The notes under the pieces are model-generated. The model did no database searches, had not been told where the DNA came from, and was given only the letters and a program-made list of their open reading frames with translations. From Candidatus Wolfebacteria bacterium RIFOXYB1_FULL_54_12 (lineage in GTDB: Bacteria > Patescibacteriota > Minisyncoccia > UBA6257 > UBA9933), in NCBI GenBank assembly GCA_001793895.1, contig MGIT01000001.1, positions 106,508 to 170,507 of the forward strand: a stretch of DNA of 64,000 nucleotides, in the 5' to 3' direction. This document shows positions 1 to 64,000 of the stretch, piece by piece. Both the position numbers and the translations under genes were made by a program. Every line of letters starts with the position of its first letter. Within the stretch, counting starts at the first letter, position 1.

Positions 1-8299: not shown

Positions 8300-10006
8300 T
8301 TAAGGGCAAATTTTGGGGGCAATATCCCGGGCAACGCCGGTAGTGCCAAGCAGCTCACCTACTTCGTTGTAAGTCGGCGTCTTGATCGTCTCTACCAAAA
8401 TAACATTACCTTTCGAGTCCGGCATGCCCTCTTCGATTCGTTTCTGCATGCGACCCTGCATAACGATCTTATCGTCAGCCATATATTTATCGGCGTACTC
8501 TTCGGGCCAGACATCGTGATCAGTCTTGCCAATGATATCCTCACGCCGTTTCCCTGCACGCGAAAGAAATGCTTCGTTGACCTCAAGATACTCGCCTGCC
8601 GCATTTTTCATCCACACCAAATCGGGAATGTTATCCAAACAAACGCGTTGCTGTAGCTGATACAGCTTCATCTTTTCCTCGGCGATAACCTGCTTGCTTA
8701 GATTCCACCCGGTACCGATGATCCCGATGTCGTTGCCCTTCGCGTCGCGCAACGGAGCAGCCGACCAGCGATACGGGATCGTTGTGCCGTCTTTTTTGAC
8801 AAGATGCGACCGAACCTCGGTATATCCTTTCACGTACGCATCATTGACCATGCCGATCACCAACGGTCGGTCGCGATCCGGAAGCAATTCAAATATCAAT
8901 TTATGGGAAAGTTCCTCCGCTGAATATCCGCTGGCGGTCTCTGCCATTCGATTCCACTTGACGATATTGCGCTCGGTATCCAATACATATACGACGTCAG
9001 GAATCGCATCCATAAGATTGCTTAGCTCGTTCAAGGATCTGCTAAGATTTTTTTCACTTTCCTGCAGATTGCGGTATGCCAATAGGCTCGTCAACCCGTC
9101 GGCCAATCGCCGGCTGATTTCCTGGAAAAGTTCCTGTTCGTCGGCCGTCCATACCCGTGGATGGGAGCACTGGTGCATGCCAAATATCCAAGGCTTGTCC
9201 AATTTTGGATGGACGGCGATAAGCATTTGAGATTGAACACCAAAGCGCCCTGTGGTAGATTTGTCTACCGGGTTTTCCGTACCGACGGTGTAGATCACCG
9301 GCTTCTGAGACGCCAAAACTTCACGCATGGCTTGGACCATGTCCGGACTATCCATCGGCACATCAATATTCAAGGCCTTGGCACCTGCATATTCCGGCTT
9401 GGTAACTTCCATGGGTATGCGATACGAGGGCGCTTCAGGATCGCACGGATAAAGAAGCCACGCTCGATCACAATCAAAAATAGAAAGTACCTTGCTGAGA
9501 ACATTGGTCAATATCTGCTCAGGATCAGTAGCCCCCTGCATTGATTGATTGATCTGATCCATGCTCTCAAAAAAGAGGCGCTTGGTCCGATCCTTTTCCT
9601 CTACATTTTTACGATCGGTAATATTGTCGAATGCGGCGGTAAAAAATCCCCGCTCGGCGCTATATACGGAAACGACGAACCACAGCTTGAACGGACTCAG
9701 ATAGATCTCTATTTTTTCCGGATTGCCGGTATCGGAGACCCGGGCATATGTTTCAAATAACTCGGGGTTGGTATTCCGTATATTAGGAACGAGCTCCGTA
9801 GCCCGCCTGCCGACAACCTGTTGTAGGCCGGTTAGCCATTCAAAAGAAGGGTTGACTTCAAGATACACAAAATCGACAGGCTTGCCCGCCTCGTCAAAAA
9901 TTATTTCACAATGGGCAAACCCGGAAAGCATGCTGTTAAACAACATTTGGTAATGTTCTATACCATGCTTCTTCATGTGATTTTTTACCTTCTCCGAGTA
10001 TTCCAT
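8300..10006 (-). CDS. Multi-PAS/GAF domain sensor protein with no recognisable output domain
   Basis: 568 aa with repeated PAS-like segments (e.g. MLFNSMLSGFAHCEIIFDEAGKPVDFVYLEVNPSFEWLTG). No HisKA/HATPase, GGDEF or HTH seen. Confidence 0.55.
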   Translation of the reverse strand: MEYSEKVKNHMKKHGIEHYQMLFNSMLSGFAHCEIIFDEAGKPVDFVYLEVNPSFEWLTGLQQVVGRRATELVPNIRNTNPELFETYARVSDTGNPEKIEIYLSPFKLWFVVSVYSAERGFFTAAFDNITDRKNVEEKDRTKRLFFESMDQINQSMQGATDPEQILTNVLSKVLSIFDCDRAWLLYPCDPEAPSYRIPMEVTKPEYAGAKALNIDVPMDSPDMVQAMREVLASQKPVIYTVGTENPVDKSTTGRFGVQSQMLIAVHPKLDKPWIFGMHQCSHPRVWTADEQELFQEISRRLADGLTSLLAYRNLQESEKNLSRSLNELSNLMDAIPDVVYVLDTERNIVKWNRMAETASGYSAEELSHKLIFELLPDRDRPLVIGMVNDAYVKGYTEVRSHLVKKDGTTIPYRWSAAPLRDAKGNDIGIIGTGWNLSKQVIAEEKMKLYQLQQRVCLDNIPDLVWMKNAAGEYLEVNEAFLSRAGKRREDIIGKTDHDVWPEEYADKYMADDKIVMQGRMQKRIEEGMPDSKGNVILVETIKTPTYNEVGELLGTTGVARDIAPKICP

Positions 10007-10065
10007 GATACATTCAGTATACTAAAGCAAATACCATGGGGCAAGGTCCCTGTGTGGCGGAAGCG

Positions 10066-10677
10066 TCAGAACCCCCGGTCAAATGTTGTCATTTGCTCAT
10101 TGAATGTGTCATTCAATTCATTGACCATGATCGATTCATCGTTGATCTTTTTTACCAACGCAGATACATCCGCACCAACCGCTTCCGGATCGCCGGTGAT
10201 CTTGCCTTTGATGATTACCAGCAGCTGGTTCAGATAGTCGTTATAGGTAAGCAAATGCCCTATGAGGGTGACTTCCGTACTGACCGCGCCCAAGGCCGTT
10301 TCTGCCGAAGTCTTTGGTTCAATAGAAGAAACACCGAGTGTCATGGTCTGCAGATGTCCGGACAATGCGATGGCCTTATCGCGGATCTGTCGATTGCGTT
10401 CAAGTTCCTGCTTTACCAATTCGAGCGCTTCGGCGTATTTTTTATCATTGTTCAATGCGGAAATATCGCCGATATGCTTCGCGGAATCTTTGGACATGCC
10501 AACAATGTCATGCGCAATAAGCGAAGCCTCCTGTCGCGCCTGCATGAAATCATCGGGAACCGTCTTTGTTTGGGCAAGCAAAAAGCGCCCCACAAAATAG
10601 GCAAAAAATACCATGATCAAAAGGATCACAAACAAACGGATCTTTCGGGGAACTCTAAAATACAATTCACTCATCAT
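10066..10677 (-). CDS. Hypothetical membrane-anchored protein immediately upstream of the PAS sensor
   Basis: N-terminal TM (LFVILLIMVFFAYFVGRFLL), then a soluble domain. Confidence 0.4.
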   Translation of the reverse strand: MMSELYFRVPRKIRLFVILLIMVFFAYFVGRFLLAQTKTVPDDFMQARQEASLIAHDIVGMSKDSAKHIGDISALNNDKKYAEALELVKQELERNRQIRDKAIALSGHLQTMTLGVSSIEPKTSAETALGAVSTEVTLIGHLLTYNDYLNQLLVIIKGKITGDPEAVGADVSALVKKINDESIMVNELNDTFNEQMTTFDRGF

Positions 10678-10760
10678 TAGGGATATTTAATAGCATTCCA
10701 GACCAAAAAGCAACAACGATCAAAGCAACAAGAAGTGCCAAAACCAAGCTTGTCAAGTCA

Positions 10761-12167
10761 TTGCAAAACCGCCCCCCCTTGCCATACAATGGAAGTATTA
10801 TTGCCATGTCCAAAGGAACCACCAAAGGAAATCTTGACCCAAAACTGCCGCCACAGGACATTGACGCCGAAAAGTCGGTCCTCGGTGCGTTGATGCTCGA
10901 CAAAAATGCCGTATTAAAGGTTCTCGATTTTCTCGAAGACCGGGATTTTTATATCCCCGCGCATCAAAAGATCTATCAGGCGATCATTGAGCTATTCGAA
11001 AAAAACCAGCCCATCGATGTACTGACCGTTACGACGAAGCTAAAAGATAGAAATCAAATAGATACCGTCGGCGGCTCGACCTACCTTACCGAGCTCATCA
11101 ACTCGGTTCCTTCATCCGCTCACGTGGACCACTACGGGGGCATCGTAAAGCAAAAAAAGGTATTGCGTGAATTGTTGACCACGGCCGCACGCATCAGCGA
11201 AGATGTGTTCCAAAATCAGGAAAATCCCGATGAGATGCTCGATATGATCGAGCAAAAGATCTTCGCGATCAACCAAAAGTCAAAGACATACGCATTTACG
11301 CCGATTTCCGACCACCTCAAGGCCGCGTACGAACGCATGGAAAAGAACTTAGGCATGCAAGGCCTTTCGGGCACCAGCTCGGGCTTCAAGGGGCTTGATA
11401 CGCTGCTTTCAGGGTTTCAAAAATCAGACATGATCATTCTCGGCGCGCGCCCGTCCATGGGTAAAACCGCGGTAACGCTCGACATGGTGCGCGGCGCGGC
11501 AAAGGCCGGCGCTTCGATCGCAGTGTTCTCGCTCGAAATGTCCAAAGAACAGATAATCGACCGTCTTATCGCCACCGAATCGGGCGTTCCATTGTGGAAC
11601 CTGCGCTCGGGCCGCATCACCGACGAAATGGACTTCCAAATGATCCAGGCCGCGCTCGACCGCCTATCACGCATGAAGATCTATGTCGATGACACGCCGT
11701 CCCCGACCGTACTGCAGATCCGCTCCATGGCGCGCAAACTCAAAATGGAACACGAACTCGACCTGATCGTCATCGACTATGTCCAGCTCATCCAACCGAG
11801 CCGCCACAGCGAAAACAGCGTTCAACAATTTACCGAGATCAGCCATGGCATCAAAGGCTTGGCGCGTGAATTAAATGTTCCTGTGCTTGCCTTGTCACAG
11901 TTGAGCCGTGGCGTAGAAAGCCGCGACGATAAAACACCGCGTCTTTCCGACCTGCGGGAAACCGGCTCATGGGAACAGGACGCCGACATCGTCATGTTCA
12001 TCCACCGTTTCAACCGCGATGCAAAGGACCTTATGTCAGCCGAAGAGAAAAACAAGTCGGCCCTGATCGTCACCAAACACCGCAACGGCCCACTTGGCGA
12101 TGTTCCGCTTTTGTGGAACCCGGAAAAGGTTTCCTTCACCGAAGTGGATACCGTGCATACGATTTAA
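10761..12167 (+). CDS. dnaB: Replicative DNA helicase DnaB
   Basis: N-terminal LPPQDIDAEKSVLGALMLD. Walker A GARPSMGKTA. RecA-like C-terminal domain. Confidence 0.9.
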   Translation: MQNRPPLPYNGSIIAMSKGTTKGNLDPKLPPQDIDAEKSVLGALMLDKNAVLKVLDFLEDRDFYIPAHQKIYQAIIELFEKNQPIDVLTVTTKLKDRNQIDTVGGSTYLTELINSVPSSAHVDHYGGIVKQKKVLRELLTTAARISEDVFQNQENPDEMLDMIEQKIFAINQKSKTYAFTPISDHLKAAYERMEKNLGMQGLSGTSSGFKGLDTLLSGFQKSDMIILGARPSMGKTAVTLDMVRGAAKAGASIAVFSLEMSKEQIIDRLIATESGVPLWNLRSGRITDEMDFQMIQAALDRLSRMKIYVDDTPSPTVLQIRSMARKLKMEHELDLIVIDYVQLIQPSRHSENSVQQFTEISHGIKGLARELNVPVLALSQLSRGVESRDDKTPRLSDLRETGSWEQDADIVMFIHRFNRDAKDLMSAEEKNKSALIVTKHRNGPLGDVPLLWNPEKVSFTEVDTVHTI

Positions 12168-12271
12168 CATTGGCAGTAGGTATACAGCAGCTCGTATACC
12201 GTATAATACGGCAGCTTATTTCTATTCCTTCTTATACCGAATACTGTATACCTAATACCCGCTACTCCCCC

Positions 12272-12871
12272 ATGCTTCCCAACCAGATCCGCAACTTCAT
12301 CGACGTATTTTCAAAGCTCCCCGGCATCGGCCCGCGCCAAGCGACGCGGCTCGCTTTTTTTATGATTGGCGGAGGCAAAAGCAAAATAAATGAAACCGCG
12401 CGTGCCATCGTCGATCTCGCATCTATCAAGGTCTGCACGAACTGCTTCTTTATCCACTCCAACCAAGAAGCCTTGTGCGACATTTGCCAAAATCCCGACA
12501 GGACCAAAGAAACGATCATGATCGTTGAAAAAGAAACAGACCTTATATCCATCGAACGCACGCGTAAGTTCAAGGGCAGATATCTTATCATCGGTGAGCT
12601 CACCAAAGGCGGCATCCTCGACGCCGTGCAACGATTGCGCCTGAACCACCTAAAAGACGTCATAAAGAACCAGCTCGACGGCCAAGCCGACGAAGTAATC
12701 ATAGCCACCAACCCCACAACCTACGGCGATATGAATGCCATGGTCATCAAAAACGAACTCGAAGGATACGCGAAAAAGTTTACCCGTCTCGGCCGGGGCA
12801 TCCCGACCGGCGGCGAAATAGAATTCGCCGACGAAGATACGCTTGAGCAGGCACTCGAACGACGCATATAA
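12272..12871 (+). CDS. recR: Recombination protein RecR
   Basis: Helix-hairpin-helix (LPGIGPRQATRLAFF), C4 zinc finger (CTNC...CDIC) and Toprim domain. Start MLPNQIRNFIDVF at 12272. Confidence 0.9.
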   Translation: MLPNQIRNFIDVFSKLPGIGPRQATRLAFFMIGGGKSKINETARAIVDLASIKVCTNCFFIHSNQEALCDICQNPDRTKETIMIVEKETDLISIERTRKFKGRYLIIGELTKGGILDAVQRLRLNHLKDVIKNQLDGQADEVIIATNPTTYGDMNAMVIKNELEGYAKKFTRLGRGIPTGGEIEFADEDTLEQALERRI

Positions 12872-12892
12872 TGCACTAATCATATTTGTAAC

Positions 12893-12926
12893 ACAAAAAA
12901 AGAGGCGGATCGCTCCGCCTCTTCAA
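12893..12926. terminator. Bidirectional intrinsic terminator hairpin between convergent recR and 12950..13291
   Basis: Sequence aaaaaaaGAGGCGGATCGCTCCGCCTCttc, flanked by A/T runs. Confidence 0.6.
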
Positions 12927-12949
12927 CATAGGTAAACATGCTATACCCG

Positions 12950-13291
12950 CTAATGCCGGGCTTTTTCTAGCTCTCGCAGAAAATCTTCGGCCCGCCACTT
13001 GGGAAAATTAGGAATTGCCGAGAATTTATACTTGACCATGCCTTCAATAACAACATTTTTCGGAAGGCCTAACCTCTCGACGGCTTCAGATATTTCCTTG
13101 ATAATCCTTTTCACTAACGCAATAAAGCATATAGTGAACACTATCTCGTACACCGCAAAGATAGACCAAAAGCCTTCTGCAAAAGACACTTTAAAGAAGT
13201 AATGGATGAGCCAACCGAGAATTGTTGAAATGCCGCACGCCTTAATACTATCCGCAAATACCATCATCAAAAGCCGCCAGTACAAAATCAT
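12950..13291 (-). CDS. Hypothetical small membrane protein
   Basis: 113 aa with hydrophobic segments. No motifs. Confidence 0.35.
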   Translation of the reverse strand: MILYWRLLMMVFADSIKACGISTILGWLIHYFFKVSFAEGFWSIFAVYEIVFTICFIALVKRIIKEISEAVERLGLPKNVVIEGMVKYKFSAIPNFPKWRAEDFLRELEKARH

Positions 13292-13515
13292 CGCGCATAC
13301 CTCCGTAAATAAATTAAAGTTGATAAAGTTTCTGAATATAGCATATGTTATATACTATATTTTGTCAATACCTTGTAATGGTTCAATGCCTTTGCAACAC
13401 CCTATAAACATACGAAGCAGCAAATTCGCTTCATCACAGGCTAAGCGTCCGAGGTTCTGCGCGAAAAGAATAAAAAACACGACGCCCGCGCGTCGTGTTT
13501 TTTAAACAACTATTT

Positions 13516-13947
13516 TTATTGGGTAATGGCCGCTTGCGCCTTCATACCCCTGCCCTGTCCGCGTCCATGCATGCCCTGGCCCACGCCTCCCTGCTCGCCC
13601 AAGCCAAGCTCCTGGCGAATGGCATCTGCCTGCCCCATCAGTTTATGCATTTCGACGAATCGCCCGAAGTTGGCCTCGGTAATGCCACTTGTCATGTCGG
13701 CTCCGCGTCCGTTGCCCGGGAGTAAACTCATGGCTTCTTTCCAAGCCGTATAGTCACCAGCCTGAATGGCCGCTTCCACCGCAGTACGATGGGCTTCCAT
13801 AGCCTCACGCTGTGCCGCAACCGCCGCAGTTGGCGCAACATTGCCACCCATCATTCCTCCGCGAGCATAGGTCGTGTTTGCCGCAATCCCTGCGACGCCT
13901 GCGACAATGGCCAACCCGGCTACCCCTACTGCAATTTTTTTGTTCAT
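13516..13947 (-). CDS. Hypothetical secreted Gly/Ala/Met-rich protein
   Basis: N-terminal signal peptide/TM (KKIAVGVAGLAIVAGVAGIAA). A terminator hairpin at 13477-13504 follows. Confidence 0.4.
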   Translation of the reverse strand: MNKKIAVGVAGLAIVAGVAGIAANTTYARGGMMGGNVAPTAAVAAQREAMEAHRTAVEAAIQAGDYTAWKEAMSLLPGNGRGADMTSGITEANFGRFVEMHKLMGQADAIRQELGLGEQGGVGQGMHGRGQGRGMKAQAAITQ

Positions 13948-14037
13948 AATGATATGCGTTAGATTATTTCAGGCAAAGCTACGGAGCAAAACAATGTGCA
14001 CGATCGAAAAGCAATGCAGCAAAGCCTTCATTGATTA

Positions 14038-14811
14038 CTACGAACGCAACGGCATTTTTCTTTCACGCATAAGCATCCCCCTGCCGTCAAATCGTTCGGG
14101 GATCATCATCGCGCCCTGTTTCGTCCAAGGGAACAGCTCGGTCGCGTGGAATACGCCCGGGGCAACCACGGAACCAAAAACTCGGATCCGTTCACCCGGC
14201 ACAGCCTCGATCGTTCCGCGCGAGACAACGGCATCAGTCTCGACGATCCATCTCATTCCCGTAAAATCTTCTATCGTCAGCGTAGTGGTCGCAGAGCCGG
14301 AAACAATCCTGCCGGCAATCACGCCTTCCTGCGGATGCATCCATAAGTGCATCTTGCGTGCATCCAATCCGCGATACTGCGGGACCACTTCGGCAAATCG
14401 TCGATCCACCAGCCGTCCAGCCCCGGCAGCATGCAACAATCCGCCAAGCACAATGCTAGCCAAAAAACTTGCGCCCACAATGGTCGCCATTCGATAGCGA
14501 TACCCGGCTTTGGTATGCCGCGCCTCGACATATGCCAAGGCACCGAACGCGATCATGACCAGCACCCAAACATACGGCAAGTAGGTAAACAGGAACGGGC
14601 CCGGATGCATGCGCATCATGCGCCCCATGCCTGTTTCAACCGCATCGGACAATGAAAACAAAATGACTGAAACGGATATGCCTCCGACAAGTACCGAAAG
14701 CAAAAAGGCACCGATCAGCCCCGCCTGTTGCGCAAAAAATATCCACCGGGGCAAAGGCTGTATGTTTTTCCGTTCTATGGTTTGTAAAATATTTTTGGAA
14801 AAATCTTTCAT
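14038..14811 (-). CDS. Membrane protein downstream of the ECF sigma factor (putative anti-sigma factor)
   Basis: Starts MKDFSKNILQTIERKN and overlaps the sigma-factor stop by 4 nt. One TM, then a periplasmic domain. Confidence 0.45.
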   Translation of the reverse strand: MKDFSKNILQTIERKNIQPLPRWIFFAQQAGLIGAFLLSVLVGGISVSVILFSLSDAVETGMGRMMRMHPGPFLFTYLPYVWVLVMIAFGALAYVEARHTKAGYRYRMATIVGASFLASIVLGGLLHAAGAGRLVDRRFAEVVPQYRGLDARKMHLWMHPQEGVIAGRIVSGSATTTLTIEDFTGMRWIVETDAVVSRGTIEAVPGERIRVFGSVVAPGVFHATELFPWTKQGAMMIPERFDGRGMLMRERKMPLRS

Positions 14812-14815
14812 AGTA

Positions 14816-15439
14816 TTAGCGGATTGTTGATAACGGACCGTCTTCGACCTTGCCCTTGAATTGCTTCTTCGCCCGATTGATAAGCGTGGCAATAGTGCCC
14901 ATCGGTTTCTGCAAAATGTCCGATATTTCGCGATAATCCTTGTCTTCAAGATATTTCAGAACAAGCACTTCACGATATTTCGGATCCATGGCATCAAGCA
15001 CAGCTCGAATGCGCATTGCGGTCATAGCACGATCCGCATCCCGTGCTACATCGACCTCGGACGCAAGCAATTCAAACACATCGTCATTCTCTTCGACCGA
15101 AACGGTCTGCGGTCGGGCGCGCCGCTTGCGGTGCTGGGATATGGTTTCGTTATGCACGATCCGGTATAGCCACGAAGAAAACTTGAGCGATGGATCAAAC
15201 CCATTCAAATTGCGATACGCGCTAATGAACGCATTTTGTAATATATCGGCAATGTCGTCATCCGAATAGCCAGAAATACGCCACACATAGCGGGCAAGTG
15301 GAGCTTCATAGCGACGGATCAAACACGCATATAGTTCACGATCCTTGAGCGTCAATGTGACCAGCTCCTCATCGGTTTTTTCGGCGCACTGCCCGTGGTC
15401 GGTCATATAGTTACAGTATACTACGCTTTTCAGCAACAT
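14816..15439 (-). CDS. ECF-type sigma-70 family RNA polymerase sigma factor
   Basis: Region 2 (YRxLNGFDPSLKFSSWLYRIVHNETISQHRK). Region 4 (REVLVLKYLEDKDYREISDILQKPMGTIATLINRAKKQF). The true start may be the internal Met at 15406. Confidence 0.8.
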   Translation of the reverse strand: MLLKSVVYCNYMTDHGQCAEKTDEELVTLTLKDRELYACLIRRYEAPLARYVWRISGYSDDDIADILQNAFISAYRNLNGFDPSLKFSSWLYRIVHNETISQHRKRRARPQTVSVEENDDVFELLASEVDVARDADRAMTAMRIRAVLDAMDPKYREVLVLKYLEDKDYREISDILQKPMGTIATLINRAKKQFKGKVEDGPLSTIR

Positions 15440-15461
15440 TTTCTTTCAGAGCTGTGCCATC

Positions 15462-15700
15462 CCCGCGCTCTGTCATTCCCGCGGAGGCGGGAATCTATTT
15501 AATACTGGATTCCCGCCTCCGCAGGGATGATACCGTCTCTAATTAATACATTACTCAGCGCATTGTCATTCCGGCCTAAGCCTGTCCGCCAACTGGAGGA
15601 AGCCGGAATCTTGTTGAAAGAACTCGAGATCCCGTGTCGAGGCACGGGATGACATCGGAGAGCGACACAGGAAGCAATCGGAATGAATTTATTAGGGATG
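15462..15700. repeat. Cluster of at least four palindromic hairpin repeats (GTCATTCC.../...GGAATGAC family)
   Basis: 15468-15530 is identical to 29024-29090. Further units gtcattccggcctaagcc...ggaagccggaatc and gatcccgtgtcgaggcacgggatgac. Confidence 0.8.
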
Positions 15701-15749
15701 GCATGGCAGCTACAAAAAATCGCCGAATATCATTCGACGATTTTTATCG

Positions 15750-16073
15750 TTAGGAAATTTTACCAATTTCTACTTCGGTATAATCCTGCCTATGCGTCTT
15801 GAACTTTCGATAGCGGTTCTTGTTGTGGTAGCGGAAGACGATCTTTTTGTCGTCCCGATCCTTGCTCAACACGGTCGCTTCGACTTTCGCATTGGCCACA
15901 TACGGAGCTCCGATGGTCGCATCGGCGCCATCTTTCTGCTCGTCGGCGACAAGCAAAACCTTATCAAAAACGAACTGCTCGCCAATGGCGGCCTCCAGTT
16001 TTTCTACTCTTAGCTTTTGTCCGGCGGAAACCTTGTACTGCTTTCCACCCGTTTCGATGACTGCAAATTTCAT
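15750..16073 (-). CDS. rplU: 50S ribosomal protein L21
   Basis: MKFAVIETGGKQYKVSAGQKLRVEKL... is the canonical L21 N-terminus. 107 aa. Confidence 0.9.
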   Translation of the reverse strand: MKFAVIETGGKQYKVSAGQKLRVEKLEAAIGEQFVFDKVLLVADEQKDGADATIGAPYVANAKVEATVLSKDRDDKKIVFRYHNKNRYRKFKTHRQDYTEVEIGKIS

Positions 16074-16117
16074 ATCACTTAAAGATACCTGAAGACCCTT
16101 AAAATGTCAACAGAATT

Positions 16118-16195
16118 GTCATTCCCGCGAAGGCGGGAATCCACTACGTTCATATAGATCCCTCCGCCAGTCGGCGGACGGGAATGACAGAAATA
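16118..16195. repeat. Palindromic hairpin repeats
   Basis: Sequence cattcccgcgaaggcgggaatccac ... ccctccgccagtcggcggacgggaatgac. Confidence 0.75.
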
Positions 16196-16321
16196 ACCTG
16201 CACCCTATCCGAAAAATTGGAAAAATGCCGTCCACGCCAAGTACTTCCGCAAGCTTCGGGACACCCTCCGTTGATGTTCAATGATTTTATTTCTACCAAG
16301 GTCAAATCGGAAACAGCCTAT

Positions 16322-16897
16322 TCATAAGATGAATTTTAAGATGCTGTCACGCACGATCGGAAGTTCATAAATGCCGGCAGCTTCGCTAAAATGCCCCATG
16401 TCATGCATAACCGTAACGAAACCGCCCAAACGATCCTCAAATAACCGCTTGTTTTCATCAAGTGCAACATATGGGTCATTGTCGGAAAGGATAACGCACA
16501 ACGGACGGCATCGCTCACGCACAAAGGCAAGATTAATCGCGGTATCCAACCACGGCCTTGCGATATCCTCCTCTTCGGCGTTTTCCAGACCTTGCAACGA
16601 AAACCAGCCGGCAACAAAAATGACCGGCACAGATACGCCGTCCCCGTACAATTCCAAATAGCGCAAAATAGTCTGACACCCGATACTATGGCCAACTAAA
16701 ATATCCGTAGACCGTAACTCACCGATCTCCGTATGGAGCGCGCCGACCCACTCATCGATTGTTGGACGCATCGTATCGGGCATCGCAGGAATATGCACCG
16801 CAAGGCCATACGGCTCAAGCTGGTCCGCGAGCCATGGAAACCATTCTCGATCCGGAGCTGCGCTCCACCCATGTACGATAAATATGCGCTGTTTCAT
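16322..16897 (-). CDS. Alpha/beta hydrolase (YdeN/RBBP9-like serine hydrolase)
   Basis: IVHGW...LVGHSIGC nucleophile elbow. About 190 aa. Start at MKQRIFIVHGW. Confidence 0.65.
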   Translation of the reverse strand: MKQRIFIVHGWSAAPDREWFPWLADQLEPYGLAVHIPAMPDTMRPTIDEWVGALHTEIGELRSTDILVGHSIGCQTILRYLELYGDGVSVPVIFVAGWFSLQGLENAEEEDIARPWLDTAINLAFVRERCRPLCVILSDNDPYVALDENKRLFEDRLGGFVTVMHDMGHFSEAAGIYELPIVRDSILKFIL

Positions 16898-16899
16898 GA

Positions 16900-17235
16900 T
16901 TAGAAATATAAATAATACACCACCGATCCGATGGCCAATAATGCAATGCATACCAAAACAGATAGGGCAATGATCACGCGTTCCTTTTTTGCATCTTCAG
17001 GCTTCAATTGCGCCTCTTGGGCAATGTCATTGAACACCTCATCGGCCTTTTTAAGAACATCCTCGCCGGAAACCTGGGCAGGTTTCGCATCGCCCGTCGC
17101 AAGCACCGCCTGCATGATAGCATCCACATCGGCCGGCTCGACGCCCCGATACACGAGCAGTTCACGAACCTGGTCCTGTCCGATGCCCCCCTTCAGCTGG
17201 TCTTTTGCGATTGTGATGAGTTTTTGTTTATCCAT
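16900..17235 (-). CDS. Hypothetical protein with a conserved N-terminal domain and a C-terminal TM anchor
   Basis: The N-terminal 45 aa are about 40% identical to the N-terminus of the next gene (xxQLxGGxxxxxVRExLxxRG). Confidence 0.45.
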   Translation of the reverse strand: MDKQKLITIAKDQLKGGIGQDQVRELLVYRGVEPADVDAIMQAVLATGDAKPAQVSGEDVLKKADEVFNDIAQEAQLKPEDAKKERVIIALSVLVCIALLAIGSVVYYLYF

Positions 17236-17279
17236 GGCTAAAATCTATTTTTCTATCGTTTTATTATTATGCAAACTTC

Positions 17280-17365
17280 GCTTATTTGTCATTCCGGCCT
17301 CCGAGCCGGAATCTTACCGTTTAACCGCGAGATCCTGAATCAAGTTCAGGATGACAGTCGTAGAC
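17280..17365. repeat. Palindromic hairpin repeats
   Basis: Sequence tgtcattccggcctccgagccggaatc ... gatcctgaatcaagttcaggatgacag. Confidence 0.75.
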
Positions 17366-17373
17366 GCATCATC

Positions 17374-19170
17374 CTATTTAGTTGCACTGATTTTAACCCC
17401 TAATTCCGCATACGGCGCCCGCACGGTTATCTTTCCAGTCTTTGGGTCGCGAAGCACGGAATAGCCACTCATTGTTGCCGTTCCCCTGCTCGGGTCCCGC
17501 GGCAATGCGCGCAGATACCACGGCGCAAGGCAAGACTCGATGGCATATCCGCTCGTACCCAGAACCTTTGCAGTCGTCGGCAACGGTCCGGCAGAACAAG
17601 TAAATGCGCCGTCGTTATCGGCTTCGTTTTTCTTGATGGCGTTGGTGATCGCTTCGACATCAAAACTCCTGCGGGCGTTGCGCTCCAGCGCGGTCTTCGG
17701 CGCGGGGATGCGCGCATCGCCGCCAAGCATCTGCGTGAACAACGATTGCAAAGCGCTATCGATCGATCGCGCATCTTCCGGAGGGAAAATGTCCACAGGC
17801 TTATCGAAGCTGTTACCGGTAAGCGTTACCAGAACGCTCGCACTGCGCGCGCTGTCTTGCGGATCAATCGCAATGTGCATCTGCACTTTGCGTGGCGCCC
17901 CGCCAAGTTTCCCGATCCACACGTGCAAATCATCAATGGCGACGTTGGATAGCATGTCTCGCGCTTCCGGTGAACCATTTTTTTCAAGCCAACGAATAAA
18001 AGCTTCCTTATCGAACGCAAGCACATAGTGCCGCGATGAAACACCGTCAATGACCTCGTCTGCCAATGTACTTTGCACGGTCAAAAATCGATGTTCTTTC
18101 CATGCGGCAATACTCGTACTGCGCTCCTGCTTTGAAAGCCACGGCACAAGCCCACTCGCAGGATCCGTAGGTGATCCAAACTGTTCATGCGCATCTTTGT
18201 CCGACACCATGAACCACTGTTGCTGCAATGCGCTCAAGTTGAGAAACCCAAGGCTGGGCATGGCCGTTATATTTACATAACTGACCCGGTCGATATTGTT
18301 ATAAATAAATCCAAGCGTCGCTTCGCCCACGGCCCACTTGTCCATGGTCGATACGGCGGTAAAGGCCAACCGAGGATCGCCTTCTTGCGTTCCGTCAAAA
18401 GAACCGACGATATTTGATGTAAGCGTCGCCGGCCCATCAGCGGCAAACATGCTCACGAACGGCCCTGCGGCTCCCGTCGTTGCGACCAAGCCGGTCTTTG
18501 CATTTGCCATTTCCACCACGATCTCGCTCGCGAACGTAAACGATTCCACGCTATGCAATCGCGACATAGCCCGATCGATATCCCGCTCGGGCGATATGAA
18601 ATAGGCGGCATAAGCAAACCAAATACCCAGCGCCAATACCGCAATGCCAACGATCGCAATGGCGGTAAATGTAATGATTTTTTTCTTGTTGCGAATTTCG
18701 GAAACAGGTTTTTCTGCAACAGCGGAAGCGGTTGCTTTAAAAACAGAGGCTAACGGAGGTTGCTGTATTCCATTGGCAACGGCAAACGGAACGGTAGGCT
18801 GCAAAGGTGGCACAGGGCGGACCACGCCATGCGCTTCCGTGCGTGCAGGCGCAGGCTCAGGCGACGGCACCGTCGGCTTTGTAATAGGAGCAACCGGGAC
18901 TGCTTCTTGTACCACAGGAACAATCGGTCCGGGAGCTGGCGCTGGTTTAGGTGCCGGAGTCGGCTCGGCAACGATCTCAGGGGTTGGGATGGGATCAGCA
19001 ACCACTTCCTTACGCGCCATGCCCGTAACTCCGGGCGATACCAGTTCAAATATCTCGCGTATTTCTGCTTCATCGGTTCCCCTCCTACGCAAAAACTCGC
19101 GGACTTCCGCTTCACTCACCCCTCCACCCAATTGGTTTTTCACCACTTCAATAAGCGCCTGTTGTATCAT
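17374..19170 (-). CDS. Large membrane-anchored hypothetical protein
   Basis: 598 aa. An N-terminal domain shared with 16900..17235, a Pro-rich linker, one TM, then a large extracytoplasmic domain. Confidence 0.45.
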   Translation of the reverse strand: MIQQALIEVVKNQLGGGVSEAEVREFLRRRGTDEAEIREIFELVSPGVTGMARKEVVADPIPTPEIVAEPTPAPKPAPAPGPIVPVVQEAVPVAPITKPTVPSPEPAPARTEAHGVVRPVPPLQPTVPFAVANGIQQPPLASVFKATASAVAEKPVSEIRNKKKIITFTAIAIVGIAVLALGIWFAYAAYFISPERDIDRAMSRLHSVESFTFASEIVVEMANAKTGLVATTGAAGPFVSMFAADGPATLTSNIVGSFDGTQEGDPRLAFTAVSTMDKWAVGEATLGFIYNNIDRVSYVNITAMPSLGFLNLSALQQQWFMVSDKDAHEQFGSPTDPASGLVPWLSKQERSTSIAAWKEHRFLTVQSTLADEVIDGVSSRHYVLAFDKEAFIRWLEKNGSPEARDMLSNVAIDDLHVWIGKLGGAPRKVQMHIAIDPQDSARSASVLVTLTGNSFDKPVDIFPPEDARSIDSALQSLFTQMLGGDARIPAPKTALERNARRSFDVEAITNAIKKNEADNDGAFTCSAGPLPTTAKVLGTSGYAIESCLAPWYLRALPRDPSRGTATMSGYSVLRDPKTGKITVRAPYAELGVKISATK

Positions 19171-19228
19171 GCCTGCTCAAAAAATAACTATACACTAAGT
19201 ATATCCGACAACGCCCAACAAAACAAAA

Positions 19229-19260
19229 ACCATGCATTAAAATGCATGGTTTTTGTTTTT
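19229..19260. terminator. Intrinsic terminator hairpin (copy 1 of a duplicated terminator)
   Basis: ACCATGCATTaaAATGCATGGTttttgttttt. A near-identical copy lies at 21898-21930. Confidence 0.6.
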
Positions 19261-19408
19261 GTGGTGTTTGTTTGAAAAAGTCAGAACCCATTTTGAGAAA
19301 GATCCCTAACCGCTCCGCTCGGGGTGCGGCGGAAAAAGAAAAAAAAAATTAGGGAGGCGGGAAGAATCCCGCGCCGTCCGAGTTAAAAAATTGGCACTGG
19401 GCGAATTT

Positions 19409-21829
19409 CTAATAAGTCGAATAGGCGTAGTCAAACACGGCATGAGCTACTGTCTCTAAACTTTTAGCACTACATTTATCGAGCGTATCGCCAGTCGTAT
19501 GATATGGCGGGTATTCAAAATCAATCAACAGGAAACTCGGAATTCCAGCTCGATTGAGCGGGGTGTGATCATCTTGGACACTTTGCCCAACCTTATCTTG
19601 AAAAACGTGGCTGTCCACTTTTTGCGCAATACTCCAAAATGCGTCCGCTTGAGACTGGGCATTTTGCACGGATGATTGCTCCTTGTAAATTCTCAAGTCT
19701 TTATCGCACACCATATCAAGAACAAGTGCGGATACCGGTATATTATTCCCATAAAGTTCGCTCAAATGTTCGGAAAAATAAGTAGAACCGAGAGGTCTCC
19801 AATTGCTATAATCACTGCCTTGATTTATATCTCCCTCTTCTCCATCAAAGAAAACGATGTCCACGCCAACACTCGGTATCACATGAGAATTGCCGAGTAT
19901 CCGCGCTAATTCCACAAGGACGGCAACACCCGAAGCAGAGTCGTTGCCCCCTGGCACTGGTTGATCTTTGTATACGTGATCCTTATCCGCAAGTTTTTTA
20001 CTGTCATAATGTGTCGCTAAAATAATGCGCCGTTCTTGGGTTGGGTATAGACGGCCTATGATATTCGATAATTTATGGATTTTACCGTCTGTCCCTTTGT
20101 AATCCCACGATTGTGTAATTACTTCGTTGGTTTGTTCTTTCATCTCCGCAATTAGAAATTTCTGCACGTTTTCATGCCCGGGTGCGCTCATGTGGCGCGG
20201 CCCATACCTTAGTTGTTGGTTTATCACGGCAAGCATTTCGTTGCCATCAATAAACGGTTTTTCCTTAAAAGTACGCCGGAGAACTTCGGACGTTAAGTAC
20301 TCAACCGGAGAAAAATTGTCGGTGAGAATTGGGTATGGAGACAAATTAAATCTGTCCAAGTTGATAACTTTATTTCGAAGCGAGCTAATGATTGAGTTCT
20401 CATTTTGCAGAATTGAAGCCGCGCTCAAATCAATTTTTTTATTACCATTCCATCCAACCAAAATAATATTTTGGGAATCTGTTTTTCCGGGAGTTTCAAC
20501 CGCAAAAAAATAACTATTTGGAAAAACACTTTGAAAAGTTTTTATCTCCGCAAAAATAAGAGATGGCTCTTGTCTTGATAAATCTCCGATTAAATTAGCG
20601 ATAAACAATCCATCGTCAGATAATTTCTCTTTTGCGATGGTAAAAAATTCCTGCGTTGTAAAGTGAGCAGGAATGGAAAAAAGAGAATGGTACGCATCGC
20701 TAAATATAAAATCATATTTTTTATTCGAATCCCAAAGCAGGCGACGACCATCTTCAGTATAATTGTATAGATTTGAATTGTCTTCTACGGCAAAATATTC
20801 TTTTGCTAATGCCAATAACGATGGTTCAATTTCTGAAACATCGAGTGTCGCGTTTGGCAACTCCGCTAAAAGGGCCTTCGGTATAGAATATGCGCCACCG
20901 CCTATAACTAAAGCATTTCGTACGTCCGGCTTGAAAACTTTGTAGAGAGAATAGTATTTCGTGTATTCATAAACGAGATCGGCCGGGTTATCCGAATCGA
21001 GAAACATCGCACCGGAACCACTCCGATCCTGTTGAAAAAATCTTGTCGGCCTGCTTTCAAACATACCATCGTAGATGGTGATTTTTTCGTAAATACCATC
21101 TTTGCTGTACAATACATCGCCTTTTGTTTGCTGAACCGCAACAATGGTAATAAGGGCTAAAGTGACAACGGCAACCAAAGACTGGGTTAGGCGTTTTTTG
21201 TCAAAACCAAATACCGTAAGTGGGATAAATCCGAGAAGGAAGAGAACAACTCCTGTGGCAATAAAAATATGGTCTATGCCAAAATTAGGTATAAGCACAA
21301 AACCCGCAAGTAGACTGCCAATGATACTCCCCAGAGTAGACCAAAAAAATATTTTACCCGAAACACTTCCCACTCCCTGCTCTGGTGCTTGAAGACTCTG
21401 TAATTTTATAGCATAGGGCGACAAAGTGCCGAGCAATAACGCAGGAACAAGGAACAGCAGCAAAGAAGAGATCAGTGGTCCGCTTGTAAGTGAAAGATTT
21501 TTGCTTAAAATTGGAAGAATTATCAAACCAAAAAAATGAAATACAAGGACAAGAAGACCGCTTACGAGAATTATCCCGAAGAACCACCGTAACGATGGGT
21601 GACGATCTGCAAATTTTCCGCCCACATAATATCCTATGCTAAGAGCTGCGAGTATAACACTTATTATACTTGATACAGTAAAAATTGTGTTTCCATAGTG
21701 AGGCGAAAGGACACGGACGGCAACGACTTCAATAATCAAAACACACGCCCCAGTGATAAATACTGAGATTGGCAGCAAATTTTGCTTTAAAAATTTGTTC
21801 ATGTATTTAATCATGGTAGCAGTTTGCAT
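19409..21829 (-). CDS. Fusion protein of three parts: a polytopic membrane domain, a spermidine-synthase-like (PABS-fold) domain and an M28-family peptidase domain
   Basis: About 200 aa of N-terminal TM helices. The PABS-like core (LVIGGGAYSIPKALL...DAYHSLFSIPAHFTTQEFF...DDGLFIANL). C-terminal M28 motifs (HYDS...GGNDSASGVAVLVELARIL...DIVFFDGEEG). Confidence 0.55.
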   Translation of the reverse strand: MQTATMIKYMNKFLKQNLLPISVFITGACVLIIEVVAVRVLSPHYGNTIFTVSSIISVILAALSIGYYVGGKFADRHPSLRWFFGIILVSGLLVLVFHFFGLIILPILSKNLSLTSGPLISSLLLFLVPALLLGTLSPYAIKLQSLQAPEQGVGSVSGKIFFWSTLGSIIGSLLAGFVLIPNFGIDHIFIATGVVLFLLGFIPLTVFGFDKKRLTQSLVAVVTLALITIVAVQQTKGDVLYSKDGIYEKITIYDGMFESRPTRFFQQDRSGSGAMFLDSDNPADLVYEYTKYYSLYKVFKPDVRNALVIGGGAYSIPKALLAELPNATLDVSEIEPSLLALAKEYFAVEDNSNLYNYTEDGRRLLWDSNKKYDFIFSDAYHSLFSIPAHFTTQEFFTIAKEKLSDDGLFIANLIGDLSRQEPSLIFAEIKTFQSVFPNSYFFAVETPGKTDSQNIILVGWNGNKKIDLSAASILQNENSIISSLRNKVINLDRFNLSPYPILTDNFSPVEYLTSEVLRRTFKEKPFIDGNEMLAVINQQLRYGPRHMSAPGHENVQKFLIAEMKEQTNEVITQSWDYKGTDGKIHKLSNIIGRLYPTQERRIILATHYDSKKLADKDHVYKDQPVPGGNDSASGVAVLVELARILGNSHVIPSVGVDIVFFDGEEGDINQGSDYSNWRPLGSTYFSEHLSELYGNNIPVSALVLDMVCDKDLRIYKEQSSVQNAQSQADAFWSIAQKVDSHVFQDKVGQSVQDDHTPLNRAGIPSFLLIDFEYPPYHTTGDTLDKCSAKSLETVAHAVFDYAYSTY

Positions 21830-21897
21830 ATGATTAGTCTATCCGCCATTGTATTTTTTAAGCGAGGACTATTTTCAAAATATTTCACAAAAACAAA

Positions 21898-21930
21898 GAC
21901 CACGCATTTTAATGCATGGTTTTTGTTTTT
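21898..21930. terminator. Intrinsic terminator hairpin (copy 2), abutting the tRNA-Ala 3' end
   Basis: ACCACGCATTttAATGCATGGTttttgtttttgtgg. Confidence 0.55.
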
Positions 21931-21931
21931 G

Positions 21932-22002
21932 TGGACCTAGGCGGAATCGGACCGCCGTCTCAGCAATGCGAATGCCGTGTTCTACCACTAGACTATAGGC
22001 CC
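21932..22002 (-). tRNA. tRNA-Ala (anticodon CGC)
   Basis: Reverse complement GGGCCTATAGTCTAGTGGTAGAACACGGCATTCGCATTGCTGAGACGGCGGTCCGATTCCGCCTAGGTCCA. A G3:U70 identity pair, A73, anticodon loop TTCGCAT. One D-stem mismatch and C55 in the T-loop lower confidence. Confidence 0.65.
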
Positions 22003-22059
22003 TTTTATTAGCCTTTTTATTATAGGGATATTGGGGTAAAAATCAACCGGATTGTCATA

Positions 22060-22185
22060 TACCGGCGTCCGCCCGCAACGATGTAGCAACTTCTGGCGGG
22101 GAGGCCGGAATCCGGTAGTATATTTCCACAAAGACACTTAGTACTCTGGATCCCGATTTTCATCGGGATGACAATACAAAAACTT
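22060..22185. repeat. Palindromic hairpin repeats
   Basis: Sequence ggccggaatccgg ... ggatcccgattttcatcgggatgacaatac. Confidence 0.7.
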
Positions 22186-22188
22186 GGT

Positions 22189-23457
22189 TTATTCGGGAAT
22201 TTCAACAAAATGGTAATTCTTCTTACCGCGCTTCACGATGATATATGTATTAAACAGGATATCGTCGTTACTCAATAGGGCGTCAACATCGGATATTTTC
22301 TTTCCGCTTATTTCAATCGCTCCGGATTCGATATCTTCCCGTGCCTGTCGCTTCGACAGCGGCGTCTTCCATGCAAGCGACGCGAGAAAATCGACGACGG
22401 TCATATCTTTGATGCTTGCGGCATCAATCTTTTGTACGGCAACATTCCCGACGAACAATGCTTCGCATTTCTTTTTGTCCGTCACAATCTCCGAAATATC
22501 TCCGCCAAACAGCGCCTCGGAAATATTCTGTGCCTGCTTCAGCGCTTCTTTCCCATGCACGAATTCCGTCACCGCTTCCGCAAGCGCCTTGTGTGCTTCG
22601 CGCTTCTCGGGTGCGGCCTGCAACGATCGTTCCAGTTCTGCAATTTCTTCAAGCGTCAAAAATGTATAGTATTTCAAAAATTTCACCACATCGGCGTCGT
22701 CAACATTCAACCAAAATTGGTAAAAATGATAGGGCGAGGTCAATGTCGCGTCGAGCCAAACAGCTCCCCCTTCGCTCTTGCCCATCTTCTTTCCGTCTGC
22801 CTTTGTGACGAGCGGCATGGTCAAGCCATACACTTCTTTGTGCAACGCCTTGCGAACCAACTCGATGCCCGCGGTAATATTTCCCCACTGGTCGGAACCG
22901 CCGATCTGCAATGCCACTTCGCGCGATTCATGCAGTTTCAAAAAATCATACGCCTGCAACAACATGTAGCTGAACTCGGTGAACGAGATGCCCGTTTCCA
23001 ATCGGCTCTTTACCGATTCCTTGGCAAGCATTTCATTGACGGTAAAATATTTTCCCGCATCGCGCAAAAAATCAACAAGCGGCATTTGCCCGAGCCAATC
23101 GTAATTGTTCACATATTGCGCATGTTTGAAATTAAATTGTCCGATTTGCTTTTCCAACCCGGCAGTCATCGATTCCACAACATCGCTTGTGTTAAGCGTA
23201 CGCTCCTGTGCCTTTCCGCTCGGGTCGCCGATCAGGCCCGTGGCCCCGCCCACCAGCATCACCGGCACCATGCCGGCATCCTCAAGCCGCTTGGCAAATA
23301 CGATACCCAAAAGACTGCCCACATGCAGGCTCGCCGCCGTCGGGTCGAAACCCATGTAAAACAGCCCGCCTTTGCGGTCTACGAGCGCCCGGAGCGCTTC
23401 TTCGTTGGATACCTGATAGATCAGTCCTCGTTCCTTTAATTCATCCAAAATATGCAT
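22189..23457 (-). CDS. tyrS: Tyrosine--tRNA ligase
   Basis: HIGH-type motif (DPTAASLHVGS). KMSKS (KMGKS). A C-terminal S4-like domain. 422 aa. Confidence 0.9.
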   Translation of the reverse strand: MHILDELKERGLIYQVSNEEALRALVDRKGGLFYMGFDPTAASLHVGSLLGIVFAKRLEDAGMVPVMLVGGATGLIGDPSGKAQERTLNTSDVVESMTAGLEKQIGQFNFKHAQYVNNYDWLGQMPLVDFLRDAGKYFTVNEMLAKESVKSRLETGISFTEFSYMLLQAYDFLKLHESREVALQIGGSDQWGNITAGIELVRKALHKEVYGLTMPLVTKADGKKMGKSEGGAVWLDATLTSPYHFYQFWLNVDDADVVKFLKYYTFLTLEEIAELERSLQAAPEKREAHKALAEAVTEFVHGKEALKQAQNISEALFGGDISEIVTDKKKCEALFVGNVAVQKIDAASIKDMTVVDFLASLAWKTPLSKRQAREDIESGAIEISGKKISDVDALLSNDDILFNTYIIVKRGKKNYHFVEIPE

Positions 23458-23498
23458 ATGTGTGTATTGTATCGCAAAAGGCCGGCCTTATGAAAGGG

Positions 23499-24440
23499 TT
23501 ACGGCACGATGCGGATTTCCTCCTCCAAAACGATCCCATACCGCCCAAGAGCCTTCTTTTTGGCGAGCTTGATCAAGCCGATAACATCGGCAAAGGTGGC
23601 CCGGTTTCGGTTGATGAAAAAATTGGGATGCTTTTCCGATATTTCGGCGCCGCCAATGCGCGACCCCTTCAGATCAAGCCGGTCAAGCACCGCGGCAACG
23701 GGAATCACAGGAAACGGATCCACCTTGACCACGCTGGCGAATTCTTTTCGCACCTGCGGGGTGACGGATGCGACGGGAATATTTTTGAATGTGCTTCCTG
23801 CGCTCGGATATTCGAGGGGCTGAAACCGTTCACGGTATGCGATGCATCGTTCCACTTCCGCACAAACCGCTTGCTTGTCTCCCGGCGTGGCACGCACCAC
23901 GACGCTCGCAATGATCTCGTTGCCGTTGCGCTTGAATACGCTATCGCGGTAACCAAACGCACATTCTGCGGCACTGCGAACACGGCGCTCTACCATTCCC
24001 GCTGCGCGATCATAAAAAATACTTTCCACCGAAACAACGCAGTCTTTCATTTCCCCGCCAAAGCACCCCGCATTCCCAAACACCGCACCGCCGACCGTAC
24101 CGGGCAACCCGCCTGCCCATGCAAGATCGTCGAGCCCCTGCGCCAAATGATAACGGACCGCATCCTGCATGGATGTCCCGGCGGAAATGCGCACGCCTCC
24201 CGCCTCTTTACGAATGTGCTTGTTTACATATTGCATGATCAATCCATCGTAACCCCGTTCGGAAAAAAGCATGTTCGTACCGGCTCCCAAAAAAAGAAAC
24301 GGGATACGACGCGCAAACGCCCATCGCACGGCACCGACGATATCGTGCGCGTTCTGCGGCTCGCAAAAATACCGGGCCTTTCCGCCGATCCGGTAATGCA
24401 TGCGCCGTGCAAGTGAAATGTTTCTTCGAATGGCTATCAT
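23499..24440 (-). CDS. murB: UDP-N-acetylenolpyruvoylglucosamine reductase MurB
   Basis: FAD-binding PCMH domain (FLGAGTNMLF). GGLPGTVGGAVFGNAGCFGGE. C-terminal MurB domain. Confidence 0.85.
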   Translation of the reverse strand: MIAIRRNISLARRMHYRIGGKARYFCEPQNAHDIVGAVRWAFARRIPFLFLGAGTNMLFSERGYDGLIMQYVNKHIRKEAGGVRISAGTSMQDAVRYHLAQGLDDLAWAGGLPGTVGGAVFGNAGCFGGEMKDCVVSVESIFYDRAAGMVERRVRSAAECAFGYRDSVFKRNGNEIIASVVVRATPGDKQAVCAEVERCIAYRERFQPLEYPSAGSTFKNIPVASVTPQVRKEFASVVKVDPFPVIPVAAVLDRLDLKGSRIGGAEISEKHPNFFINRNRATFADVIGLIKLAKKKALGRYGIVLEEEIRIVP

Positions 24441-26632
24441 GAGAGTTTCTTTCCGCTCCAGCGCAACAACAGCGCGTTAGCCGCAACGACCACCGTACTC
24501 AACGACATGAGCGCCGCAGAAAGGGCAGGCGAAAGCACGATCCCCTGCGAATGCAGTACGCCCGCGGCAAGTGGAATGGCAATCACATTATATCCGGTCG
24601 CCCAAAACAGGTTCTGCAACATCTTGCGATAGGTCAATCGGGACAGTTCAAATATCTTTGCCACATCGCGCGGATCGCTCTTGGCCAAAATGATCCCCGC
24701 GGATTCGATGGCCACGTTCGTACCGGCACCGATGGCGACCCCGACGTTCGCCTGCATCAATGCAGGCGCATCGTTGATGCCGTCACCGACCATGGCAACG
24801 CGATAGCCCTGTTCCTGATACTTTTTAACCTTCTCGACTTTTTCATGTGGCGATATGCGGAAAAAATATTCCTCAATGCCGAGATCTTGCGCGACCCACT
24901 CGGCAACCTCCTCGGAGTCACCCGTCATCATGATCGGCTTGATGCCGAGGCGCTTTAATGTTTCGATCGCTTCTTTTGATTCCGGGCGGATGACATCGGC
25001 AAGCGCAATGACACCGATCGGCGCGTCATCCACTACGACGTACACGATGGTCTGCCCTTTGCCCGCGAGCAATGCAACTTCTTGGCGCACTTCTTGTGGC
25101 ATTTGGTCGACGATCTTTGCCCCTACAAGCGCTTCTCCGCCCACTTCCACACGAAGCCCGCGCAATGTACCCCGCACACCCTTGCCGGGCAATCGCTCGA
25201 AGCCGGTCACCAGAAACAGTTCAATCTCGCGTTGCCGCGCTTCCGCCACGATCGCGCGGGAAACGGGATGTTCCGAAGCGGTATCAACCGAAGCGGCAAG
25301 CCGCAATATGTTTTCTTCGACACGAGATTCCACTACACCCTGCGCATCACCCTCAACAGTTTCTTTTTCAAACGGAATGATCTTGTGGACTCCATATGCA
25401 CCGGCGGTCAATGTGCCGGTCTTATCAAACAGCACCATGTCGATGGTTCGCGCGGCCTCAAGTGCAAGCCGATCTTTGACAAACAACCCGTTGCGCGAAG
25501 CAAGTGAAGTCGATATGGCGACCACCAACGGCACGGCAAGCCCAAGTGCGTGCGGACACGCCACCACCAACACTGCGACGACCCGACCCAATACGAACGA
25601 AGGGTCGGCGCCCAATGTACTCCAAACAATCGCAGTGGCCAACGCGGCAGTAATGGCGATTCCGGTCAAATAAGAAGCGGCCCTGTCGGCGAGAATCTGC
25701 ATATGCGATTTTGACATCTGCGCCTTGACGACCAAACGCATGACACCCGCCAAAAAAGTATTCCCTCCGATTTGGGTAATGCGTATGACCAACCGGCCAT
25801 CTGCATTGATGGTGCCTGCAACGACCCCGCCGTCTATCCGCTTCGCAATAGGAGCCGACTCGCCCGTGATCATGGCCTCGTTGACCTGCGATTCCCCTTC
25901 GACGACAATTCCATCTGCCGGTATTTTCCCGCCCGGCTTCACCACGACCATGTCGCCTAAGTTCAGTTCATCCAACGTCACGGTCTTGGTCTCTTTTCCT
26001 GCGACGACCTCGGCGGTATCGGGCAGCAGCGCGGCAAGCGTCTGCAACGCACGTTGCGCGGTATCGATGGAACGCATTTCTATATAATGTCCAAGCAACA
26101 TGATGGTGATCAATGTTGCAAGCTCCCAAAACAAACCATGCGGATCGCCGGTGGCAAACACATACACGCTATAGGCATACGCATTAATGATCGCAAGTGA
26201 AATGAGCGTCATCATTCCCGGAACCTTTGCGCGCAATTCACGCACGGCGCCGACAAGAAAGATCCACCCGGCATAAACAAACACAATGGACCCAAGCGCG
26301 GGCGCAAGATAACGCACGCCACGAAACACAGGCACAGAAAACCCAAATAACGTCTCAGGGAGTTCGGAATACAATACGATCGGAATGGTCAATGCAAGCG
26401 AAATCCAGAATTTTTTCAAAAATGAACCGGCGGTATGGCCGGCATGTGCATCATGCACCGGAGCCTGTTCGCCCGGCAGCGCGTGGTCAACAAACCCGCG
26501 AACGGTCAATACCATGCCGCACTTCGGACAATTGCCCGCGCGCTCGGAAGAAACATCGGGATGCATGGGGCAAGTATATTCGACTACCGGATCATTCAGG
26601 AGATCGTGGACCATATTACAGCAGTATACCAT
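24437..26632 (-). CDS. Heavy-metal translocating P1B-type ATPase (CPH-motif subtype with a His-rich N-terminus, CopB-like)
   Basis: N-terminal zinc-ribbon CPMHPD...CPKCGM. A His-rich stretch. TM CPH motif (VVACPHALGL). DKTGTLT. GDGINDAP. Confidence 0.85.
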   Translation of the reverse strand: MVYCCNMVHDLLNDPVVEYTCPMHPDVSSERAGNCPKCGMVLTVRGFVDHALPGEQAPVHDAHAGHTAGSFLKKFWISLALTIPIVLYSELPETLFGFSVPVFRGVRYLAPALGSIVFVYAGWIFLVGAVRELRAKVPGMMTLISLAIINAYAYSVYVFATGDPHGLFWELATLITIMLLGHYIEMRSIDTAQRALQTLAALLPDTAEVVAGKETKTVTLDELNLGDMVVVKPGGKIPADGIVVEGESQVNEAMITGESAPIAKRIDGGVVAGTINADGRLVIRITQIGGNTFLAGVMRLVVKAQMSKSHMQILADRAASYLTGIAITAALATAIVWSTLGADPSFVLGRVVAVLVVACPHALGLAVPLVVAISTSLASRNGLFVKDRLALEAARTIDMVLFDKTGTLTAGAYGVHKIIPFEKETVEGDAQGVVESRVEENILRLAASVDTASEHPVSRAIVAEARQREIELFLVTGFERLPGKGVRGTLRGLRVEVGGEALVGAKIVDQMPQEVRQEVALLAGKGQTIVYVVVDDAPIGVIALADVIRPESKEAIETLKRLGIKPIMMTGDSEEVAEWVAQDLGIEEYFFRISPHEKVEKVKKYQEQGYRVAMVGDGINDAPALMQANVGVAIGAGTNVAIESAGIILAKSDPRDVAKIFELSRLTYRKMLQNLFWATGYNVIAIPLAAGVLHSQGIVLSPALSAALMSLSTVVVAANALLLRWSGKKLS

Positions 26633-26665
26633 ACCGAATAAGCCCTTAAAACCGTCCCTTGTGGC

Positions 26666-27760
26666 TCAACGCATAACCCCACCTCCGATGACAACTCCAT
26701 CGGCATCGTAAAATACGGCAGATTGTCCCACGGCAACAAACCGTTGCGGTTCATCGAATTGCAACCGATAGGCCTCACCATCGGCGACCAATGTCGCCGC
26801 AAACAACGGCTGGCGATAGCGGATGCGCACCATGACCGGAATGGACTTCGGGGGGGCTATGGCGCACATGCCCATGAAATTAAGTTCAACAAGGCCAATA
26901 TCCGCACATGCCTGCTCAAGCAAATGATCATCATGCGAAACCGTGATGACATTGCTTGCGACATCTTTTTTGACCACAAAATACGCCGGTCCGCCCCCGA
27001 CATGCAATCCGTGCCGTTGCCCGATGGTATAAAACCACACACCCTCGTGCTCGCCCACCTTCACTCCGTCGACGGTAACAATGTCGCCCTTCCGTTTCGG
27101 CAGATACTGTTCCAAAAATTCACGCAACGATATCTTCCCCAAAAAACAAATACCTTGGGAATCTTTTTTCTGCGCCGTCGGAAGTCCCGCGGCCGCCGCA
27201 ATCTCCCTGATCTTCGGCTTTTCATAGGCACCGATCGGAAACAAACAATGCCGCAGTTGCTCCTGCGTAAGCGTCCACAAAAAATAACTCTGATCTTTAT
27301 TCCCATCAATCCCTTTCTGTAATGAGTAAGTAGTTTCCTGTTTTTTGTTATCGGTTATAGGTTGTAGGTTATAGGTTGCGCTTCGCGCATAATGCCCCGT
27401 CGCCACATAATCAGCCCCCAACGCAAGCGCCTTTTGCAAAAACACGCCAAACTTGATTTCCTTGTTGCACATCACATCCGGGTTCGGGGTAATGCCGTTG
27501 CGATACCCGTTGACCAAATATTCCACCACGAATTGTTTGTATTCTTCTTCAAGATCGATGACATAAAACGGGATGCCCAAATGTTCGGCAACGCGCCGCG
27601 CATCTTCCGCTTCGCGGTCTTGGCATCCGTCCATGTTATATCCTTTAATGAACGCGCCGATCACATCATAAGTCCCCTGCTCGCGCAACAAAAAAGCGGC
27701 GACACTCGAATCGACGCCGCCCGACATCATGACAAATACTTTTGGCTTTAAACCATTCAT
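26666..27760 (-). CDS. mnmA: tRNA-specific 2-thiouridylase MnmA, with an in-frame tandem-repeat insertion
   Basis: PP-loop SGGVDSS. ATGHYAR. KDQSYFLW. An inserted ATYNLQPITDNKKQ segment is encoded by the (GGTTAT)-type repeat at 27346-27379. Confidence 0.85.
   Translation of the reverse strand: MNGLKPKVFVMMSGGVDSSVAAFLLREQGTYDVIGAFIKGYNMDGCQDREAEDARRVAEHLGIPFYVIDLEEEYKQFVVEYLVNGYRNGITPNPDVMCNKEIKFGVFLQKALALGADYVATGHYARSATYNLQPITDNKKQETTYSLQKGIDGNKDQSYFLWTLTQEQLRHCLFPIGAYEKPKIREIAAAAGLPTAQKKDSQGICFLGKISLREFLEQYLPKRKGDIVTVDGVKVGEHEGVWFYTIGQRHGLHVGGGPAYFVVKKDVASNVITVSHDDHLLEQACADIGLVELNFMGMCAIAPPKSIPVMVRIRYRQPLFAATLVADGEAYRLQFDEPQRFVAVGQSAVFYDADGVVIGGGVMR
27346..27379. repeat. (GGTTAT/GGTTGT)n-type tandem repeat inside the mnmA coding sequence
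   Basis: Sequence ttgttatcggttataggttgtaggttataggttgcg. Confidence 0.8.
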
Positions 27761-27817
27761 ACTATCGGAAGCCTACCAAAAAAGACATAAAAGTAAACCC
27801 CCGCCGGTAAGGTGGGT

Positions 27818-28432
27818 TTATATGATGATGCTTGTCAGGCTTAATGCGGCAATAATGTATCCGGTCGATACAAGCGCGATTGCATACCCGATAAAAAACG
27901 GCAGGCCGAGCGCCGTATATGCTTCGCGCAAAAAAATGTCACGAATGAGGCTGATGACGACCACAGACAAAAACACGGCCGGCACGAACACCACAAAATG
28001 CGGCCACCCGACAACAAGTGCCAGCAACGCCCCAAGTTCCACTTCGCCTTCTTCAAAATAACGCGGATTATGCGCTCGCAACGCGCGCAGTACCGCAAAA
28101 AACAGCAAGGCCGCACCGATGGACACGATCGCGTTGAGCCAAAAATGGGTCCAACTGTAGTGCAACAGAACGGCAACGCTTTGATGTGGCGGCAGAAAAA
28201 ATCGCGTAAGTTCGGTTCGCATCCATGCATAATATTGCAATGCCGTTCGCACCCCCGCGAACAATAATCGAAAGACCGCGACGCCGAATGCAAATCGCAA
28301 GAATATGCGCCGTCTATCCGCCATTGGCCTGTAATACATAACGCATACCGCAATGGCAACCGCAAAAAGAGCGCCGGTGCGCACCCAATCGATCGAAGAA
28401 GAGAATAGAAACTGTAAAAATGATTCGCGCAT
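27818..28432 (-). CDS. Polytopic membrane protein, possibly a divergent A24 prepilin-peptidase-like protein
   Basis: 6-7 TM helices. EEGEVELGALLALVVGWP resembles the GGGDVKL...GW motif of prepilin peptidases with D-to-E changes. Weak. Confidence 0.3.
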   Translation of the reverse strand: MRESFLQFLFSSSIDWVRTGALFAVAIAVCVMYYRPMADRRRIFLRFAFGVAVFRLLFAGVRTALQYYAWMRTELTRFFLPPHQSVAVLLHYSWTHFWLNAIVSIGAALLFFAVLRALRAHNPRYFEEGEVELGALLALVVGWPHFVVFVPAVFLSVVVISLIRDIFLREAYTALGLPFFIGYAIALVSTGYIIAALSLTSIII

Positions 28433-28439
28433 GCGATCG

Positions 28440-29009
28440 TTACGCTTTTTCCACGCGCTCGGCGTACTCGCCAGTCTGCGTATTTACACGAATGATGTCG
28501 TTTTCGTTGATGAACATGGGTACATTCACCTTTGCGCCTGATTCAAGGACCACGACCTTAGTGCCGCCTTGTGCGGTATTGCCCTTGATGGCCGGAGGAG
28601 CTTCCGCAACCCGGTATTCCATTTTGACCGGCAACCGCACGGCGAATATCTTTTCGTTAAAAATAAGGGCGACCACTTCCATATCCGCCTTTAGAAAATC
28701 TTTTTGATCGCCGACAGTTTCTTCGGTCAAGCTGAACCGCTTGCCCGGATTTGCCGATTCGCAAAACCAAAACTCGCCTTTACTTGCATACAGATATTTC
28801 GATTTCAATTCTTCCACTTCGGCTTCTTCAAATTCGTCGGCCGGCTTAAAGTTGCGCGACAGCACCTGGCCGGTGCGCAGATTCTTCAATTTCGTCTGCA
28901 CGGAAGAACCTCCCCGTCCGACGTGCTGATGCGATATCTCGATCACGGTGAACGGATCTCCGTCCATAATGATAGAACTTCCTTTTTCCAAGTCGTTGAT
29001 GTCAAGCAT
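28440..29009 (-). CDS. efp: Elongation factor P
   Basis: 189 aa. KOW-like N-terminus and OB domains. Canonical EF-P sequence throughout (GKGGSSVQTKLKNLRTGQV). Confidence 0.9.
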   Translation of the reverse strand: MLDINDLEKGSSIIMDGDPFTVIEISHQHVGRGGSSVQTKLKNLRTGQVLSRNFKPADEFEEAEVEELKSKYLYASKGEFWFCESANPGKRFSLTEETVGDQKDFLKADMEVVALIFNEKIFAVRLPVKMEYRVAEAPPAIKGNTAQGGTKVVVLESGAKVNVPMFINENDIIRVNTQTGEYAERVEKA

Positions 29010-29019
29010 GTATTGTTTA

Positions 29020-29095
29020 TAATCTCTGTCATTCCCGCGGAGGCGGGAATCTATTTAATACTGGATTCCCGCCTCCGCGGGAATGACAACCTTTC
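29020..29095. repeat. Palindromic hairpin repeat pair, identical to 15468-15530
   Basis: Sequence gtcattcccgcggaggcgggaatctatttaatactggattcccgcctccgcgggaatgac. Confidence 0.85.
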
Positions 29096-29106
29096 TGATT
29101 CACTTA

Positions 29107-30858
29107 TTACAAATCCCCCTTCTCGCTCTTGTGTGGTTGCTTTGGTCGTTCTTCGGGGGTAGCTTCTTTTCTTTTTTGTAATGATTCTTCGATTGCCTTT
29201 TTCAGGTCATCAATATTGACCGCCTTTTTCTCGAACACATGTTTTGGCCTATCCTGCGGCATACTGCGAAGTCTATCGTCCATCGCTGGGCGATGCGGCA
29301 CAGGGCTGGCGCCACGATCTCCGCTAAATGGCCGCACGCTCGTCGGCCTATCGGTCAACGGCCCGTCCTGGGATGCCCGCGCAAACGACGGTCTGTCCTG
29401 CCTGCCCGCCGTAGTGTTAGCGGAGGAGGAATCCGCCGGCTGGCGGACGAAGGGTTTACGCTCGAAAGAAGGCTTCGGCGCTTGCGCACGAGGGGTTAGA
29501 GTCGAGCTCAACGACCGCTCGTCACGGCGCATAACCTTATCTGCCATGGATGTCTTACCCGACCCCATATATTCCTTGGCGATCATTTCATCCACCAACG
29601 CCTTAGGCATGGAATAATTTCTGCGGGAGTTTTCAATAATGACATCCTCGTAATTCGGCTGCGGGATTGGATACGGCGGCAAGGTCTCTGCCGAAAATGG
29701 TCTCGATGCCTGGCCGTCAACCAACAATTTAAGGTAAATATGCCGGTTTGACAAGCCGATCATATCTTGCGGCGTAAACTCGGGTTCGAATTCCTTTTCA
29801 AAAAATACGGCGTCGATGGCGCCAACGCGAAACATAGCCAAGGTGCCAATGTTGCCGACGATTGCCTCTGCAAGCCCTTCTTCTTTTTTAAGCTGATCGA
29901 CATACTGGTGGGCCAGCGTCAAGCCAAGTCCGTATTTGCGCGCCTCGGCGAAGATCTTCGTAAATGAACCGGTAGAAAAGTTTTGAAACTCGTCGATGTA
30001 CAAAAAGAACGGCCTGCGTTCGCTCTCGGGAATATCGATGCGGCTCATGGCGGCAAGCTGGATTTTGGTAATGATCATGGCGCCGAGCAATGCGGAATTG
30101 TCTTCGCCGAGACGGCCCTGCGAAAGATTGCAGATCAATATCTTGCCTTCATCCATTGCCTTGCGCATGTCGATGGTCGACTTCGGCTGGCCGATGATGT
30201 TACGGATGACCGGATTGGAACTGAACTGCCCTACCTTGTTCTGCAACGGTGCAATGGCCTCGGTCATGAACTTGTCGGTATATTTTGCAAATTCGTTTTC
30301 CCAGAACGACTTAATGACCGGGTCCTTTAAATTGGAAACGACCTTCAGGCGGTACTCTTTCTCCGCAAGCATGCGCATAATACTCAGTAAGGTCGTTCCC
30401 GGATATTCCAAAAGCGCCAACAGGGTATTGTTCAAAATATATTCCATGCGCGCAGACCATGCGTCCACCCAGATTTTTTGAAACACACCCATCACCGCCG
30501 ACGCGACAAGGTGCGCATGTTCGTCACCGACGCGTTCAAGCGGATTAAATCCGACCGGATTTTCGATATCGGCCGGATTGACATAAATGACATCCTTGAT
30601 GCGGTCTTCTGGCACATGCTTAAGCAACTCTTCGACGAATTCGCCATGCGGGTCGAGCACGGCAACACCAAATCCGTTCTTGATGTCGTTGATCATCAAG
30701 TTTTTCATCATGGTGGTCTTACCCGTGCCGCTCTTCCCGACGATGTACATATGCCGCAGGCGGTCGTTCATTTTGATGCCAAAATTAACGCTTTGATTGC
30801 GAAAATTCGTCTTTGCAAAAATTGAAATTTCTTTGTTGCTCATAGGGCTATTTGTCAT
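29107..30858 (-). CDS. P-loop ATPase of the TraD/VirD4/HerA (type IV coupling protein-like / DUF87) type, with a long disordered C-terminal tail
   Basis: Walker A (IVGKSGTGKTT) followed by VLDPHGE. Walker B (FFLYIDEFQNF). GLTLAHQ. The last 190 aa are low-complexity P/S/R/D-rich. Confidence 0.5.
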   Translation of the reverse strand: MTNSPMSNKEISIFAKTNFRNQSVNFGIKMNDRLRHMYIVGKSGTGKTTMMKNLMINDIKNGFGVAVLDPHGEFVEELLKHVPEDRIKDVIYVNPADIENPVGFNPLERVGDEHAHLVASAVMGVFQKIWVDAWSARMEYILNNTLLALLEYPGTTLLSIMRMLAEKEYRLKVVSNLKDPVIKSFWENEFAKYTDKFMTEAIAPLQNKVGQFSSNPVIRNIIGQPKSTIDMRKAMDEGKILICNLSQGRLGEDNSALLGAMIITKIQLAAMSRIDIPESERRPFFLYIDEFQNFSTGSFTKIFAEARKYGLGLTLAHQYVDQLKKEEGLAEAIVGNIGTLAMFRVGAIDAVFFEKEFEPEFTPQDMIGLSNRHIYLKLLVDGQASRPFSAETLPPYPIPQPNYEDVIIENSRRNYSMPKALVDEMIAKEYMGSGKTSMADKVMRRDERSLSSTLTPRAQAPKPSFERKPFVRQPADSSSANTTAGRQDRPSFARASQDGPLTDRPTSVRPFSGDRGASPVPHRPAMDDRLRSMPQDRPKHVFEKKAVNIDDLKKAIEESLQKRKEATPEERPKQPHKSEKGDL

Positions 30859-30970
30859 TCCGAATTTATTTCGGAATCTCGTGGTAAAATGCCAAGATCC
30901 TGTATCCGTCAGCCGACGAACGGAAGGATCTGTTTTGCATTGTCATACCGGCGGGTGAGGGCCTGTCCTC
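30850..30970. repeat. Palindromic hairpin repeats
   Basis: Sequence tgtcattccgaatttatttcggaatc ... gatcctgtatccgtcagccgacgaacggaaggatc ... attgtcataccggcgggtgagggc. Confidence 0.7.
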
Positions 30971-31029
30971 GACCTGATCGGGGACCTGTCAATTTCGTGC
31001 GATACGCACACCATAATAATGCATTCTAA

Positions 31030-31117
31030 TTCCGTTATCCGTTATCGGTCATCCGTTTTCGTTTTCGGTTATAGGTTATTAGTTGTAGGTTTTAGGTTAT
31101 TGGTTATCAGTCATTGG
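31030..31117. repeat. Tandem (CCGTTAT)/(GGTTAT)n repeat array abutting the stop codon of 31118..32461
   Basis: Sequence ccgttatccgttatcggtcatccgttttcgttttcggttataggttattagttgtaggttttaggttattggttatcagtcattggttattc. Confidence 0.8.
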
Positions 31118-32461
31118 TTATTCTATCGGCAAATTCTCCGGAGGCTCGCCTTTCTTTGCCTCGATACGGCGCATACTCGGCGCGGTAACCAACGATGACG
31201 GAACATGGTAAAGCGTAGCCAACTCTTCTATGGAAAAGACGGGAGCCTTCTTTATCATGATCCGCTGGCGGTATGCAAAGAACATTGCCCTCTTTTTCAA
31301 AAATTCCTGATGCTTTTTCCACGCCGGAAACAGCCATGCCTTGAAACCTTTCGGCGGGTTTACCGACGTATCCCTGTTTGGCTTGAACGAATTGATATGC
31401 TGGGAACCGAATTGCTTGAATGAGCCGATGATCCCCCCTATATAGGACTTATGAAACGTTTCCTGCCGATCGATAAACACTGCACGCACGCTCACTTCAT
31501 AGCACAGTTTGGATATTTTTCCTTCAATGCCTTCAAGTACTTCCTTTTCAGAAAAGCTCAAAGACGCAATCGTCTTGGGTGGAGCGTCGGATTTTTTCGG
31601 CGGCTCGGGCCATTCCGGAGTGCTTATGAATACAAGAAAAAAATTCTTGATCCACATGACAAGATGATCAAATATGCTCAATTTAGGAGCGACCTTCACC
31701 TCACGGCCTAACATTTTATCGACGATCGCCTGTCCCTTCTTTTTGTAGTCGCTCGTTTTTTCGCCGGTCGGCTTGGATATATATTGCACGAAGATCATTT
31801 CATTCTCGCGGAGCTTCGACATGGTTTCCAAAATGACCGTAAGCGGATCAAGTCGTTGCTCTTCCTCTTTCTCTTCAAAATAGGCGTATGTCTTAATCGG
31901 ATATGCGCTGTCTTTGTCGAGAACCATATCGACGCCCCATACATCATAAACATCGTTGGGCAACATCATCGGCAAGAAGCTGAGATAGTCTTCGACAAGG
32001 GCTATTTCCGCGGCGGGATATTGCGCAAACAATGCGGACTCCACCAAATTGCGGTGCTCGGCAGGTACGCGCACATAAAAATATACACCGCCGCTTCGCC
32101 CGACCATTTCAAACGAAAGGGCGTTTTGAACCTTCCCTTTGATATTTTCATCCCACCATTTGATCTCGCCGGCATAGGTGCCATGTACCGTGGCAAACAC
32201 CTGTTCCATGGATTTCGGACTGCGCAAATTTTCCTTGGGGATGCGCAATTCAAGCACGACCCACTTTTGCGCCTTCTTTGCCGCTTTTTTGTTCGAGTCG
32301 ATGTACAGGTCCCAAAGATAGAACGCCAAAACAACCGGAACGACGGCCCACCATACGTACGAAAAGACCTCGCCAATGCTTTGCGCAATGCCAAGGATGA
32401 TATTCTGCACGACCGGTGTGATCGAAAAATAGTCCAGTAGAAAGTCTGAAATGTTTGCCAT
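31118..32461 (-). CDS. Hypothetical membrane protein (N-terminal TM pair plus a large soluble domain), co-directional and adjacent to the TraD/VirD4-like ATPase
   Basis: 447 aa. TM region VVQNIILGIAQSIGEVFSYVWWAVVPVVLAFYLW. No recognisable motifs. Confidence 0.4.
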   Translation of the reverse strand: MANISDFLLDYFSITPVVQNIILGIAQSIGEVFSYVWWAVVPVVLAFYLWDLYIDSNKKAAKKAQKWVVLELRIPKENLRSPKSMEQVFATVHGTYAGEIKWWDENIKGKVQNALSFEMVGRSGGVYFYVRVPAEHRNLVESALFAQYPAAEIALVEDYLSFLPMMLPNDVYDVWGVDMVLDKDSAYPIKTYAYFEEKEEEQRLDPLTVILETMSKLRENEMIFVQYISKPTGEKTSDYKKKGQAIVDKMLGREVKVAPKLSIFDHLVMWIKNFFLVFISTPEWPEPPKKSDAPPKTIASLSFSEKEVLEGIEGKISKLCYEVSVRAVFIDRQETFHKSYIGGIIGSFKQFGSQHINSFKPNRDTSVNPPKGFKAWLFPAWKKHQEFLKKRAMFFAYRQRIMIKKAPVFSIEELATLYHVPSSLVTAPSMRRIEAKKGEPPENLPIE

Positions 32462-32519
32462 GTATCTCTTTTAGTATATCGCAAAATGGTCCAACAAAAA
32501 AGAGACACTCGTCTCTTTT

Positions 32520-32578
32520 TTGCATTCCGTTATCCGTTATCCGTTTTCGGTTATTGGTTATTGGTTATCCGTTATTTA
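32520..32578. repeat. Tandem (CCGTTAT)/(GGTTAT)n repeat array abutting the stop codon of 32576..33619
   Basis: Sequence ccgttatccgttatccgttttcggttattggttattggttatccgttatttacg. Confidence 0.8.
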
Positions 32579-33619
32579 CGCAACATGATATGTTCCGTTG
32601 TCCAATCGTTTGAAATATTTTTTGTTCTGCAAGTTAAGCAGAATGGTGTTTTCCTTCAAGAATCGCTGAGAGGAAACCAACTGCACGACCTCATGCTGGG
32701 CAAGCGGGCCATTGTCAACAAGCACCTGCTTGATGACGTCCTTTGCCGTACCCGGGAAAAATCCATGCTCGGTCAAACCATACATACCGCGACCTACAAG
32801 GACAAATCGTCCATCCTTGATCAATTCATTATGGATCGTCTGTGCATACACCGGCTTTTTATCGAACCCGACCGAATTGATCGTAGTGGCGATATCGCGG
32901 AAGTGCATCGGCTTGCCATGCTTGCGCAAGATAAGATATGCCTTTGCGCGCGCGGTCTTCGGCGTGATCTCTTCCCAATGGGAAAGACCAAAGTCGGAAT
33001 ACGGATTCACGGAAAACTGTTTCGAGATGCCGAGGTAGTTCATGCCGACGGCGCGGTCGACGTTCGAAGCGGTCGCAACCTGCTTGAAGTGCGGATCGAA
33101 TTGACCCTTGAAGACTATTTCTTCTTTCTTGCCGCCAAAGAACTTGACCGCCTTTTCAATGAAAGTCTCTGCCTTTTTGACGACAGCCTTGTCCGAAGCC
33201 CAAAACCCATAGGAATGATCGCTTTCAGCATGGTACATCGGCTCGCCGGCAATGCGGAAAAGGAAGCGGAACTGATACTTGTTCACGGTCGCATCTTTCA
33301 ACACCGTGCGCATGTCTTCGACAAAATCATCTTCCTTGCGAACGCCGCCCAAGGCAACGAGTTGCTCCTTGGCGATTTGCACCAGGCGATCGCCGCCTGC
33401 ATCGCTAAAACGTTCCCGCGCCAAACGAAGCCCTTCTGCCTCTATCTGGCGCACGCGCTCACGGGTAATGCCGTTGCGTTCGCCGAGTTCCTGCAGGGTC
33501 TTTTCCTGTCCATCGCGAAGTCCAAAACGTTCCTCGACTATTTCTCGCTGTCGAGCGGACAATGCGTGCGTTACCTGTTCGATGATATTGCCTGTGTTCT
33601 TCATAAGAGTTGAATCCAA
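32576..33619 (-). CDS. Sigma-70 region-4-like HTH domain protein fused to a C-terminal domain of unknown function
   Basis: The N-terminus LSARQREIVEERFGL...KTLQELGERNGITRERVRQIEAEGLRLAR is a region-4 HTH. The remaining about 270 aa are unassigned (possible winged-helix/HARE-HTH-like end). Confidence 0.45.
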   Translation of the reverse strand: MDSTLMKNTGNIIEQVTHALSARQREIVEERFGLRDGQEKTLQELGERNGITRERVRQIEAEGLRLARERFSDAGGDRLVQIAKEQLVALGGVRKEDDFVEDMRTVLKDATVNKYQFRFLFRIAGEPMYHAESDHSYGFWASDKAVVKKAETFIEKAVKFFGGKKEEIVFKGQFDPHFKQVATASNVDRAVGMNYLGISKQFSVNPYSDFGLSHWEEITPKTARAKAYLILRKHGKPMHFRDIATTINSVGFDKKPVYAQTIHNELIKDGRFVLVGRGMYGLTEHGFFPGTAKDVIKQVLVDNGPLAQHEVVQLVSSQRFLKENTILLNLQNKKYFKRLDNGTYHVA

Positions 33620-33634
33620 TCTACCGATTAGTGA

Positions 33635-34534
33635 TTAAACTTTACTTAATTTACGGGATAATGTCAAGAGGGGGCTCGCCACGAAGATCGAGGAGTAAGT
33701 TCCCATGGCAATGCCGATCAATAGGGTCAAAACAAAGTACTGCAAGGTAGCGGGCCCGTAAAAATACATAGCCACCAAAACAATCAAAACGGTCAATGAC
33801 GTGTTAATGGAACGGGCGATCGTTTGGTTGACGCTCTTATTTACGACGTCGGAAAACGAAGTATTCCCGCTGTGGTTAAGCACGTTTTCACGGATCCGAT
33901 CAAACACCACAATGGTGTCGTGAACGGAAAAGCCCATGACCACAAGCAACGCGACGATGAAATTCGTGTCGATCTCGACGCCAAACTTCCAACCCAAAAA
34001 GGCAAAGAAGCCTGCGGGTACGATCACGTCATGCAACAAGGTGATCAGCGTGATGATGCCGTACTTCCATGATTTCACCGGATAGGAAACCTTACGGAAC
34101 GCATAGGTCACGTACAGTGAGATGCCCAAAACGACATACAGCATTGCCCACAATGCCTTGTTGCGCAATTCCTGCCCCACGGTCGCACCGATGGACTGAA
34201 ACTGTCCTTCTTCGATGATTCCAAAGCGGGTGCGCATATCCTGCAAGTGCTGTTGATGTACGACCTCGGAAATGGCCGGCATGCGGATCAAATAGCTTCC
34301 ATCTTCGACGGGAAACATGGTGAAATTTTTATCTTCGAGCGTGGTGCCCAAAAAATCTTTCAGTGCGGTTTCGTTCATGACGACCTCGCCGGAAACCTGC
34401 CTTACCTGCCACATCGTTCCCCCGCGGAAATCAATGCCGGTCTTCAGACCGAATATGGCGAGCGCGGCGATGCTCACGATAATCAAGATCGTCGAGAAGC
34501 CGAGAAACCATGCTTTGTGTTTTATGATATTCAT
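33635..34534 (-). CDS. secF: Protein translocase subunit SecF
   Basis: GIDFRGGT motif. 6 TM. 299 aa. Confidence 0.85.
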   Translation of the reverse strand: MNIIKHKAWFLGFSTILIIVSIAALAIFGLKTGIDFRGGTMWQVRQVSGEVVMNETALKDFLGTTLEDKNFTMFPVEDGSYLIRMPAISEVVHQQHLQDMRTRFGIIEEGQFQSIGATVGQELRNKALWAMLYVVLGISLYVTYAFRKVSYPVKSWKYGIITLITLLHDVIVPAGFFAFLGWKFGVEIDTNFIVALLVVMGFSVHDTIVVFDRIRENVLNHSGNTSFSDVVNKSVNQTIARSINTSLTVLIVLVAMYFYGPATLQYFVLTLLIGIAMGTYSSIFVASPLLTLSRKLSKV

Positions 34535-34555
34535 AGACCGATTAAATGATGACGA

Positions 34556-35800
34556 TTAGTGCTTCTTTGTTTTTAGCGAAAACACATGCATGAGCAACCG
34601 GGTCACGGTAATGGCCGAGAACATGCTGACCAATACGCCGATGCCGAGTGTCAACGCAAATCCTTTCACAAAGCTGGATGTGGTAAAGAACAGAATCAAG
34701 CAGGTAATGCCCGTTGAAACGTTCGAATCGCGAATGGAAGACCACGCACGACGAAACCCTTCTTCAACCGCGGCCGATTTGGAAAGCCCGCGCTTCAGCT
34801 CTTCTTTGGTGCGCTCGAAAATAAGGATGTTCGCGTCCACGGCCATGCCGATGGAAAGTATGTAGCCCGCAATACCCGCAAGGGTCATGGTAATGCCCAA
34901 TTTGAAGATCGCGGCGGACAGTGCGATGTAAATGACCAATGCAACGGACGAATAGAGACCAAACCCGCGATAGTACGCGAGCATAAACAATATGATGGCG
35001 ATGGTGCCAAGATACCCGGCCTTGATCGCGTTCTTCAGCGATTCCTGGCCAAGGCTTGCGCCGACGGTCTGCTGGCTGATGAGCGACATCGGAGCGGACA
35101 ATGCGCCCGCGTTAAAACGCTCCACCATTTTGCGCGCTTCATCGGAAGTGAATTTGCCCGTGATCTGTGCGGTTCCGCCGGAGATCTTTTCCCGTACGGT
35201 CGGCACTTCGATAGGCTCTCCATCCAAAAAGATCGCAATCGGTTTGCCGATGTTGCGGGCGGTCAATTCTTCAAACAACGCGGCGCCTTCGTCATTGAAT
35301 TCAAGGCTTACGCTCGGCGTGCCAAGCGTTTGATCGAACGTCATCTGCGCATTTTTCAAATAACGGCCGGTGAGGCTGGTCGGCAAAAATGCGGTCGATG
35401 TGCCGACCTCATACACCTCACGAAAATCAAGCATCGGAGTTTCGCCGATCTGCTTGATGGCCTCCTCTACGGGAATGCCCGCGAGCTCCACGATCAATCG
35501 ATGCGACTCGCCTTCTTTCGCGGTAACGACCTGCGGCTCGCTGACGCCGAACATATTCACGCGACGTTCGATGACATCCTTGAGTCCGTTCATGACGGAA
35601 TCGCGATCTTTTACTTCGACGCTGGACATGTCGACCTCGTATACCAAATGGGAACCACCTACCAGATCAAGCCCCAGCCTCCATGGAGCGATCCTTGAAC
35701 CAAAATCAAACGGTTTTTTCGATATTGGGAGAACAAACACTGCGGCCAACACGGCCACAACGGCAATACCGGTTAAGATAAGTTTTGCGTATGTTTTCAC
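34556..35800 (-). CDS. secD: Protein translocase subunit SecD
   Basis: LGLDLVGGSHL. 6 TM in the C-terminal half. Adjacent to secF. Confidence 0.85.
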   Translation of the reverse strand: MKTYAKLILTGIAVVAVLAAVFVLPISKKPFDFGSRIAPWRLGLDLVGGSHLVYEVDMSSVEVKDRDSVMNGLKDVIERRVNMFGVSEPQVVTAKEGESHRLIVELAGIPVEEAIKQIGETPMLDFREVYEVGTSTAFLPTSLTGRYLKNAQMTFDQTLGTPSVSLEFNDEGAALFEELTARNIGKPIAIFLDGEPIEVPTVREKISGGTAQITGKFTSDEARKMVERFNAGALSAPMSLISQQTVGASLGQESLKNAIKAGYLGTIAIILFMLAYYRGFGLYSSVALVIYIALSAAIFKLGITMTLAGIAGYILSIGMAVDANILIFERTKEELKRGLSKSAAVEEGFRRAWSSIRDSNVSTGITCLILFFTTSSFVKGFALTLGIGVLVSMFSAITVTRLLMHVFSLKTKKH

Positions 35801-35899
35801 GATGAAAAGAATATATCACAAAAAATAAAAGGGTGCAAGAAACGGCGCAAAAAAAGAGGGGCCGAAGCCCCTCCATATGGTTTTACCGGTAGACCGGTG

Positions 35900-36940
35900 T
35901 TACGCCGCCGTAGCGCGGCGCCCCGCGACCACAGCCGCACTAAGAACGCGAATGAATTTGTCGGAAAATACCAACAGTTCGCCCGCAAGGTTCTTGTCGC
36001 TTGCGTCGCGACGGAACGATGAGAGGGAAATCCACGTCCCCTTGTGTTCGTTCATCCACGCCAACGTGCCGGCGCCCTTGCCGATCTTGATGATCGTCAT
36101 CTCGCCACCCTTGCCGATCTTTTTCTGTTCGACAGCGACGAGCGCCGCTCCGGCGCGGAAGACCTTTCCCTTGACCTCCCGATGGGGGAGGTTGAGGACG
36201 TAGGTTCCGACAATGCCTTTCCGCATATTGCCAAGATCGGCCTCTCCACTTTGCAGGATGTGGTCGATCTCGGCCTGCTCGGCCTTGCCGTCGTTTTTCT
36301 TGACAGCGCCGATGAACTTGCGCAACTCCGCTTCGAGCGCGCGTTGCGGGGCACCGGTGTGGACCGACAGATATGCCTTCTTGGCATAGAACAAGGTCCC
36401 CGAGGGGTACTTGTTGTCGGCAACACGGAAAGCCTGCTTCTCGGCATCGGTCGGTTCGCGGAACCGTCCGATCTCCACGGCACGCGCCAGAAAAGCGAGC
36501 GCGTTTTCTGCGCTGGCCACGCCAGAGCGGATCTCTTCAATGAAGAGCGCGAACCGCAAAGACTTCTGCAGCTCTTCATCGCCCGCGCCGAGGATCTTTT
36601 CCTCCTCGGCCTTGAGCTTCTTAAGCTCGGCGACATCACTGGAAGTCAGCATGCCACCACGCTCCTTGACCAGATTGATCTGGAGCTGGCGGGCGCGGAT
36701 CATAATGATCTTCTGCGCCGCCTTTTGGGCATACGCGCTACGCCCGCGCGCTTCCTTGATCTGCTCCTCAATGTCGTCATCACTGACGACCGCCACCTGA
36801 ATGGCGTCGAGGTCGGGCAGAACGGGTTTTACTTTTTCCTTGCTCCTCTTTGCGAGGGCAAGTTCAAACTGCTGGGCAAGCGGGGCGGTAAGTTTCTTGG
36901 TGGGGCCTTGGGGATCGGTTGATGCGGTTGATGCGTTCAT
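35900..36940 (-). CDS. Hypothetical protein in a compositionally distinct GC-rich ORF
   Basis: 346 aa, charged and Ala/Lys/Glu-rich. Local GC is clearly higher than the flanking secD and exonuclease genes. A long antisense shadow ORF (36044..36922) is typical of high-GC DNA. Confidence 0.45.
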   Translation of the reverse strand: MNASTASTDPQGPTKKLTAPLAQQFELALAKRSKEKVKPVLPDLDAIQVAVVSDDDIEEQIKEARGRSAYAQKAAQKIIMIRARQLQINLVKERGGMLTSSDVAELKKLKAEEEKILGAGDEELQKSLRFALFIEEIRSGVASAENALAFLARAVEIGRFREPTDAEKQAFRVADNKYPSGTLFYAKKAYLSVHTGAPQRALEAELRKFIGAVKKNDGKAEQAEIDHILQSGEADLGNMRKGIVGTYVLNLPHREVKGKVFRAGAALVAVEQKKIGKGGEMTIIKIGKGAGTLAWMNEHKGTWISLSSFRRDASDKNLAGELLVFSDKFIRVLSAAVVAGRRATAA

Positions 36941-37115
36941 CGTTCTTCCTCCGTTGTTTTTCTTCCAAACTTCCTTGGTTTCTTCCTGTAAACAACATTC
37001 CGATAATTAGCACTCTCCGATAATTCACCTCCTTGGTATATGGTTTTGTAAACGAACTGCGTATATTTAAATTAAAGCATATTTGTGGCAATAAGTCAAT
37101 ACCGCCAAAAAACGC

Positions 37116-37658
37116 TTAGAATGGCCCAAAATTGAAGGTCGCCCGTTCCGGCTCGTCGCTCCCCCACTGCGGAACCAACAAATAGCCCTGCGCGCGGGCA
37201 AGCTCATATAGATCTTTTGTTATGCGCACATCGTGCAAACAATAATCGGCAAGCTCCTCCAGCCTGCCCTCGCGATACATCACCGGAGCCTCAAGGCTAT
37301 GGTGCGTTTTTTGCGTTCCCAAATTTATTTTTGCCAAAAGATCCAAGCTGATCCGTCTTCCTAATTGCATTTCAATGTCATCGAGCAGATCGATGCGCGG
37401 CACGCCGAACAGGTTGAACTTGCAGTGCTTATTCAATACGGGAATGTCGAATCGGGTAATACTGAACCCGATGATGCATTCGGCATCGCGTAACAGTTCA
37501 CTGCATTCGATCATGTGGTGCTCGTCGAACGAAATATATTTGTCTTGCGCGTAGGAAAAAAGACCCACCACGGAAACCTGCAGGTCGTTGAAATTATCCC
37601 GCCCCACCTCGGCGAGCGTATTTTTTGTCTCGATGTCGAAAACGATAAAGTCGCGCAT
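37116..37658 (-). CDS. DEDD-family 3'-5' exonuclease (DnaQ/RNase T-like)
   Basis: FDIETKN (Exo I). HHSLEAPVMY...CLHDVRITKDL (Exo III His/Asp). Start MRDFIVFDIET at 37658. Confidence 0.6.
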   Translation of the reverse strand: MRDFIVFDIETKNTLAEVGRDNFNDLQVSVVGLFSYAQDKYISFDEHHMIECSELLRDAECIIGFSITRFDIPVLNKHCKFNLFGVPRIDLLDDIEMQLGRRISLDLLAKINLGTQKTHHSLEAPVMYREGRLEELADYCLHDVRITKDLYELARAQGYLLVPQWGSDEPERATFNFGPF

Positions 37659-37669
37659 ACATAAAAATA

Positions 37670-37710
37670 ACCTATGACCCATAACCAACAACCCATAACA
37701 AAAGAAATCG
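37670..37710. repeat. (GGTTAT)-type tandem repeat, plus-strand reading ATAACC
   Basis: Sequence aaaataacctatgacccataaccaacaacccataacaaaag. Confidence 0.7.
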
Positions 37711-37739
37711 GGATGCAAGGGTGAAACAGAAAGCAAACA

Positions 37740-37850
37740 TATGTCATCCTGATCCGTCAGCCGACGGATTCAGGATCTCCCCGCAAAAACACGAGATTCC
37801 GGCTCCCCGTATCGTGGTACGGGGCAGGCTCCGGGCCAGAATGACAACAC
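37740..37850. repeat. Palindromic hairpin repeats
   Basis: Sequence gtcatcctgatccgtcagccgacggattcaggatc ... gattccggctccccgtatcgtggtacggggcaggctccgggccagaatgac. Confidence 0.75.
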
Positions 37851-37865
37851 ATAAGAGTCGATACC

Positions 37866-38825
37866 TTACTTAATACCCCTCTTAAGCACTGTTGTCAATT
37901 TTTTCAATTGCGCATCATAGGTGGCCTTGTCGCGCGCTTCCACATTTAACCGAACTAACGATTCGGTATTGGAAAGCCGCACGTTGAACCACCAATCGGG
38001 ATCGGCAAAGTCCATGGCAATGCCATCGATCTTCGATATAGCCTTTGCGTCTTTTTTATATGTCCGTTCTATGTGCGCAAACAATCCGGCGGGCGCAATG
38101 GAAGACGAAACAGGGACATTGATCTCCGGCGACCGATACGTTTCCGGCAAGAGGTCTACGAATTCCGACAGCGCATACGGCAATCGCGCAAGCGCGTTCA
38201 GCACCGCGACGGCCGCCATGATGCCCGAATCGCAATAAAAAAAGTTTTTAAAATAATAGTGCCCCGATCGCTCGCACCCGAATTCGGCGCCATTTTTCCG
38301 CATGGCGTGTTTCATGGCGTAATGCCCTGTCTTGCCCGCAATGCGTTTTGCGCCAAGCAGCGACTCGTCCCGAGTGAAATCGAGGGATTGCCGACGCACA
38401 AGCCATCCGTCTTTTGCATCGGTCACAAATCGATTCGGACGCAAGGACCACAGCAACAGATACGCCACGACATCCGGGTCCACAAAACGACCCTTGTCGT
38501 CGACGAAGAAAACACGGTCTCCATCCGCATCAAAGATGACACCTATATCGGCACCATTGGAAACAACGCTCTTTTGTAACGCGCGCAACGAACCGGCATG
38601 CAACGGATCCGGCGCATGATTCGGGAAGTTCCCATCAGGCTGACCATTCAAAATAGCCCATTCCCTTTTTTCCTTTTTCCTTTTTCCTTTTTCCCTGAGT
38701 GCCTCCATGATCGGCCCTGTAGCCCCGCTGGAACAATCAAAAACAACATCAAGCGTTTTTGCATCGTCGCGCAAAAACCCGTTCAAAAACGAAACATATT
38801 CATCGACAAAGGGTGAGGTATTCAT
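37866..38825 (-). CDS. Phosphoglucomutase/phosphomannomutase family protein lacking the N-terminal catalytic domain I. Domains II-IV only, so possibly a truncated gene or pseudogene
   Basis: Metal-binding loop FDADGDRVFFVDD. Sugar-binding and C-terminal domains present. No TASHNP-type active-site Ser domain. No upstream ORF supplies it. An in-frame (GGAAAAA)n at 38664-38696 encodes KGKRKKEKR. Confidence 0.55.
   Translation of the reverse strand: MNTSPFVDEYVSFLNGFLRDDAKTLDVVFDCSSGATGPIMEALREKGKRKKEKREWAILNGQPDGNFPNHAPDPLHAGSLRALQKSVVSNGADIGVIFDADGDRVFFVDDKGRFVDPDVVAYLLLWSLRPNRFVTDAKDGWLVRRQSLDFTRDESLLGAKRIAGKTGHYAMKHAMRKNGAEFGCERSGHYYFKNFFYCDSGIMAAVAVLNALARLPYALSEFVDLLPETYRSPEINVPVSSSIAPAGLFAHIERTYKKDAKAISKIDGIAMDFADPDWWFNVRLSNTESLVRLNVEARDKATYDAQLKKLTTVLKRGIK
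38664..38696. repeat. (TTTTTCC)n / (GGAAAAA)n microsatellite inside a coding region
   Basis: Sequence cccttttttcctttttcctttttcctttttccc. Confidence 0.85.
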
Positions 38826-38874
38826 GCTTAAATATTGACTAATCCAGGAAAGTAGCCTACGATTACTTATATCA

Positions 38875-39471
38875 CTACGAAAAAGACCCTTGCAAGGTTC
38901 CGTCCTTGCCGGGGGCTTTTTTATTTAGTTCTATTTTATGCCGCACATCATGGCAATACACGATCGGCGCATCCGTTCGCTTCAACAGGATCGAGCACTT
39001 CTCGACCTTGCTCGGAGAAATAACCACTTCTAACTTTTCTTTCGTCTGCAAAAATTTTACCAGCCCGGCGTAATCACCATCGCTCGTGACAAGGACTTGT
39101 TTGTCGCAATTATTCTCAAATGCATCTACTGACGATTGCAATACGAGATCGGCATCGCAATTTCCCTTAGCCTCGCCCGAGCCATTATAAACGACCTCCT
39201 TGAATATCAATGTAAAGCCTGCCTTTTGCAAAGCGGTATAAAGATCTTTTTGCTTGGGAACAAGCCCTATAAAATAATACGCACAAACAACGCCATACTT
39301 ATCCGAAAGCCACCTTCTTAAGCGATACATGTCAACGCTCCAGCCGTCATTGCCCGTTCCGCGATACAAATTATTCCCGTCAATATACGCAAAATTTTTC
39401 TTGTAGCGATTCATGCCATACTCAGTATACCAAAAATAAAACCAAAGCCCCATGTCAAACTCAAAAACCAA
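38875..39471 (-). CDS. NYN (LabA-like, PIN-related) domain protein
   Basis: AYIDGNNLY...CDADL...VLVTSDGDYAGLV are the conserved NYN-domain acidic residues. Alternative start MNRYKK at 39411. Confidence 0.65.
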   Translation of the reverse strand: MVFEFDMGLWFYFWYTEYGMNRYKKNFAYIDGNNLYRGTGNDGWSVDMYRLRRWLSDKYGVVCAYYFIGLVPKQKDLYTALQKAGFTLIFKEVVYNGSGEAKGNCDADLVLQSSVDAFENNCDKQVLVTSDGDYAGLVKFLQTKEKLEVVISPSKVEKCSILLKRTDAPIVYCHDVRHKIELNKKAPGKDGTLQGSFS

Positions 39472-39501
39472 TCGTAAAAAATAGCACCCCCACGCTCATC
39501 T

Positions 39502-39535
39502 GGTGTCCAAAATGACGATCGTCATTTTGGACACC
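39502..39535. promoter_or_regulatory. Perfect 15-bp inverted repeat with a 4-nt spacer (GGTGTCCAAAATGAC gatc GTCATTTTGGACACC). Terminator or operator.
   Basis: Exact palindrome between the stop of 39619..39957 and the start of the NYN gene. Confidence 0.5.
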
Positions 39536-39618
39536 AAATTGAATTGTAGGTCTCGATACTATGCAATAAAAAAAGCCACGGGATGTCCGTGGCTTTTGCG
39601 CAATGGAACGTCGACACC

Positions 39619-39957
39619 TTATTCATGCATGTCGGATAAAAACCCTTCTGAGTAATTAGCAGGCTTAGGCATCATTTTGGTCGCCTCCGCCATAAGCTCC
39701 TCGATCAACTGCCCAAGAAACAAATAGCACGCGTTCATATCGGTCCCGTCGGAAGGCATGGCGGTGCGAATCTCTGACAAATGACGCGCCGCGACGACAA
39801 GATATTCCGCCGACTGCCATTCCGACATGCGCAGCAGATTCCCAAGCTCGAAAAGTTCTTTTTCATGCGCCTGCGATACACGCACCCGCTGTGCCTTCGC
39901 TTTCATCAGCTTGATAACCCCGAGATACAACGGCAACTTCCCTTCGATTGTATGCAT
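39619..39957 (-). CDS. Hypothetical protein
   Basis: 112 aa. No motifs. Confidence 0.35.
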   Translation of the reverse strand: MHTIEGKLPLYLGVIKLMKAKAQRVRVSQAHEKELFELGNLLRMSEWQSAEYLVVAARHLSEIRTAMPSDGTDMNACYLFLGQLIEELMAEATKMMPKPANYSEGFLSDMHE

Positions 39958-40211
39958 ACCGGCTCCTCCTTTCTGCGCTAATGATGAATAATGGAATAGT
40001 ACTAAGCCCAGTAAAGCGCATAGTGGAAGAACTTGTCAAATCCCGTAACCTACAAAAAATCGGAACATCTGTCCCGATTTTTAACATTATACAACCCTCC
40101 TATATCTTATGAAGCGCCAAACGGGGACATGGTCCGGAAACCCAAACGGAAGCGCAGCGCGAAGCGCGTGAGCGGGTTGACGGGCATGTCCTCGTTTGGG
40201 CGCCCCCACAC

Positions 40212-41219
40212 TTAACGCTTATTCAACAGCGTCCGCTTGTACACATCCAAATGGGTCAATATAAGCCCAGCGCCTTTTGCCACACAGAACAGCGGCTCTT
40301 CGGCGACATAGGCATTCACGCCCAACATGCGCTTCAGGAAGTCGGCCAAATACGGGATTTGCGCTCCGCCACCGGAAATGATAATACCTTTTTCCATGAC
40401 ATCAGCGACCAGTTCGGGCGGCGTTTCATTGAACACGTTCTGTACTTCACTTGCAATGTCGAGCAGGTACGGATGGATCGCTTCTGCGACCTCGTTCGAT
40501 GTGACCATGATATCTTTCGGCAATCCGGTAATAAGGTCGCGCCCGCGCACTTCCATAGTGCGCTTGTCTTTGGTCGTCAATGCGGAACCGATCTGGATCT
40601 TGATCGCTTCGGATGTTTGCTGTCCTATGGAAAGCGAATATTTTTTCTTGATGTAGTCGACGATGGCCATATCGAACTTGTTTCCCGCCACGCGCAAGCT
40701 CGCCCATGACACGATGCCGCCCAGCGAAACAACCGCAGTTTCGGTAGTACCGCCGCCGATATTGATGATCATGTTGCCCGCATGGGAATTGATCGGAATG
40801 CCCGCGCCCAATGCGGCGAGCATCGGTTCACGCACGATATAGGCTTCGCGTGCGCCCGCTTCCTTTGCGGCATTGATCACCGCGCGGCGTTCCGTTTGCG
40901 TAATGCCGGCCGGGACGGAAATGACGATGTCCGGCTTAAACACGTTAAATGACCCGATGGCCTTGTTGATGAAATATTTCAACATCGCCTTGGTAATATA
41001 GTAGTCGGCGATGACACCATCACGTAACGGCTGATAGGCCACAATGTCGCTCGGCGTTCTGCCGATCATTTCCTTTGCCTCCCTGCCGACGGCAAGCACC
41101 GTATTGTCGGGCGCGCTCAACGCAACGATGGTCGGTTCGTTAATGACAAATCCCTTCCCTTCCACAAATACGATGGTATTTGCGGTTCCCAAATCGATTC
41201 CAATTTTTCGTGTAAACAT
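40212..41219 (-). CDS. mreB: Rod shape-determining protein MreB
   Basis: IGIDLGTANT. Actin-fold phosphate and adenosine motifs. 335 aa. Confidence 0.9.
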   Translation of the reverse strand: MFTRKIGIDLGTANTIVFVEGKGFVINEPTIVALSAPDNTVLAVGREAKEMIGRTPSDIVAYQPLRDGVIADYYITKAMLKYFINKAIGSFNVFKPDIVISVPAGITQTERRAVINAAKEAGAREAYIVREPMLAALGAGIPINSHAGNMIINIGGGTTETAVVSLGGIVSWASLRVAGNKFDMAIVDYIKKKYSLSIGQQTSEAIKIQIGSALTTKDKRTMEVRGRDLITGLPKDIMVTSNEVAEAIHPYLLDIASEVQNVFNETPPELVADVMEKGIIISGGGAQIPYLADFLKRMLGVNAYVAEEPLFCVAKGAGLILTHLDVYKRTLLNKR

Positions 41220-41354
41220 GCGATTATTTCTTAAAAACGGGCTGATGCATAACGCAAAATCACCCGCGATATACTTGGTTATACTACTCGATACTACCCT
41301 TTTTTCCCCGATTGCACAAATCGCTCCCTCCTGCGCAGAAATTAAAAACGATCG

Positions 41355-42653
41355 TCAATCAACCCGCCGTATATCCGCCCCGATAGCACGCAATCGGGTA
41401 TCAAGATCTTCGTATCCCCGATCGATCTCTTCAATCCCCTCGATAGTCGATTCACCTTCGGCAACCAATGCGGCGATCATGTGCGCCATGCCGGCACGCA
41501 AATCGCGCACCTTGAGCGTGATGCCGGTAAGCGGCGTAGGCCCGGAAACAATGGCGCTATGCGGATGTCCTTGCCCATTATAACGACACGGCAGTTCGCC
41601 TAAACATTTGGAGAAGACTGCGATGTTCGCCCCCATAGCCCTCAATTCTTCAGCATAGCCAAATCGATCCTCATAGACGGTCTCGTGTATGACGGACGTA
41701 CCCACTGCTTGCGTCAACAAAATCAAAAATGGCTGTTGCCAATCGGTCATGAATCCGGGGTGCGTATCGGTTTCCACTTCGCTTGCCACCAGTCCATCTT
41801 TACGGAAAAAGGTAATGCCGTCGTCTTCGATACGGTACTCCCCGCCGATCTTGCGGACCGCATTCAAAAATGTGATCAGATCTTTTTGCACGGCGTTCTT
41901 TACTGTTACCTCGTTGCCCGGAAACGCCAGCCCAAGACAGGCGAACGAAACCGCCTCGTTGCGGTCGGGAAGAATGCGATGGCGCGCGCCATGCATTTTT
42001 TTGACGCCTTCAATATAAATCGTACGGTCGGAACCAAGTCCGATGATCGCGCCCATTTTTTGCAAAAGCAAAATAATGTCCATGATCTCGGGCTCGACGG
42101 CCGCGTTATGAATGACCGTGCGCCCCTTCGCCAACACGGATGCCAGTATAATATTTTCCGTGGCACCGACACTCGGATAACGCAGCGTGATCGTCGCGCC
42201 TGTCAATCCGTTCGGAGCGCTGGCGTAGAAAAATTTGTCGTCATGCGTGATCTCGGCGCCGAGCTGCTTCAATCCGTCGAGATGAATGTCGACCGGCCGG
42301 GCGCCGATCTTGTCGCCGCCCAACACGGGAACCTCCGCCTTGCCGACGCGGTTCAACAGCGGCCCAAGCGCAAGGATCGGAATGCGATTTCTGCGGGTCA
42401 ATTGCGTTACCCGATGACTTTTTATATTCGGAGTGCACAGACGCGCAGTGGAGCCGTCAATGGTCACGGTTGCCCCGATATGCTCGCACAGCTCTTTTGT
42501 GATCTCCGTATCTCCTATCGACGGAAAGTTTTCCAGCACGCATTCTTCGTCGGTAAGAAGCGACGCGATCATCATTTTCGTCGTGGCATTTTTCGAACCT
42601 TTGACCTCGATAGTCCCCCGCAATGGCTTCCCTCCGTTGATAATAAACCGCAT
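41355..42653 (-). CDS. murA: UDP-N-acetylglucosamine 1-carboxyvinyltransferase MurA
   Basis: Start MRFIINGGKPLRGTIEVKGSKNA. EPSP-synthase fold. About 432 aa. Confidence 0.9.
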   Translation of the reverse strand: MRFIINGGKPLRGTIEVKGSKNATTKMMIASLLTDEECVLENFPSIGDTEITKELCEHIGATVTIDGSTARLCTPNIKSHRVTQLTRRNRIPILALGPLLNRVGKAEVPVLGGDKIGARPVDIHLDGLKQLGAEITHDDKFFYASAPNGLTGATITLRYPSVGATENIILASVLAKGRTVIHNAAVEPEIMDIILLLQKMGAIIGLGSDRTIYIEGVKKMHGARHRILPDRNEAVSFACLGLAFPGNEVTVKNAVQKDLITFLNAVRKIGGEYRIEDDGITFFRKDGLVASEVETDTHPGFMTDWQQPFLILLTQAVGTSVIHETVYEDRFGYAEELRAMGANIAVFSKCLGELPCRYNGQGHPHSAIVSGPTPLTGITLKVRDLRAGMAHMIAALVAEGESTIEGIEEIDRGYEDLDTRLRAIGADIRRVD

Positions 42654-42728
42654 GGATTGTTGCTTAATTAGTGTTTTTATACTATAACATATATATTGCA
42701 AACGCAAAAAATTGCACAATAAGACACC

Positions 42729-44015
42729 ATGCCCCATAAGACACGCTTAATCCTTTTCTATCTGTTCGTAGCCGCTTTTCTCATGGGAGGAACCGGGGTG
42801 CTCCTCTACTCATACGGATGGCGATTTTCCACCGAAACAAGGATGTTTCAAAAAATCGGTGCGATCTATATCAAAACGAATGTCCGCGATGCCGCCATTA
42901 CGATAAATGGAAAACCGTACAAGGATGCGTCGGGCATCCTGCAAAGCGGCACGCTCATATCAAATTTACTACCCAAAACATATCGGGTGGAAATTACAAA
43001 AGATGGTTACCATACCTACCGCAAAACCCTTACGGTAAAACCATCGCAGGTAGAGGAGCTGTTGAACGTCCAACTTATTCCAAAAACCCCTGAGTCGGCA
43101 TTCGTGGCGCCAACCAAAGGAACGCGCTTTATCGACGCAACCCGATCGGCGGATAAAATGATCCTGCAAGATGCCGCGACCGGAATCTATTATTTGTACG
43201 ATAAGGCAAACGCGTCCAGCACGCTCAACCTAAGCCTTGCCGCTGCCAATGCACAACGGGGACTAAAGATCAAAAAGGTCATGTTCGTTCCGTTCAAGCC
43301 GACCCAGTTCATCATCGAAGACGCAACCGGCCTCAAGTTGTTCGATTCCGAAAAAAAGACGGTCGAGGTCTTGCTCAAAGGATCGCTCGCCACATGGGGC
43401 ATGCAAGATTCGACGATCGTCGGAGTTGAGCTGGTTGGCACCGGCGCACGACCGCGCACGCAAAAGGCATTCACGCTCAATCTGATCTTCAAGTCAAAGG
43501 CCTTGCTCGATGAATTGAACGCGCGCATGGCAACCACGACCGTCATTACGGCACTGTCCACGACCGGAAGCGGATCAATGGCGTTTTCCGACACGGCATA
43601 TGCGTTGTCTCTATTCGACCCAAAAACAAAGACGATCCGACGCGTTTCAAGCAATGTAACCTCGTTTACATTCTCTCCGGATGGAAAAAAGTTGGCCTTT
43701 GTCGAAGCAACCGGCGAAGCAGGTGTGCTGTTCATCGAAGATTTCAATGGCGACATCCGCAAAAAGGCGGGCGAACTCATTCCTATTACACTGCCACAAG
43801 AAAAACCGGTACAAACCGTTCGCTGGCATAGGGATTCCTATCACCTGTTGATCGAATGGACCGGCGAACTTGCGATCACGGAATTAGACGACCGAAAACC
43901 CCTAAATACATTTCCCCTCATAAGCGGGTTCACCGACTATCGCTATATTGCTGAAAACGATTTTGTTTATTTCATCGACAATAAAGGTATCCATACAATA
44001 CGCATAGAGCGTTAA
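42729..44015 (+). CDS. Membrane-anchored PEGA-domain protein with a C-terminal beta-propeller-like domain
   Basis: N-terminal TM, then a PEGA-like segment (IYIKTNVRDAAITINGKPYKDASG...YRVEITKDGYHTYRKTLTV), then repetitive beta-rich sequence. Confidence 0.45.
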   Translation: MPHKTRLILFYLFVAAFLMGGTGVLLYSYGWRFSTETRMFQKIGAIYIKTNVRDAAITINGKPYKDASGILQSGTLISNLLPKTYRVEITKDGYHTYRKTLTVKPSQVEELLNVQLIPKTPESAFVAPTKGTRFIDATRSADKMILQDAATGIYYLYDKANASSTLNLSLAAANAQRGLKIKKVMFVPFKPTQFIIEDATGLKLFDSEKKTVEVLLKGSLATWGMQDSTIVGVELVGTGARPRTQKAFTLNLIFKSKALLDELNARMATTTVITALSTTGSGSMAFSDTAYALSLFDPKTKTIRRVSSNVTSFTFSPDGKKLAFVEATGEAGVLFIEDFNGDIRKKAGELIPITLPQEKPVQTVRWHRDSYHLLIEWTGELAITELDDRKPLNTFPLISGFTDYRYIAENDFVYFIDNKGIHTIRIER

Positions 44016-45317
44016 ATGCGTACGACAATCCGTCTTCACTGCGCAATAACGCCCACCCCCATCATGCAAACCATCCGAACAACGACCGGCATCCTTATCG
44101 CAGCCCCGCTTCTTTTTTGGGGTGGATGGAACATCGGCAAAGCGGTCTATCCGGAACCCGCACAACAACTGGCGGCACAGTCGCAAGTGGCGACACTTTC
44201 ACGCCGGCTGATCGCCATGTCGCAAGAAGAAACACAAAAGAACATTTGCGCAGAAACGCTGCAATTGGCAGACGAAGCCGACCGGCATTACTGTTTTGAA
44301 GCCCCAAAATTGACCGAACAAAAAGGAGCGCAGATCGATCTTACGACGCAAAAGATTATTTTGTTTGAAAACGGAAAGATCGTCGACATACTGCCCGTCG
44401 CCTATCAATCGCCGGAAAACGTATGGTTTCAAACGCCGACGGGTTACTTCCGCGTGGGGTTTATGAACGAAAAGCACCGGTCTTCATTGTTTCCGGTCAA
44501 TATGCCCTATGCGATCCAGATAACCGAAGACTTTTTCATGCATGAGATCCCATTTTATGACGATGGCACAAAAGTGACATCGAAGTTCAGCGGCGGATGC
44601 CTGCGCTTCGAAACGGATATCGCAAAACGCTTGTTCGCTTTTTTGGATCGCGGCGACCAGCTTGTCATTTATAAGACCTTCGGAGACCGAACGATCAAAC
44701 CGACCTTACATGCGCCTGTAGCCATGGATCAATTCTGGATTCGTCAGCGGTTCTATAGCCCATTGCGATCCTTGTGGAATTACTCGGGTAACCTCGACAA
44801 ACTCATGCTCGATTACGATGAACACGCGGGCGTAGACCTTGCTCCGAACCGCGATGCGACGAACCTTAGCGCATATGCGATAACTGACGGAACGGTCATG
44901 CGAGTACAACCGAACGATGGAACGGATCATGGCATGGGAGCAACGGTCATCGTCGAACACACTATTGACGGGAAAACGCTTTACGGCGTCTATGCGCATC
45001 TTGCCTCGATAGCCGCATCGATCACGGAAGGCTGCACGGTACACGCCGGCGACACACTCGGAACGGTCGGTAACAGCGCCTATGACTGCCAAAACAACTG
45101 GAAAGTCGGTACCGATGGATGCGACAGCACCAACCCTGATGACATTCATTTGCATTTTGAATTGAAGACGAAGCCGGTATTGGAAAATCCCGAAGGCGAC
45201 GAAGCATGCAAACTGAAGACGACAGGCGAACCGCACGCGTGTTATGGCTACACGCCGGGCGATCCGCGCGATTACGGCTACCTCGATCCGATCAAGGAGC
45301 TATTCGATAAACAATGA
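44016..45317 (+). CDS. L,D-transpeptidase (YkuD) fused to an M23 (LytM) peptidase
   Basis: YkuD motif HEIPFYDDGTKVTSKFSGGCLRF. M23 motifs HAGVDLA...DHGMGATVIVEH...HLHFEL. Confidence 0.65.
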   Translation: MRTTIRLHCAITPTPIMQTIRTTTGILIAAPLLFWGGWNIGKAVYPEPAQQLAAQSQVATLSRRLIAMSQEETQKNICAETLQLADEADRHYCFEAPKLTEQKGAQIDLTTQKIILFENGKIVDILPVAYQSPENVWFQTPTGYFRVGFMNEKHRSSLFPVNMPYAIQITEDFFMHEIPFYDDGTKVTSKFSGGCLRFETDIAKRLFAFLDRGDQLVIYKTFGDRTIKPTLHAPVAMDQFWIRQRFYSPLRSLWNYSGNLDKLMLDYDEHAGVDLAPNRDATNLSAYAITDGTVMRVQPNDGTDHGMGATVIVEHTIDGKTLYGVYAHLASIAASITEGCTVHAGDTLGTVGNSAYDCQNNWKVGTDGCDSTNPDDIHLHFELKTKPVLENPEGDEACKLKTTGEPHACYGYTPGDPRDYGYLDPIKELFDKQ

Positions 45318-45319
45318 GT

Positions 45320-45505
45320 TTCAATTTGTCATTCCGAGCCTGCTGTCATCCTGAACTCGTTTCAGGATCTCGCGTACAAACAGTGAGCTTCTGAAATAAA
45401 TTCAGAATGACACTTTAAAAAATATTGTCATTCCCGTCCGCCCACCAGCAGAGGAATCCAGTACCCCGCATTGTCATTCCCGCGAAAGCGGGAATCTAGT
45501 ACACT
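45320..45505. repeat. Cluster of palindromic hairpin repeats, including an exact GTCATCCTGAACTCGTTTCAGGATC unit
   Basis: The same 25-mer also occurs at 563-587 and 47833-47857. Confidence 0.8.
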
Positions 45506-45513
45506 AAAAAAGG

Positions 45514-46236
45514 ATGTACCAAATAAACACCGCACAATTCACCGGCCCCATAGAAACACTGCTCGAAATGATCGAGGCGCGCAAATTGGAGATCACACAA
45601 GTGAGTCTTGCTTTGGTGACCGATGATTTTCTTAAATTCGTACAGGAAATGAATCTGTCGGGCAAGGAGCGCAACGAAGCGGAAATTCGGTTTCTTTCGG
45701 ACTTTGTCGCAATCGCATCGCGCCTATTATTGATCAAATCAAAAGCACTTCTTCCCTCGCTTGAATTATCGACTGAAGATCAGGAAGATATCAAAGATCT
45801 CGAACATCGCTTGAAGTTCTACCAACAATTCAAACCTGCCATGGTACATGTAAAAACGCTCTATGAACAAGAATCGGTGGCGGTCGCGCGTCCGCTTTTG
45901 CTCGGCCGGCCGACCATTTTCTACCCATCACCCGAAATAACACCGTCAACAATGCACGCGGCGATGGCAACCCTATTCGAAACCCTTAAAGCCGCGGCAC
46001 TTGAGTTCAAAAAGGTTGAGAACACGGTAGTAAGGCTCGAAGAAAAGATCGAGGAAATACTCATGAAGGTTACTGCGGGCATAAAAAGCTTCGGCAACCT
46101 GATCAATGAAAAATCAAAGAAGGAGGTCGTGGTCCTCTTTCTTGCGCTGCTTCACCTGCTACGCGACCAACATATTCACGTGGAACAACCCGACCGCTTC
46201 GGCGACATCGCCATCAAAAAATCCCCCCACGAATGA
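45514..46236 (+). CDS. scpA: Segregation and condensation protein A
   Basis: N-terminal FTGPIETLLEMIEARKLEITQVSLALVTDDFLKFV is the canonical ScpA. 240 aa. Confidence 0.85.
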   Translation: MYQINTAQFTGPIETLLEMIEARKLEITQVSLALVTDDFLKFVQEMNLSGKERNEAEIRFLSDFVAIASRLLLIKSKALLPSLELSTEDQEDIKDLEHRLKFYQQFKPAMVHVKTLYEQESVAVARPLLLGRPTIFYPSPEITPSTMHAAMATLFETLKAAALEFKKVENTVVRLEEKIEEILMKVTAGIKSFGNLINEKSKKEVVVLFLALLHLLRDQHIHVEQPDRFGDIAIKKSPHE

Positions 46237-46244
46237 TGCGGATA

Positions 46245-46292
46245 AAAAACGCTTAATAATATTGCTATAGCAATATTATTAAGCGTTTTTTA
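46245..46292. terminator. Perfect-palindrome intrinsic terminator after scpA
   Basis: Sequence aaaaaacgcttaataatattgctatagcaatattattaagcgtttttt. Confidence 0.65.
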
Positions 46293-46341
46293 TTTCAGAA
46301 TTTCTCTGACTCTTGTCGCAGTCATCCATGTCACCGCCCTT

Positions 46342-46393
46342 ATACCCTTTGGTGATAGAATATATCCACGATCAGGCGGTTATCGGGTTTCAT
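46342..46393. repeat. Left direct repeat, a duplicate of the last 17 codons and stop of the SDR gene
   Basis: 49/52 nt identical to 47041-47092. Confidence 0.85.
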
Positions 46394-46394
46394 A

Positions 46395-47030
46395 TTACAT
46401 CGGTATTAGTTTAGCGCCCTCACTTTGTATCTTCTTATATATTCTTTCTATTCCATCAATATGTCTCACCCCTCTTTCATTATTACCCGCTTGCGCTTCA
46501 TGAATATTTTTTATCCAATCTTTTAACATTAGGATGCCTCCTTGCTTAATCAACTCATAAAGATCCTTTGGTTTCACCATAATTACAAGAGACTCTCCTA
46601 ATTTATTAATTCCACTCTCATACTCATCAACTTCTTTATCAGAAAATTTATTCGACGCCAGCGCCATATAAATACCATCACTTTCATTAGATAACCCGAA
46701 GAAATGGACTAAGGAATTTCTAAGATGCCAAAGACGTTCACTGCTTAATTTATGCCACCGTGTATTTTTAACATATTCCACATTTTGGCCTATTAAACAA
46801 AATGTACGGAGCCAAGAAGTAAACCGCTTGCTTTGTGTTTCGCATTTTCCATCATATTCATACCAGTAACTTGCAAGAATATCTAACAAGCTAAAAACAA
46901 TTATCGCTTGAATTCTAGGAGAAGAAGGATAATCACATAAAAAAATACTGTTGATATCTCTTATCACATCGTTAATGAAATCAACCACCTCCTTCTTCCG
47001 CTCATTATGCTTTTCAATCATTTGAACCAA
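46395..47030 (-). CDS. Hypothetical protein encoded by an AT-rich inserted cassette; possible HEPN-like (R-x4-H) motif
   Basis: 211 aa, Lys/Asn/Ile/Tyr-rich, GC far below the surroundings. RNSLVH motif. Sits exactly between two 52-bp direct repeats. Confidence 0.5.
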   Translation of the reverse strand: MVQMIEKHNERKKEVVDFINDVIRDINSIFLCDYPSSPRIQAIIVFSLLDILASYWYEYDGKCETQSKRFTSWLRTFCLIGQNVEYVKNTRWHKLSSERLWHLRNSLVHFFGLSNESDGIYMALASNKFSDKEVDEYESGINKLGESLVIMVKPKDLYELIKQGGILMLKDWIKNIHEAQAGNNERGVRHIDGIERIYKKIQSEGAKLIPM

Positions 47031-47038
47031 ATATAATA

Positions 47039-47770
47039 TTATACCCTTTGATGATAGAATGTATCCACGATTAGGCGGTTATCGGGTTTCATTTCTCCGA
47101 TGACCGTCTTGTAAATGACCTCCGCGACATCTGCGGGCGTATGGTGCGCCTCTGTGCCTTTGAACAGTTCTTTGAACATGTTCGTCCCTACTGACCCGGG
47201 GGTAATGGTGATCACATCGATCCCCGACTGCACCAGCTCGGCCGACAACGCCTGCGTAAACGCGATCACGCCGGCCTTGGTCGCCGAATAGACGGCAAGC
47301 TCGGGAATGCCACAGAGTCCCGCTCCCGATGAAATATTAATGATGCATTTTCGTTTCACGGTACAACCGTCATGATCGGTTTCCGCAACGCCGGTATCCA
47401 TGCTCTTCAAAGCCTCCTGCGTAACAATAAACATGCCGCCCAGGTTCACATTGACCATGCTTTGCCACTCGGCTTCCGTCGTATCCGCAAATCGCTTGCG
47501 CTGGGCAACGCCCGCATTGTTGATAAGCACATCGATGCCGCCAAAACGCTTCTTCGCTTCCGCAATGGCAAGGGCGACCTGCGCCCGATCGCACACATCC
47601 CCTTCTATGACCAATGTGCGATCAATAGGAAGCGTCATCGCTTCCGAGCTTGTCGCACCATGGGAATAAATGACAACATTCGCACCTTCGGCAATGAACT
47701 TTTTCGCGGTTTCCAATCCGATGCCCGTCGCCCCACCGGTAATGAATACTGTCTTTCCTTTGATATCCAT
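47039..47770 (-). CDS. Short-chain dehydrogenase/reductase (SDR) family oxidoreductase
   Basis: TGGATGIG Rossmann motif, NNAG, catalytic YxxxK (YSATKAG). Start MDIKGKTVFITGG at 47770. Confidence 0.8.
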   Translation of the reverse strand: MDIKGKTVFITGGATGIGLETAKKFIAEGANVVIYSHGATSSEAMTLPIDRTLVIEGDVCDRAQVALAIAEAKKRFGGIDVLINNAGVAQRKRFADTTEAEWQSMVNVNLGGMFIVTQEALKSMDTGVAETDHDGCTVKRKCIINISSGAGLCGIPELAVYSATKAGVIAFTQALSAELVQSGIDVITITPGSVGTNMFKELFKGTEAHHTPADVAEVIYKTVIGEMKPDNRLIVDTFYHQRV

Positions 47771-47794
47771 AATGGTATTAGTATAGCATAACTT

Positions 47795-47920
47795 TTTGTC
47801 ATTCCGGCGGAGGCCGGAATGACAACATAAGAAGTTTGTCATCCTGAACTCGTTTCAGGATCTCATGGTAGTGCGATGAGATTCCGGCCTCCGCCGGAAT
47901 GACAAATGCGCGGTTCTATT
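47795..47920. repeat. Palindromic hairpin repeat cluster
   Basis: Sequence gtcattccggcggaggccggaatgac ... gtcatcctgaactcgtttcaggatc ... gattccggcctccgccggaatgac. Confidence 0.8.
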
Positions 47921-48014
47921 AATAGAACCGCGCATTCACCACCCTCCCACAAAAACAAAGAATCCGCTCGTCCATCAAATGGCGGACGAACAGATCCGGT
48001 AGAATTTCGCATCC

Positions 48015-48050
48015 CTGTTATTAGTTATAGGTTGCTGGTTGTTAGCCTGA
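48015..48050. repeat. (GGTTAT)-type tandem repeat 3' of rplK
   Basis: Sequence cctgttattagttataggttgctggttgttagcc. Confidence 0.65.
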
Positions 48051-48087
48051 AGTCAAATAAAAAACGCCTATGGCGTTTTTTATTTGA
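48051..48087. terminator. Intrinsic terminator hairpin downstream of rplK
   Basis: Sequence gtcaaataaaaaacgcctatggcgttttttatttgac. Confidence 0.65.
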
Positions 48088-48502
48088 CTTCGATTCCCAT
48101 CGATCGGGCTGCGCCCTTGATGATCTTTGCGGCCTGCTCGACGTCTTCAGTGTTAAGATCCACCATTTTCTTTTCGGCGATCTCACGCACCTGCGCCTCG
48201 GTAACGGTTCCCACCTTGATCTTCAGCGGATTCGCCGATCCCTTGGCGACGCCTGCCGCTTTGCGCAACAGATCGGATGCCGGGGAGGTCTTCAGCTTGA
48301 AGTCGAAGGTTCGATCTTCATAGATGTTGATCTCTGCGGGAATGATGCTTCCGACCATATCTTTGGTCGCTTCGTTGAACTGCTGGCAGAACTGCGCGAT
48401 ATTCACGCCGTGCTGACCCAATGCCGGACCAATCGGAGGAGCAGGGTTTGCCGCGCCACCCGGGATCTGAAGCTTAATGATAGTTTTGATTGCTTTTGCC
48501 AT
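48080..48502 (-). CDS. rplK: 50S ribosomal protein L11
   Basis: [35 protein letters not shown] is canonical L11. Confidence 0.9.
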
Positions 48503-48609
48503 ACTGTATATGAATTATGAATACTAAATAATGGATTATGGTAAGGAATATGTCAAGAATCTCATCTGCATTCATTCATTATTCATGATTCATGCTTCTT
48601 GATTCACGC

Positions 48610-49206
48610 TTATATTTTTTGCAACTGCAACGAGTCCAACTCGACCGCAGTCTCTCGCCCGAAGATCGGCACAAGTACCTTGATCTTTGCGTGCTCCTGA
48701 TCGATATCGGATATCTTTCCTTCGTAGTCTTTGAACGGTCCGTCGGTGATCTTTACGATATCGCCAACGACATAATCCAAGGTAATTTTCTTCTCGCCAC
48801 CTTCCATGCGGGCGAGCAGAAAATCAACCTCTTCCTTCGACAACGGCGTCGGCTCGGTAGAATCCGATCCGACAAAACCGGTAACGCGCGGCGTATTGCG
48901 CACGACATACCATGAGTCTTCGCCCATGATCATGTCAACAAGCACATACCCGGGATAGATCTTTTCCTCGACTTCCTTGCGCTTTCCGTTCTTGATCTTG
49001 ATGCTCTTTTCCTTGGGAACGACGACGTTAAAGATCTTGTCATCCATTTCCAAAGAATCGACGCGCTGTTTCAAATAGCGCGCGACGGCATCTTCGTAGC
49101 CGGAATAGGTGTGCACGGCATACCAATGCCGCTCCCCTTTTTGGGAAAGTTCCTTTTTCTTCTCGGCCTTCTTTTCCGAAGTCGGTTGTGATGTTGTTTC
49201 AGTCAT
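48610..49206 (-). CDS. nusG: Transcription termination/antitermination protein NusG
   Basis: NGN domain (WYAVHTYSGYE) and C-terminal KOW (GDIVKITDGPFKDYEGKI). Confidence 0.9.
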   Translation of the reverse strand: MTETTSQPTSEKKAEKKKELSQKGERHWYAVHTYSGYEDAVARYLKQRVDSLEMDDKIFNVVVPKEKSIKIKNGKRKEVEEKIYPGYVLVDMIMGEDSWYVVRNTPRVTGFVGSDSTEPTPLSKEEVDFLLARMEGGEKKITLDYVVGDIVKITDGPFKDYEGKISDIDQEHAKIKVLVPIFGRETAVELDSLQLQKI

Positions 49207-49243
49207 GAATAATGTGCATTAATGCGCCACGCGCAATTCTTTG

Positions 49244-49465
49244 TTATATGAAGTACTGGACAAGCGCATAATTAAATACCATGTCCAATACACCCAAAAA
49301 GACGGCGAATATGAGCGAAAGTCCAATAACCATGCCGGTTAATCGAATGGTCTCCTGCCGGGTTGGCCAATTGACCCGCTTGAATTCGAGCTGCGACTCC
49401 TGAAAATACGAGGTAAGACGTGAAAACATAAGAATATAATAAGTTAGACAGTAATTACCATACAC
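49244..49465 (-). CDS. secE: Preprotein translocase subunit SecE
   Basis: EFKRVNWPTRQE followed by one TM. Canonical position upstream of nusG. Confidence 0.8.
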   Translation of the reverse strand: MYGNYCLTYYILMFSRLTSYFQESQLEFKRVNWPTRQETIRLTGMVIGLSLIFAVFLGVLDMVFNYALVQYFI

Positions 49466-49490
49466 TAAACCTTGAGAAAATGCAAGCCAT

Positions 49491-51494
49491 TTAAGTTATA
49501 TCCAAGTTGCGCACCAATGTTGCATTTGACTGGATGAACTGCTTGCGTGGCGCGACTTCGTCGCCCATCAATATCTCAAACAATCGATCGGCTTCCTGAG
49601 CGTCATCGATCTCAACCTGAAGCAACGTACGGAACTCCGGATTCATAGTCGTTTCCCAAAGCTGGTCGGGGTTCATTTCACCAAGACCCTTATAGCGCTG
49701 CACATTTACGTTCGACTCGCTCTTTTTACCGGCGGTCATTTCCGAAACGGCCTTGTCTTTTTGCTCGGGCGTGTACACATAGCGCACATCCTTACCAAGC
49801 TGGAGGCGGAACAATGGCGGCTGTGCAATGTACAAGAAACCTCCATCGATCACCGGGCGGAAGAAACGATAGAACAAGGTCAATAACAATGTTCGAATGT
49901 GCGCTCCATCAGTATCGGCGTCGGTCATGATGACAACTTTATGGTACCGCAACTTCTCGATATCAAAGCTATCGGAAATGGCAGTGCCGAGCGCAATGAC
50001 CAATGACTTGATTTCGTTATTGACAAGCATCTTGTCGAGCCGCGCGCGCTCGACGTTCAAGATCTTTCCCTTAAGCGGAAGAATGGCCTGGAACCGGCGA
50101 TCACGACCCTGCTTGGCCGAGCCTCCGGCAGAATCGCCTTCGACTATGTACAGCTCGGAATCAGCAGCTTTGCGACTGGAACAATCGGCAAGCTTCCCCG
50201 GCAGAGTCATACCCTCGAGCATGCCTTTGCGCAACACGGTATCCTTTGCGGCTTTTGCGGCCTTACGGGCCTTTTGGGCCAAGATACATTTTTCGATGAT
50301 CGCTTTGCCATCACCCGAATATTTTTCAAAGTATTCCTTTAGCGCTTCAGAGAGCACGGACTCCACTGCTCCGCGCGCTGCCGGCGTTCCTAAGCGGGCC
50401 TTGGTCTGCCCCTCGAATTGCGGATCGCGCAGCTTCACGGAGATGATCGCCGTAATACCCTCGCGCACATCATCGCCGGTCAAGTTATCTTCCGTTCCTT
50501 TTAATGCATTTATGTTGCGCGCGAATTCATTCAACGCGCGCGTCAGGGCCGTGCGAAAACCGGTCACATGCATACCGCCATCCGATGTATAGATATTGTT
50601 TGCAAAACTCAACTCACGAGCATCAGGGTCGTCGTTATAAATAAATGCCGCCTCAACATCAATACTCTCGTAACTTTTATGCGCATAGAAAGTCTCCTTG
50701 TGCACTGGGGTATGATTGCGATTTACATAACGGACGAACGAAATAAGTCCCCCTTCAAAATAGAAGGAGTAATAGAATGGAAGATCCTCTCGATCATCAA
50801 CGATCTCGATGCGGATCCCTTTGGTCAAAAACGCCTGTTGGCGCAAATGGCTTACGATTTCTTTGCGGTCGAATTCGAGCGTGGAGAAAATGGACCCGTC
50901 CGGCTTAAATAAGACCTTTGTTCCGTTGGCCGTGCACTTACCCGCTTTCTTTACATCGTATTGCGGTTTGCCGATCTTATATTCCTGCACATACATCGTG
51001 CCTTCTTTGCACACTTCGATCTTCATCCATGTCGAAAGTGCGTTTACGACCGAAAGGCCCACGCCGTGCAGACCGCCGGAAACCTTGTACGAATCGCCGT
51101 CAAACTTACCGCCGGCATGTAATGTAGTAGCCGCGGTTTCGAGTGCGGATTTTTTTGTCTTCGGGTGAATGTCTACGGGGATACCGCGCCCATCGTCGGC
51201 AACCGTAACCGTGCCGTCTTTCAACAGCTCTACCTTAATGCTCTTGGCATACCCAGCCATGGCTTCATCGAGCGAGTTGTCAAACACCTCCCAGATCAAA
51301 TGATGCAATCCCTGTTCGCCGGTCGAACCGATATACATACCGGGGCGCTTGCGCACCGGCTCCAATCCTTCGAGTACCTGAATATCCTTCGCGCTATACG
51401 AAGCATTCCCCCTGTTGTCGGTCGGTTCGTCCAACTTTTTGGCAGCCGCTTTCCGAGGCTTTTCTTCTTCTATGTTTTCTGCTTTTTTCGCCAT
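49491..51494 (-). CDS. gyrB: DNA gyrase subunit B
   Basis: GHKL ATPase (GLHHLIWEVFDNSLDE...DDGRGIPVD). Toprim (EGDSAGG). C-terminal domain. 667 aa. Confidence 0.85.
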   Translation of the reverse strand: MAKKAENIEEEKPRKAAAKKLDEPTDNRGNASYSAKDIQVLEGLEPVRKRPGMYIGSTGEQGLHHLIWEVFDNSLDEAMAGYAKSIKVELLKDGTVTVADDGRGIPVDIHPKTKKSALETAATTLHAGGKFDGDSYKVSGGLHGVGLSVVNALSTWMKIEVCKEGTMYVQEYKIGKPQYDVKKAGKCTANGTKVLFKPDGSIFSTLEFDRKEIVSHLRQQAFLTKGIRIEIVDDREDLPFYYSFYFEGGLISFVRYVNRNHTPVHKETFYAHKSYESIDVEAAFIYNDDPDARELSFANNIYTSDGGMHVTGFRTALTRALNEFARNINALKGTEDNLTGDDVREGITAIISVKLRDPQFEGQTKARLGTPAARGAVESVLSEALKEYFEKYSGDGKAIIEKCILAQKARKAAKAAKDTVLRKGMLEGMTLPGKLADCSSRKAADSELYIVEGDSAGGSAKQGRDRRFQAILPLKGKILNVERARLDKMLVNNEIKSLVIALGTAISDSFDIEKLRYHKVVIMTDADTDGAHIRTLLLTLFYRFFRPVIDGGFLYIAQPPLFRLQLGKDVRYVYTPEQKDKAVSEMTAGKKSESNVNVQRYKGLGEMNPDQLWETTMNPEFRTLLQVEIDDAQEADRLFEILMGDEVAPRKQFIQSNATLVRNLDIT

Positions 51495-51535
51495 GTCTTA
51501 GAAAATAAAAGGCCATTGTCTGGCGCTTATGTAAA

Positions 51536-51572
51536 TTCTGTCATTCCCGCGGAGGCGGGAATCCATTACCAT
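51536..51572. repeat. Palindromic hairpin repeat
   Basis: Sequence tgtcattcccgcggaggcgggaatccat. Confidence 0.8.
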
Positions 51573-51714
51573 TATGATAGCAAAAACGAGCCAAAAAAGC
51601 CAGCGGCCAGAGGAGTAAAGCCCCTTCAAAACAACCGGGACGCTACAACAAAAAAAGCCCGATGGCACACCCTATAAAGGTGCCCACCGGGCTTTGCCCT
51701 AAAAAGAAAGGGGG

Positions 51715-52329
51715 CTATTCCAATGCCAACGGGATGCAGGAAGGGACGTCTATTTCACAACCCTCCCGATCCAAACAGATCGTGGTCCAATTGACCTCCG
51801 GCGAATATGATTTTCCAATGATCAAGCAACCCGTCGCCAGCACATTGCCCTCAGTCAGCTCATTCGGAAACTTGGACCGTTTATTACTTCGCAGGGCAAT
51901 CGGAAGTCGAGGAGCCAACTCCACCCAGCCGGTTTTATCAAGACGGATAAGAACCGAGCTATTAAACCCCCTGCGCGGAGCTTCAACGACGATCTCACCA
52001 CTACCTGTTAAAATATCTCCCGGCATAAGCGCCCGCGGCTGGGAAATTGTCGGCGTGCGCAACATGCTTGAACCGTTGCTCTTTTGCCTCTCGTAATATT
52101 CGCGAAGATCGTATGAACGCTCGTGGATCTCGTCGGGCCAACCGGGAGTTTCCAGCTCGGCCAGTCTTCCCGCTCTCATAAGGATCATTGTATTGCTTTT
52201 GCTATCAGCAAAAACGATCCCGACATGATCGCAGGCCTTGTTAGTCCGGATGACGCAATGCTTTCCTTTGTGCTCGCCCGAAATAATACGAAATACCTTA
52301 CTGTCCGGCCTAATGATAGACATGCCCAC
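51715..52329 (-). CDS. Hypothetical protein
   Basis: 204 aa. No recognisable motifs. Confidence 0.35.
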   Translation of the reverse strand: MGMSIIRPDSKVFRIISGEHKGKHCVIRTNKACDHVGIVFADSKSNTMILMRAGRLAELETPGWPDEIHERSYDLREYYERQKSNGSSMLRTPTISQPRALMPGDILTGSGEIVVEAPRRGFNSSVLIRLDKTGWVELAPRLPIALRSNKRSKFPNELTEGNVLATGCLIIGKSYSPEVNWTTICLDREGCEIDVPSCIPLALE

Positions 52330-52426
52330 ACCCTCCTCTTTCTATGGATATATATGTAAAATAAGAGCTAACTCAAACTAACACCTGCGTTGCGCACTGT
52401 CAAACGATATTTAAAAAAATATTTTG

Positions 52427-52497
52427 AGCGGGTAAAGGGAATCGAACCCTCGCTTCAACCTTGGGAAGGTTGCGCACTACCACTATGCAATACCCGC
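52427..52497 (-). tRNA. tRNA-Gly (anticodon CCC)
   Basis: Reverse complement GCGGGTATTGCATAGTGGTAGTGCGCAACCTTCCCAAGGTTGAAGCGAGGGTTCGATTCCCTTTACCCGCT. U73 discriminator. Confidence 0.8.
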
Positions 52498-52839
52498 AAA
52501 AACGATACAGGCATTATAAAGAACAACCGGACAAAAGTGAAGTCATGGAAATAAAAAAACGACCTCTATGGTCGACGCGAATAAAGAAAACAAACCCGGT
52601 TGATGGCGATCGAACGAACCCAGTATTCCACGCAAGAAGAATGTAAGAATTCCCATATGAAATTGTCTGCCCATGCGCACAATAAAATACTGTATTTAGT
52701 ATAGGGCAACCAAATAAGATATACAACACCCGCACACCTTTTCTGTAACCCCGGCGGAGCTCGCCACGTGGAAAGTAGAAACTTTCTTTACGTGGGCCGG
52801 AGGAGTCCAGCGTTTTCCGCGATAGCGGTAGCTGGACAT

Positions 52840-53290
52840 TCAGACCCTAACAATGCCGGGAATGACGATGCGAGATTGGGTGTCATCCCCGTCCGTCCGC
52901 CAGCCGGCGGACGGAGGGATCCATGGTTTTTGCAGTAGTAGGGCTGGGATACCCAGACTCTGGATTCCCGTTTTCACGGGAATGACAATACCGAGGTGAC
53001 AAAGCAAGAAAATACTCATACAAAAAGGTTGTGACCCCGGCGGAGCTCGCCACGTGGTCCGCCAATGGCGGATCGGAATGACACCATCCACGCATTGTCA
53101 TGTCGACGCCTACCCGCCTTGGTCGGGAAGGCCGGTATCCGGTGTCTTGCATTGTCATTCCGAGAGTAGCGGAGCGGAGCCAAGGAATCTGTTTTTAGTA
53201 CGGATCCCTGCTCCACCTCCGCCAGCTGGCGGATATGGCGGCACGCGGTCGATTTAATTCCGCTTCGCTATATTGCACTCGGGATGACAG
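52840..53290. repeat. Dense array of palindromic hairpin repeats in a roughly 1-kb ORF-free region
   Basis: At least six GTCAT...ATGAC-type units. A 24-nt direct repeat accccggcggagctcgccacgtgg occurs at 52748 and 53033. Confidence 0.8.
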
Positions 53291-53476
53291 AAAGAACTGC
53301 TATCGAATTAGTAAACAATTTGCCGTGTTTATTACCACCGCTTGAATTCGTTTGGTATGCGCGTTAGCTAAGCAATAATTGACTACAGCCAATAAGTGTT
53401 CTATACTTGTTCTATATTAGAATAAATACATTGAATACTGCTCACGTTTTATTGTTCTATCTACGTTCTAACATAT

Positions 53477-53938
53477 ATGTCCATAACAAAAACACAAAAA
53501 CAAATATTGGATATCTTTGAAAAAAATGGCGGGGCACTTCCTTCGTTTCGCGAAATAGCCCGTCAGATTGGAGTGTCGTCGACAAACACTGTCTCCTATC
53601 ATATAGAGCGCCTGCGAAAGAATGGCTACCTCGATATCGGACACTCCCCCCAAGGGATGGCAAACCTGTCACTTAAAACGATTCTTGCCTTGGATGCGAA
53701 GCCGGGAGTCTACGTGGTTCTCTGCGCGAACAAACCATTTTATATTGGGTCGTCCACGAACATCCGAAAGGACATTCTTGAAACGGTCATTGGCATAGAC
53801 CGGTCCCCGTTTCCACAGATCGTCGGCAAGCCGGAAGAACTGTCCATTGCCTACCACATCATCGAAAGCGAACCCGAACGGGCCGACCTCAAACAATACC
53901 TGCTCGAATTTTACCAAGCCAAGGGCATCGACATATGA
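53477..53938 (+). CDS. LexA-type winged-helix DNA-binding domain fused to a GIY-YIG nuclease-like domain
   Basis: N-terminus LTKTQKQILDIFEKNGGALPSFREIARQIGVSSTNTVSYHIERLRKNGYL matches the LexA DNA-binding domain pattern. It is followed by GVYVVLCANKPFYIGSSTNIRKDI (GIY...YIG...R). No S24 peptidase domain. Confidence 0.6.
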   Translation: MSITKTQKQILDIFEKNGGALPSFREIARQIGVSSTNTVSYHIERLRKNGYLDIGHSPQGMANLSLKTILALDAKPGVYVVLCANKPFYIGSSTNIRKDILETVIGIDRSPFPQIVGKPEELSIAYHIIESEPERADLKQYLLEFYQAKGIDI

Positions 53939-53980
53939 ACAATAAAACGGTCCGCCAACATGGCGGACCGTTTTATTGTT
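53938..53980. terminator. Bidirectional intrinsic terminator hairpin
   Basis: Sequence aacaataaaacggtccgccaacatggcggaccgttttattgtt. Confidence 0.65.
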
Positions 53981-53984
53981 TTTA

Positions 53985-64000: not shown

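What the first reader, a model, noticed from the sequence alone, without database searches (positions are those of the whole stretch)
52498..53476. A roughly 1-kb ORF-free locus packed with hairpin repeats and a 24-nt direct repeat
No credible ORF lies between tRNA-Gly and the LexA-like gene; only short antisense artefacts are present. The region holds at least six palindromic units of the GTCAT...ATGAC family. It also holds two copies of accccggcggagctcgccacgtgg, at 52748 and 53033, each containing the CACGTG palindrome, in the same relative context.

It is not a CRISPR array, because the units and spacing are irregular and there are no cas genes. It could be a repeat nursery, a structured ncRNA locus or a recombination hotspot.
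Basis: seen in the sequence. Interest (0 to 1): 0.55.

Follow-up and report, generated by a model that had tools for sequence, protein, structure and literature searches.

The report
Cluster of Ssn-type hairpin DNA repeats
The gene-free kilobase is a pile-up of a known kind of genome-wide DNA hairpin repeat (the NTS/SRM repeats cut by Ssn single-strand nucleases, first described in Neisseria), here in a groundwater Wolfebacteria (CPR) genome; it is an unstable repeat mosaic, not an RNA gene.

Summary
Between tRNA-Gly and the LexA-like gene no gene is called in 8 assemblies. There are 8 GTCAT/ATGAC heads (1.9 expected) and a 28-nt direct repeat at 52744 and 53030.

The units are not local. About 25 hairpin-forming copies of GTC-A[stem-loop-stem]T-C lie across the 64-kb window. 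Nine match the published Neisseria NTS consensus (GTCATTCCCGCGMAVGCGGGAATCY) within 2 mismatches, against 0 expected. These are Ssn-related motifs (SRMs), the ssDNA hairpins bound and cut by small GIY-YIG Ssn nucleases (Chenal 2025).

In Wolfebacteria relatives, a 94-aa ORF 60% identical to the gonococcal ssnA orthologue, flanked by two SRMs, sits at the orthologous spot. Sister genomes carry SRM-ssn-SRM cassettes.

The locus is unstable. One strain lacks exactly the 286 bp between the direct repeats. The sister species has a rearranged mosaic, and further relatives have no SRMs there.

Rfam finds nothing, and both strands fold equally well (z about -8), so an RNA gene is not supported.

No ssn gene lies in the window. 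The neighbouring 153-aa protein (LexA wHTH plus a UvrC-like GIY-YIG fold) is not an Ssn by sequence.

Verdict: a new member of a known kind, of moderate-low interest.

The parts
52426..52497 (-). tRNA-Gly(CCC), the left boundary of the locus
   Evidence: ARAGORN. Rfam tRNA, 65.8 bits.
52499..52666 (-). Conserved non-repeat block. It holds a tRNA promoter-like site (52541-52513) and a minus-strand terminator-like hairpin with a T-run (52574-52560). Its core is GGAATTCTTACATTCTTCTTGCGTGGAATA. This block is not part of the repeat mosaic.
   Evidence: 85% identical to L011 9327-9491. Aligned with L014, L011 and L012. Promoter and terminator scan. Indels and frame differences argue against a conserved ORF. 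Covariation is inconclusive with 4 sequences.
52744..52771 (+). Direct repeat copy 1 (TGTAACCCCGGCGGAGCTCGCCACGTGG). Its first 15 nt resemble the 5' half of an SRM of the GTCACCCCGGCGGAG... subtype.
   Evidence: family D1. The subtype GTCACCCCGGCGGAGGCCGGGGTC is seen intact next to an ssn gene in sister genomes.
52772..53057 (.). 286-bp block that is present or absent among strains. It ends with direct repeat copy 2. The breakpoint can lie anywhere in the 24 shared bases.
   Evidence: L002 (ERZ27254749) lacks exactly this block and keeps one repeat copy. Seven other contigs keep it.
52764..52795 (.). Hairpin CCACGTGGAAAG-loop-CTTTCTTTACGTGG, overlapping the 3' end of repeat copy 1
   Evidence: DNA fold of 52744-52800: -14.5 kcal/mol, z -3.6.
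52805..52837 (.). Hairpin GTCCAGC...GCTGGAC (block 'Z'), homologous to L014 3581-3604
   Evidence: DNA fold -10.9 kcal/mol, z -4.6. Match to L014.
52856..52866 (-). Isolated SRM head (GTCATTCCCGG) without a canonical 3' half
52882..52921 (+). SRM with an extended stem: GTCATCCCCGTCCGTCCGCCAGCCGGCGGACGGAGGGATC
   Evidence: DNA fold -17.1 kcal/mol, z -5.7, 0 of 200 shuffles as stable.
52960..52987 (-). Canonical NTS-like SRM: TGTCATTCCCGTGAAAACGGGAATCCAG
   Evidence: Matches the published degenerate SRM pattern. Matches the NTS consensus with 2 mismatches. DNA fold z -4.6.
53030..53057 (+). Direct repeat copy 2 (TGTGACCCCGGCGGAGCTCGCCACGTGG)
53058..53082 (-). SRM head plus TCCGCC hairpin: GTCATTCCGATCCGCCATTGGCGGA. 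It forms an inverted pair with the head of repeat copy 2.
53094..53105 (+). Degenerate head ATTGTCATGTCG
   Evidence: No stable hairpin follows (z -0.96).
53154..53288 (+). 135-nt long hairpin bounded by inverted SRM heads (GTCATTCCGAG / CTCGGGATGAC). It contains the SRM-like unit 53154-53189 and the TCCGCCAGCTGGCGGA hairpin at 53218-53233.
   Evidence: DNA fold -31.2 kcal/mol, z -4.1. Its right part is conserved in L014.
53379..53470 (+). Promoter-like site (TTGACT-17-TATACT, 53379-53407) and four GTTCTA boxes (53398, 53409, 53454, 53465). Probably the operator of the LexA-like gene; not part of the repeat family.
   Evidence: The boxes are conserved upstream of orthologues in L010, L011, L012, L014 and L033.
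53477..53938 (+). Right-hand neighbour: a 153-aa protein with a LexA-type winged helix (aa 3-54) and a GIY-YIG-fold domain (about aa 65-150). It is not an Ssn by sequence.
   Evidence: Pfam. Profile match to the UvrC N-terminal domain, E 0.0035. AF2 model with pLDDT 88; best fold match is UvrC GIY-YIG, TM 0.64. No similarity to SsnA.

Best explanation
The GC-rich core of the interval (about 52744-53288) is a non-coding, DNA-level mosaic of Ssn-related motifs (SRM, also called NTS-type repeats). These are short oriented hairpins of the form 5'-GTC | A-T-T/C-C-(variable stem)-loop-(stem')-G-G/A-A-T | C-3', dispersed through this Wolfebacteria genome.

**Shown here**
- The units match the published NTS consensus.
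- They form stable ssDNA hairpins that leave GTC unpaired on the 5' side and C unpaired on the 3' side.
- At least 9 stem variants keep pairing by compensatory change.
- The units are strongly over-represented.
- In related Wolfebacteria they flank bona fide ssn genes, including one at the orthologous position.
- This locus differs between strains and species through a repeat-bounded deletion and rearrangement.

**Inferred from the Neisseria work (PMC11893778)**
- When the DNA is single-stranded (during replication, transformation or repair), a small GIY-YIG Ssn nuclease encoded elsewhere in the genome binds the hairpin and nicks a few nucleotides upstream of it.
- The repeats spread and pile up in permissive intergenic DNA.
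- The piled-up copies then act as substrates for recombination.

The 28-nt direct repeat is two copies of one truncated SRM-derived module. Recombination or slippage between the two copies deleted 286 bp in one strain.

The AT-rich ends of the interval are ordinary control DNA: the tRNA promoter, a conserved block with a terminator, and the promoter and operator of the LexA-like gene.
For: **Family identity**
- 9 matches to GTCATTCCCGCGMAVGCGGGAATCY at 2 mismatches or fewer, against 0.00 expected.
- 4 matches to the paper's degenerate SRM pattern against 0.25 expected. One of them is 52960-52987.
- A looser scan finds 33 units against 1.4 in shuffles.
- About 25 units fold with the GTC / C overhang architecture, using several different compensated stems.
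- The NTS definition, ssDNA-only binding and cleavage, the importance of the 3 nt upstream and of the C after the palindrome, and the NTS-ssnA-NTS layout come from PMC11893778.

**Link to ssn in relatives**
- At the orthologous site upstream of the LexA-like gene, L010, L015, L020 and L021 carry a 94-aa ORF flanked by GTCATTCCGGCGGA[G/A]GCCGGAATC. These are the only SRMs in 20 kb of L010.
- That ORF is 60% identical (52 of 86 residues, E 4e-39) to the single N. gonorrhoeae ssnA orthologue, which is itself flanked by NTS copies.
- Sister Wolfebacteria carry ssn paralogues with SRMs on both sides.

**Instability**
- A 286-bp deletion lies exactly between the direct repeats in L002.
- The more divergent strain L007 keeps the long allele, so the deletion is derived.
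- Sister species L014 has the same blocks in a different order.
- L011 and L012 have no SRMs, and only the two AT-rich ends are conserved.

**Not an RNA gene or protein gene**
-.
Against: - No ssn gene lies in the 64-kb window or in about 9 kb beyond its left edge. A cognate nuclease in this genome is therefore assumed, not shown.
- Most units fail the paper's strict SRM pattern. For example, the common GGAG loop breaks one position.
- Several 'units' in the target region are only heads or degenerate halves.
- Neisseria SsnA lost activity when the stem sequence was changed. The many stem variants here would need several nucleases or a relaxed specificity.
- How SRMs multiply is unknown even in Neisseria.
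- Nothing here shows cleavage, transcription or any benefit to the cell.
Confidence: 0.8

Rival explanations
1. The units are REPINs or REP sequences copied by a RAYT (an IS200/IS605-like Y1 transposase) rather than elements tied to Ssn. The locus is then a BIME-like accumulation produced by RAYT activity.
For: - The same Neisseria sequence (ATTCCCGCGCAGGCGGGAATC) has been analysed as a REPIN population with a Group 2 RAYT (bioRxiv 10.1101/2021.07.10.451892).
- Inverted doublets typical of REPINs occur in the window, for example 29028-29087, 15472-15530, 16118-16188 and 2382-2455.
Against: - No Y1 transposase family appears in the Pfam listings for the called genes and long ORFs of the window that were looked up.
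- Doublets often pair two different stem types, so they would not form one long REPIN hairpin.
- In relatives the gene flanked by the units is ssn, not a RAYT.
- The two ideas do not exclude each other. Ssn explains recognition but not necessarily spread.
Confidence: 0.12
2. The core encodes a structured non-coding RNA, which is one of the first reader's options.
For: - Very stable predicted folding (z -8.0).
- No ORF.
- The position between two promoters.
Against: - The opposite strand folds equally well (z -8.1), as expected for DNA palindromes.
- No Rfam match at E <= 10.
- The sequence is absent from orthologous loci L011 and L012, and is rearranged in the sister species L014.
- It is built from units that also occur at about 15 other sites and inside a coding gene.
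- One strain has lost half of it.
Confidence: 0.04
3. The locus is the decayed remnant of an SRM-ssn-SRM cassette that once sat here, as it still does in the GW2011 Wolfebacteria. The nuclease gene has been lost and its flanking repeats have multiplied.
For: - An ssn-like ORF, already carrying a stop at codon 3, lies with two SRMs at the orthologous position in L010, L015, L020 and L021.
- L027 has an SRM cluster plus ssn next to its LexA-like gene.
Against: - tblastn with the Ssn-like protein finds no trace in the window, even at E <= 10, or in L014.
- L011, which branches between the two groups, has no SRMs at the site. Independent insertions are therefore at least as parsimonious.
Confidence: 0.15
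4. The repeats are regulatory sites for the neighbouring gene. The LexA-wHTH / GIY-YIG-fold protein would bind the hairpins through its degenerate nuclease-like domain, so the cluster is part of its control region.
For: - SRM, ssn or small GIY-YIG elements lie within about 1 kb of this gene family in four independent lineages: the window with L014, the L010 group, L027, and L032/L033.
- The protein has a GIY-YIG fold.
Against: - Orthologues in L011, L012 and L013 keep the gene and its GTTCTA boxes with no SRM nearby.
- The conserved candidate operator is the GTTCTA boxes, not the hairpins.
- The nearest head (53278-53288) lies 90 nt upstream of the -35 element.
- There is no sequence similarity to SsnA.
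Confidence: 0.08

Closest known systems
NTS / Ssn-related motifs (SRM) and the SsnA GIY-YIG ssDNA nuclease (Chenal et al., Nat Commun 2025, PMC11893778)
   Same: - The sequence is nearly the same: NTS is CGTCATTCCCGCGMAVGCGGGAATCYRG, and the units here are TGTCATTCCCGCG[G/A]A[G/A]GCGGGAATC[C/T].
- The architecture is the same: an oriented hairpin with GTC unpaired at the 5' end and C unpaired at the 3' end.
- There are many dispersed, clustered, mostly intergenic copies.
- In related Wolfebacteria the units flank 94-aa ssn genes that are 60% identical to the Neisseria orthologue.
   Different: - The host is a CPR/Patescibacteria (Wolfebacteria) MAG. The paper's text does not contain the word Patescibacteria, and its survey used RefSeq reference genomes.
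- At least 9 stem variants coexist here.
- Copies sit in frame inside an essential gene, whereas only 2% of NTS copies are intragenic in N. meningitidis.
- No ssn gene was found within the window.
- Nothing was tested biochemically.
Neisseria dRS3 repeats and intergenic mosaic elements (NIMEs)
   Same: - The 20-bp core is ATTCCC-N8-GGGAAT.
- The repeats are interleaved with other short blocks in intergenic mosaics that vary between strains and act as recombination substrates.
   Different: - The intervening blocks here are unrelated to Neisseria RS elements.
- No filamentous prophage or IS110-type integrase was seen near the locus.
REP / BIME / REPIN-RAYT systems of Proteobacteria
   Same: - Short extragenic palindromes with a conserved 5' head.
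- Singlets and inverted doublets.
- Clustering into mosaics.
- A proposed single-copy domesticated enzyme that recognises ssDNA hairpins.
   Different: - The head is GTCAT rather than GTAG.
- The associated gene in relatives is a GIY-YIG nuclease, not a Y1 HUH transposase.
- No RAYT was seen.
Rickettsia palindromic elements (RPE)
   Same: Hairpin repeats inserted in frame into conserved protein genes. Here this is tsaD, with the peptide DSRLRGND falling in alignment gaps.
   Different: The sequence family is different and the units are much shorter (24 nt against about 100-150 nt). This applies to other sites in the window, not to the target interval.

Membership tests
SRM / NTS repeats (Ssn-related motifs) | Oriented motif: conserved GTC, then an imperfect palindrome beginning ATTCC / ATCCC, then a conserved C after the palindrome | tested here: met
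   9 matches to the NTS consensus at 2 mismatches or fewer against 0 expected. About 25 units fold as ...((((((((....)))))))). with GTC and C left unpaired. In the target interval this applies to 52882-52921 and 52960-52987.
SRM / NTS repeats (Ssn-related motifs) | Match to the published degenerate pattern HGTCWYN(0-2)YYVSBRHN(0-5)WNVSBRGN(0-2)RNCYNB | tested here: inconclusive
   4 matches in the window against 0.25 in shuffles, including 52960-52987. Most units, including the common GGAG-loop form, miss it by one position.
SRM / NTS repeats (Ssn-related motifs) | Forms a stable hairpin as single-stranded DNA | tested here: met
   DNA-parameter folds give z -4.6 to -5.7, with 0 of 200 shuffles as stable.
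SRM / NTS repeats (Ssn-related motifs) | Many copies per genome, far above chance, mostly intergenic and clustered | tested here: met
   33 against 1.4 expected. 30 hairpin-forming matches, about 25 of them judged genuine, against 2.5 expected. They cluster at about 15 sites. Only 64 kb of the genome was available.
SRM / NTS repeats (Ssn-related motifs) | Spatial association with an ssn (cd10448) gene | tested here: not met
   No Ssn-like ORF lies in the window or its left extension. The feature is met in relatives: L010, L015, L020 and L021 at the orthologous site, and L060-L068 with SRMs on both sides. The rest of this genome could not be searched.
SRM / NTS repeats (Ssn-related motifs) | Bound and cut as ssDNA, a few nt upstream, by the cognate Ssn | not testable with these tools
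   A biochemical assay is needed.
Ssn nuclease family (asked of the neighbouring 153-aa gene) | Single-domain GIY-YIG protein of about 94 aa with sequence similarity to SsnA | tested here: not met
   The protein has two domains and 153 aa. BLASTP against the gonococcal orthologue gives E 3.4, and against the Wolfebacteria Ssn-like ORF gives E 10.
Ssn nuclease family (asked of the neighbouring 153-aa gene) | GIY-YIG fold with conserved catalytic Tyr, Tyr and Glu | tested here: inconclusive
   The fold is present: the UvrC N-terminal domain matches with E 0.0035 and TM 0.64. The first Tyr (Y79) is nearly invariant. The second (position 89) varies among Y, H, F and T, and the Arg and Glu positions do not align.
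REPIN-RAYT | A RAYT (Y1 transposase) gene flanked by the repeats | tested here: inconclusive
   None appears in the Pfam listings for the window's genes and long ORFs that were looked up. Only 64 kb of the genome was searched.
CRISPR array | Identical repeats at regular spacing with unique spacers, and cas genes nearby | tested here: not met
   Units differ in sequence, orientation and spacing. None of the genes annotated in or beside the interval is a cas gene.
Structured ncRNA gene | Strand-specific structure conserved with covariation in relatives, or a match to a known family | tested here: not met
   No Rfam match. Both strands fold with equal z. The core is not conserved in L011 or L012 and is rearranged in L014.

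The most novel reading that the evidence does not exclude
The LexA-wHTH / GIY-YIG-fold protein next door may be functionally tied to the Ssn/SRM system. It could be a repressor whose nuclease-like, probably inactive, domain senses SRM hairpins or ssDNA, giving an SOS-like switch in CPR bacteria. The SRM pile-up beside it would then be part of that circuit rather than a passive repeat dump. The evidence does not exclude this. SRM clusters, ssn genes or other small GIY-YIG genes lie within about 1 kb of this gene family in four independent lineages. In one lineage (L033) two small GIY-YIG genes sit between its conserved operator boxes and its ORF.
Probability: 0.08. Interest if true: 0.65.

Novelty: new member of a known kind. 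Interest (0 to 1): 0.3.

Why it matters
It places the recently described Ssn/SRM hairpin-repeat system in the Candidate Phyla Radiation (Wolfebacteria). It does so with near-identical repeat sequence and 60% protein identity to Neisseria across a very deep phylogenetic gap, which argues for horizontal spread of the cassette.

It gives a concrete natural example of the repeats acting as recombination substrates: a 286-bp deletion bounded by repeats, seen within one population.

It shows that in tiny CPR genomes the repeats can even sit in frame in an essential gene (tsaD).

For annotation, it explains the common spurious peptides such as DSRLRGND and VIPAEAGI, and it warns against calling such intergenic mosaics ncRNA genes.

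It does not reveal a new kind of system.

Tried and rejected
- **Known RNA families.** Rfam found only tRNAs at gathering thresholds. At E <= 10 on 52300-53600 it found only the tRNA and two chance hits.
- **Hidden or decayed protein gene.** The ORF list shows only overlapping junk ORFs. No gene is called there in 8 assemblies. tblastn with the Wolfebacteria Ssn-like protein found nothing in the window.
- **The neighbour as the cognate Ssn.** Rejected by sequence. Only the general GIY-YIG fold is shared.
- **A second GIY-YIG gene in the window.** A motif scan found only the 153-aa gene.
- **A larger dispersed element covering the region (MITE-like).** Sensitive self-BLAST found only the short hairpin units shared with other sites.
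- **Polarising the 286-bp indel with the sister species.** The junction similarity beyond the repeat is only 5 nt, so it is not decisive. The strain tree argument was used instead.
- **A circular excision and reintegration model for the 286-bp block.** The block order is Z-Y in the window and Y-Z in L014. The idea was considered but rests on two short homologous blocks, so it is left as speculation.
- **Covariation test of the conserved block 52499-52700.** Four sequences gave too little signal.
- **Missing data.** Exact-protein look-ups for three window proteins were not on record. The paper's supplements are not held. The afdb50 fold library was unavailable.
Full report
**1. Origin and setting**

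The window is part of a 120.6-kb groundwater (Rifle) scaffold. It is also deposited as GCA_001793905.1 MGIU01000011.1. The closest named relatives of its genes are Candidatus Wolfebacteria, a CPR/Patescibacteria lineage.

The finding lies between tRNA-Gly(ccc) at 52426-52497 on the minus strand and a 153-aa gene at 53477-53938. gyrB and a 204-aa ORF with no Pfam match lie to the left. mraY lies to the right.

**2.

- No gene was called in the interval in any of eight independent assemblies. The ORF list shows only overlapping frames of 91 aa or less.
- GTCAT/ATGAC heads occur 8 times in 979 nt against 1.9 expected (p = 8e-4). Seven of them lie in the GC-rich core 52740-53300.
- The direct repeat is 28 nt, TGT[A/G]ACCCCGGCGGAGCTCGCCACGTGG, at 52744 and 53030. 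The copies are 27/28 identical and 286 nt apart. The sequence is unique to these two places in the window.
- The flanks of the two copies are not alike, so 'same relative context' is not correct.
- Composition splits the interval into AT-rich ends (32-45% GC) and a core of 54-57% GC.

**3. The units belong to a genome-wide family**

GTCATTCC or its complement occurs 27 times in 64 kb. A pattern of GTCAT-hairpin-ATC finds 33 units against 1.4 in shuffles.

With a hairpin-energy filter, 30 matches remain against 2.5 in shuffles. About 25 of them are real units. They fold as three unpaired bases (GTC), a stem starting A-T-T/C-C, a loop of 4-6 bases, and one unpaired C.

At least nine different inner stems keep perfect pairing. 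Examples are ATTCCCGC, ATTCCGGC, ATCCTGAA, ATCCCGTG and ATTCCGAA, plus long TCCGCC-containing stems. The flanks stay fixed.

The units sit at about 15 sites, alone or as inverted doublets. For example they occur on both sides of rplU (15472-15653 and 16118-16188). The target interval is the largest pile-up, not a unique object.

**4. Identification**

A full-text sequence search led to Chenal et al. 2025 (PMC11893778). That paper defines the following:

- **The repeat.** The Neisseria Transformation Sequence (NTS) is CGTCATTCCCGCGMAVGCGGGAATCYRG. It is an oriented hairpin that contains the dRS3 repeat. The broader class is called Ssn-related motifs (SRM).
- **The enzyme.** The 94-aa GIY-YIG protein SsnA binds these hairpins only as ssDNA and cuts a few nucleotides upstream.
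- **Critical bases.** The three bases before the palindrome matter for cutting. The C after the palindrome matters for binding.
- **Gene layout.** ssn genes are typically flanked by the repeats.

The window has 9 matches to GTCATTCCCGCGMAVGCGGGAATCY at 2 mismatches or fewer, against 0.00 expected. Two of the nine are perfect.

The paper's degenerate SRM pattern matches 4 times against 0.25 expected, one being 52960-52987 in the target interval. The commonest local form (loop GGAG) misses that pattern by one position, so the pattern undercounts here.

**5. Anatomy of the interval**

- **Left end, 52499-52666.** This is not repeat DNA. It is 85% identical to the orthologous spot of a relative whose neighbouring protein is 83% identical (L011). 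It is also recognisable in L014 and L012. It holds a promoter-like site for the tRNA and a minus-strand terminator-like hairpin with a T-run.
- **Core.**
  - repeat copy 1 (52744-52771)
  - two unrelated hairpins (52764-52795 and 52805-52837)
  - an isolated head (52856-52866, minus strand)
  - a long-stem SRM (52882-52921, plus strand; DNA fold -17.1 kcal/mol, z -5.7)
  - a canonical NTS-like SRM (52960-52987, minus strand; z -4.6)
  - repeat copy 2 (53030-53057)
  - a head with a TCCGCC hairpin (53058-53082, minus strand)
  - a degenerate head (53094-53105)
  - a 135-nt long hairpin bounded by inverted heads (53154-53288; z -4.1)
- **The direct repeat.** Its first half (GT[A/G]ACCCCGGCGGAG) closely matches the 5' half of an SRM subtype, differing in the head. 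That subtype is seen intact as GTCACCCCGGCGGAGGCCGGGGTC beside an ssn gene in sister genomes. The direct repeat is therefore two copies of a truncated SRM-derived module.
- **Right end.** It carries a good promoter-like site (53379-53407). It also carries four GTTCTA boxes, in two pairs 11 bp apart within each pair. These are conserved upstream of all orthologues examined. They are probably the operator of the LexA-like gene.

**6. Not an RNA gene**

- Rfam gives nothing beyond the tRNA, even at E <= 10.
- The 561-nt core folds far better than shuffles, but equally on both strands (z -8.0 and -8.1). This is what DNA palindromes give.
- The core is missing from L011 and L012, and those loci have no SRM in 17-20 kb.

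**7. The locus is unstable**

Seven contigs from other samples match the window at 99.9-100% identity over the interval.

One contig, L002, lacks exactly the 286 bp between the direct repeats and keeps one copy. L002 differs from the window by only 5 substitutions and one 1-nt indel in 9.6 kb. The more divergent strain L007 (13 mismatches in 6.1 kb) keeps the long allele. The short allele is therefore most simply a recent deletion by recombination or slippage between the 28-nt repeats. Confirmation at read level is still needed.

The sister species, Wolfebacteria RIFOXYD12_FULL_48_21 (L014; neighbouring protein 91% identical), has a 1049-nt interval with the same ends. Its interior is a differently ordered mosaic. 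Blocks homologous to 52802-52825 and 52973-53043 are present but in the opposite order, alongside other SRM heads.

**8. Link to ssn in relatives**

In the GW2011 Wolfebacteria (L010, L015, L020, L021; neighbouring protein 71-72% identical), the spot about 290 nt upstream of the LexA-like gene holds a small ORF, MK*YYVYILASKRNGTLYIGV... It has a stop at codon 3 and was not called as a gene. It is flanked by two SRMs, GTCATTCCGGCGGA[G/A]GCCGGAATC. These are the only SRMs in 20 kb of L010.

This ORF belongs to a very large family of proteins of about 95 aa carrying PF01541. The family shows 70-80% identity across phyla.

The ORF is 60% identical (52/86, E 4e-39) to the single match in N. gonorrhoeae. 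That match sits between CGTCATTCCCGC.CAGGCGGGAATC copies, which is the ssnA locus. The Tyr/Tyr/Glu spacing and the 94-aa length match the published Y6/Y17/E64.

Sister Wolfebacteria from the same aquifer carry two paralogues, P0019 and P0048, each with SRMs within about 60 nt on both sides.

No such ORF lies in the 64-kb window or in about 9 kb beyond its left edge. The cognate nuclease of this particular genome remains unseen.

**9. The neighbouring gene**

The 153-aa protein has a LexA-type winged helix at aa 3-54 (Pfam E 2.8e-10). It also has a C-terminal domain that matches the UvrC N-terminal GIY-YIG domain by profile (E 0.0035) and by predicted fold (pLDDT 88; TM 0.64 to 1yd3).

The search found 17 homologues at 42-93% identity, and the two that carry source names are Wolfebacteria / Patescibacteria. 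The first Tyr is nearly invariant. The second Tyr varies among Y, H, F and T, and the Arg and Glu positions do not align.

It has no detectable similarity to SsnA. It is therefore not the cognate nuclease by any test available here.

Even so, SRM clusters, ssn genes or other small GIY-YIG genes lie within about 1 kb of this gene family in four independent lineages: the window with L014, the L010 group, L027, and L032/L033. That recurrence is unexplained. It is the basis of the 'novel case'. Orthologues without any SRM nearby (L011, L012, L013) argue against a strict dependence.

**10. Mechanism, with steps marked**

*Shown:*
- family identity
- hairpin architecture
- over-representation
- association with ssn in relatives
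- a strain-level deletion bounded by repeats
- rearrangement between species

*Inferred from the Neisseria work:*
- The hairpins extrude when DNA is single-stranded.
- An Ssn nuclease then binds them and nicks upstream of them.
- The repeats accumulate in permissive intergenic DNA and then serve as recombination substrates.

*Unknown:*
- how the units multiply; a RAYT-type transposase is the main alternative
- whether the many stem variants are served by several nucleases
- whether the cluster has any benefit for the cell

**11. Verdict**

This is a new member of a known kind: an SRM/NTS (REP- or NIME-like) mosaic in a CPR genome. Interest is moderate-low. The more noteworthy by-products are the in-frame copies in tsaD, the conserved block beside the tRNA, and the recurrent pairing of the LexA/GIY-YIG-fold gene with Ssn-type elements.

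Noticed in passing
window 813-1958 (-), units at 1452-1475 and 1665-1709: The essential tRNA-modification gene tsaD carries SRM copies in frame, giving the peptide DSRLRGND twice plus a half copy. Against Thermotoga TsaD (6n9a_D), residues 81-106 have no counterpart and an 11-aa stretch (vdsrlrgndna) falls in a gap. The same 381-aa protein is called on 13 contigs, so the insertions are fixed in the population. This resembles Rickettsia palindromic elements.
   Followed up: partly
window 52499-52700 (minus strand): A non-repeat block conserved in L011 (85%), L014 and L012. It has an invariant core GGAATTCTTACATTCTTCTTGCGTGGAATA and ends at a terminator-like hairpin with a T-run (52574-52560), just upstream of the tRNA-Gly promoter. 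No ORF is conserved. It may be a small RNA or a decayed tRNA-end duplicate: 52597-52615 is 74% like the tRNA 3' part. Four sequences gave too little covariation to decide.
   Followed up: partly
window 53398-53470: Four GTTCTA boxes in two pairs (11 bp apart within each pair) overlap the promoter of the LexA-like gene. They are conserved upstream of orthologues at 37-91% protein identity (L010, L011, L012, L014, L033). This is a likely autoregulatory operator.
   Followed up: partly
window 53477-53938 (+): A protein family seen so far only in Wolfebacteria/Patescibacteria fuses a LexA-type winged helix to a UvrC-like GIY-YIG fold in place of the usual LexA peptidase domain. The catalytic residues are only partly conserved (position 89 is Y, H, F or T).
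   Followed up: partly
L010 9442-9720 (-); the same in L015, L020 and L021: An Ssn-family ORF at the orthologous site has an in-frame TAA at codon 3 (MK*YYVYIL...) in all four assemblies. It is otherwise intact and 60% identical to the gonococcal orthologue. It is either a very recent pseudogene or is expressed from a non-standard start.
   Followed up: partly
L033 2313-2932 (and L032 1-350): Two small GIY-YIG genes of a different subfamily sit in tandem between the GTTCTA boxes and the LexA-like ORF, so they appear to be co-transcribed with it. The second is bracketed by an 18-nt inverted repeat (CAGTACTACAACTTCGAA / TTCGAAGTTGTAGTACTG).
   Followed up: no
L027 3440-4300: A different SRM class (GTCATTGCGAGG...CGCGGCAATC, more than 8 copies) fills the space between a LexA-like gene (47% identical) and an ssn-like gene (50% identical to the L010 ORF), and continues beyond it. 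The layout parallels the window's locus.
   Followed up: no
L012 4795-4995; tRNA orientation in L010, L012 and L015 against the window, L011 and L014: L012 has a 3' fragment of a second tRNA-Gly allele (GGGAGTTCGATCCCCTTTACCCGCTCA) about 100 nt after its own tRNA-Gly. The tRNA is inverted in some relatives, and the gene content between gyrB and the LexA-like gene differs in every lineage. The whole interval looks like an integration and rearrangement hotspot at tRNA-Gly.
   Followed up: no
window 53937-53981: The bidirectional terminator between the LexA-like gene and mraY is built on TCCGCCAACATGGCGGA. The same TCCGCC-loop-GGCGGA module forms the inner stem of several SRMs (52896, 53058, 53218, 2392, 16163).
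   Followed up: no
window 30854-30878: An SRM head overlaps the predicted ATG of the 583-aa DUF87 / TrwB-like ATPase gene (29107-30858, minus strand). The CAT of GTCAT is the start codon on the other strand, so the annotated start may be an artefact of the repeat.
   Followed up: no
L069 (NZ_CP119142.1 in the plasmid collection): This 2.17-Mb N. gonorrhoeae record is labelled as a plasmid but is evidently a chromosome. Its ssnA copy appears frameshifted at the 5' end: the ATG frame stops after 10 codons.
   Followed up: no

Follow-up and report, generated by a model that had tools for sequence, protein, structure and literature searches.

The window analysed here is a 64,000-nucleotide stretch of DNA (64 kb, 49.6% G+C) from a genome of Candidatus Wolfebacteria, in the candidate phyla radiation, and its nearest relatives are metagenome-assembled genomes of Candidatus Wolfebacteria. 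It holds one copy of a gene for a small two-domain protein. The features in and around this gene, in coordinates of the window, are these:

52740..53290, no strand: imperfect GC-rich hairpin cluster in a variable spacer, with hairpins of the GGAATGAC/GTCATYCC type and of the CCGCCAGCCGGCGG type
53379..53407, + strand: predicted sigma-70-type promoter, TTGACT, 17-nt spacer, TATACT (10 of 12 consensus matches)
53398..53414, + strand: putative operator pair 1, GTTCTAtacttGTTCTA, a direct repeat with an 11-bp period that spans the -10 hexamer and the transcription start region
53454..53470, + strand: putative operator pair 2, GTTCTAtctacGTTCTA, offset by 56 bp from pair 1 towards the gene, with 6 nt between its end and the ATG
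53477..53938, + strand: gene for the two-domain protein, 153 aa, stop codon within the range (from the ORF listing and homologues)
53483..53638, + strand: LexA-type winged helix-turn-helix, residues 3-54 (from Pfam, TIGR00498, AlphaFold2 and LexA DNA-binding domain structures)
53702..53935, + strand: GIY-YIG-fold domain, UvrC-like, with a degenerate active site, residues 76-153
53937..53981, no strand: bidirectional intrinsic terminator hairpin, a 20-bp stem followed by a T-run, common to this gene and a convergent mraY-like gene (53985-55064, - strand)

The ATG of the window gene lies two codons upstream of the ATG of its orthologues, whose start position reads ATA in the window, so that box 4 and the start codon are only 6 nt apart. 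We see no Shine-Dalgarno sequence ahead of the start at 53477.

The earlier note on this DNA had described a LexA-type DNA-binding domain fused to a GIY-YIG module, and both calls are correct for fold and homology. The Pfam family LexA_DNA_bind (PF01726) matches residues 3-54 with 40.3 bits against a cut-off of 23.7 (E=2.8e-10), and it outscores every other helix-turn-helix family in Pfam over these residues. We modelled the protein with AlphaFold2 using the family alignment, and the model is confident, with a mean pLDDT of 88. It shows helices at residues 5-16, 24-31 and 36-48 and a wing strand at 59-63, which is a three-helix winged helix-turn-helix, and the structural matches of this domain are LexA DNA-binding domains (1leb, 1jhf and 3jso). 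The recognition helix is S35-T-N-T-V-S-Y-H42. An Elusimicrobia LexA that does carry the S24 peptidase domain, from locus L012, is 40% identical to the window protein across residues 1-52, and its recognition helix, STNTVSYH, is the same.

Despite belonging to the LexA DNA-binding domain family at its N-terminus, the whole protein is not a LexA. The NCBIfam lexA model TIGR00498 gives 34 bits against a cut-off of 110.95, and the N-terminus of the model alone aligns. As the earlier note had stated, the S24 autopeptidase domain is absent: neither Pfam nor NCBIfam finds it in the window protein, and the Ala-Gly cleavage site and the Ser/Lys dyad are absent too. A protein with no S24 domain would not be expected to undergo RecA-stimulated self-cleavage. 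We exclude it from the LexA proteins because it lacks both the S24 domain and the palindromic operator.

The C-terminal half has the core of the GIY-YIG fold. In the AlphaFold2 model it runs beta(77-83)-beta(86-93)-alpha(96-105)-alpha(113-117)-beta(122-128)-alpha(132-148), so the beta-hairpin, the 'arginine helix', the linker strand and the 'glutamate helix' can all be recognized. The top Foldseek matches are UvrC from two species, with probability 1.00; LexA is matched as well. [quoted passage not shown] Single sequences do much less well. The Pfam GIY-YIG match of the window protein is 17.6 bits, below the cut-off of 22.6, and joins residues 76-98 to profile positions 2-25 of 78; 9 of 19 family members match PF01541 weakly (best E=2e-4), and the NCBIfam UvrC and Cho models match weakly over residues 66-104. 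The lead-in 'L..L...PGVY' and the signatures 'P.YIG' and 'L...Y' are common to the window protein and UvrC/Cho. Unlike UvrC, the window protein has no UvrB-binding, RNase H-like or HhH domains, and its GIY-YIG domain lies C-terminal to the DNA-binding domain. No uvrC gene was found in the window.

The residues needed for catalysis are another matter. We mapped the active site of UvrC onto the window protein through the profile-UvrC alignment and counted variation across 18 close homologues:

UvrC Y19 (the GIY Tyr): Y79 in the window protein; Tyr in 17 of 18
UvrC Y29 (the YIG Tyr): Y89; Tyr, His, Phe or Thr in close homologues
UvrC K32: S92; Ser in 17 and Ala in 1 of 18
UvrC R39 (the invariant Arg, R27 of I-TevI): D99; Asp, His or Tyr in the family
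UvrC E76 (the metal-binding Glu, E75 of I-TevI): K139; Lys or Arg in 16 of 18, Glu in 2 of 18
UvrC N88 (the Asn of motif E): no counterpart, since the protein ends near there; Ile, Phe or Val

The earlier note had read a 'GIY...YIG...R core' here. Its first two elements stand, as GVY (residues 77-79) and YIG (89-91), and its third does not. R97 aligns with S37 of UvrC, two residues ahead of the catalytic Arg position, which lies at the YIG Tyr +10 and is occupied by D99. The register is identical when a canonical small GIY-YIG protein is aligned by hhalign, FYIGSTNNLKRR against FYIGSSTNIRKD. In more distant metagenomic members the YIG motif itself decays, to YVK, RIE, LVE or FVS. In structural work on Hpy188I the arginine is described as invariant and as touching both the attacking water and the scissile phosphate, and the glutamate as anchoring the single catalytic metal (PMC3045582). 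The Asn of motif E may be missing in some GIY-YIG families (PMC1564403). Since the Arg and the Glu are both lost with reversal of charge, and the YIG motif drifts, we argue from the alignments that the domain is probably a pseudo-nuclease domain retained for a non-catalytic role. The nuclease of the earlier note depended on an intact Tyr, Arg and Glu, and on the substitutions listed above it fails. Formally, the retention of Y79, the proposed general base, and a Glu139 in two members leave room in these sequences for residual or non-canonical catalysis.

The protein belongs to a small family. A word-indexed search returned 17 homologues of 151-160 aa with 42-93% identity to the window protein, and the S24 domain is absent from all 17. 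At source they are called 'LexA repressor', 'biotin operon repressor' or 'HTH domain-containing protein', among other names. Among 1.84 billion cluster representatives, searched exhaustively with HMMER, there were about 5 full-length clusters at 50% identity and two more fragments with the C-terminal domain only; the remaining matches were to the winged helix-turn-helix alone. A further 18 full-length loci, 37-91% identical, came from metagenome contigs. Mean pairwise identity within the family is 70% for the N-terminal domain and 57% for the C-terminal domain, which indicates that constraint acts on both.

The conserved element that accompanies the gene is a direct repeat, GTTCTA-N5-GTTCTA, with an 11-bp period. 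In five aligned promoters of Wolfebacteria orthologues the GTTCTA boxes are invariant and their flanks have diverged, and DNA homology of the window to L001, L007 and L010 begins at 53394-53398, which is box 1. An exact pair is present in 13 of the 16 distinct lineages examined (one of them with N6); L028 has a pair with one mismatch, and a clear pair is missing in 2 of the 16, L031/L032 and L033. The pair is kept where the proteins are 37-49% identical and the surrounding genes are unrelated (L004, L013, L021-L030). When both strands of the window and 16 loci were scanned, about 206 kb in all, every exact N5 pair lay no more than about 130 nt upstream of the family gene and on the same strand; some 0.02 pairs would be expected there by chance under uniform base composition. 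Beyond the two pairs before the gene, the 64-kb window has no exact N5 pair. In the Wolfebacteria the two pairs are offset by exactly 56 bp in the window, L009, L007, L010/L002 and L015, and L014 is the exception.

The boxes also sit on the promoter. In the window prediction the -10 hexamer falls inside box 1 and the start site under box 2. Distant lineages often read GTTCTATAATTGTTCTATG, in which TATAAT matches the -10 hexamer perfectly and the second box reaches into the ATG; in several of them a box over the start codon implies a leaderless transcript. Part of the conservation of the boxes could be conservation of the promoter, because the boxes overlap a -10-like sequence. The repeated GTTC part is not a promoter element. 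The lexA promoter of L012, divergent from recA, reads TAGAAC-N6-TAGAAC plus a GTTCTA, and GTTCTA boxes are absent at LexA-like proteins with other recognition helices. We infer from these sequences that the winged helix probably reads GTTCTA and that the protein would repress its own promoter from tandem sites on one face of the DNA.

One other sequence in the window resembles these boxes. A 32-nt perfect palindrome, AATGCGCGGTTCTATTAATAGAACCGCGCATT, at 47905-47936 holds inverted boxes, GTTCTA-N4-TAGAAC, 63-94 nt upstream of a short-chain dehydrogenase gene (47039-47842, - strand). We considered it as a second conserved target and think this unlikely, since the spacer that holds it is missing or much shorter (about 55 nt) in orthologous loci.

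We think it probable that the window protein is an autorepressor with a pseudo-nuclease domain. With its catalytic residues lost, the protein is most likely a sequence-specific transcription factor that regulates itself, and not a nuclease. The LexA-clade winged helix would recognize the GTTCTA boxes, which are head-to-tail direct repeats; their 11-bp period places them on one face of the helix. Boxes over the -10 hexamer and the transcription start point to autorepression by tandem binding, in which the bound protein would block RNA polymerase. The C-terminal domain descends from the GIY-YIG domain of a UvrC/Cho-type nuclease and is without the catalytic Arg, Glu and Asn. It most likely stands in for the S24 domain of LexA as a module for oligomerization or cooperativity, and may also serve to sense a signal or a ligand. 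A module of this kind would fit with tandem operators having taken the place of palindromic ones. A direct-repeat operator is unusual for LexA-type domains, and this counts against the autorepressor reading. Of the three roles offered in the earlier note, the only one that fits the evidence is a repressor that has kept a nuclease fold.

There are precedents for parts of this scheme. The winged-helix domains of OmpR/PhoB-type regulators bind head-to-tail direct repeats spaced by about one helical turn and lying over promoter elements. They have no sequence relation to the window protein, they carry a receiver domain and they are usually activators, so the comparison is one of analogy and not of homology. 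I-TevI combines a GIY-YIG nuclease with a sequence-specific DNA-binding domain that contains a helix-turn-helix, and it occupies an operator that covers its own promoter and does not cut there. Edgell et al. 2004 reportedly described it as an autorepressor there, which makes it a precedent for a GIY-YIG protein in this role. The differences are that I-TevI is active, intron-encoded and mobile, with its nuclease N-terminal and its DNA-binding domain C-terminal, whereas the family protein has the reverse order and a lost active site, and its gene is chromosomal and syntenic. A protein of Symbiobacterium thermophilum has an N-terminal LuxR-type winged helix fused to a GIY-YIG domain (PMC1564403). 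Its winged helix is of the LuxR/COG3860 kind and its GIY-YIG domain, of the HEase cluster, is presumably active, and there is no evidence that it is related to the present family. The 2006 survey of the GIY-YIG superfamily mentions no fusion to a LexA-type domain and does not use the word 'inactive' (PMC1564403). We found no equivalent in the literature on GIY-YIG proteins with LexA or a winged helix, or on inactive GIY-YIG domains in transcription.

If this is right, the LexA DNA-binding domain has been re-used with another partner and its operator has changed from a palindrome to a tandem repeat, and the family would be a natural case study in how oligomerization modules dictate the geometry of binding sites. 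It would also add a catalytically dead GIY-YIG fold to the transcription factors; none is mentioned in the literature we searched or in the 2006 survey. A database annotation is corrected, because a homologue is named 'LexA repressor' in a family without the cleavage domain. GTTCTA-N5-GTTCTA is a concrete candidate operator for unculturable organisms whose regulation is almost unknown. With about five clusters among 1.84 billion representatives, the biological reach of the family is narrow unless an SOS-like reading is true.

That reading holds that the protein is the functional LexA of its lineage, an SOS-type repressor of DNA-damage genes inactivated by some means other than RecA-stimulated self-cleavage, for example by its UvrC-derived domain sensing a repair protein or DNA that is damaged or single-stranded. 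The DNA-binding domain is LexA-clade, and its recognition helix and GTTCTA boxes are shared with the genuine lexA-recA locus of L012. The family gene, like lexA, which is typically autoregulated, is preceded by boxes that look like its own binding sites. LexA boxes of the Gram-positive type contain GTTC/GAAC, as does the GTTCTA half-site. The partner domain descends from a nucleotide-excision-repair nuclease, and NCBI does call one homologue 'LexA repressor'. On the other side, the S24 domain, the Ala-Gly site and the Ser/Lys dyad are all missing, and the boxes repeat in direct orientation every 11 bp where the LexA operator is palindromic. No boxes are found before any other gene in the 64 kb or in the flanks of the scanned loci. 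The neighbours are cell-wall and housekeeping genes and not repair genes, and no link to recA is seen. We consider this reading unlikely, if the best of the alternatives.

A more specific version of it would make the protein a LexA-derived repressor of candidate phyla radiation bacteria with reduced genomes, in which a nuclease-dead UvrC-type domain was swapped in for the RecA-dependent self-cleaving domain and acts as a sensor of damage or of a signal. The dead domain would, for example, bind to a repair complex or to DNA that is damaged or single-stranded, and in this way draw the repressor off its tandem GTTCTA operators. We hold this to be rather improbable. Were it true, these bacteria would reach an SOS-like response without RecA and without proteolysis, and the fold of a repair nuclease would have been recruited to regulation as a sensor.

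The earlier note had put forward a site-specific nickase or nuclease, possibly a selfish element of the homing-endonuclease kind, and after the loss of the canonical residues this would need a non-canonical site made of Y79, R97/K98 and E134/R135 that cuts near the target of the winged helix. Such a site has something to be said for it. The fold is intact, and the window protein does have the GVY and the YIG. Y79 and the pair E134-R135 are nearly invariant, and an Arg or Lys at 97 is conserved. The group I intron endonuclease model TIGR01453 matches weakly, over residues 75-98 only. Active sites do vary in the superfamily: in Hpy188I a KIG replaces the YIG and the Glu is supplied in trans (PMC3045582). 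Still, the invariant Arg and the metal-anchoring Glu are replaced with charge reversed, there is no Asn, and within the family the YIG motif decays. The putative recognition sites are conserved in the gene's own promoter, where an active nuclease would cut.

Nor does the gene behave as a homing element, and that part of the claim falls. The gene order in the Wolfebacteria is L11-NusG-SecE-gyrB-tRNA-Gly, a variable spacer, the family gene and the convergent mraY-like gene, with an S11 carboxypeptidase, scpB and a purine DNA glycosylase past the last of these (hsp20 precedes the glycosylase in orthologous loci). The order is kept at protein identities between 62% and 91%. In L014 the family gene is inverted relative to mraY, and in L004 and L013 it lies in unrelated neighbourhoods. 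No full-length relatives were found in the IMG/VR viral contigs or the GenBank phages, and matches from PHROGs and PADLOC are confined to the winged helix. The gene lies outside any intron or intein. Conserved synteny, a single copy in the window and the lack of full-length viral or phage relatives establish that its inheritance is vertical and not by homing. We regard an active nuclease here as very unlikely.

Some inverted repeats do flank the gene. A 13-nt perfect inverted repeat surrounds the open reading frame (53445-53457 and 53937-53949) and is not conserved in L007 or L010. Within it is a 12-mer, CGTTTTATTGTT, that occurs just three times in the 64-kb window (53445-53456, 53938-53949 on the - strand and 53969-53980; 0.02 expected by chance). 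One copy is in the leader between the box pairs, and the two arms of the terminator hairpin past the gene have one each. In the mRNA the terminator's left arm could base-pair with the copy in the leader; this arrangement is confined to the lineage of the window and L009. Orthologues carry analogous terminator hairpins of different sequence. In L004 (P0017, a lineage at 42% identity) two copies of a 28-nt perfect palindrome, GGTTATTTCAACGATCGTTGAAATAACC, enclose the gene together with its promoter, at 5873-5900 and 6506-6533, and their outer stems differ by compensatory changes; the gene is bracketed likewise in L005, L006, L011 and L025, and no further copies occur in the 12-kb loci. We rejected the idea that such repeats are in general the ends of a mobile cassette, since they are found in some lineages only and their sequences are unrelated. 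Elsewhere in the neighbourhood, the gyrB of L009 (270-1569) holds an insertion of about 1.3 kb, possibly an intein or homing element, that is missing from the gyrB of the window (50117-50120). Between gyrB and the tRNA-Gly(CCC) lies a 204-aa open reading frame (51715-52329, - strand) with no Pfam match, in a stretch that aligns to L009 with 84% DNA identity.

It might also be argued that the protein is a regulator or antidote for a small free-standing GIY-YIG nuclease, its inactive domain mimicking or pairing with the active enzyme. In L013 a canonical 87-aa GIY-YIG gene with Arg and Glu intact (5465-5728, + strand) follows the family gene by 12 nt on the same strand, and in L001 a truncated small copy (5439-5663, - strand) lies in the upstream spacer. 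Small GIY-YIG genes are common, however, and multi-copy in many bacteria. No such neighbour was found in the remaining lineages, the window has none, and with an intact one in 1 of about 17 lineages we rejected the association and regard the antidote as highly improbable.

The weakest of the readings is that the protein processes or binds the GTCATTCC...GGAATGAC hairpins, as a REP-associated transposase does, and we find it scarcely credible, for although the hairpin cluster lies about 190 nt from the gene, with hairpins of the same kind upstream in L010/L002 and flanking the gene in L026-L028, these hairpins form a dispersed REP-like family in at least 9 separate spacers of the window beside unrelated genes, the closest relative of the window does not conserve the array, the flanking repeats of other lineages differ in sequence, the domain is catalytically degenerate, and it is GTTCTA and not the hairpin that is conserved with the gene.

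The details are these. The spacer at 52498-53476 is non-coding, about 980 nt long, and contains several imperfect GC-rich hairpins, none of which matches an Rfam family. Even between the window (52771-53249) and L009 (4307-4766), its closest relative, the array has diverged, and in L001/L002 it is replaced by other sequence, open reading frames included. The hairpin families (TGTCATTCCCGCGGAGGCGGGAATC and its relatives) recur at 1444, 1678, 15464, 16110, 29020, 45465, 47790 and 51532 and elsewhere in the window. In other lineages different hairpin repeats stand on both sides of the gene, which fits a general filling of spacers by REP-like elements. We therefore rejected the array as a partner specific to this gene: its motifs are dispersed, it is not conserved, and it matches no Rfam family. 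The functional link suggested in the earlier note is not supported, and the array lies outside the conserved unit of the gene. The note's description of this array as the densest palindromic one in the window does not hold either; by perfect stems of at least 9 bp the region 47500-48100 is the densest. The window has intergenic repeats of another kind as well, tracts with a 7-nt period (GGTTATN, for example GGTTATAGGTTATTAGTTGTAGGTTTTAGGTTATTGGTTATC) at 7971-8030, 27307-27401, 31042-31129 and 32517-32590.
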